Positions 1 through 39,702 are shown, counted from the stretch's first letter. The stretch is 39,702 bases of DNA from Candidatus Geocrenenecus huangii (GCA_023254095.1 JALNLM010000014.1:1-39702); one strand, 5' to 3'. Made by a program: numbers and translations. The notes: generated by a model not told the origin, from the letters alone.

Positions 1-949
<949 letters not shown>

Positions 950-1127
950 CTATGCCTGGAGAGTTGGCTTCTCGAGAAGAGTTTTGTGGAGGCCCTGTGT
1001 CGGACCTGAGTTCTACTTCTTTCTCAGGTCTCCATTCTGTGGCCACGGGAGGAGACCACCCATTCATTTCTGGGAGGGCCTCTCCCATTTCTTGGGTGGT
1101 ACCGCCGTCGCGCCGTGGTCTTTTGCC
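950..1127 (-). other. Pre-rRNA 5' leader (external transcribed spacer)
   Basis: GC-rich region between the promoter and the mature 16S 5' end, with stems ACCACCCA/TGGGTGGT, TGGGAG/CTCCCA and GACCTGAG/CTCAGGTC. Confidence 0.75.
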
Positions 1128-1146
1128 ATCATTATTATACTATTGG

Positions 1147-1164
1147 TTTTATAAAAACTTTCTC
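1147..1164 (-). promoter_or_regulatory. BRE-TATA promoter of the rRNA operon
   Basis: Minus strand GAGAAAG-TTTTTATAAAA lies about 20-30 nt upstream of the GC-rich leader. Confidence 0.7.
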
Positions 1165-1224
1165 TTTATAATGGTCTATCCATGACTTCTTATCAACTCC
1201 GGTCGTATTTCATAAATATGCCTT

Positions 1225-1548
1225 CTAGGCCTCCTCTCCTCTTTTGTCAAGTAAATCTTCAAGTATCCTCATGTATGAGGTATCTTCTTTTTCTATGATA
1301 CTGTATTTTTCTTCTTGAATTGATTTTTTGACGGCGAGGAGATGATAGCATGATGGTTTCTCCCCACTTATTACTCTGAAGAAGAAGTCATTACATGTAC
1401 AATACTCTGCTTTCGGCAAGACCAGGTAGCGTCCATGCCTTCCAACTACTATCCAAAGTCTCCTACCGCTTGGTTTAAAGATGTACAGCTTAACTCTTTT
1501 CTCTCTAATAGCTTCTAGAGCTTTATAATCTAATTCTTCCGTAGTCAT
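1225..1548 (-). CDS. SWIM zinc-finger protein
   Basis: YCTCNDF...CYH motif (CxC-xn-CxH); overlaps the upstream gene by 4 nt. Confidence 0.8.
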   Translation of the reverse strand: MTTEELDYKALEAIREKRVKLYIFKPSGRRLWIVVGRHGRYLVLPKAEYCTCNDFFFRVISGEKPSCYHLLAVKKSIQEEKYSIIEKEDTSYMRILEDLLDKRGEEA

Positions 1549-2348
1549 AGTATCTCATCTTTCAGCTTCTCTACATGTTCTAGTCTACCTAGGGACCTAC
1601 CATCAAGTAAGATTATCTCAGCTAGAGATATTGAGAAACTGTTTGTCTTGATTAGAGGCCACAGTCTATCTTCTGGTCTTATATTGTTTATAGATATTCC
1701 CGTGAGGAGGGGGTTGAAAGCTGGTAAAATTATTAATTTTATTCTCCCTCGCACCTTCAATCTTGCACCATATTTCTCTCTGAAGACTTTAGCAATATTT
1801 TCTTTATCTCCTTCCATCAACATCCATACAGGTTTCTTGATTATGCTTCCCACGTCTGTTCTAAGATTAATCATTGGGTGAAGATGACCCATCAAGATTA
1901 CATCACTCTCTAATATGTCGATGTTGGGCCATCTATGTCCATGATACAGGAAGAACTTCTTCTCACCTTCAATAAGTAGACCACTACTGGATGCATACTT
2001 GATAGCGTTCCCCAACACTTTTTTTATGTTTCCGTCATGATTCCCCGGAACAAGCATTATCTTGACGCCGGTTTGCTTGATCATCTCTATTGCTTTAGGC
2101 ATCTCCTCCCATTCGATAGTTGAAGAATACGGGATCTTATGTTTTAAGTCTCCCAGAATTATGATTTTCCTAGGTTCTTGTTCTTCGATCAGTTTTATTA
2201 GCAGTTCCGTTATTCTCCATGTTTGGGATGGAATTCTTATCCCTCTTTCTCTAAATTCTGCTTCAAATCCAAAATGAATATCAGAGACTACGATGGCTGG
2301 TTCAGGTTTCTCGATCAGTATCGCTGGCCAGTTCTCCAAGAGCTTCAA
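1545..2348 (-). CDS. Calcineurin-like metallophosphoesterase (COG1407-like)
   Basis: Motifs SDIHFG, LGDLKH, GNHD, HGH and GHLHP; TTG start. Confidence 0.88.
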   Translation of the reverse strand: MKLLENWPAILIEKPEPAIVVSDIHFGFEAEFRERGIRIPSQTWRITELLIKLIEEQEPRKIIILGDLKHKIPYSSTIEWEEMPKAIEMIKQTGVKIMLVPGNHDGNIKKVLGNAIKYASSSGLLIEGEKKFFLYHGHRWPNIDILESDVILMGHLHPMINLRTDVGSIIKKPVWMLMEGDKENIAKVFREKYGARLKVRGRIKLIILPAFNPLLTGISINNIRPEDRLWPLIKTNSFSISLAEIILLDGRSLGRLEHVEKLKDEIL

Positions 2349-3466
2349 CGTTTCTGTAGCTCCGCTAACCTCTCAGGTAGAAATTCCTTAACAATGAAGT
2401 CTAACCCATATCTACTGAACGCTTCGAGTTCCGCCTTCCTCTTTATTTTCCAGAATTCTTTTATCTCCCTCCTCCATGGATCATTCTGGTATCTAGGATC
2501 CTGCTCTAGTTCTTGAAGCCTCTTCACATCTTGCTCGTTCAATCTCATCGATGGGAGCTTGTATCTAGTTATGTCTGAAGCCCATACGCCTGCCCAGACT
2601 GCGTCTGGAACATTTATTCCTTTTATATGAGCGCTTAATGCTGAGCCATGTATTAGTACTGAAGCTATATGTACCCCGTAAGGGTCTGCGTCTGTAAAGA
2701 CGTAGACTGGGAGATTCAATTCTTCATGAAGTCTTCTAATAAGTTTTCTAGCATTACGTGGTGACTGACCCGCAGTGTGTAGGAGCAGTGCTCTGTATTT
2801 CTTGTCTGCTTCTTCTTCGACGAATCTACTGAAGACTGCGCCTTTCTCTATTACGAATAATACTTCTGCACCGCACTTCACGAATTCAGCTGTCGTTAGA
2901 GCTGGACCAATAGCGAAGCCATCTGGATGTGATGACAGGTCTACTCTTTTACCTCTGAATCCTGGAACAGTGTATTCTATTACCAAGTCGCCATATATTG
3001 ATGCTCTTTCTTCAGGGAAGATATGGAAGTCTTCTCTAGGGCTATCTATGATGCTCTCCAACTCCATTATCATCTCATCACTTTCATCTTGGTCTTCGAA
3101 GTCTATTCCTTCACCTATCGCTACATAGTATGTATCTCTGAGAGTGGACGTTTTAGCTGCTTCGATCAGCTTTTTCCCGAAAGAAGCTATCCATAGTAAT
3201 TGAGCAAATGGTCTTAGATGACGGATATTCTTAGTTGTTCTCTCCTTCATCTTGCCTGCTAGAACATACTGTCTAAGCTTCTCGTCATAGACGATATTCT
3301 TCGTCGTCCTCGACGGAATATTTAGTTCAGGGAATTCTCCTCTCGAAAGGTCTCGGTAGATTTTTTCTCCAAGCTTCTTCAATTTTCCTAATACTTCCTG
3401 CCTAATTGCATCTGCTTTATACGTCTTCTCTTCATCTTTCTTCTTAGGTGTCAAGTCCCTACCCAC
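2345..3466 (-). CDS. top6A: DNA topoisomerase VI subunit A
   Basis: TLRDTYY catalytic Tyr region, IEKGA, TOPRIM motif DADPYG and KAELEA; GTG start. Confidence 0.96.
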   Translation of the reverse strand: MGRDLTPKKKDEEKTYKADAIRQEVLGKLKKLGEKIYRDLSRGEFPELNIPSRTTKNIVYDEKLRQYVLAGKMKERTTKNIRHLRPFAQLLWIASFGKKLIEAAKTSTLRDTYYVAIGEGIDFEDQDESDEMIMELESIIDSPREDFHIFPEERASIYGDLVIEYTVPGFRGKRVDLSSHPDGFAIGPALTTAEFVKCGAEVLFVIEKGAVFSRFVEEEADKKYRALLLHTAGQSPRNARKLIRRLHEELNLPVYVFTDADPYGVHIASVLIHGSALSAHIKGINVPDAVWAGVWASDITRYKLPSMRLNEQDVKRLQELEQDPRYQNDPWRREIKEFWKIKRKAELEAFSRYGLDFIVKEFLPERLAELQKR

Positions 3467-3673
3467 AAGATACCCACTAGAAGTATCTTATAGATATTCT
3501 AGTCTTGCAGGAGAGAAAGTTACAGTTTTCGATATAGAAGACGCCTTCTATACTTTAAGCTTTCTCTTTACCTAGGCTGTGAAACTCAAATACATCATCT
3601 TCATGTAGAAGTTTTCCACAAAAACGTCATTCAGTGAGAGCCTCTGCGTGTAAGAAAACTCTTTAAGGTTCTT

Positions 3674-5161
3674 TTATGCGGTTAAGAGTTGTTCAGCAAT
3701 TTTTTTCACTATATCCATGAATGGTGCAGGGTAGACACCTATCATTACCGCCAGTATGGATAACATTATGAGCGGCGCAAGCATCATCGGTGGTGCTTCC
3801 ACTGCTTTCTCCGAGACATCTGTAGGAGGGCGGACGAACAGTATCTGGACCACTCTTAAGTAGTATGCTGCTCCGAGGAGTACGTTGAGTATCATTATAG
3901 CGGCATACAAGTATAGTTTAGCATCTATCGCAGCCGTTATTATCTGGAACTCACTGACAAAGCTATTCAATCCTGGAATTCCTGCAAGAGAGAATGCTCC
4001 TATAGAGAAGCATGTAACAGTTATGGGCATTCTTCTACCTATTCCACTTAGTGTATCTAGATCTCTCGTCTTAACTGTATGGATTAATGCTCCTGCTGAG
4101 AGGAAGAGGAGAGCCTTCATCGATGCATGATTTAGTATATGGAGTAGCCCTCCAGCGAGACCTGCTATCGTTCCTATCCCTAACGCGAAGACTATGTATC
4201 CTATGTGCGCTATACTGCTGAAAGCTAGTAGCCTCTTAATATCGTTTTGGAGCATAGCGAGAGTATTTCCAACTATCATTGTAACTATGGAAAACAGTAT
4301 TAACCCTATCTGCCAATTATATAGAGTTGATGGGAATATCAACGTTAATACTCTATACATCGCGTATACACCTGTCTTGATTACTACTCCTGAAAGCATT
4401 GCACTTATGGGGCTCGGTGCGGCAGGGTGGGCATCTGGTAGCCAGCTGTGGAAGGGGGCCATAGCTGCATTCACTCCGAAGCCTGTTATCAGTAATGCTA
4501 TCGAGAGATACGTCCAGGCATTATTCTGGAGTCCCGATATTTTTAGAGCTTCCGACAAGCTCGTAAAGGTTAATGTTCCCACCATACCGTAGAGGAGCGA
4601 CATTCCGAATAGTATTGATGCTGTTCCAGCCGTACTCATTATCAAGTACTTGAATGATGCTTCTACCGCCTCCCATCTACGGTAGAAGAAAGCTACTAGA
4701 ACATAGGCGGTTAAGCTCATCATCTCCCAGAAGATGAATAAAGTTACAAAGTCCCCTGAGAATACTACTCCTACCATTCCTGTAACCATGGCGACTAGGA
4801 GTGGATAGTACTCTCTCTTCCTCTCCTCAATATACTCCGTTGAGAATACAGATGCCATGAGTCCGATGAACACGAATATCGATGCCACATACATCGAAAG
4901 GTCGTCTACAAATATCTGGGAAGATACTAATTGATATTGTGATGCATAGATCTTCACGGGTCCGCTGTTAAGTATAAACTGGTTTATGGATAGGAGGAAT
5001 GTTACCAAAAACCCCGCTATAACGTATATTTCGACTATCTTCTCCCTCTTTCCTTTCGCGAATACTGCAAGCATTGCAGAAGTAAGTGTGAAGAATATTA
5101 AGGAATTAAGAGTTTCGGAGAAGTTTACTGAGAGGATGCTAGATAAAATCATTATGATCAT
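3674..5161 (-). CDS. Proton-conducting membrane transporter, MrpD/NuoN-like antiporter subunit
   Basis: Multi-TM protein with FWEMM, EASFKYL, PFHSWLPDAHPAAPSPISAMLSG, KRLLAFSSIAHIGY and HASMKALLF. Confidence 0.88.
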   Translation of the reverse strand: MIIMILSSILSVNFSETLNSLIFFTLTSAMLAVFAKGKREKIVEIYVIAGFLVTFLLSINQFILNSGPVKIYASQYQLVSSQIFVDDLSMYVASIFVFIGLMASVFSTEYIEERKREYYPLLVAMVTGMVGVVFSGDFVTLFIFWEMMSLTAYVLVAFFYRRWEAVEASFKYLIMSTAGTASILFGMSLLYGMVGTLTFTSLSEALKISGLQNNAWTYLSIALLITGFGVNAAMAPFHSWLPDAHPAAPSPISAMLSGVVIKTGVYAMYRVLTLIFPSTLYNWQIGLILFSIVTMIVGNTLAMLQNDIKRLLAFSSIAHIGYIVFALGIGTIAGLAGGLLHILNHASMKALLFLSAGALIHTVKTRDLDTLSGIGRRMPITVTCFSIGAFSLAGIPGLNSFVSEFQIITAAIDAKLYLYAAIMILNVLLGAAYYLRVVQILFVRPPTDVSEKAVEAPPMMLAPLIMLSILAVMIGVYPAPFMDIVKKIAEQLLTA

Positions 5162-5467
5162 TGTATGGGTAAAACATCGTAAATATTAACATTCTCATAC
5201 ATGTATCGCGTCATTATTATGGATATATAGTTGGGAAGGAAGAAAATCTCAGTAAGATAATATGTTTATAACAGATATCGTCTTAGATGCGGAGGGAAAA
5301 CCATTGACTAAGGAATTTGAAGGTTTATGTACAAGGTGTAATGTATTCTAGGTAGAGATAACTAGGAATGCTGTAGAGGGACAGGTTCCGAGAAAACTTA
5401 AATTCATATTATCTAGTCTTCTTCTGTGAAGGTGCTCTATGATTACGCGTGTATGGCCAATCTATCT

Positions 5468-5548
5468 CCATTTTCATGGTCTCTATTTAAGTTGTGGCCC
5501 ATTTTTAGATAAGGCCTACCATTTTCAGTAACCTCTCCAGCTTATAAA
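5468..5548 (+). promoter_or_regulatory. Promoter of arCOG07300-polB2 with three CCATTTTYAK boxes and a TATA box
   Basis: CCATTTTCAT at 5468-5477, CCATTTTTAG at 5499-5508, CCATTTTCAG at 5519-5528, AACCTCTCC at 5530-5538, TTATAAA at 5542-5548; ATG at 5576. Confidence 0.55.
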
Positions 5549-5575
5549 CTATGTTTGAAATCTGCTCGATAGAGC

Positions 5576-5851
5576 ATGGGTAGAACTACGTTAACATATA
5601 GGCAGAGACTTGAGCTCGAGCTTGAACGTTGGAGAATGTTTAGAAGAACTTTACTAAAGGATGAGAGAGAAGTATTTGATAGCTTAGTTGGTCACATATA
5701 CAGATACTCTCATGCAGCTTCAATGTATCCTGAAAGAGACGTATTTGATCTATTCATCATGTCTGGACTTCTATCTCATGAAGAGAGATTGAGGATCTTG
5801 GAGAGGGAATTGAGGCGGGAGATGAATATCGGTGCAAGGCTGGCTCCTTGA
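5576..5851 (+). CDS. Small helical PolB2-associated protein (arCOG07300-like)
   Basis: MGRT..YR...E..RW..FRR.L...ERE.FD pattern; lies directly upstream of and overlaps polB2. Confidence 0.75.
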   Translation: MGRTTLTYRQRLELELERWRMFRRTLLKDEREVFDSLVGHIYRYSHAASMYPERDVFDLFIMSGLLSHEERLRILERELRREMNIGARLAP

Positions 5852-8018
5852 CATACATCCTATAAGTAGAGATGAAGTCTGCGTATGGATAAAGAGAAAA
5901 GATGGAAGAGTAGAGTTAGAGAAGATTAAATGGATGCCTAAAATCTATGTTGTAGGACCGTTCGACAAGCTTGTCCAACTTAGCCAGATACTTTCAAGCA
6001 AGTATGATTTAGAATTTGTTGAGAAACATATCTACGCAGGAGGCTCTCTGGAAACAGTACTAGAAGTCAAGATACCTTTTGGAGAGAGAAAGAAGATAGC
6101 TAAAGAAGTCCTAGACATCGGTAATCACATATTCTATAGAGTATTCAACGTAGATTTACCATCTATGCAGGAATTCTTGTATCACCATAATCTTTATCCT
6201 ACCGCATACATAGACTATTCAAATAATAACTTCAAAATATTAGATGATGTTGGAGACCTCGATTATGATACATCGTGGATTAAGATAGCATACCTCGATG
6301 CCAAGATAGCTTCTAACAGTATTCTACCATCCCTCCAAGATAAGCTTACCGAGCTATCATTGAAGATTCAAGATGAAGAAATAATATTGGATTTTTCAGA
6401 AGAATTCATACTTGAAGAACTATCCAAAATACTAGATTCCCTAGATGTAGACATAATTGTAACTGAATGTGGAGATTCATTCCTCATGCCCTACCTCCAT
6501 CATAGAGCTAGAGTAAATAATGTTAAGCTAAGGCTTGGTAGATTAGACCATGAACCTAGGTTAGAGATATCATCTAGATCCTACTTTAGCTATGGTAGAG
6601 TATGTCATAAGTTTAGAGGATTTAAGCTTAGAGGTAGAATACATGTAGACTCATCTAATTCGATGCTCTATCAGGAAACAGGCATAGATGGAGTATTGGA
6701 GATCTCTAGAGTATGTAGGATACCTATTCAAGATGCTTCAAGATATACTATCGGTTCATGCATGTCGTCCCTCCAGTATTATGAAGCCTACAAGCTTGGA
6801 ATACTTCTACCGTGGATTCCATGTAGGGAAAACTACATGAATGGAAGACAGCTCAACATAGCTGACAGGGGAGGATTAATACTTGACGCTAAGCCCGAAA
6901 TATTCTGGAATGTTGGGGAAATAGATTTCAAAAGTCTTTACCCGATGTTAATGTATAGATACAATATTTCGGGAGAAACAATCAATTGCGAATGCTGTAG
7001 ATACGAGAAGATAGAAATACCTGAAGTCGGATACCATGTTTGTAGAAGATGGAGAGGGGTTGTTCCAAGAGCCATAGAGTTACCATTGAAGAAACGACTA
7101 CAATATAAGAAGTTATCGGAAGAAGTAGGAAAATCTTATTTGAGACAAATATATGGTAGGAGAGCCGATGCACTGAAGTGGATTCTAGTAACTGCTTTCG
7201 GATATCTAGGTTTTAAGAAAGCAAAGTTCGGGTCAAGAGAAGCCCATCTAGCTGTATGTGCATTAGCTAGAGATACGCTGATAAAAACTATAAGGATTGC
7301 TGAAGAATCAGGGTTTAGAGTAGTTCATGGATTGGTTGACTCACTCTGGATAGTTAAAGAAGATGCTGAAGATGAAGACTACGTGAAGCTGATCGAAAAA
7401 ATAGAAGATAAACTTAAGTTACCCGTAAGCTATGAGGGAAGATATAAATGGATAATCTTTCTGAAATCTAAGATAAACCCATTCAAGCCTGTCAATAATA
7501 GGTATTTTGGAGTATTACTCGACGGTAGAATAAAGTATAGAGGAATAGAGGCTAGGAGAAGAGACGCCCCACTTATAGTTAAGAAAATGCAGTTACAGAT
7601 GCTGGAGAGGCTATCCAAAGCAAACACGTTGAGAGAACTTAGAGAGAAAGCTTTAGAGTGCTTGGAGATCTATAGAGAATACGCTAAGAAGATAGTATTA
7701 GGTGAAGCACATGTAGATGATTTAATCATTACGAAAAGCCTAAGCAAGCATATAAGAGAATACATAAACAAAGTACTACATGTTACTGTAGCCAGAAAAC
7801 TTGAATCACTAGGGTATGTGATAGAACCAGGTCAACCGATAAGATACGTAGTAACCGGTGGGAAGTGTGTTGACGCAAGTCTTCCACAATCCTGCGAAGT
7901 GGGAGAATACAATAGTAGAGAGTACTTGAAGATCCTTGAGGGGGCTGCAGAGACAATACTTGAGCCAATAATCGGTCAAGAAAAAATATATTACATAACG
8001 TCAAAAATAATAGATTAA
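5832..8018 (+). CDS. polB2: Family B DNA polymerase, PolB2 (Dpo2) group
   Basis: DFKSLYP (motif A), LKWILVTAFGYLG (motif B), HGLVDSLW in place of YGDTDS, ETINCECC, YRGIEARRRD; degenerate exonuclease motifs. Confidence 0.9.
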   Translation: MQGWLLDIHPISRDEVCVWIKRKDGRVELEKIKWMPKIYVVGPFDKLVQLSQILSSKYDLEFVEKHIYAGGSLETVLEVKIPFGERKKIAKEVLDIGNHIFYRVFNVDLPSMQEFLYHHNLYPTAYIDYSNNNFKILDDVGDLDYDTSWIKIAYLDAKIASNSILPSLQDKLTELSLKIQDEEIILDFSEEFILEELSKILDSLDVDIIVTECGDSFLMPYLHHRARVNNVKLRLGRLDHEPRLEISSRSYFSYGRVCHKFRGFKLRGRIHVDSSNSMLYQETGIDGVLEISRVCRIPIQDASRYTIGSCMSSLQYYEAYKLGILLPWIPCRENYMNGRQLNIADRGGLILDAKPEIFWNVGEIDFKSLYPMLMYRYNISGETINCECCRYEKIEIPEVGYHVCRRWRGVVPRAIELPLKKRLQYKKLSEEVGKSYLRQIYGRRADALKWILVTAFGYLGFKKAKFGSREAHLAVCALARDTLIKTIRIAEESGFRVVHGLVDSLWIVKEDAEDEDYVKLIEKIEDKLKLPVSYEGRYKWIIFLKSKINPFKPVNNRYFGVLLDGRIKYRGIEARRRDAPLIVKKMQLQMLERLSKANTLRELREKALECLEIYREYAKKIVLGEAHVDDLIITKSLSKHIREYINKVLHVTVARKLESLGYVIEPGQPIRYVVTGGKCVDASLPQSCEVGEYNSREYLKILEGAAETILEPIIGQEKIYYITSKIID

Positions 8019-8068
8019 TAATCAAGATTAGGGGACTAATCTTCTATTAAGTTGAATACTAAGTCATC

Positions 8069-10750
8069 TTATGAAATTACACAGTTAGCCCATCCACAAT
8101 CTAAACATTTTACGCAGCCTTCCTGATAGACTATGTTGATACTCTTACACATCGGACATTTCTCAACCTTCTTTGGAGACGACTTCAACCCAGTCTTTAT
8201 TTCTTCTTCAACAGCGACCTCTGACCCATTAATTCCTGTAAGGATTAGTTTCACTCCAGATTTGATAGAACCATTCTGCTTCTCTTCATGTTCATTATTT
8301 ATCTTCGGAGGCTCTATGCCTAACTTCTTCATTAATTCTAGAGTTTTATTCGGCGTTAATGCTATGTACTTGTTCAGTCTTTGAGAAGGAGTTACCAAGA
8401 CTTGTACTGATTTACTTGTATCTCTGTATATTGTTATACCTTTTAGGCCAAGTTTGTAAGCGAACATATATGCTTTCATAACATCATCTACTGTAACCCA
8501 TGCGGGCATGTTTATAGTCTTACTTACAGAAGCATCAACCCATTTCTGCATCTCATACTGAGCTCTCACATGATCCCACCATGGAATATCGTATGCTACT
8601 AGGAAGACTTTTCTAATATCTTCAGGCATGTCTTCTAATCCCTGTACCGATCCCCCATTCTCTGCAACCTTCTTCAGTACATCTTCATTGAGTAGGCCTC
8701 GTTCTTTTAGTTGCCTCTCAAATTCTATATCTGTGTAGAAGAATGTTCCAACTGTTACTCTCTTCTCGTAGACTAATGCAAACTGAGGCTCGAGACCAGA
8801 AGAAACATCCAACAACATAGATATACTACCTGTGGGCGCGATAGTCGTTACATGGCTATTCCTTATTCCTTTCTTCTTTAATTCCTCTGCTAGCTCTCTC
8901 CATGGTAGAGTCCACAATTCAGGATTATGGAATCCTTCAATGGGGAATACACCTTTAGGATAGTCTGACTGAGAGTATAATGGAAATACACCTTTCTCTT
9001 CAGCTAGCTCTATGCTTGTCTTGTATGCATGGAATGCTATGAACTCCATTACCTTACTCATCATCTGGAAGCCTTCTTCGCTATTATATGGTATTCCGAG
9101 CGCGTAGAGCATGTCAGCCATACCCATTATGCCTAAACCTATCCTTCTACTCTTCTTCGTCTTATATTCTATCTGCTCAAGCGGATACTTGTTAACTTCT
9201 ATTACGTTGTCTAAGAACCTAACAGACCACTTTACAGCTTCCTTCAAAGAATCCCAATCTATTTCATTTTTTTCTCCAACTCTTTTTATGAAAGCGTAGA
9301 GATTTATGCTTCCGAGATTGCATGATTCATAAGTATATAGGGGTTGTTCACCACACGGATTCGTCGCTCTAATATCGCCTAGGAAATTCCTAAAGAGATT
9401 ATGTTTATTGATGTTGTCGAAGAATAGTACTCCTGGGTCAGCTGTCTTCCATGCAGCCTCGGCTATTTCTCTAAATAATCTTGCAGGGTCTACTGTTCTC
9501 CAAGTCGACCCATCTCTCGGATTCTTAAGCGGGTACGGCTTCTTCTCTTCATAGTATTTCCAGAAGTCCGGAGTAATCAAGACAGAGATATTGAAGTTTT
9601 CAAGAAAGTTTTCCTTCTCTTTACTATGTATAAAGTTTTCTATGTCTGGATGCCATATCTCTATTATACCCATGTTCGCTCCTCTACGTTTTCCCCCTTG
9701 CTTAACTACTTCAGTGACTGTATCTATTATTCTCATAAATGAGACCGGCCCTGAAGCTACACCATATGTTGAGAATACTAGATCTCCTTCAGGTCTAAGT
9801 TTAGAGTAATTTATCCCGACTCCTCCACCTGACTTAAATATTATAGCAGCATCTTTGGCCGCATTCATTATAGACTCGATATCATCATCAATATCTAGGA
9901 CGAAGCATGCTGATAATTGTCCAAGCCTTGTACCTGCATTGAATAACGTTGGGCTATTCGGCATGAATTTCTTCTCAACCATTAACCTATAGTATCGTAG
10001 GCAGTTTTCATAATATTTTTCGAAGAACCCGTCTAACAGCATGTTCAGGAAAGCTGACCATGGAACTCTCATATGCCCACTAGAATTAAGTTCATCGTAC
10101 AAGTTCTTCATTCTTTCTAGGTGCCATCTATTCCATTTGAAATCATACTCACCGTTCGGCAGCTTGCCTAGACCGAGTCTACCACTCCAGGCATCGAAAT
10201 CGAACTCCTCCCATGTATGAGCTGGTTGACCACCACTTATATCGTATACTTCGGCATCGTACAGAATGTCTGGGATTACTATTAATGCGGCAACCCGCTT
10301 AAACATTTCTTTAGGTCCTTCTCTCAATTTACCTTTTTCGTCTCTCAATAGATATCTGCTTGCCATAAGCCGTAAAGCGTTTACCGAGAATGCTTTATCC
10401 ACTTCATCTACGTAGTCCTTCTCTAAGATCCTCTTCTTTTCTTCTCTAATTTTCTCTCTTTCTTTTCTATAGATTATGTATGCTTTAGCAACTTCGTATA
10501 GATCGAATTTAACTAGAGACAACTCAACGATATCTTGTATCTCTTCGACGTGGGGTATTTTCTCTGAGCCGAATTTTTCAGCTATTATCTTTAATATGTA
10601 GTCAACGACCTGTCTAAGAGTTACTTCATCATACATATTCACATGCAACATTGCTTTCCTTACAGCTTCCCTTATCCTGTTCTCATCGAAATCCACTACT
10701 CTTCCGTCTCTTTTTATGACCTTTCGAACTGGGTAGGCACCGTACTCCAT
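8069..10750 (-). CDS. nrdJ: Class II (adenosylcobalamin-dependent) ribonucleotide reductase with N-terminal ATP cone and C-terminal zinc ribbon
   Basis: VIKRDGR ATP cone, [33 protein letters not shown], and a CPMC...CLDCGW tail. Confidence 0.95.
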
Positions 10751-11216
10751 TTTGTTAGACCTCTCTCCCTAACTTCTTCGACTACCACAGTAGAATTGAT
10801 CTAGCCTATTAATAAAAGGTTTACACTTAGCCAAAAGTGCATCATGACTTGAATATGAGAACACCAAATAGGAAAAAGATATGAAAATACCATATCTTGA
10901 ATCTCTAAATTTCTAGTGTCGAATTGGAAGGAAAGACATGGAACTCAGAATGGTTTCTGATCTGGCTATATTCCATCTTTTAAATATCGGAATGGCCAAA
11001 GAAGTCCTATGAATAATTGATGAAGATGTGGCTCCGAACATGTTTCTCCAATTTTTTGGTGTGGCCATACTCGCCTCGGTAAGAATCCTAATATTTAAAA
11101 AAGGTTAATAACCAATAATCGGTCGAGAATAATTACAAGTAAATCTAGTCCTCTAGGAGAAGCTTTTGTTAACCGTTATATTTAATTCATGCATTCATAC
11201 CGATTTCTAATAGGAG

Positions 11217-12308
11217 ATGGATTTAGAAAGAAGGCTAGAATTAATAACTAGGCCGCCTACGGAAGAGGTTATAACTTTAGAAGATTTAAGAATACTTCTC
11301 GAGACAGAGGCTCATCCTATAGCTTATGATGGCTTTGAGCCTAGTGGTTTAGCCCATCTGCCATTCGGAGTCCTTAGAGCAATCAAGCTTCAAGACATGC
11401 TAGATGCAGGGTGCAGATTCAAGCTTCTCCTCGCTGATTGGCATGCGATGATCAATAATAAGATGGGGGGAGACCTAGAAAAAATAAGAAGAGTTGGAGA
11501 ATACTTTATCGAAGTCTGGAAGGCGGCTGGAATAGATTTATCAAAGGTTGAGATTGTATGGGCTAACGACCTAGTCAATAGTAGAGATTACTGGAGGCAG
11601 GTTATACTCGTCGCTAAGAATATTACCTTGAAGCGAGCTTTAAGAGCTCTACCCATCATGGGTAGAAGAGAGGGAGAGATGCAGGAGGCAGCACAGATAA
11701 TATATCCAGCTATGCAGGTATCTGATATATTCTACATGGGGGTAGACATATGCCAGCTAGGTTTGGATCAGCGACGTGCAAACATACTCGCAAGAGAACT
11801 TGCACCCAAGCTCAGCGTTAAGAAGCCTGTAGCCGTCCACCACCATATGTTGATGGGGCTTCAAGGCCCAGTCGAGTCGGGCGGATTCGAAGAAGATGCG
11901 GAAATGAATTTAGAGATAGCTTCAAAGATGAGTAAGAGTATTCCAGAAACAAGCATATTCGTACATGATGACTTCGAGACAATAAAGAAGAAGATCGATG
12001 ATGCGTATTGTCCTCCCAGAATCATTCGGGGAAACCCAATTCTAGAATATGTAAAATACATCATCTTCAGGAAGATGAAATCTCTCTACATTGAGAGACC
12101 CCCAAAATATGGTGGAGATATAGAATACTGGAGTTACGAAGAATTGGAGAAAGATTATGTCATGGGTAAGTTGCATCCCGCAGACTTGAAGAATGCTGTT
12201 GCGAAGGCACTAGACCAAGTGATAAAACCAATAAGAGAGCATTTCGAGAAAGATCCAGACGCTAAAAAACTGTATGAATTCGTAAAATCACAAGAAGTAA
12301 CACGATGA
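11217..12308 (+). CDS. tyrS: Tyrosine--tRNA ligase (archaeal type)
   Basis: YDGFEPSG.AH, ADWHA, YPAMQVSD, GLDQR, KMSKS and LHPADLK. Confidence 0.96.
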   Translation: MDLERRLELITRPPTEEVITLEDLRILLETEAHPIAYDGFEPSGLAHLPFGVLRAIKLQDMLDAGCRFKLLLADWHAMINNKMGGDLEKIRRVGEYFIEVWKAAGIDLSKVEIVWANDLVNSRDYWRQVILVAKNITLKRALRALPIMGRREGEMQEAAQIIYPAMQVSDIFYMGVDICQLGLDQRRANILARELAPKLSVKKPVAVHHHMLMGLQGPVESGGFEEDAEMNLEIASKMSKSIPETSIFVHDDFETIKKKIDDAYCPPRIIRGNPILEYVKYIIFRKMKSLYIERPPKYGGDIEYWSYEELEKDYVMGKLHPADLKNAVAKALDQVIKPIREHFEKDPDAKKLYEFVKSQEVTR

Positions 12309-12444
12309 TATCCTAGTCATTTGAGAATTTAAGATTATATTAGTGTTCTCCAAGCAATCCTGGCTAATTCATACGATATTTTAAGGGGGAGACTCTCTAT
12401 GCATCTTCCGCTCTGCCTCAAGTGGATATTCGACGAGGATGGGA

Positions 12445-12759
12445 TTACTCATGCCTGTAATGACGGTCAACGAAGTCGACAGTAACGGTAATTGCTACCA
12501 GCATGCCTATTATCATCAGATTTATTATTAGGTCCACCCAAATGATTCGAAGATCAATCTTCACCAAAACCGATTTCATTGTAGTTATTAAGGAGTCCGC
12601 AGATGCTTTAATCCCAGCAACAATTTTAGGCCCATTATTAATAATGGTAATAATAATGAAGAGTGTAACGATCTTCATAACAACACTTAACACTTTAAGA
12701 AGAGAGGCCCTTATTCTATCCCACCACATGAGTATCAAATATCCATATGTCAACATCAT
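12445..12759 (-). CDS. Hypothetical small membrane protein
   Basis: 104-aa ORF with two hydrophobic segments; no recognised motif; start uncertain. Confidence 0.4.
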   Translation of the reverse strand: MMLTYGYLILMWWDRIRASLLKVLSVVMKIVTLFIIITIINNGPKIVAGIKASADSLITTMKSVLVKIDLRIIWVDLIINLMIIGMLVAITVTVDFVDRHYRHE

Positions 12760-12859
12760 TAACTAAGTTTTTTATTTCCTATCACCGCATCTTTATTTTG
12801 AACCCATTGACTTCATGATCGAATTTTCTATAATGATTTTTATCTGCGTCTCTACGACT

Positions 12860-12941
12860 AAATGTACCCCACCGCCGACAACCCCTCATCATTGGGAGGG
12901 CTCACACCTCTCTCCAAGAGGCTTAAGGAAGCGGTGGGGCC
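12860..12941 (-). ncRNA. Candidate box H/ACA-like guide sRNA
   Basis: 10-bp stem GCCCCACCGC/GCGGTGGGGT followed directly by ACA-TTT; internal pocket; upper stem AGCCTC/GGGGTT with a K-turn-like GA/GA; own BRE-TATA upstream. Confidence 0.55.
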
Positions 12942-12962
12942 AGATAAAAAGTAATAAGTCGG

Positions 12963-12978
12963 TATTATTAACCTTTCT
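12963..12978 (-). promoter_or_regulatory. BRE-TATA of the candidate sRNA
   Basis: Minus strand AGAAAGG-TTAATAATA; the first T of the TATA element is 30 nt upstream of G12941. Confidence 0.5.
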
Positions 12979-12985
12979 AGAGCTC

Positions 12986-14665
12986 TTAATGTTCTTTATT
13001 CCCTATCATGAAATGCATGATCTCATGGATGTACAATTCTAATGCAGCGACAGGAAATGTGATCTCCCAGTTCTCTAATACCTGGGGGTTTATCTCTCCT
13101 AGGATTCCTACTTCTGCTGAGTTTACGATTATTTTCGCTGCTCTACCCTCAATGAATGGCGGTTGATCATATGGTTTAAGCTTCCATTCTCCTATAGATA
13201 GGTTCCTGAGTATCTCTTCGCAGATAGATTTTATCTCTGAGTAGGATGCTTCTGCATGGCATGAAACACACCCTAGCCTCATTTTTCTCGCAGCTCTCTC
13301 GGGGAGAGATGGATCCGGCTCGATCACATCTCCTATCTCGAATATTTTCTGTGGATATAATGAACCCCTATTATGTGATAATGTTTTCATTAAGCTTGGC
13401 AAGATCCAAGTCCTCATTATGGTATAATCGCTTGATACAGGGTTTAGAAGTTTCACATGTAGAGCATGCTTAACAGCCATCTTTTCATATTCATCAACCG
13501 CGTTTGTCAAAGTAAAGTTCATAACTTCAGTGTATCCTAATCCTAACATCACCTCCCTTACTAATTCTTCGATCTTCGTCGCTGGATGGTATTTGCCGTA
13601 AGTTAAGACTTGGGGCTGCCTAGGTTCCAGGGAGTCGTATCCCAAACCCATCGCAACGTCTTCTACGAAGTCGACGGTATGCATTATGTCGACACGATAT
13701 GGTGGAGGTGTCACTATAATTGTTTTCCCGCTAATCTTTACTCCATGCCTCATCCTCCTTAAAGCTTTAGCGATCTCTAGAGGGGAGAGGTTCAAGCCGA
13801 GTAGAGAATTCACGTACTCGACGTTTATTCTCCATTTTTTAGTCTTATAGTTTGGAGTGGCCATAGATTTCCCCGGATATATTATCTTGACTTGCTCGAT
13901 TCTACCACCCATATCGTGAAGTGCTGTCGTAAGGATATTGAGAGTCTTCTGTAGAGCATCCAAGTCTAATCCAGTAACATCGATGAATAGATTCTTCGTT
14001 CCTGAGGTTAACTCTGTTAGAGCAGAATTTATTATAGGTGGAAACGATAGTACTTCTCCTCTTGAATCCAGAATTAATGGGTACATAGGTTTATCCGTTA
14101 GGAGATGACCATACTTAAGGCCTTTTTCATGTTTTTCAAGTATCTCATTTAAGGTCATCTTCCTCCAGCTTCCAAGAGGTGTAAAGCTATACTCATCGCC
14201 TTTAGCCGCGATGTATCTAAACGGAGGCTTCAAGACGTCTAGATTATGTAATCCTATAGCTACCTTCCTCCTGTCTCTACCAAGTATCCAATGTAGGTCT
14301 TCCTGCATAGTTATTAATTCTTCAATCTTATCAGAATCGAGGTTAAAACCTCTAACTATGGCCCCAACAATGTATGGTCTAATGTTTTCAACGTTCGGGT
14401 CAACCTTAACGTAAGTTTTAGGTGGGGTCAGCCTATATTTTGGGAAACCTACCTCAATTCCTAGAAGTCCACGTGCAGCTCTCGTTATTCCACTAAGGCT
14501 AGAATAGTCTGGCCTATTTGGATTGTATTCAACCCTGAAGAATTCAGTAGATACTTCTTCGACATCCATTCCAAGATTATGGAGAAGGTTCGACAACTCT
14601 AAGTCAGATAGACGCTTACCCAAAAGTTGCCAAAACCTTTCTTTTTTAACTAAGAGAATAGGCAA
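12986..14665 (-). CDS. pheT: Phenylalanine--tRNA ligase beta subunit
   Basis: PNRPD, QEDLH...GRDRRKVAIGLH, LSFPPIINS, PPYRVDIMH..D.VEDVA and GEINPQVL; TTG start. Confidence 0.96.
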   Translation of the reverse strand: MPILLVKKERFWQLLGKRLSDLELSNLLHNLGMDVEEVSTEFFRVEYNPNRPDYSSLSGITRAARGLLGIEVGFPKYRLTPPKTYVKVDPNVENIRPYIVGAIVRGFNLDSDKIEELITMQEDLHWILGRDRRKVAIGLHNLDVLKPPFRYIAAKGDEYSFTPLGSWRKMTLNEILEKHEKGLKYGHLLTDKPMYPLILDSRGEVLSFPPIINSALTELTSGTKNLFIDVTGLDLDALQKTLNILTTALHDMGGRIEQVKIIYPGKSMATPNYKTKKWRINVEYVNSLLGLNLSPLEIAKALRRMRHGVKISGKTIIVTPPPYRVDIMHTVDFVEDVAMGLGYDSLEPRQPQVLTYGKYHPATKIEELVREVMLGLGYTEVMNFTLTNAVDEYEKMAVKHALHVKLLNPVSSDYTIMRTWILPSLMKTLSHNRGSLYPQKIFEIGDVIEPDPSLPERAARKMRLGCVSCHAEASYSEIKSICEEILRNLSIGEWKLKPYDQPPFIEGRAAKIIVNSAEVGILGEINPQVLENWEITFPVAALELYIHEIMHFMIGNKEH

Positions 14666-14757
14666 TCTTTACAATCCCCCGGCTGAGTAATCTCTACTAT
14701 ATCTTTTATCCTTAACTAGTCATACTAAAGTTTATCTATAGGCTAACTTATCACAAA

Positions 14758-15117
14758 GTGATGATTATTAAAAACGAAGAAGGCGTTAAGCCTATACTCA
14801 TAGAAGGCTCAGAACAAGCCTTTATTCAACCTCTCATAACTAGGTTTGATGGTGCTCCAAACTTCGAGCTAAGAAAATTCACAATTAAGCCTGGAGGAAG
14901 AATTCCAGCCCATCTTCATCCTGAGATAGAGCATGTACAATACGTTTTAAAGGGCAGATATAGAGTAAAGATAGGTGAAGAAATACACGATGTGAAACCA
15001 GGTGATGCTATACTTATACCTCCAAATACAGTGCACTATTATGAAAATAGTGGAGACGAAGATGCCGTATTCCTTTGCATAATTCCTCGCAGAGAATATT
15101 CAACTATAATGCTATAA
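14758..15117 (+). CDS. Cupin domain protein
   Basis: PGG.IPAHLHPEIEH..YVLKG and GD.ILIPPNTVH cupin motifs. Confidence 0.88.
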   Translation: MMIIKNEEGVKPILIEGSEQAFIQPLITRFDGAPNFELRKFTIKPGGRIPAHLHPEIEHVQYVLKGRYRVKIGEEIHDVKPGDAILIPPNTVHYYENSGDEDAVFLCIIPRREYSTIML

Positions 15118-15190
15118 GGTTACTTGATTCTTATGGAGAAATCTTATGAGAAAACCTATTAGATAGCGATTAATAGATGTATCCAAGAAA

Positions 15191-15619
15191 ATGACTGATG
15201 GAGAAGATGAAGAACTCGAGTATATTAAGAGGAAGATGATGAGAGAATTATTAGGCAGGGCTAACATGAACAGGCAATCTAGAAACGCTATATCTAGACC
15301 TATCATAGCTACAGACCATAATTTTAATGAGCTTATAAATCGTTACCCTCTAGTATTCGTAGATTTTTGGGCAGACTGGTGTCTACCATGTAGAGTAATA
15401 GCTCCAGTAATTGAGGAACTAGCAGAAGAATTCGCTGGCAAAATAGTATTCTTGAAGGTAAACGTTGATGAAAACCCTATTACTGCTTCTAGATACGGGA
15501 TCACTAGTATACCGACCTTGATGATATTTAAGAATGGGAGACCGGCGGATGTAATAGTAGGCGCTTATCCGAAGAAAGTTATAGAAGAGAGAATTAAGAA
15601 GAACTTGATGGATATTTAG
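15191..15619 (+). CDS. trxA: Thioredoxin with N-terminal helical extension
   Basis: VDFWADWCLPC active site and SIPTL cis-Pro motif. Confidence 0.92.
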   Translation: MTDGEDEELEYIKRKMMRELLGRANMNRQSRNAISRPIIATDHNFNELINRYPLVFVDFWADWCLPCRVIAPVIEELAEEFAGKIVFLKVNVDENPITASRYGITSIPTLMIFKNGRPADVIVGAYPKKVIEERIKKNLMDI

Positions 15620-15664
15620 GAAAGATTTTTTAATGAAGAATCTATCACTTAGGTAGAAGAGATA

Positions 15665-16591
15665 TTGGTATTTGAAGGCATGGAAGAACTAGAAGAGTAC
15701 ATTGGAAAACTTAGAAGAGAGTTTAACCAACACATATACAAGAAGCTAAAGAGCGATTTAGATTCTCGTTTAGTGGAGGATGTTATATCAGGTGGAAAAA
15801 GGCTTAGACCTGTTCTTCTACTTCTTGTTTTTAAAGCTCTAAACGGTAAAGATTTAGAAAGAGCTTTAGATGTAGCCTCTGCGTTAGAACTGGCACATAA
15901 TGCTAGCCTAACGCATGATGACATAATAGATGTAGACTTTGAGAGGAGAGGAAAACCTACTCTATGGAGGCAGATAGGTATAGGCAGAGCCTTAATAGAA
16001 GGTCACAGAATGATAAATCTAGCTTTCCAGATTGCATTAAACGAGGGATTAGAAATCGCCAAGATATTTCTAGAGGCGTGGGATAGAGCCTCCAACGGCG
16101 TCCTCAAAGAATTAATGCATCGAGATCTACCGGGTAAAACTCTATACTTGAGTATTATCAAAGAGAAGACAGCTTCACTTTTTGAAGCTGCAGCCGAATG
16201 TGGAGCGTTAATAGCAGGTGCGTCGGCTGAAATTATTCAGCAAGCTAAGAAGTATGGTGAGAAAGTGGGGATTGCATATCAGTTGGCGGATGACTACGTC
16301 GACATGGTTAGGGGAAGATTTTCTCTAAGGTCGCATTTAGTATTTTACAATAGGTTCGAGGAGAAAATCAGGCAGATTATGTTGGCAGTTAAACTTAAGA
16401 CGACTGTACCCCTTAGAAATATACTGGCTCCAAAGATAGATTGGGGACGGTTCTTGATAGAAGAATTAGCTAAGAATATTACCGAAGCCAAACAGATTGT
16501 AGAGAAAATATATCTACCTGAACCTGAGAAGATGTATTTGAAGAAATTCCCAGAGTATTGTGTCTACTCAATGTTGAGAGAAGTCAGTTAA
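15665..16591 (+). CDS. Trans-polyprenyl diphosphate synthase, probably medium/long chain
   Basis: GGKRLRP, FARM HDDIID...RRG, KTASLF, SARM YQLADDYVD; small residues (Ala, Ser) at -5/-4 before the FARM. Confidence 0.85.
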   Translation: MVFEGMEELEEYIGKLRREFNQHIYKKLKSDLDSRLVEDVISGGKRLRPVLLLLVFKALNGKDLERALDVASALELAHNASLTHDDIIDVDFERRGKPTLWRQIGIGRALIEGHRMINLAFQIALNEGLEIAKIFLEAWDRASNGVLKELMHRDLPGKTLYLSIIKEKTASLFEAAAECGALIAGASAEIIQQAKKYGEKVGIAYQLADDYVDMVRGRFSLRSHLVFYNRFEEKIRQIMLAVKLKTTVPLRNILAPKIDWGRFLIEELAKNITEAKQIVEKIYLPEPEKMYLKKFPEYCVYSMLREVS

Positions 16592-16650
16592 TTAAAGAAC
16601 ATTTTTCAAGAAGACACTCGGCATTATTACTGGAACTGGGGAGGCACTAG

Positions 16651-18222
16651 ATGGATCTAGCGATGATATTCACGATATTATCAGCGATAGGATATTCATG
16701 GTTGAGGATGACTGTCGGATTGAGCATTTCCCTCCTATTCTCTTTCGCTGTAGGTATAGCTGCGGCCACTAGCAGAACTCTAGAAAAGATTATTATACCG
16801 GTCCTCGACATCCTCCAATCTATACCTATACTCAGCTTCTTCCCCATCGCCCTCTATGCCTTCATCTCCCTACACCCTGTGATAGGCCCTGAACTAGCAG
16901 CCGTATTCCTAATATTTACGAGTCAGGTCTGGAACATCTCTTTCGGAGTCTACGAAGCTATAAAGTTTATACCTACCGAAACACTCGAAGTAACTAACTT
17001 CCTGAGGTTCAGCATAGTAGACAAAATCCAGCACCTATATATTCGTGCTTCTTTTCCGAAGGTCGCTGCTAATCTTCCTTCTTCTTGGGCGAATGGTTTA
17101 TACTTCCTAGTTGCATGCGAGATTATCACAATAGGTGAAGCAGAGTATAGATTGTATGGTATAGGTTCGATAACTACTCAACTGATAGCCTCTGGGATGG
17201 TCTTAGAATCAGTACTTGCTTTATGTCTCGTTATGTTCTTCGTGGTATTGATGAATTTACTAGTGTTCATTCCGATGATTAGGATAAGCATGAAGTATAG
17301 ATTTGAAGCTTACGCTGTTGAGGTCCCACACGCATGGTTTGAAAGAGTTATCAAACCATTCACTATACCCATTAAGATGATAGCACATAAACCTAGATTT
17401 GCAGAGCATTGGAAGATTGGATTAGGGCTGCGGAGCTTCATCTCTCTCATTACAAAACATAGAAGATATGTTGAGACGTTGATATTATTAACCATACTAG
17501 CTATTCTGATGCTTACTGTGAGATGTGAAGATGTAATTAAGTTCTCACATCTAGTTTTTAATGGATTATCGAGACTAGGGTATATCGAGCCTTTAATTAT
17601 GCTTGGATATTCTCTAGCTAGAGTTTCCACAGTTACACTTATAACCTTAGGCTGGACCATACCTGTCTCCATAATCCTCTACGAGAATAAGACTCTGGAA
17701 AAGATTCTTACCCCAATCTTTCAAGCTATTGCTTCTTTCCCTGCTACTCTTCTGATACCTTTCATCATGGATTTTAATGTAAAAATCGGGTTAATGAAAG
17801 AATTCGGAGCACTTATTATAATACTACTGGGAACTACGTGGTATATGCTCTTCTCTCTCCGAGGAGCTCTCTCATTAATGCCTAGTGAAGAAGAAGAGCT
17901 ATTCAAGCTACTTAGAATAAGAGGGTTAAAGAAGTTATGGCATCTATATCTTCCTCGGATGACTCCCTCGATGATCACCGGATGCATTATTACGGTTGGA
18001 GGTGGATGGAACACTCTAGTTATAGCTGAGAGAACAGTTCTAGACCATCTTGTATGGGAGGTGGAGAATCCCGGGATCGGTAAGACTATGAATGTAGCTA
18101 CGTCGACGGGTGATATACAGCTACTGGTAGCGACGACTATATGGATGGCCCTCTTTATAGTGTTGATAAACAGGCTTGTTTGGAGAAGAATATATGAAAT
18201 AGCTGTAAGAAGAATCGTCTAG
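16651..18222 (+). CDS. ABC transporter permease with duplicated BPD_transp_1 domains (NitT/TauT-like)
   Basis: PVLDILQSIPILSFFP and PIFQAIASFPA repeats; GGGWNTLVIAE. Confidence 0.88.
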   Translation: MDLAMIFTILSAIGYSWLRMTVGLSISLLFSFAVGIAAATSRTLEKIIIPVLDILQSIPILSFFPIALYAFISLHPVIGPELAAVFLIFTSQVWNISFGVYEAIKFIPTETLEVTNFLRFSIVDKIQHLYIRASFPKVAANLPSSWANGLYFLVACEIITIGEAEYRLYGIGSITTQLIASGMVLESVLALCLVMFFVVLMNLLVFIPMIRISMKYRFEAYAVEVPHAWFERVIKPFTIPIKMIAHKPRFAEHWKIGLGLRSFISLITKHRRYVETLILLTILAILMLTVRCEDVIKFSHLVFNGLSRLGYIEPLIMLGYSLARVSTVTLITLGWTIPVSIILYENKTLEKILTPIFQAIASFPATLLIPFIMDFNVKIGLMKEFGALIIILLGTTWYMLFSLRGALSLMPSEEEELFKLLRIRGLKKLWHLYLPRMTPSMITGCIITVGGGWNTLVIAERTVLDHLVWEVENPGIGKTMNVATSTGDIQLLVATTIWMALFIVLINRLVWRRIYEIAVRRIV

Positions 18223-18227
18223 AAAAC

Positions 18228-19004
18228 ATGTTATCAGGGAAAGATGACGAGGCACTGCTGGCTCTGAAGAACATATCCTTTAGTTACAAGATGAGGAAAG
18301 GAGACAGGCTCTTAATTTTTGATAATCTATCTTTAAACATAATGTTTGCTGAATTCGTAGGGATAGCGGGTCCAAGCGGTTGCGGCAAAAGCACATTACT
18401 CAGGATGATGGCGGGGTTACTGAAGCCGGATTCAGGCGAGATATACTTTAGAGGTAGACCATTAAATGGTCCGGACCCCAGAATATCTATGGTCTTCCAG
18501 AACCCTACTCTTCTCCCATGGTACACGATTATAAAGAACGTTATGCTTGGACTAATTAACGAGAGAGAGCTAACGGAAAAAGAAAAAGAAGAAAAAGCTA
18601 GAACGTTTCTCGACATGATGGGTTTGATAGGATTCGAGAATGCTTATCCAGCAGAGCTGAGTGGCGGGATGAAGCAAAGAGTTGCCATAGCTAGAGCTCT
18701 AGTATCTCATCCAGATCTGCTCTTAATGGATGAGCCTTTCAGCAACCTAGACCAATTGACGGCTATAACGCTCAGAAGAGAATTAGAGAATCTCTGGTTA
18801 AATCAGGCGCTTCCCATATCATCGATCGTTCTGGTAAGCCACGATATAGAAGAGCTCGTAGAGATAAGCGATAGAGTAATTGTCTTAACAGTTAGACCTA
18901 CTAAAGTTGCAGGAATAGTTAAGATAGATCTGAAAAGACCTAGATCAAGGAGGAGCCAAGAATTTTACGAGTACGTAGACCAGATCTATACATTACTGAG
19001 TTAG
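18228..19004 (+). CDS. ABC transporter ATP-binding protein (NitT/TauT family)
   Basis: GPSGCGKST, LSGGMKQR, LLMDEPFS and VSHD. Confidence 0.93.
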   Translation: MLSGKDDEALLALKNISFSYKMRKGDRLLIFDNLSLNIMFAEFVGIAGPSGCGKSTLLRMMAGLLKPDSGEIYFRGRPLNGPDPRISMVFQNPTLLPWYTIIKNVMLGLINERELTEKEKEEKARTFLDMMGLIGFENAYPAELSGGMKQRVAIARALVSHPDLLLMDEPFSNLDQLTAITLRRELENLWLNQALPISSIVLVSHDIEELVEISDRVIVLTVRPTKVAGIVKIDLKRPRSRRSQEFYEYVDQIYTLLS

Positions 19005-19492
19005 TGCTTCTTCTTGTAGAATTTCTTTTCTTCACCTTTATAGTGGATAGCTTCAGCATAAAGGAGCCACTCAAGTATGAAGGAGTAGAATTGTTCAATA
19101 TCTAGAGATTCTTCTTCGAAGAATTTCTTGTCGTCAAGTTCATTTATCAATTCTTCTTTAGTAAATTCACCGGTTTTGTGGGCTAGCCTCAATGCTGTAG
19201 CGAAGGGTTCGATATTTTTTATCGCTTCCCTTAGCATTAACTTCTTCCTAGATGGATGTGCCTGGATAAACTTCTTTCCTTCTTCCGTTAACACTGCGTC
19301 TCCATTTTCCACCCTCACGAATCCAATAGCCTCACTTACATCCACAACTGGCAGAAGGTCATCCACATCTGTTTGAAGCATAATAGAAATCCTAGCTAGA
19401 TCTACTCTTCCCCCCAAACTATATATCAAATCGAGCAAACCAATTAGCTTACTTGGTGTAACGGAAGGAGGTATCTTGAGACTTCTACTCAT
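19001..19492 (-). CDS. Stand-alone AAA-associated C-terminal domain protein (AAA_assoc_C-like)
   Basis: GLL......GGRVDL..I...L..DVDDLLPV....E..GF..V..GD..LT..G..F...W..YAE pattern. Confidence 0.72.
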   Translation of the reverse strand: MSRSLKIPPSVTPSKLIGLLDLIYSLGGRVDLARISIMLQTDVDDLLPVVDVSEAIGFVRVENGDAVLTEEGKKFIQAHPSRKKLMLREAIKNIEPFATALRLAHKTGEFTKEELINELDDKKFFEEESLDIEQFYSFILEWLLYAEAIHYKGEEKKFYKKKH

Positions 19493-19546
19493 TTATTTGC
19501 CATATTATAAATGAAAAATTTATAAGATAAACTTTTCTCATGAAGT

Positions 19547-20725
19547 TTATCTATCAGCTTTGTCTAAGATAAGCTCAATCTCTTCGAGGACCCATTTGAT
19601 AGGGTTAGATAACTTGAAAGCTTCAGAATAACGTTGTGCATTCTTACGAAACTTGCAATCTAGAAGACGGTTGAGCGTCTCTCTCAATGTTTCCTCGTTT
19701 AAAGATTCTTCGTCGAGTTTTACTCCAGCATTATTTTCCTCTACTGACGAAGCATTTCCATATTGTTCAGCATGGCCAGGTATGGGTATCATGAGCACCG
19801 GTTTTCCTAATGCAAGGATCTTCGCAAGGGTAGTCTGACCAGCCCTAGTAATAACTACATCCGATATTCTAACAAGTTCTAGAGGGTCTTCGACCCATTC
19901 ATAAATTCGTAAATTACTCTCCCTCTTGGGAGAGTCTACATGTAAACCTCCCGATGTAACAACTACTTCGAATTCTCTATCAAGCTTCTCCAGGATGGGG
20001 GTCATCTTTTTGATCAACATTTGCCTCTCGTAAAATGGGCCTGTGGCCTTAAACAATATTACCGGCTTCCCGTCTAGACCTATGCCATATTTCCTTCTAA
20101 GATCGCCGACGTCCACAAGTTTTTTAACAGAACTCTCTACTATCGGTCCGATGTATTTTACTTTTCTTCTCACTTTTGTGTCTTCTGGAAATGTGAGAGT
20201 CTCTTTAGAGATTGTTAAGGGCGGAGGATAATCTGCTATTAATATTCTATCACTTCTAAGCCATATCCATCCAACGAGGTATGAGGCGGCCTCAAGACTT
20301 TCTATAACCCACCTGTACCTGGGATAGAGTATTCTGACGTTGAATTGATTTAGGATGGTCAAGACCGGTTTGCCAAGCATTTTCGCTGCAATCACTGTAG
20401 AAGCCCTAGTATCTGATATGACTACGTCGGTATCTTTATCGATTAGAGATAACTCGTAAGAAGTCTGCTCTAAAACTCTTACTGGCAGTAGAATATTTTT
20501 GAAGATCGTCATCTTTATACTTACTTTTCCCTCATGGAGTACTCCATATGATACTTCGGGAACCTTGTAAACATCTAGACCAAACCTCTTCAAGTATTCG
20601 AGACCTTCACCATAAGAGGAGATGCTAAACCCCCATCCTCTCTCTTTTATAGCCTCTGCTATCTGGACAGCTCTAGAAGCATGTCCAAATCCTATCCCGC
20701 ATACTCCCAGATGGATCTTCGGCAT
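19547..20725 (-). CDS. MurG-like GT28 glycosyltransferase
   Basis: CGIGFGHASR, ITRAGQTT and IPIPGHAEQYGNA. Confidence 0.85.
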   Translation of the reverse strand: MPKIHLGVCGIGFGHASRAVQIAEAIKERGWGFSISSYGEGLEYLKRFGLDVYKVPEVSYGVLHEGKVSIKMTIFKNILLPVRVLEQTSYELSLIDKDTDVVISDTRASTVIAAKMLGKPVLTILNQFNVRILYPRYRWVIESLEAASYLVGWIWLRSDRILIADYPPPLTISKETLTFPEDTKVRRKVKYIGPIVESSVKKLVDVGDLRRKYGIGLDGKPVILFKATGPFYERQMLIKKMTPILEKLDREFEVVVTSGGLHVDSPKRESNLRIYEWVEDPLELVRISDVVITRAGQTTLAKILALGKPVLMIPIPGHAEQYGNASSVEENNAGVKLDEESLNEETLRETLNRLLDCKFRKNAQRYSEAFKLSNPIKWVLEEIELILDKADR

Positions 20726-20754
20726 CTCTCCAAGATTCTAATTCAAGTAATATG

Positions 20755-21378
20755 TTAACATTTTCTCAGAGAAAGCTCTTCTTCGACTACTTCTCCATTA
20801 GGTTCCACTTCTGAGAATATTTGAGCCGTGAACCTGTATATCTTTGCTTTCTTGGTTAACCAATGTGTTGATTCAAGACCAGCTTTCAAACATAGATGCA
20901 TCAAGTATTCTTCAACACTCCAATTATATTCTACAGGGACTTGGGGTAGAAGTAGACCGGAGTAGGGACCCGACTTAATGATTAAACCATCTCTTCCGAT
21001 AACTATTTTCTCCAGTAATTCCTTTGAGTCTCTATAAATGATTTCTTCAGGAGGGGTCAACACGCTAACCTCTATCACTACGTTATTTAGTTCATCGAGT
21101 TTTAATGGTCTAAACCTTGGATCTTTTGTAGCTGAGGCTATGGCTGCCTCCACGGTTGCCTCATATAAGGCCTTAGTAGGTAATGGAAAACCTATACATC
21201 CCCTAAGATCCTTCATCGGAAATTTGTATAGAGTGACAAAAACCCCTCTCTTCTCTTTCAATTTCTCTGTCGGCGGAGCAGGAGGGACAACCTCAACCTT
21301 CCTAAGATAGTCATTTATAGTCTGGCGTGCAAGTTTAACCAGAAATCTCCCTTCTTCTAGGTTAAGATCTCCTACCAA
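20755..21378 (-). CDS. AMMECR1 domain protein
   Basis: GVFVTL, LRGCIG, DPRF, GLLLPQV and LCLKAG. Confidence 0.92.
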   Translation of the reverse strand: MVGDLNLEEGRFLVKLARQTINDYLRKVEVVPPAPPTEKLKEKRGVFVTLYKFPMKDLRGCIGFPLPTKALYEATVEAAIASATKDPRFRPLKLDELNNVVIEVSVLTPPEEIIYRDSKELLEKIVIGRDGLIIKSGPYSGLLLPQVPVEYNWSVEEYLMHLCLKAGLESTHWLTKKAKIYRFTAQIFSEVEPNGEVVEEELSLRKC

Positions 21379-21814
21379 TCTTTTTCGCCTCTTCTAGTAT
21401 CCGAGTAATGTTCTTCCAGTGTCTTCCCATCCAGTACCGTTTTCCACAATTACTACATATCCATTCATCCCTGAAAACACCCTTGTTTCTTCGAAGAAGA
21501 TGATTACATGTTGGACATCTAGTATTCTCAGGGTCGAACTCCAGAGATATTTTATTCTTCCGATTCAGTGCTCCGAGAATTTGGGCAGTATTATTTCCAT
21601 CTATAAGTACGGCCTGTACACCGCATCTCATCGAATAAACGTATAGCTCCCTATCCTTAGTTAATATTATCCTATCCTCTTCTAAGGCTTTCTGTACTAG
21701 TTTTCCATCATCTCCATCCCAATACTCTGAATCATATCCCAATATTCTCAGCCATGAGACGATGTTGCCAAGCATCGCATCAACGAGAAAACGCTGACCT
21801 CTATTACCGTTCAT
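21362..21814 (-). CDS. Mut7-C RNase (PIN-like) domain protein
   Basis: FLVDAMLG...WLRILGYD, ILTKD and RCPTCN...CSNCGKRYWMGRHW. Confidence 0.88.
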   Translation of the reverse strand: MNGNRGQRFLVDAMLGNIVSWLRILGYDSEYWDGDDGKLVQKALEEDRIILTKDRELYVYSMRCGVQAVLIDGNNTAQILGALNRKNKISLEFDPENTRCPTCNHLLRRNKGVFRDEWICSNCGKRYWMGRHWKNITRILEEAKKIGRRS

Positions 21815-22386
21815 TCTCCTGCTCCTCTCTTACTAAACTCGAGTCTACATTCTTCACATAAGTATCTTCCATCAATGTTTAGAAGCATATCAGACCATTC
21901 TCCACACTCATCACAATAGCCCTCAACATATCCTTCTCTACTCTCGGATAGAGTTATCCCTCTAATCTTTAGGTTTTCCTTCACTATCTCGAGGATCTCA
22001 GGAGTTACTTGGAGAATGTCCTTAACGCTGACTAGACCGACCAACTTGTTCTTGTACGTTACCGCGAGCCTGCTGACTTTTAGAGTTGTCATCTTACGGA
22101 GTGCTTCTTCAATAGATGTCTCTGGCTCGACAGTATGTATCGGGCTACTCATTATACTTGAAACTTTAACTTCGGAAGGTTTAAGATTCCTAGACACAAC
22201 TTTCCATACTAGGTCTGTCTTAGTCACTATGCCTACTGGAGTCCCACCTCTAGTGATAACGACGGAACCAACATTGTATTTCTCCATCTTCTGCGCTATC
22301 TCCTCGGCGGTATCGTTCTCACTACCTTCTATCACTGGACTCGACATTACGTCTCTAACCTTCAACTCATCAGGTAGCATGGTCAA
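21811..22386 (-). CDS. CBS domain pair protein with C-terminal zinc ribbon
   Basis: Two CBS repeats (VRDVMSSPV, VSSIMSSPI) and a CDECG...LCEEC tail. Confidence 0.88.
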   Translation of the reverse strand: MTMLPDELKVRDVMSSPVIEGSENDTAEEIAQKMEKYNVGSVVITRGGTPVGIVTKTDLVWKVVSRNLKPSEVKVSSIMSSPIHTVEPETSIEEALRKMTTLKVSRLAVTYKNKLVGLVSVKDILQVTPEILEIVKENLKIRGITLSESREGYVEGYCDECGEWSDMLLNIDGRYLCEECRLEFSKRGAGE

Positions 22387-22573
22387 CCTTATTCAACCCT
22401 TTACTTCTAATCTAAGAAAATAATTGAAGTTTAAAAGCTTAGCGGATATTTAACTCGTTTTTAGATAATTATGTTTTAATAATGAATCCCCCATTAAGAT
22501 CATATCCGGCCCTGCGATCGAGTCACTAATTAGACGTATTTGTAAAGTTATCTACACAATCTTTGAATTAAAC

Positions 22574-24535
22574 TTAATGCTTGGTGATCGAGCCACGTCC
22601 ATAAGGGATGATCTTCATTATATCCTCGATTAATTCTTTCTTCTTCCTATCTTCAACTTCTCCGAAGATACGTTTAATTACTTCTTCAGCCAATTCTTTT
22701 GCTCTCTCTTTACCTGGAGTTATCTTAATTATTCTTGTAGTCCTCCCTTCAAGAGTTTGAGATGGCCCCCATACTAGCCTACTATCTTCTACTCCGATAG
22801 CTATCTCAAGCTTAACGGTTACATACTTCTTCTCCCCCTTTATGATCACTCCTCCTTTAGGTACGTAATGTCCCGGAGGCGGCGAGAAGGATAATTGGTC
22901 AGGTTTCACATAGTAGACACTAATATATTGTAACCCTTCTTTCCATGCTCGACTATAGCATGCAGCAAATTGCGCTGCTTCCAATATCGATCTCTCAGTA
23001 GAGTCGGCTCCTTTCTTTAAGATTAAGATTGGCGCTCCTCTAACTTCTGAGTGGAAGACTAAATCTTCTTTTTCTAGATGTCTCCGTAATAGTGCGTGAT
23101 TGCTGGAGACGTCTTTCCCCGCAACGGCTAGAAAGCCTTCGGAAGTATAGAACCACCTATACTTTTCATACCAATTCATCTTACCACGCGTAATCTTAGC
23201 AGATATAGTCTCCAACTTCTCAACAACTAAGTGCTCCCTCCTATTCAACAGCTTCTTTATCTTTTCACCAATCTCGTCAGCTTCCCTCTTTAATTCATCA
23301 ATACGGGAATCTATATTTTTAGCCTCATCAAATATTCTCGATGCCTGTTTTGCAATCGATTCATTAAGGGTCAGCTGGACTTCTCCATAAGATGAAGATA
23401 TCGAGATTTTTCTACTAAATTTGTCAACTCTCACCATTAGCTCATCTATCCTCACTTCTCCAGGTGGTTCAGCGTATCTCAGCTTCTCGATCTCGCTCGA
23501 GTAGGTGAGTATAAACTTGGCCAAACTTCTCTTCTGGCTTGATAACGCTTTCAGTTTTTCCAATGTTTTATGCTTATTCTCAAGTTCCTCGTTCAGTGAC
23601 TTGATCTCTTTTTCTATCTTCTCTAGTGTTTCTCGTGCAGCCTCGTATGTTAGATTCTTTTCATAAGCTATTCTTACAGCCTCGTTGAAACTGGATGCCT
23701 GAATCACTTTTAGATCACGTAGCTTTAGAGATTCAGGCAAGTATGGTAGAGGATAGACTTCAAGTTTAGATTCTACGATGACTGGTTTACCGGTTTCAAT
23801 CTCTTCGAGAACTCTCATAATCGCTTTTCTAATTTTTTCATACTCACCTATCGATATCTCTGAGAATTTCTTACTCTTCTCTACGCCCGCTATATAGGCT
23901 ACTTCTTCAGCGTATCTTCCACCTAGACCCGCCTCGATGGCCAACGCTGAAACTATCTTCCTGTTCTTGTCTATCGATTCTAGTACTTGCTCTACATCTT
24001 GAGTACTCGTGATAATGCGTCTTCGAGGCGGAGGCTTGTACTCTTTTCCCACAATGATCTCCCTATCCTTCATTAATAGTTTTTCCAAACATTCAAGGAT
24101 CCTCCCAGAGCTATCTGTTACTATCAACGTGCCTTTTGGCAAGAATTCAATTATTAAATTCAATCTTTCAGCATAGGGTCTCTGCAATTCAAAGATAACT
24201 ATTCTCTCGCCTTCTAGTAATTCTACTTTTACTATTATCGAGTTGTTCAATATCTTTCTGAGCTTAGTTATTGTTTCTGAAGGCTTTGGAGGTTTCTGGT
24301 ATTCACCTCTAACCAAGAACATGCATCTACCCGGAGAAATCCTCAATTCGTATCTATCATTATCCTTCTTAAGCTTCAGGATGATCGAGCCATCATCCAT
24401 GCTGTAAACGTTTTCAATTCTGCTATCCACCAATTCATCACTGATCTCTTTCATCAATCTCTTGAACTCGAAAAAGGAAAGCTCCATCTTCTTCACCAAT
24501 CTTGAGTGGGGACGCTCACTATCTCTTATGAACAA
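22574..24535 (-). CDS. rqcH: Ribosome quality control protein RqcH/Rqc2 (NFACT family); true start probably 24487-24499
   Basis: ERIVIF, IIEF...G.LI.TD, HhH segment GLGG.YAEE, coiled coil, WYEKYRWF.TSEG, AA.FAA.YSRAWK. Confidence 0.88.
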   Translation of the reverse strand: MFIRDSERPHSRLVKKMELSFFEFKRLMKEISDELVDSRIENVYSMDDGSIILKLKKDNDRYELRISPGRCMFLVRGEYQKPPKPSETITKLRKILNNSIIVKVELLEGERIVIFELQRPYAERLNLIIEFLPKGTLIVTDSSGRILECLEKLLMKDREIIVGKEYKPPPRRRIITSTQDVEQVLESIDKNRKIVSALAIEAGLGGRYAEEVAYIAGVEKSKKFSEISIGEYEKIRKAIMRVLEEIETGKPVIVESKLEVYPLPYLPESLKLRDLKVIQASSFNEAVRIAYEKNLTYEAARETLEKIEKEIKSLNEELENKHKTLEKLKALSSQKRSLAKFILTYSSEIEKLRYAEPPGEVRIDELMVRVDKFSRKISISSSYGEVQLTLNESIAKQASRIFDEAKNIDSRIDELKREADEIGEKIKKLLNRREHLVVEKLETISAKITRGKMNWYEKYRWFYTSEGFLAVAGKDVSSNHALLRRHLEKEDLVFHSEVRGAPILILKKGADSTERSILEAAQFAACYSRAWKEGLQYISVYYVKPDQLSFSPPPGHYVPKGGVIIKGEKKYVTVKLEIAIGVEDSRLVWGPSQTLEGRTTRIIKITPGKERAKELAEEVIKRIFGEVEDRKKKELIEDIMKIIPYGRGSITKH

Positions 24536-24664
24536 TTAGAAGTATTAAGTTTTCAAGGTTACCCATAAAATAGGATAGATCCATGTATCTCTGAGGTAGT
24601 TTAAAGCAGACCTGCTTCTGATACTCGTTTGTTTAATTTTATATAAAGCTGGAGAATACCTTAG

Positions 24665-24949
24665 ATGAGTGATTCTGTCTTGATGCCTGAAGACAAGATT
24701 TATTGGGGTAGAGCTATAGGCGGATGTATATTAGGGTTGTTAACAACGATATTTAGATTAGATAGGTTCGGCTCCATAGTTGCTATAATTATTGCGATAA
24801 CCGTTTATTTTGTCTCAACGATTGTCTTACGGGTTCTCATCGATTCTGAGACACGTGCAACTCTAGGTAGAAAGTTATATCTTACAGGATCCGGGACGTA
24901 TGGAGCATTATGGTTGTTAACCTGGATTTTTTCACATAATCTTATGTAG
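24665..24949 (+). CDS. Small 3-TM protein, EMC6/Rab5-interacting-protein-like
   Basis: KIYW.R...G...G.. at the N-terminus and G.GTY..LWLLTWI..HNL at the C-terminus; three hydrophobic segments. Confidence 0.6.
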   Translation: MSDSVLMPEDKIYWGRAIGGCILGLLTTIFRLDRFGSIVAIIIAITVYFVSTIVLRVLIDSETRATLGRKLYLTGSGTYGALWLLTWIFSHNLM

Positions 24950-25029
24950 TCTTTACTCTAATCCAAAATATTGTTAGTAGTCTAAAGTATCATGAACCTC
25001 TTTCAGCCGTCTCATCTCCGTAAATCGAA

Positions 25030-25455
25030 CTATTCTGATTCTTCTTCCTCTAGTTCTCTAAATGATTCTATCTGTTCAGGGGATTCTTCTGGTTTAGACT
25101 CTTTCTTTTCAATCTTATGAGGTGTAGGCAGTTTGTCCATAATATTGACTAGATCGAGCCATGTCTGTAGAAATTCCCTCGGAGGATTATACGATTCCTC
25201 CAGCAATTTCTTCATCTCGTTTTTTAATGTCTCCCTATCTACGCCATCTAAGTATCGCTCCCACAGTTTGAAGATGTAGGAGTCCCTATCATCGTTAACG
25301 TAGGAGTAGTATATTCCGTATAGTGCTTTATAATATGGATTGTGGTCTCCAATCTTCTTCCTAATATACTCTAGGCTTTTCTCAGATTCGCTTATCTTCC
25401 CACTGAAAAGGAGTGCATAGAATTTCCTGACCGACTTTATAGGCATCTCGCTCAT
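25030..25455 (-). CDS. Hypothetical protein translationally coupled to radA
   Basis: 141-aa ORF whose ATG overlaps the radA stop (ATGA); predicted helical with an acidic tail. Confidence 0.75.
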
Positions 25456-27563
25456 GCTTGTTCCTCCTCTAAGTCTTCTACTCCATTCTCTGTTATCTTA
25501 AATATTGCTTCTCCCTCTGGGAGATACGGGCTAGATACTAGTCTAGCTATACGAGTATTCTTTCCAGCTGCTTTTCTAAGATATACTCGTGTATGGCTTG
25601 TGTGTCCAACTATGTGTCCTCCTACCGGTAGAACAGCCATGGCGCTAAAGTATTCATCTGGTCTAGCCATAACCTGGTTCGTGACTACTGCCGCTGCATT
25701 GAAGGCTCTTGCAAGTCTAAGAAGCTTATGCATATGTTTATTCAATTTCTGCTGACGCTCCGGAAGGCTCTGCCTACCCACGTACTCGCTTCTAAAATGT
25801 GCTGTCAATGAATCGATAATGATTAAACGTATATTGTTTTCTTTTATTACTTTGTCAGCTTTCTCTAATAGGAGTATCTGATGGTCACTGTTATAAGCTT
25901 CTGCGTATATTATTTTTTCAACTACTTGGTCTGGGTCTAGTCCTAGGAACTTAGCCATTTGAACTATTCTCTCTATTCTGAAAGTATTCTCTGTATCTAT
26001 GTATAGTGCTCCTCCATTCAACCCTCCACGTTCTGGCGGGAGCTGGACGTTAACCGCTAGTTGATGACATATCTGGCTATTGTGGAATATCGTAGGCATA
26101 TTCCCCCCTATGAAATTCTCTGTCTCCGGCACATTAAAGTCGTATACGTAATCATTGTATAGCTCGTAAGAAATCTCTGTTACGAAATCCCATGAAAGCT
26201 GTTTTATCATCGCTAGTCTTCTAATCGCTTCATCGATTTTCCTTATTCCCTCATTTATCTCCATGCTTGATGTCTTCTGATGTTTGATCTTAAATGGAAG
26301 TGAATAGAATAGTTTCGTATTTTCTCCGGTTACGTAGACTTCATAGTATTTCTCTTCTTTGACCTTCTTTTCTTTAATGATGGTGTTAATGCCCAGCTTA
26401 GATAAGAGATATGACATACTTAGTGCGAGGATAGGATTCTTAGTGTATGTTATGATTCCTCTAGACGGCGTATACCCATTGGCATCTATGTATCCAGCTA
26501 GAAATTGACGGATTACATTTCTCGAGCTATTGAATAGAGTCTCCGGAATAGATTTTTCTTTATCATTATCGATCTTTACAACTCTTTCTAGAAATTCCTT
26601 TACGGATTCTCCTAACAATATCTTGAAAAGTCCAGCTCGTCTCTCAATTTCGGGAGTGATGTCGAACTTCTTCTCAATATAATGCTCAACCCAATTTTTC
26701 AGAGTTTCATTATTAACAATTACGGAAGAGGGGCTAGATTCCCCAGCAGCTATGAATAATCCCGTAAAATAAGCATCATCAAGGCTTAAGCAATCTTCAG
26801 ATTCTTCTATAGCTAGTATAGATGGGGCAGCTATCGGTGTCCCATGCTTAATCTCTCTAGCATCTACCCACGTTATTTCACCTTTCTCGTTTATTGAGAG
26901 GAATTTATGTGTTGGAGTAACTTTGAGCTCTCGCCCATTCTCAGTCTTTATTACTATAAGCTTATCCGTCCATTCTCTATACATGAATGCTGCTTCAACA
27001 GGCTTAATCCCGTCGCCTATAAAGGACAAGACTCTAACGCCGTTGAGAGGAATTATGAATCCCCGTCCATAAGGTAGTTCCCCATACATTGATCTATATT
27101 TTTCATAGATGGATTCTATCGGTTCTAGGTGGAGCTTAGTAGGGTTTAGATACATCACATACGTTCCTCTTGCAACGCATTTTCCTGAACCATACTCTCC
27201 GAAGAATTCTGTAATCGTCTGCGTCTCTACTCCTCCACCGATTAGTTTATCAAGTGTCTTACTCCCAGTCGTTATTCTGCCAACAGTCTTTTTTAATTCT
27301 GCAAGGTCCTTAGCAGTTACCCAACTTATCTCTATGGCCTGCCTGGCCGCAGCTATTATTTCTGCTGCTCTTTTCTCACTTATACCCGCTGCCGCCAATT
27401 CAGCAATAGTCGCTGTAGCTAGAGACTCTATTGTTGAGAAACCTATTTCTCTAAGCTTAGCTGCGGTTGCGTTACCTACTGAGGGGAGGTCTTCTATCTT
27501 TAAGTATACTTTTCTCTCTTCTTTCTGTTCTACAGGTTCTGTTTTCTTCTCTTTGGGAGACAT
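25452..27563 (-). CDS. radA: DNA repair and recombination protein RadA, intein-containing
   Basis: N-terminal Hh[20 protein letters not shown]|S Walker A split by an intein, [33 protein letters not shown] and GGHIVGH. Confidence 0.97.
26079..27179 (-). mobile_element. Intein (367 aa) in the RadA P-loop with a degenerate LAGLIDADG domain
   Basis: Starts at Cys (GSGK|CVARGT), block B VTPTHKF, block F YVYDFNV, ends IFHN|S; endonuclease-like blocks [11 protein letters not shown] and [10 protein letters not shown]. Confidence 0.95.
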
Positions 27564-27594
27564 CCTTCTTCTAGTATATGGTTTCTAAAAGTTG

Positions 27595-27630
27595 TATTTA
27601 AGGAGAGGGTTGAGGGGGAGCTGAAAATGG
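27595..27630 (-). promoter_or_regulatory. radA promoter with a CCATTTTCAG box
   Basis: Minus strand: CCATTTTCAG (27630-27621), AACCCTCTCC (27611-27602), TTAAATA (27601-27595); ATG at 27563. Confidence 0.55.
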
Positions 27631-27631
27631 A

Positions 27632-28294
27632 TTACTTCTTCCTCTCTCTCTGAGGAGCGATGTATCTATCAAGATATTCGTGGAAGAAAAACCAGATAGC
27701 AAATATAGCCAGCGATGCACCTATACCTATCGATAAGCCTAGGTATAGTGATTCTTTAACAGATTCGCTCAACGTGGTAACATCAATTATCATAGACGTC
27801 AGGAGTAGAGTGACTATAAAGAAGATGTATCCTCTAAGCCTTGATTCAACCCTAATCTTCTCTATGACTAGATTGAATATTGCAAAGAATAATAATGCGA
27901 CGACTACGACGCTTATTATCCTAGTCCCGTAAAGTATGATAGAAGATACAGATTGCATATATTCCGGAGTAGCGAAAAGCATTAAGATACTGTATATGGA
28001 TGCTAGCAGAACAGCGATGTAGACGAGGAAGGAAATCAGCCTATTAAAAGAAAAAGGCAATTCTCCACCCCAATATTTTTTCATTAGGCCATCAATATTA
28101 GCAAAGCCTAGAAGCTTCTTCATAACGTATCCGAGTATCCTGAGAGAGAGATAGGCGATCACGACTATCAATACAGCGATAATAATCTTCGGAACGAGTT
28201 GAGTAATCTCTCCAGAAATTAACCGTAAAAATTCTTCTACTATGTTGACCTGCGCCTTAACCACACGAACCATGATATTTAATTGGTTGTTCAT
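27632..28294 (-). CDS. Membrane protein with an MscS-associated conserved TM-helix-like segment
   Basis: VPKIIIAVLIVVIAY...IL...MKKLL...NID pattern; about five TM segments; no MscS beta domain seen. Confidence 0.55.
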   Translation of the reverse strand: MNNQLNIMVRVVKAQVNIVEEFLRLISGEITQLVPKIIIAVLIVVIAYLSLRILGYVMKKLLGFANIDGLMKKYWGGELPFSFNRLISFLVYIAVLLASIYSILMLFATPEYMQSVSSIILYGTRIISVVVVALLFFAIFNLVIEKIRVESRLRGYIFFIVTLLLTSMIIDVTTLSESVKESLYLGLSIGIGASLAIFAIWFFFHEYLDRYIAPQRERKK

Positions 28295-28298
28295 CTAT

Positions 28299-29627
28299 TT
28301 AGGGTATCCCCATAAGGAAGAATAAGAACCTATAGAGGATATAGAGTATCAATAATGTTGTTGCGATGGCCGCTATTTTTAAACCTAGAATGATCGATTC
28401 CCTAATGGTATCAACTATTATCGTGTAACCCATTATACTGTTACTGTAGAGTAGATATGAATATGTTCTAGCATACTCTTCGGGAACTATCGCCACTTCC
28501 ATTATAGTGAAGTAGGCTATCGCAACTGATAATATTCTAATAGCAGCCGAAAAAATAAACAACGCAGTGTAATTGTCCTGAAAGATCAACCCGAAGGGCG
28601 TAGCCAACAATTGTGAAATATTTGCTATAATCGTTAAGAGAATGCTTACTCTTAATACACCTAGCCAACTCTTGTATCTAGCGAATAGAAAGTTTCCGAG
28701 AAAGTTTGCTCCAGTAAATGTGAAACCACCATAAGCGGAGATACCAATGTGTAATAGTGGGTAGGGAGTTATCATAGAGAGTATCGGAGTGAGCGATGCA
28801 AGTCCGAGAGAATACCTAAGATTCTTTAATGATGCCTTCGCCCACACAACTGATGAGACGATGCTTGCGATACTTCCAGCGAAATTTATCGCCGCAACTA
28901 TGTAATCTGGGGAGTTTAAAACATTCATTAAGAATGGTGTCCAAGCTAGTCCAAGGAGATTCGCAGACGTAAGTAGAGTAATGAAGAAAGATGAAGAGGA
29001 AAACATCTGTTCAGGCTTACTGACTTGCTCAAACATCTTCAAACTTTCAACGTCTCTAATTCTAATGGTGATTATCGAGATTGTTGAGAGTACGCCTAGT
29101 AATCCTCCAAGAGTAAATAATGCTTGAAACTTGGTGGCTGGCGAAAGAGAATAAATTAAGAATATTGTAATCAGATATCCTATGATCGTCATGATGTTTG
29201 ATGCTATAGTTCTCTTCGCCGTTACATCTTTAATGTCTGCTTCACTGAATAAACCATATATTATAAAGTTCGTGTAGGTTGAAGAAAAAATATATGAAAT
29301 ATTTGCAAGCGTGTAGCATAACGTAATCACTGAGAAGTTTTGAATATAGACTATCGGAATGAAGATGACTTTTTCGAGAGCATGGAAGAATAAAGATTTC
29401 TCAGTAATCTTGTTTACAAATATTGTTGGACGTTTATAGATTATCAAGGAGACTATGGTTGATATTAGAGTTGATATTAGTATTATGATTGATATTGTTA
29501 AGATGTCGAAACCTATCGAGACAAGGTAAAGTATGAAGATATTCCTAGTCATGACGAGGTATAGGCCGTAGAAAGCAGCCTCGCTAGCGAGGTAGATCTT
29601 CAGCAAACTTCTCGAAAGCCGCAGCAT
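28299..29627 (-). CDS. MFS-like multi-pass membrane transporter
   Basis: 442 aa with about 12-13 hydrophobic segments in two halves. Confidence 0.6.
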   Translation of the reverse strand: MLRLSRSLLKIYLASEAAFYGLYLVMTRNIFILYLVSIGFDILTISIIILISTLISTIVSLIIYKRPTIFVNKITEKSLFFHALEKVIFIPIVYIQNFSVITLCYTLANISYIFSSTYTNFIIYGLFSEADIKDVTAKRTIASNIMTIIGYLITIFLIYSLSPATKFQALFTLGGLLGVLSTISIITIRIRDVESLKMFEQVSKPEQMFSSSSFFITLLTSANLLGLAWTPFLMNVLNSPDYIVAAINFAGSIASIVSSVVWAKASLKNLRYSLGLASLTPILSMITPYPLLHIGISAYGGFTFTGANFLGNFLFARYKSWLGVLRVSILLTIIANISQLLATPFGLIFQDNYTALFIFSAAIRILSVAIAYFTIMEVAIVPEEYARTYSYLLYSNSIMGYTIIVDTIRESIILGLKIAAIATTLLILYILYRFLFFLMGIP

Positions 29628-29756
29628 ATAATTCTAGCTTCATTCTTCTAAATAGGTTAATTAAAGAATTTCTATCGGAATTCATGTATGCTTTGCGCTT
29701 ATGCTTTTATCGTAGAATAGTATTTATGAGACCCTTGAACTGGATTAACAGAGAAT

Positions 29757-30989
29757 ATGAAGGCCGTCCTGATTGTTTGTGATGGTATGGGGGATAGACC
29801 TACAAAAACCCTAAACAATCTTACACCACTCCAAGCAGCAAATGCACCCACTTTTAATAGAATTGCCTCTCTAGGTGAATCAGGTATAATGGATATAATC
29901 TCTCCAGGTCAGCCTCCTGGAAGTGATACGGCTCATCTAGCTATCTTCGGATACGACCCTTATACGCAATATTCAGGTAGGGGAGCCTACGAAGCATTAG
30001 GCGCAGGATTAAATTTGAGGCCAGGAGATGTGGCCTTCAGATGTAATTTCGCAACCATCAACGAGGAAGGAGTAGTTATCGATAGAAGAGCTGGAAGGAT
30101 AAGTACAGAGGAAGCGAGAATACTCGCTGAAGCATTAAGAGATCTCGTGCTCGAAGACGTGGAAGCACTCTTTACTCCTACTACTGAGCATAGAGGCGTT
30201 CTAGTTCTTAGAGGTGATAAACTTTCCAGGATGGTTTCAGACATAGATGTCCATGAAGTAGGAGTAAGAATCGGTAAACCAAGACCTCTAGACGATAGCA
30301 TAGAAGCAGAACATACAGCTAAAATTCTAGAAGAATTCGTTACGAAAACAAGAAGAATACTGGAAAATCACCCTCTCAATAAAGAGAGGGTTGCGAAAGG
30401 TTTGAGACCTGCGAATGCTGTTTTACCCAGAGGTGCAGGAACACTACCCAACGTCAAGCCTTTCAAAGAGATATGGGATATGAAGACAGCAGCCATAGCT
30501 GGTGGAGCATTGTATAAAGGTGTTGCGAGAGCTCTAGGATTTGACTTGATCGAGGTTCCAGATGCAACAGGAACCGTTAACACAAACTTGAAAGGAAAAA
30601 TAAAGCACGCTACAGATGCTCTGAAAACCTATGATTTCATATTCCTGCATATCAAGGCGACCGACACCGTAAGCCATGATAAAAATCCAGTTAAAAAGAA
30701 GGAAGTAATTGAATGGATATCGCGAGAAATTACGCCTCTAGTTGATATGGTCGAAGCAGAGGAGTACTACTTAATTTTGACCGCAGATCATACAACCCCT
30801 TCAGAAGTAGGAGAGCATAGAGGAGACCCCGTACCAGTAGCTATAATGGGGCCGGATGTTCGGAGAGATTGGATAGAGAAGTTTGATGAATTGTCATGTT
30901 CTAGAGGTGGTCTAAGCCGTATTAGGGGAACCGACTTAATGAAGATCCTCATGAACTATCTCGGGAAAGTTCCCCTCTTCGGAGAGTAA
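29757..30989 (+). CDS. apgM: 2,3-bisphosphoglycerate-independent phosphoglycerate mutase (archaeal type)
   Basis: DGMGDRP, PGSDTAHL, GRG.YEALG, DRRAGRI, TD..SHD and TADHTTP. Confidence 0.95.
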   Translation: MKAVLIVCDGMGDRPTKTLNNLTPLQAANAPTFNRIASLGESGIMDIISPGQPPGSDTAHLAIFGYDPYTQYSGRGAYEALGAGLNLRPGDVAFRCNFATINEEGVVIDRRAGRISTEEARILAEALRDLVLEDVEALFTPTTEHRGVLVLRGDKLSRMVSDIDVHEVGVRIGKPRPLDDSIEAEHTAKILEEFVTKTRRILENHPLNKERVAKGLRPANAVLPRGAGTLPNVKPFKEIWDMKTAAIAGGALYKGVARALGFDLIEVPDATGTVNTNLKGKIKHATDALKTYDFIFLHIKATDTVSHDKNPVKKKEVIEWISREITPLVDMVEAEEYYLILTADHTTPSEVGEHRGDPVPVAIMGPDVRRDWIEKFDELSCSRGGLSRIRGTDLMKILMNYLGKVPLFGE

Positions 30990-31182
30990 TTAAACACTTC
31001 TAACAAAATAGTTCAAGACAAGAATTACGACAGTAATCATCGATACAAGGGTTAAGTTTTATTCTAAGTATCCAATGAGCTATCATCAATCATGGTTAAA
31101 GCTTTCTTTCCAACATGATATAATCGTAATATTAAAAAGTGCGACCTAGAACTAATATTTGCAAATTCGGAGGATGATCTAT

Positions 31183-31566
31183 ATGTCTGAACCTCCATCT
31201 CATAAGATGAGAATTCCAATAAACATAGATATAGAAGAGGTCGGCATCCTCGAAGGCGAGTTCATTCGATTCTACGCACCCTTAACGATAAGAGAGCTAC
31301 TCAAGATGATGCCGATAGAGGGTTTTGCTGCAAAATGGGGATACGCCGTATATATTCAAGTAAACTTAAAGAGAGGAGCTGAAAAACCCGCTGAGAAAAT
31401 TAACCCTGGAGATATCCTATACTGGCCTCCAGGTCCATACTTGTTGCTCTCCTTTAAAGAAGCCACTCCACCATCTCAGAGTGTAAGAATCGGGAAGATA
31501 GATAAGAATTACGGTTTACTAGAACAAGTTAAGCCTGGTTCAAGAATAAGATTCATTTTAAAATAA
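31183..31566 (+). CDS. Cyclophilin-like fold protein
   Basis: APLT...L...P, W...VY and GDILYWPPG motifs; GGAGG Shine-Dalgarno before ATG 31183 (the ORF track extends it to 31159). Confidence 0.75.
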   Translation: MSEPPSHKMRIPINIDIEEVGILEGEFIRFYAPLTIRELLKMMPIEGFAAKWGYAVYIQVNLKRGAEKPAEKINPGDILYWPPGPYLLLSFKEATPPSQSVRIGKIDKNYGLLEQVKPGSRIRFILK

Positions 31567-31568
31567 GT

Positions 31569-31952
31569 TTATTTTGTTTTAGTCTTTTTCTTGGATGCTA
31601 CAGGTTTTTCTTTAGTCTCTTCAGAGCTTTTAACGCTTTCCGCAACTACTTCTAATGGTGCAAAGATTCTGAGATCACTATTCCCTGAGACGAATCTTAC
31701 CAGCTTCATTTCTGCAAGCTTGTTCAATACCTGCTTAGCTATAGACAATCTAATTCCGAATTTTTCCGATATGACGGAGGGCGTAAGATACTTCTGAGTC
31801 TTAGCAAAAGCAACTACTTCCTCTATACTTGGAGGGACTACATCACTTACTATTTTCTCTTTCTTCTGTGGTTGTTTCTCGCTTTCTTCCTCTTTTGGTT
31901 TTGTAGTCTTTTTCTCTAATTGGCTTAAACGTGGCTTCTTAGCTCCACCCAA
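31569..31952 (-). CDS. rps25e: 30S ribosomal protein S25e
   Basis: MGG.KK..LSQLEK start and winged-helix motif YLTPSVISEKFGIRLSIAK..L; TTG start with GGAGGT Shine-Dalgarno. Confidence 0.88.
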   Translation of the reverse strand: MGGAKKPRLSQLEKKTTKPKEEESEKQPQKKEKIVSDVVPPSIEEVVAFAKTQKYLTPSVISEKFGIRLSIAKQVLNKLAEMKLVRFVSGNSDLRIFAPLEVVAESVKSSEETKEKPVASKKKTKTK

Positions 31953-32192
31953 ACTATTTTACCTCCCGGATAGAATCACTATTCGCTAATAAAAACTTAA
32001 CGGCCCTTATACTTACGAAATCAGCAATTCAAGGCTTCATATTGTTTTCACTAATATTATTATAAATAGTCAAAATGATGGAAATCTGCAATCTGGTTAG
32101 GATTTTTGCCGTTAATATGACTTTTTTTCGTTCAAAAGATATATATCATGGCAAATCTATGTTAAATTGCGAAAGGAGGGTAATGAGTATAA

Positions 32193-33155
32193 ATGGAGTA
32201 TCGGTTACAAGATAAGCAAATATCGTATTTGGCTTCAGTAATGAGAATAAACGATTCTAAATTACCGGCTATTCTTAGAATACAGAGTAAAGTCTTGAAG
32301 ACCATGACCGACATATTGTTAGAGAAAGACTTCCAATGGGTACTCCCGGTAATGTTAGCGAAGTCTACGGATCCTCTATGGCCTGACCCAGGCTACAGCA
32401 TTGAAGAGAGAATCGAGGTCGAAGTCTATGGTACGAAGGTTAAGACTATGCAGAGTATGATCGTCCATAAGAGAGTTCTCGTATCTCTGGGTCCTGAGAA
32501 GATCTTCATCTTATCTCCGAACATTAGAATAGAATCAAGGAAGAGGATGACAACGGGTAAGCATCTATACGAGTTTACTCAGCTAGACCTTGAGTCAGCC
32601 TATGCTAAGATGAGGGATATATTTCAATTGTTTGAAGAACTGGTCACCAAATCTATCGAGGTGGTCAAGAAGGAAATGCGTAGGGAATTAGAGATCCTCT
32701 CAAGAGATCTACGAGTACCAAATACTCCTTTCCGAGTCTACAAGAGGTCAGAGCTTGAAAAAGAGTATGGGGATAACTGGGAAGAAGAAATATCTAAAAC
32801 ATCAGAGGATCCTGTGTGGGTAACGGATATACCGAGAGAATTCTATGACTACCAGGATTTCGAGACCGGTGAATGGAGGAACTATGACTTGATCCTTCCA
32901 GAAGGATATGGAGAAGTACTGTCTGGAGCGGAGAGAGAATACGAGTACGAGAAACTCTTAAAGAAGATAACTAGAGACGGGCTGAGGAAAGAAGACTACA
33001 GAATCATATTAGATCTTGCTGAGAAAAAACTTCTAAAACCATCAGCTGGAGCGGGAATCGGAGTAGAAAGATTCATACGATATATCTGTGGATTAAAACA
33101 TGTAGGGGAGGTTCAACCGTTCCCCCGTATCCCAGGCATAGTTCCAGACCTATAG
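32193..33155 (+). CDS. asnA: AsnRS-like archaeal asparagine synthetase
   Basis: Class II aaRS catalytic core without an anticodon domain: TDPLWPDP, SMIVHKR, SPNIRIE, HLYEFTQLDLE, EVLSGAERE and GAGIGVER. Confidence 0.9.
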   Translation: MEYRLQDKQISYLASVMRINDSKLPAILRIQSKVLKTMTDILLEKDFQWVLPVMLAKSTDPLWPDPGYSIEERIEVEVYGTKVKTMQSMIVHKRVLVSLGPEKIFILSPNIRIESRKRMTTGKHLYEFTQLDLESAYAKMRDIFQLFEELVTKSIEVVKKEMRRELEILSRDLRVPNTPFRVYKRSELEKEYGDNWEEEISKTSEDPVWVTDIPREFYDYQDFETGEWRNYDLILPEGYGEVLSGAEREYEYEKLLKKITRDGLRKEDYRIILDLAEKKLLKPSAGAGIGVERFIRYICGLKHVGEVQPFPRIPGIVPDL

Positions 33156-33467
33156 ACTAGATACTTGTATTTGAAAGAAAACAGAGGAGAATTACTCTTG
33201 GATACACTGATGAAATGACGTAACCAAGCGTTGGGCCTCAAAAACGTATAAGAATCTTCTTAATCTAATTTCACGAATGAGGTAAGGAGAGAAGGTTCCA
33301 ATAGCTGATAACCTTTTCAAACTGATTATTCAATACCTAGATCATGCCGATACCTGTTCTATGACGATTTTCTCCTCTACGAAACCATTAAGCCGTTTCT
33401 GGCAATATCCGATATTTGTCTCATCCTCACGTAAATATAATACTTGGAAGAGGCGGTACCTTGATAG

Positions 33468-34310
33468 GTGGAGTTGAGGTTTAAAGACTTCCTAGCGGAG
33501 AAACTTCCAGAGGCGCCTCGTAACAAGCTACCTTCTAGAGCTAGAGTCATCGATAGAATTGCAATTATCCGTATTCCGGAAGAACTAGAGCAATGGGTTA
33601 GCGAGATAGGTAAGCTGACTCTCCAATTTTATCCAAGAGTCCGAGGTGTCTATAGATGGTTCGGGGTCCAGGGTACTGAGAGGAAACCTATCGTGCACCA
33701 TATAGCTGGAGAATATATCAGGGTTGTCGAGCATGGCGAGTATGGTTGGAGGCTTAGATTGGATATCGAGAGAATGATGCTCTGTCTTGGAAATAGTTAT
33801 GAAAGACTTAGAATAGCTAAAATGATTTCAAGAGACGAAGTGGTAGTTGACATGTTCGCAGGGGTAGGACAATTCACTATACCGATAGCCGTCATTGGGA
33901 GACCGAGAAAAATATATGCTATCGAGATAAATCCAGAAGCATATCATTACTTAAAAGAAAACATTGTACTAAATAACGTTCAGGAAATCGTAGAGCCTAT
34001 TCTAGGAGACTGCAAGAAGATAGTCGGTGAAGAAGTTAGAGACATCGCAGACAGAATAGTTATGGGTTACTTTGGCGGTACCTTAGAAGCAATCCCTCAA
34101 GCTCTCCAAGGATTAAAAAACAGTGGAGGGATAATTCATTTCCATGAATTAGTCAGGAGGGGCAGCGAAGAAGAATTCGTTAAGATAGTTTGTGAAAAAA
34201 TCCGGGAACAGGGATATGAATCAGAGATAAGAAATTGGAGGATTGTCAAATCATATTCTAAGACTAGGAATCACCTAGTCATAGATATTTATTCTCGTCT
34301 GAATATTTAA
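33468..34310 (+). CDS. taw2: Taw2/Tyw2-type SAM-dependent tRNA(Phe) wyosine aminocarboxypropyltransferase (Trm5/Tyw2 family)
   Basis: VVDMFAGVGQF, AIEINP, ADRIVMGY and IIHFH; the MGY variant fits Taw2 better than the Trm5 MNLP motif. Confidence 0.75.
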   Translation: MELRFKDFLAEKLPEAPRNKLPSRARVIDRIAIIRIPEELEQWVSEIGKLTLQFYPRVRGVYRWFGVQGTERKPIVHHIAGEYIRVVEHGEYGWRLRLDIERMMLCLGNSYERLRIAKMISRDEVVVDMFAGVGQFTIPIAVIGRPRKIYAIEINPEAYHYLKENIVLNNVQEIVEPILGDCKKIVGEEVRDIADRIVMGYFGGTLEAIPQALQGLKNSGGIIHFHELVRRGSEEEFVKIVCEKIREQGYESEIRNWRIVKSYSKTRNHLVIDIYSRLNI

Positions 34311-34335
34311 TAATCGAGCCGACAACGTATATACG

Positions 34336-34689
34336 ATGTCTTCAGAGCTCATATCTACATTGAAGAAAATAATCGACGACGTAAACTCCGATTACGTTAC
34401 TAAGAAAATTCTTCCGTCAGAACCATTAGTGATAGAATTGAGAACAACAGACAATGAGTCAATATATGTTGAGATAAGCGAGAACGGCTTAAGAATGTTA
34501 GATAGATTTGACGGGCGGCCGGAAAGCATAGTCATAAGTAGCAGTGAGAATCTCGTAAAATTGCTAAGAGGCGAGCTAGACCCTGTCAAAGCATTCTTCT
34601 TCGGTAAAGTTAAAGTTGAAGGAAGCCTAGACATAGCCTACATACTATATGAGAAACTGAAAGACTACAATAGAGTTAGAAAAATATGA
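34336..34689 (+). CDS. SCP2 sterol/lipid-binding domain protein
   Basis: L..LLRGELDPVKAFFFGKVKVEGS motif. Confidence 0.85.
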   Translation: MSSELISTLKKIIDDVNSDYVTKKILPSEPLVIELRTTDNESIYVEISENGLRMLDRFDGRPESIVISSSENLVKLLRGELDPVKAFFFGKVKVEGSLDIAYILYEKLKDYNRVRKI

Positions 34690-34757
34690 AACTTTAGGAT
34701 CTAGACATATCTCGTGAACCAAAAAAGTTTAATAATAGATCTCGACGAAACTAGCCT

Positions 34758-35015
34758 GTGTGCGCAAGGAGAGATGTTCCGAGAGAGAACATTCCATGGT
34801 ATCCAACCATAGTCGAGGAGCTATGTAATGGATGTCAGAAATGTTTTAGGATGTGTCCTACAAAAGTCTATGAATGGAGTGAAGAGAAAAAGATCCCGAT
34901 AGTTAAAAACCCATTTAAGTGTATCATCGGATGTAGCAATTGCGCTAATGTCTGTCCAACCAAAGGGATACTCTTTCCGCCGAGAGAGATTTTACAAAGC
35001 TTTGGAAGATTCTAG
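34758..35015 (+). CDS. 2x[4Fe-4S] ferredoxin
   Basis: CNGCQKCFRMCP and CIIGCSNCANVCP. Confidence 0.9.
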   Translation: MCARRDVPRENIPWYPTIVEELCNGCQKCFRMCPTKVYEWSEEKKIPIVKNPFKCIIGCSNCANVCPTKGILFPPREILQSFGRF

Positions 35016-35054
35016 GAGAATTAAACAATAGACTTGATTGCAGATTGCGGCAGA

Positions 35055-35489
35055 TTAGATTATCATGCCAGCTATGTTCGCTACTCTAGGCCACCTCTCG
35101 GCCGCCTCTCTAGCGACAGGCCCTTTAATCTCTGTCGCTTTTACATCTCCTTCGGGTGTCACCAGTACTGCAGCTGTGTCCTCAAACGCTATCCACATTC
35201 CGTCCGGTCTTCTATAAGGCATCCTCTGCCTAATTATTACAGCATGCATGACTTTCTTCCTCAAATCTATAGGCCCCTTCTTCACCGTGACGGAGACTAG
35301 GTCTCCTACCCCAGCACACGGATGCTGTCTAAGCCTCGTCTTAACGCCATGCACTTGTACGATCTTTAATATTTGTGCTCCAGAATTGTCTGCGCATACC
35401 ACTTCTGACCCTACATTTATAGTTCTAGGTATGTTCGGCCTCCTCTCCAGGATTCCTATCGCAGCTACGGCTCTACTCTTCTTAGACAT
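35055..35489 (-). CDS. rpl14: 50S ribosomal protein L14 (uL14)
   Basis: CADNSGA, AGVGD, AVIIRQR.PYRRPDG..IAFED.AAV and IKGPVAREAAERWP. Confidence 0.97.
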   Translation of the reverse strand: MSKKSRAVAAIGILERRPNIPRTINVGSEVVCADNSGAQILKIVQVHGVKTRLRQHPCAGVGDLVSVTVKKGPIDLRKKVMHAVIIRQRMPYRRPDGMWIAFEDTAAVLVTPEGDVKATEIKGPVAREAAERWPRVANIAGMII

Positions 35490-35612
35490 CTATTACACCT
35501 TTATCCAATTAACAAGGTTTAATCCGTCTATATAACTATCACTAGCTGGAAACTATACTAAGAGCATCTCAACCTGGATAGAAATTAGGGAGATAGTTTT
35601 AATATTGTTAAT

Positions 35613-35936
35613 TTATAGTTTTTCTATTACTACGAAGCTGACGGTTTTGCTGATGGGTTTGCATTCAGCGATCTTTACCTTATCTCCTTCATTCACTTCT
35701 ATACAAGGTGGCAAGTGTGCTGAGATATTGCTCCTCCTTCTTTCATATCTCTTATACTTCTTAACATAGTGGAGGTATTCTCGTCTTACTACTACTGTCT
35801 TATTCATCTTCTTCTTGTAAACAGTTCCAGTCAGAAGGACCCCTCTAACTTTCAAATGGCCATGGAATGGACAATCAGGATCATCGCATTCTTTCTCAGG
35901 AGACTTTACAGGTATTCCAATATTCTTCACTACCAT
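35613..35936 (-). CDS. rps17: 30S ribosomal protein S17 (uS17)
   Basis: CDDPDCPFHG.LKVRG, KYKRYERRRS.I.AH.PPC and ECKPISKT. Confidence 0.97.
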   Translation of the reverse strand: MVVKNIGIPVKSPEKECDDPDCPFHGHLKVRGVLLTGTVYKKKMNKTVVVRREYLHYVKKYKRYERRRSNISAHLPPCIEVNEGDKVKIAECKPISKTVSFVVIEKL

Positions 35937-36256
35937 CTTCTCACCTTCTTCTTCAATCTATCCTCAGGTCTACCTATCAGTGCTGATCCCTCAACCCGCA
36001 CTTTTTCATTATTTGGTAAGGTAAACTCAAATATATATGCATCTTTGACCAATCTGACTAATCTACCGTCATTTCTTAAGATTTTAATAGTCTTCATGGT
36101 TTCTCCTACGACTTCTCCTGCATGTTCTATTCTCTGCTTTACCCCTTCAGCTCTTACACTTAATCCGAGTAATTCATGTCTTAATATGTTTCTAGCGTTT
36201 AGAGTCTTGTACTCATTTCTAGATGAACCTTTCTTTACCTCCACTATCCTATCCAT
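35930..36256 (-). CDS. rnp1: Ribonuclease P protein component 1 (Rpp29/Pop4)
   Basis: NILRHELLGL, GEVVGET..T and V.G..LIGRPEDRLKK; canonical position before rps17. Confidence 0.9.
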   Translation of the reverse strand: MDRIVEVKKGSSRNEYKTLNARNILRHELLGLSVRAEGVKQRIEHAGEVVGETMKTIKILRNDGRLVRLVKDAYIFEFTLPNNEKVRVEGSALIGRPEDRLKKKVRRW

Positions 36257-36507
36257 TCTATGCAGAATCGCCTCCAGAAACTATTCTGAAACTCGGATAC
36301 ACATACTTTATTATGGTCTAGTCACATATAACTCTATAACCTTTCTCCGTAAAATCTTGACTTACTATCTCGAGAACATTTTTCTGAAGTTTCTAGGATT
36401 AGCATGTCTCCTTAATCTTTAATGGTTTAAGTAGCTTCTCCTAGATTAAAATGTTCTGGGAAGACAATGAAATAAATACATTAAATCCTACCGTGTATTA
36501 ATCATCT

Positions 36508-37362
36508 ATGATGAATCGATTGAGAGCATATTTATCGATTACGAGACCTCCGAATGGTCTCCTCATGTTTATAGGGGTGTTAGCAGGTGTTTCCATCTCG
36601 TACTCTAAGATGATCCGTCTCGAAGAACTCATCTACTCATTCATTATAGCGTATAGTTTGAGTGGTAGCTCAATGGTCCTAAACGATTATTTTGATAAGG
36701 AAGTGGATAAGGTGAATGCTCCCCATCGACCTATACCTTCAGGACTAATTAGGCCTATCCATGCAATACTGTATTCATTCGCACTTGGATTAACCGGCAT
36801 ATTCTTCTCAAGCCTAATCTCTATACACTGCTTGATTATAGCTGCGTCATCCTATATTGCAGCGTTCCTATACAATTCGGTCTTGAAGAGAACCGGTCTA
36901 ACAGGCAACCTGGTTGTAAGCTTAATCGTCGCAGCCCCTTTCATCTTCGGTGCAACTATGAGCGACGGATATGTATCTGATAGGATTATATTGTTTATCA
37001 CCCCGGTTATATTGTCGAATACTGGGCGGGAGGTAATCAAGGGAATCGCTGACGTGGAAGGCGACGCAGTCAGACATATTAATTCTATTGCGAGGACTAA
37101 AGGCCTGCGTAGAGCTGCAGTAATAGGGTCAGCTCTATACATTCTGGCCGTCTTGGTCAGTCCTGCACCCTATGTGTTTGGATGTGTTTCAGAGTATTAT
37201 CTGCCAATAGTCTTAGCTGCAGACATTGGATTTATCATTTCTGCACGGAAAATACTGAAGAACCCCAATAAAGAGAATGCTATAAAAGTTAAGAACCAGA
37301 CATTGATCTGGATGTTTATCGCACTGCTAGCATATATAATTGGGGGGTCCTATGATTTCTGA
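36508..37362 (+). CDS. Digeranylgeranylglyceryl phosphate synthase (UbiA family)
   Basis: RPPN, NDYFDKEVDKVNAPHRPIPSG, YN..LK..GL.GN and REVIKGIADVEGD. Confidence 0.88.
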   Translation: MMNRLRAYLSITRPPNGLLMFIGVLAGVSISYSKMIRLEELIYSFIIAYSLSGSSMVLNDYFDKEVDKVNAPHRPIPSGLIRPIHAILYSFALGLTGIFFSSLISIHCLIIAASSYIAAFLYNSVLKRTGLTGNLVVSLIVAAPFIFGATMSDGYVSDRIILFITPVILSNTGREVIKGIADVEGDAVRHINSIARTKGLRRAAVIGSALYILAVLVSPAPYVFGCVSEYYLPIVLAADIGFIISARKILKNPNKENAIKVKNQTLIWMFIALLAYIIGGSYDF

Positions 37363-38198
37363 GCTGGTTTCTTCTCGAGGATATAGTAGCAACAATCGTT
37401 CCTTAAGTTCTTGAGAACCTCGGTTACAGCATATCCTCTTGGAAGATAGTGTTCAAATATCTTCCTAGTAGTTTCTCTCCATTCTATAGCTATTGATAGG
37501 TCCTTCTTCTTTATGGACTCTATGTTTGTAGGGATCTCCAAACAGAGTTTATCATTATTCAAGTTTAACCTATAATCTAGTATTCTCTTAAACGAACCAT
37601 CACGAACTACTAGAACACTCTTTTCTAATATGTCCAAGTTAACTTCGCTTACTTCTTCTTCCACTTCCCTGGATAATTTTTCTTTAACTTCTTTAGAATC
37701 CAGATCCCACCTGACTATAAGTCTGTCTGATTCTAGACCTCTGTTCTGAGGATCTCTCATCAATCCATAAAAGTTCCTTATATATTCTCTAGCTACTCCA
37801 CCTAGCTTATGAATACTCATGTACGCTTCAATTGGATTTAATGGATCGATGAGCCACATCGCTTGTCGTATGCCTTCTTCAAGAAGAGATTCTCTCGCCG
37901 TCATCCTCAGTTGCTTAGATAGATCGGTATGGCTGTATTCAGGTAGTACTCCACAGAAATGTATGTAATGGAATACTTCTCCATTTTTGAATGAATTGTA
38001 TCCGCATAATAAACCTATAGGCCGATTATTCTCGTCGTATGCAACTAGGACTACTCCACCTATTTCTTGGAATGCGATTAGAACGTGGTATGGAATTATA
38101 TCTCCTCTCCCGAAAAATACGGTTTGAAAAAATTCAAGTTGCTTGAAAGATTCACGGTCTGTTATCCTAACTATCTTAAAAAAATTGTCTTGCTTCAT
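37350..38198 (-). CDS. GNAT-family acyltransferase (COG3375-like)
   Basis: H..GVLPEY, W..DPL....AY..IHKLG, Y..NFYG.M.D..N.GL.SDRL...W and EIP......W R..TR. Confidence 0.78.
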   Translation of the reverse strand: MKQDNFFKIVRITDRESFKQLEFFQTVFFGRGDIIPYHVLIAFQEIGGVVLVAYDENNRPIGLLCGYNSFKNGEVFHYIHFCGVLPEYSHTDLSKQLRMTARESLLEEGIRQAMWLIDPLNPIEAYMSIHKLGGVAREYIRNFYGLMRDPQNRGLESDRLIVRWDLDSKEVKEKLSREVEEEVSEVNLDILEKSVLVVRDGSFKRILDYRLNLNNDKLCLEIPTNIESIKKKDLSIAIEWRETTRKIFEHYLPRGYAVTEVLKNLRNDCCYYILEKKPAQKS

Positions 38199-38344
38199 GA
38201 TGTCCTAATTGTAATATATACGACTCAAGTATTAAGACTTTACTACTAATACGATTATATAGAATTAATATTGAATAAATTAGGGTTTTGTATAAGATTG
38301 AGCAAAGTATTTCTGACACAGAATTATCTAGGATTTAGAGGTAA

Positions 38345-39541
38345 ATGGAGATACCTAAAATACTGGGAGGAGAACCTGTAAGAAAGAAGCCTTTTCCCAG
38401 CTGGCCGATCTTCGATGAGAAAGAAAGAGAATTGTTACTGAAAGTTTTAGAGAGTGGGAGATGGGGGGTTGGAGGGAAACTTCAAGAAGAGTTTGAGAAT
38501 AAGTTTGCTGAATTCCAAGATGCTAAATATGCTCTACTATGCTCTTCTGGAACTACGGCGCTAAAGATCGCTTTAAAGGCTATGGGCATCTCGCCTGGAG
38601 ATGAGGTGATCGTTCCATCATACACATTTATTGGAACCGCAACTGCAGTTCTCGATCTAAACGCAAACATAGTATATGCGGATATATGTCCCGAAACATA
38701 TACGATAGATGTTGAAAACCTGAAGAATAAGATCACGGAAAAGACAAAAGTAGTCATACCGGTACATTTCGCGGGTAGACCGGCTGATATGGATGCTGTG
38801 AAAGAATTCGCTGAACAACACAATCTAATGGTTTTGGAGGACGCTGCTCAAGCACATGGAGCGGAATGGAGGAATAGGAGGGTAGGAGCATTAGGAGACG
38901 CAGGAGCCTTCAGTTTCCAGTCATCTAAAAACATCACTGCAGGCGAAGGTGGGGCGGTCACCACGGACGATGACGAGATAGCCTCTATCGCATGGTCGCT
39001 GAGAAATGTTGGTAGACCCAGAGGGGGGCCATGGTACGAGCATAGATTATTTGGATGGAATTATCGAATTACAGAATGGCAAGCGGCTATCTTGCTTGCA
39101 CAGCTTGAGCGAGCTCCTAAACTAATGGAGAAGAGAGACTCATCTGCAAGATATCTTGATAAACTGCTGGGGGAGGTAGATGGAGTTGAACCATTAAAAT
39201 CCGACCCGAGGATAACCAGACATGCATACCACCTCTACGTCTTTAGATACGATCCCTCCCAGTTTAATGGATTGGATAAAGAGTTGTTTATTCAATCTTT
39301 AAGAGAAGAAGGGATACCATGCAATTCAGGTTATAGACCATTATACAGCTACACATTCCTACCCAAGTCGAAGCCGTTACCGAATACGGAGAAAGCAGCA
39401 TACATCGAGGCAATATGGATACCTCAACCAGTACTATTAGCTGAAAAAGAAGATCTAGAAGATGTCATCATAGCTATAAAGAAGATAAAGAAGTACTCTA
39501 AAAAGATCAAAGAAGAGTGCAAGACATTCTCTGCGAGATAA
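38345..39541 (+). CDS. DegT/DnrJ/EryC1/StrS family PLP-dependent aminotransferase
   Basis: SGTTAL, GDEVIVP..TF, PVHFAG, EDAAQAHGA, FSFQSSKN..AGEGG and GWNYR. Confidence 0.93.
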   Translation: MEIPKILGGEPVRKKPFPSWPIFDEKERELLLKVLESGRWGVGGKLQEEFENKFAEFQDAKYALLCSSGTTALKIALKAMGISPGDEVIVPSYTFIGTATAVLDLNANIVYADICPETYTIDVENLKNKITEKTKVVIPVHFAGRPADMDAVKEFAEQHNLMVLEDAAQAHGAEWRNRRVGALGDAGAFSFQSSKNITAGEGGAVTTDDDEIASIAWSLRNVGRPRGGPWYEHRLFGWNYRITEWQAAILLAQLERAPKLMEKRDSSARYLDKLLGEVDGVEPLKSDPRITRHAYHLYVFRYDPSQFNGLDKELFIQSLREEGIPCNSGYRPLYSYTFLPKSKPLPNTEKAAYIEAIWIPQPVLLAEKEDLEDVIIAIKKIKKYSKKIKEECKTFSAR

Positions 39542-39658
39542 CCTCCCTCCACTTTCACCCGGGTACATAAGCTTTCCGCAAAAAGCATGATTAAACCATA
39601 AAATTTATGTAGAGAATAAAAGAGTAAATACGAAGAAGAAAAATTTCTGATAATGGAT

Positions 39659-39702
39659 GCGGGGGTAGCCAAGCCTGGTCAAAGGCGCAGGACTGAGGCT
39701 CC
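39659..39702 (+). tRNA. tRNA-Leu(GAG), 5' part, truncated by the window end
   Basis: GCGGGGG-TA-GCC AAGCCTGGTCAAA GGC-G-CAGGA-CT-GAG-GC-TCC...; archaeal Leu-type D arm and GAG anticodon. Confidence 0.85.

Follow-up and report, generated by a model that had tools for sequence, protein, structure and literature searches.

The window, by which we mean the whole 39,702-nt stretch of DNA analyzed here, belongs to the genome of Candidatus Geocrenenecus huangii (G000; 1,609,249 bases, 40.7% G+C), a member of the Aigarchaeota (Caldarchaeales) and not a Sulfolobus relative, in the family Wolframiiraptoraceae, whose genera are designated g1 to g5, g1 being that of the host. Two transcription units of this window are considered. 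On the plus strand, the polB2 operon (5576-8018) consists of a 91-aa ORF (5576-5851) and a gene for a 728-aa family-B polymerase (Pfam; 5832-8018), the start of which is overlapped by the small ORF; the latter is kept in relatives. On the minus strand, radA (25452-27563) encodes 703 aa including an intein with a LAGLIDADG endonuclease domain (Pfam; Rad51, 5e-82). The nearest public polB2 loci, at 80% identity, are titled Candidatus Geocrenenecus, and more distant ones Wolframiiraptor, Caldarchaeum and Calditenuis.

Both genes show some peculiarities. The PolB2 group to which the polymerase (5832-8018, +) belongs has HGIVDS as motif C in the alignment consensus, so that one of the two usual aspartates is left, and relatives at 33-38% identity are also present on contigs titled as bacterial MAGs, e.g. 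Nitrospirota and Acidobacteria. The open frame at radA measures about 340 aa (no intein), 748, 853, 1280 or 1789 aa in relatives, and the longest of these suggest more than one insertion or read-through into neighboring sequence. Furthermore, in three genomes of another family a RadA paralog (44-46% identity, N-terminal part) adjoins a distant PolB2-like gene (28-30%), in what looks like a recombinase-polymerase gene pair (G022:C15:53922-58016, G019:C1:491164-495278 and G025:C16:38542-42653). As for transcription of radA in situ, metatranscriptome contigs and eight reads were found, all on the coding part of radA, and no reads of the radA locus were present in two other raw-read metatranscriptomes.

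The promoters of polB2 and radA

The exact 10-mer CCATTTTCAG occurs at two sites in the window, 5519-5528 (+) and 27621-27630 (-). The polB2 promoter reads CCATTTTCAG-t-AACCTCTCC-agc-TTATAAA, its TATA box, assigned from the sequence and the alignment, being located at 5542-5548 (+) and the ATG of the 91-aa ORF at 5576. The radA promoter reads CCATTTTCAG-ctccccctc-AACCCTCTCC-TTAAATA, with its TATA box at 27595-27601 (-) and the ATG at 27563. These strings, in which the 10-mer stands before the TATA box of both units, and the spacers of 13 nt in polB2 and 19 nt in radA that separate the 10-mer from the TATA box, had been given in a preliminary description of this DNA and were all recovered on re-reading the sequence.

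In the polB2 promoter, the 10-mer is followed by the pentamer TCTCC (5534-5538, +), located 5 nt past the first motif and 3 nt before the TATA box, a spacing that is shared with the gins23-mcm and crenactin-operon promoters described below and with the polB2 promoters of Caldarchaeum. The architecture common to them is CCAYTTTCRG-N5-TCTC-N3-TATA, i.e. (C)CA-N-TTTC-R-G, five bases, TCTC, three bases and the TATA box. As judged from these sequences, the element is an upstream promoter element of roughly 20 bp, non-palindromic, of which the 10-mer is the first half.

The radA promoter deviates from this architecture in that the first half (27621-27630, -), where ANTTTC is realized as ATTTTC, lies 6 nt farther from the TATA box; measured from the C of the hexamer to the first T of TATA, the distance is 21 nt in radA and 15 nt in the polB2, gins and crenactin-operon promoters. 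The preliminary description had placed a near-identical second box of radA at AACCCTCTCC and had the spacer vary between the two promoters. However, AACCCTCTCC (27602-27611, -), which abuts the TATA box at the position of the BRE, turned out to be just a C/T-rich stretch weakly conserved among relatives, and the candidate second half is instead CCTCA (27615-27611, -), read from the sequence. Since CCTCA sits at the canonical N5 spacing, and relatives have CCTCA, TCTCA, CCTCT or TCTAG at this place, radA is better read as carrying the same element shifted 6 nt upstream as a whole than as having an elastic internal spacer.

Conservation in orthologous promoters

Conservation at polB2 was studied in an alignment of 10 upstream regions from Wolframiiraptoraceae and in an order-level set in which 29 aigarchaeal-type loci (L069-L097) were compared with 51 further loci (L098-L148), the latter mostly titled as Nitrosopumilaceae, Nitrososphaeraceae or bacterial MAGs, along with a small number of aigarchaeal loci that are truncated or divergent. 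Within the family, where the first half is conserved, CA(T/C)TTTC is in place in seven of the 10 aligned regions, two have one-base variants and in the remaining one it is found about 20 nt farther upstream; a CTC/TCC block follows the first half, 3-4 nt before the TATA box. In Caldarchaeum and other Caldarchaeales the first half takes the form CA[TC]TTTCR, and in the Caldarchaeum promoters, GCATTTTCG-c-GATGC-TCTC-tca-TGATTTAT, both the internal spacing and the TATA distance equal those of the host. The pattern CANTTTCR-N7-CTC was present shortly upstream of the polB2 gene start in 18 of the 29 aigarchaeal-type loci versus none of the 51 further loci, the absence from the thaumarchaeal loci being confounded with phylogeny. 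The 11 non-matching aigarchaeal-type loci, all of which were inspected save L092, mostly have near-variants, and one titled HR01 shows none. The element is also kept at polB2 in high-G+C lineages. Altogether, polB2 is a predicted target conserved across the whole order Caldarchaeales.

Other sequences upstream of polB2 were also noted. A word search detected two more motif-like copies on the plus strand between 5468 and 5508, namely CCATTTTCAT (5468-5477) and CCATTTTTAG (5499-5508); the copy at 5499, as CCCATTTTTAGATAAG, is kept in five of the 10 aligned promoters and that at 5468 in two. The box ATGGCCAA (5453-5460, +) precedes the polB2 element by about 65 nt; its TGGCCAA is invariant in all 10 aligned upstream regions and is also present in two Calditenuis loci. 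Further copies of (A)TGGCCAA are located at 10992-10999 (+) and 23937-23944 (+), one copy lies in the intergenic region between RNR and a Trp-Tyr-type tRNA synthetase gene, and the genome contains 32 copies versus 17 for a control. That this box might be a conserved small ORF was ruled out.

At radA, 30 promoters were compared (G000 and 29 relatives). The first half is present in 12 of them, from three genera (seven of seven in g1, three of three in g3 and two of two in g5), as C(C/G)CA-N-TTTC-(A/G) or CCTAGTTTCAG, 19-21 nt before TTAAATA, which is the same in all 12 promoters. Variation of the site is confined to one position (ATTTTC, ACTTTC or AGTTTC), and the element persists even where the upstream neighbor is a tRNA gene. 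No match was found in the other 18 promoters, which belong to g2, g4 and three other families. The preliminary description had linked radA and polB2 through this motif and had named conservation in orthologous promoters as the test of the link; such conservation was found in both cases, across the order for polB2 and in the three genera for radA, so that the two genes do share a conserved cis-element.

Genome-wide occurrence and additional promoters

The exact 10-mer has five copies in the genome when about 3.7 are expected from base composition; therefore, the word alone is not over-represented, although three of the five sit just upstream of a TATA box. In the window, there were six matches with at most one mismatch against a mean of 2.96 in shuffled sequences, and five of 100 shuffles reached six. 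For the genome word scans, gene starts were taken from a crude ORF call (1667 ORFs). CCA.TTTC, with 171 copies genome-wide, had 11 in sense orientation no more than 120 nt before one of the 1648 crude ORF starts, where about 10.5 are expected given the area searched, and hence showed no enrichment, and relaxed bipartite patterns were equally unenriched versus their controls (8 vs 15, 19 vs 23 and 4 vs 4). The full pattern CAYTTTCRGNNNNNTCTC gave four matches in G000 versus one for the backward-read control, and 26 versus two in eight genomes of the genus, 16 of the 26 being promoters of gins (five), the crenactin operon (eight) and polB2 (three); these counts are descriptive and do not amount to a test, since the pattern was derived from the same sites and the relatives are not independent. 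What stands above chance is the place of the element and the fact that orthologous promoters keep it even though the sequence on either side drifts.

The ORF call and word scans identified a site at G000:C17:183884, CCATTTTCAG-cgtgg-TCTCC-aag-AAATATAT, in front of an operon that encodes a 170-aa protein, crenactin (4CJ7, E 1e-118) and a product with a weak match to arcadin-2. All eight genus genomes have CCA(T/C)TTTC(A/G)G-N5-TCTC(C/A) before AATATAT at this operon; outside the genus, the relaxed pattern was found there in a single g3 genome and a single g5 genome and was absent in two g2 genomes. The operon spans G000:C17:183946-186400, its first gene apparently starts with TTG, and the 170-aa product has no Pfam or NCBIfam family and only weak structure matches in the protein atlas. 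A pattern search detected a second site at G000:C13:72029 (-), TTCATTTTCAG-cgtac-TCTCT-ctt-AGATAAAT, preceding gins23 and then mcm. At this promoter CA(T/C)TTT is present in 13 of 13 family genomes, representing all five genera, and the full ANTTTC in 12; two genomes of another family have a similar arrangement, as judged by eye. In several relatives the crenactin operon, the orc1-2-type gene described below and gins23-mcm are on one contig, within about 10-45 kb.

The predicted regulon visible here is small, with four transcription units: polB2, radA, gins23-mcm and the crenactin operon.

Several other matches were discarded. Seven one-mismatch matches in G000 have no TATA box after them and look like coding sequence, and of four other exact matches, those at G007:C34 and G005:C12 lie inside ORFs. 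The exact match at G000:C32 likewise has no TATA box after it and was taken for repeated, probably coding sequence because near-identical words are found on small G002 contigs and in G006, even though no ORF of at least 50 aa was listed over the site. The corresponding motif-like word CAYTTTCAGGRTARTCTC recurs on small contigs or contig ends of several genus genomes (G000:C32:2148-2165 (-); G002:C68, C99 and C131; G006:C79), in a sequence that looks repeated, probably coding and possibly mobile. Besides, a copy of CCATTTTCAT that precedes an E1-like/ubiquitin fusion gene on G000:C20 by 65 nt was found in only one of eight relatives and was attributed to chance. This gene (G000:C20:17544-19070) encodes a ThiF/E1-like enzyme with a fused ubiquitin-like domain and is followed by that of an 86-aa RING-finger protein, a eukaryote-like ubiquitin module. 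The element is absent from the RNR promoter and from the upstream region of orc1-1.

Orc1/Cdc6 paralogs

The G000 genome encodes two Orc1/Cdc6 proteins, one on C11 and the other on C17 (G000:C17:195157-196323), whose best NCBIfam models differ. Against PDB chains, the C11 gene product scored 370 bits with the initiator Sso Cdc6-1, 348 with the initiator Ape ORC1, 100 with 1FNN and 84 with 1W5S, and the C17 product 166, 154, 165 and 117, respectively. 1W5S has been called an Orc1-2 homolog (PMC12490963). As for their distribution, Thermoproteales, the source of 1FNN, have been described to keep only Orc1-2, Aigarchaeota to have it and Thaumarchaeota to have lost it (PMC3914693). These score ratios, together with the literature, make the C17 paralog a candidate member of the Orc1-2 class. 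All 21 genomes examined from the order encode both paralogs, and in relatives the orc1-2-type gene is often located within a few kb of gins-mcm. Its own promoter has ANTTTC before the TATA box in four of five genomes outside the genus (g2-g5); within g1 the hexamer is found only in G000 out of seven genomes, where it abuts the TATA box, and is not conserved. The loss of Orc1-2 in Thaumarchaeota matches the absence of the polB2 element from thaumarchaeal loci, a correlation confounded by descent.

Discussion

The element described here resembles one known from Sulfolobales. In Sulfolobus, a 5'-A(N)TTTC-3' hexamer located upstream of the BRE/TATA has been reported as essential for the induction of UV-inducible promoters, and in S. 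acidocaldarius it occupies about -44 to -39 relative to the start of transcription, abutting the BRE (PMC5817253). Orc1-2, a non-initiator Orc1/Cdc6 paralog, footprints on this hexamer, known as the DNA-damage-responsive element (DDRE), in Sulfolobus, induction by NQO was abolished by mutation of the hexamer or deletion of orc1-2, and MEME analysis of 21 induced S. islandicus promoters returned the 20-mer consensus AATAGTTTCRGWDTACTCWS (PMC6061795). The same report describes S. islandicus Dpo2 as two adjacent genes whose expression is Orc1-2-dependent and TFB3-independent, lists recombination-repair genes in the activated set, and has replication-initiation and division genes repressed, not activated, in the damage response (PMC6061795). 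According to the Orc1-2 literature, the promoter of Sulfolobus orc1-2 itself carries the element, and the initiator-specific motif (ISM) of the protein is needed for specific binding, its contact on the DNA being stated there as unknown, which leaves room for a second half-site, for which the aigarchaeal TCTC/GAGA half is a candidate. The authors of those studies left open whether Orc1-2 does the same job outside Sulfolobales.

The likeness between the DDRE/Orc1-2 regulon (PMC6061795, PMC5817253, PMC9738581, PMC12490963), as presented in the portions of these reports used here, and the aigarchaeal element concerns the site, the targets and a candidate regulator. The same non-palindromic ANTTTC is found, in sense orientation and upstream of the BRE/TATA, and variation among orthologous sites at radA, polB2, the crenactin operon and gins falls on its N (ATTTTC, ACTTTC, AGTTTC). 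In a by-eye comparison with the consensus as quoted, AATAGTTTCRGWDTACTCWS and CCATTTTCAGTAACCTCTCC are in register, ANTTTC being followed by R, G and then TC-W-S, spaced as TCTC is in the aigarchaeal element, so that compatibility extends over positions 4-11 and 17-20 at the polB2, gins and crenactin-operon promoters; a chance match of the six flanking consensus positions would occur at about 1e-3, as a rough estimate. In terms of site presence, and assuming orthology to Dpo2, the element fronts a two-ORF polB2 unit and radA, comparable to the Dpo2 and recombination targets in Sulfolobus, and a putative Orc1-2-class paralog is encoded in the genome. Several differences were also observed. The lineage is Caldarchaeales (Nitrososphaeria) instead of Sulfolobales, positions 1-3 of the consensus (5' AAT) are unmatched, with CC in the aigarchaeal element, the aigarchaeal sites lie about 6-12 nt farther upstream of the TATA box than the position quoted for Sulfolobus, and the second half (TCTC) is clearly conserved. 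In addition, gins23-mcm and the crenactin operon join the target set, neither of them being among the DDRE targets named in the cited parts of PMC6061795 and related reports.

Because of this fit to the DDRE core and to known targets, the element most likely does not represent an undescribed system, as which it had been put forward in the preliminary description; its core is the ANTTTC DDRE of the Sulfolobales Orc1-2 regulon (PMC6061795). Our literature search found no earlier report of the element in this aigarchaeal lineage. The link to DNA damage made in the preliminary description appears plausible. In line with its notion of an SOS-like repair regulon, radA and polB2 are both marked by the element, but the set is not purely one of repair genes, and since its best-conserved targets include gins23-mcm and the crenactin operon, “SOS-like” is only one reading. 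The bacterial SOS box is a palindromic operator for the self-cleaving repressor LexA and overlaps the promoter. The aigarchaeal element is similar to it as one short operator common to recombinase and translesion-polymerase genes, but it lacks dyad symmetry and its proposed reader would come from a different protein family.

Two other archaeal systems deserve comparison. Origin recognition boxes, as described for A. pernix ORC1-ORB4 and S. solfataricus Orc1-1/Orc1-3-oriC2 (PMC9738581), are bipartite, with the winged helix on one sub-site and the ISM on a second, G-rich one, and the complementary strand of the aigarchaeal second half reads GAGA. In contrast, they have a dyad-symmetric core and are located at origins, whereas the aigarchaeal element is asymmetric and located at promoters, and four arginines that contact the ORB are reported as missing from non-initiators (PMC9738581). 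The cell-cycle repressors aCcr1-3 of S. islandicus (PMC13199686) are comparable in that common regulators act on the promoters of gins and radA, so that genes of replication and of repair are tied to one programme. However, the aCcr box quoted there is a palindrome, A(T/G)G(A)TA(G)A(T/G)TACN (GTA..TAC), located between -50 and 0, unlike the non-palindromic element upstream of the TATA box described here. A “CCR box” of Sulfolobus cell-cycle promoters had no match in our literature search, and the term is not used here.

Taken together, the motif is real, looks functional and is conserved to considerable depth, and the most likely explanation of these results is a known system extended to a new lineage and to new targets (radA, gins23-mcm and the crenactin operon), in a clearly bipartite form. 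We give about even chances to the specific proposal that the element is the aigarchaeal counterpart of the Sulfolobales DDRE (ANTTTC) and would be read by the Orc1-2-class paralog. In such a mechanism, the second, non-initiator Orc1/Cdc6 paralog (Orc1-2 class, G000:C17:195157-196323) would contact ANTTTC through its winged helix and, about one helical turn away, the TCTC/GAGA half through its ISM; the protein, bound beside a weak, pyrimidine-rich BRE, might then help to recruit TFB and TBP, and in this way DNA damage or replication stress would be coupled to translesion synthesis and recombination as well as to the replicative helicase and the actin cytoskeleton. The element, its architecture and conservation, its target genes and the presence of the paralog are seen in the sequences, while the binder, the sign of regulation and the inducing signal, which may be damage, replication stress or cell-cycle phase, are inferred.

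The composition of the target set is also what speaks for a cell-cycle (S-phase) promoter programme, in which some other transcription factor, or the Orc1 paralog acting independently of damage, would jointly activate genes of replication, recombination and the cytoskeleton, comparable to the common control of replication genes in eukaryotes. The most widely conserved target within the family is gins23-mcm (13/13), the crenactin operon belongs to the cytoskeleton, several relatives have the orc1-2-type gene no more than a few kb away from gins-mcm, and aCcr regulators are reported to bind the promoters of both gins and radA in S. islandicus (PMC13199686). Nevertheless, we consider this programme rather unlikely, given that the palindromic GTA..TAC box of those regulators, between -50 and 0, does not resemble the element, that the other replication genes examined (RNR and the orc1-1 upstream region) are devoid of it, and that polB2, the order-wide target, is described as a hallmark damage-induced gene in Sulfolobus (PMC6061795). 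Still less probable, in our view, is a damage-responsive regulon so far undescribed, with a regulator unrelated to Orc1-2 and a convergent ANTTTC. The different position relative to the TATA box, the 5' flank that departs from the published consensus and the lack of the element at the orc1-2-type promoter within the genus would all fit such a regulon, but against it stand the in-register agreement with the published core and extended consensus, the shared Dpo2/polB2 target and the occurrence of a putative Orc1-2-class gene in each of the 21 genomes of the order.

The geometry of the promoters bears on a further alternative, a variant core promoter in which one of two TFB paralogs would recognize a BRE of extended or alternative form. 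The genome does have two TFB genes, and in three of the four promoters TCTC is found 3 nt before the TATA box, i.e. at the position of the BRE. However, the first half lies 15-21 nt from the TATA box, out of reach of a BRE, and at radA it stands 6 nt off its usual distance to TATA and is yet conserved in three genera, a movement of which a BRE is incapable; a first half that is movable in this way argues against a BRE-type core signal and in favor of a separate DNA-binding factor, and this alternative appears very unlikely to us. Finally, two A/T-rich promoters might resemble each other by chance and without function, as the ordinary frequency of the 10-mer (five copies for about 3.7 expected) and the presence of roughly 40 promoters per window, among which some shared 10-mers are expected, would allow. 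We regard the probability of this as close to negligible: it is already contradicted by the conservation of the element, from genera up to the entire order, between flanks that have diverged, and the look-alike upstream of the E1-like gene is unconserved (1/8).

To our knowledge, the Orc1-2/DDRE system is the only worked-out archaeal DNA-damage regulatory circuit, and it is known from Sulfolobales alone. The DDRE-type element described here is kept throughout a whole other order, before the same hallmark target, polB2/Dpo2, and the counterpart proposed here yields a set of predictions, namely binding sites, a candidate ISM half-site, a candidate regulator gene and a short list of targets, for a lineage of which one member, Wolframiiraptor, is in culture (PMC9246946). 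It is tempting to go further and to speculate, tentatively and with more doubt than confidence, that Orc1-2/DDRE, instead of being particular to Sulfolobales, might go back to an ancient regulon of checkpoint type in the TACK archaea, with direct control of gins-mcm, the translesion polymerase, the recombinase and actin by the non-initiator Orc1 paralog, with TCTC/GAGA as the ISM contact and with the Ups/Ced/TFB3 layer as a later addition in Sulfolobus. The finding bears on how replication, repair and the cytoskeleton may be coupled in relatives of the eukaryotic ancestor.
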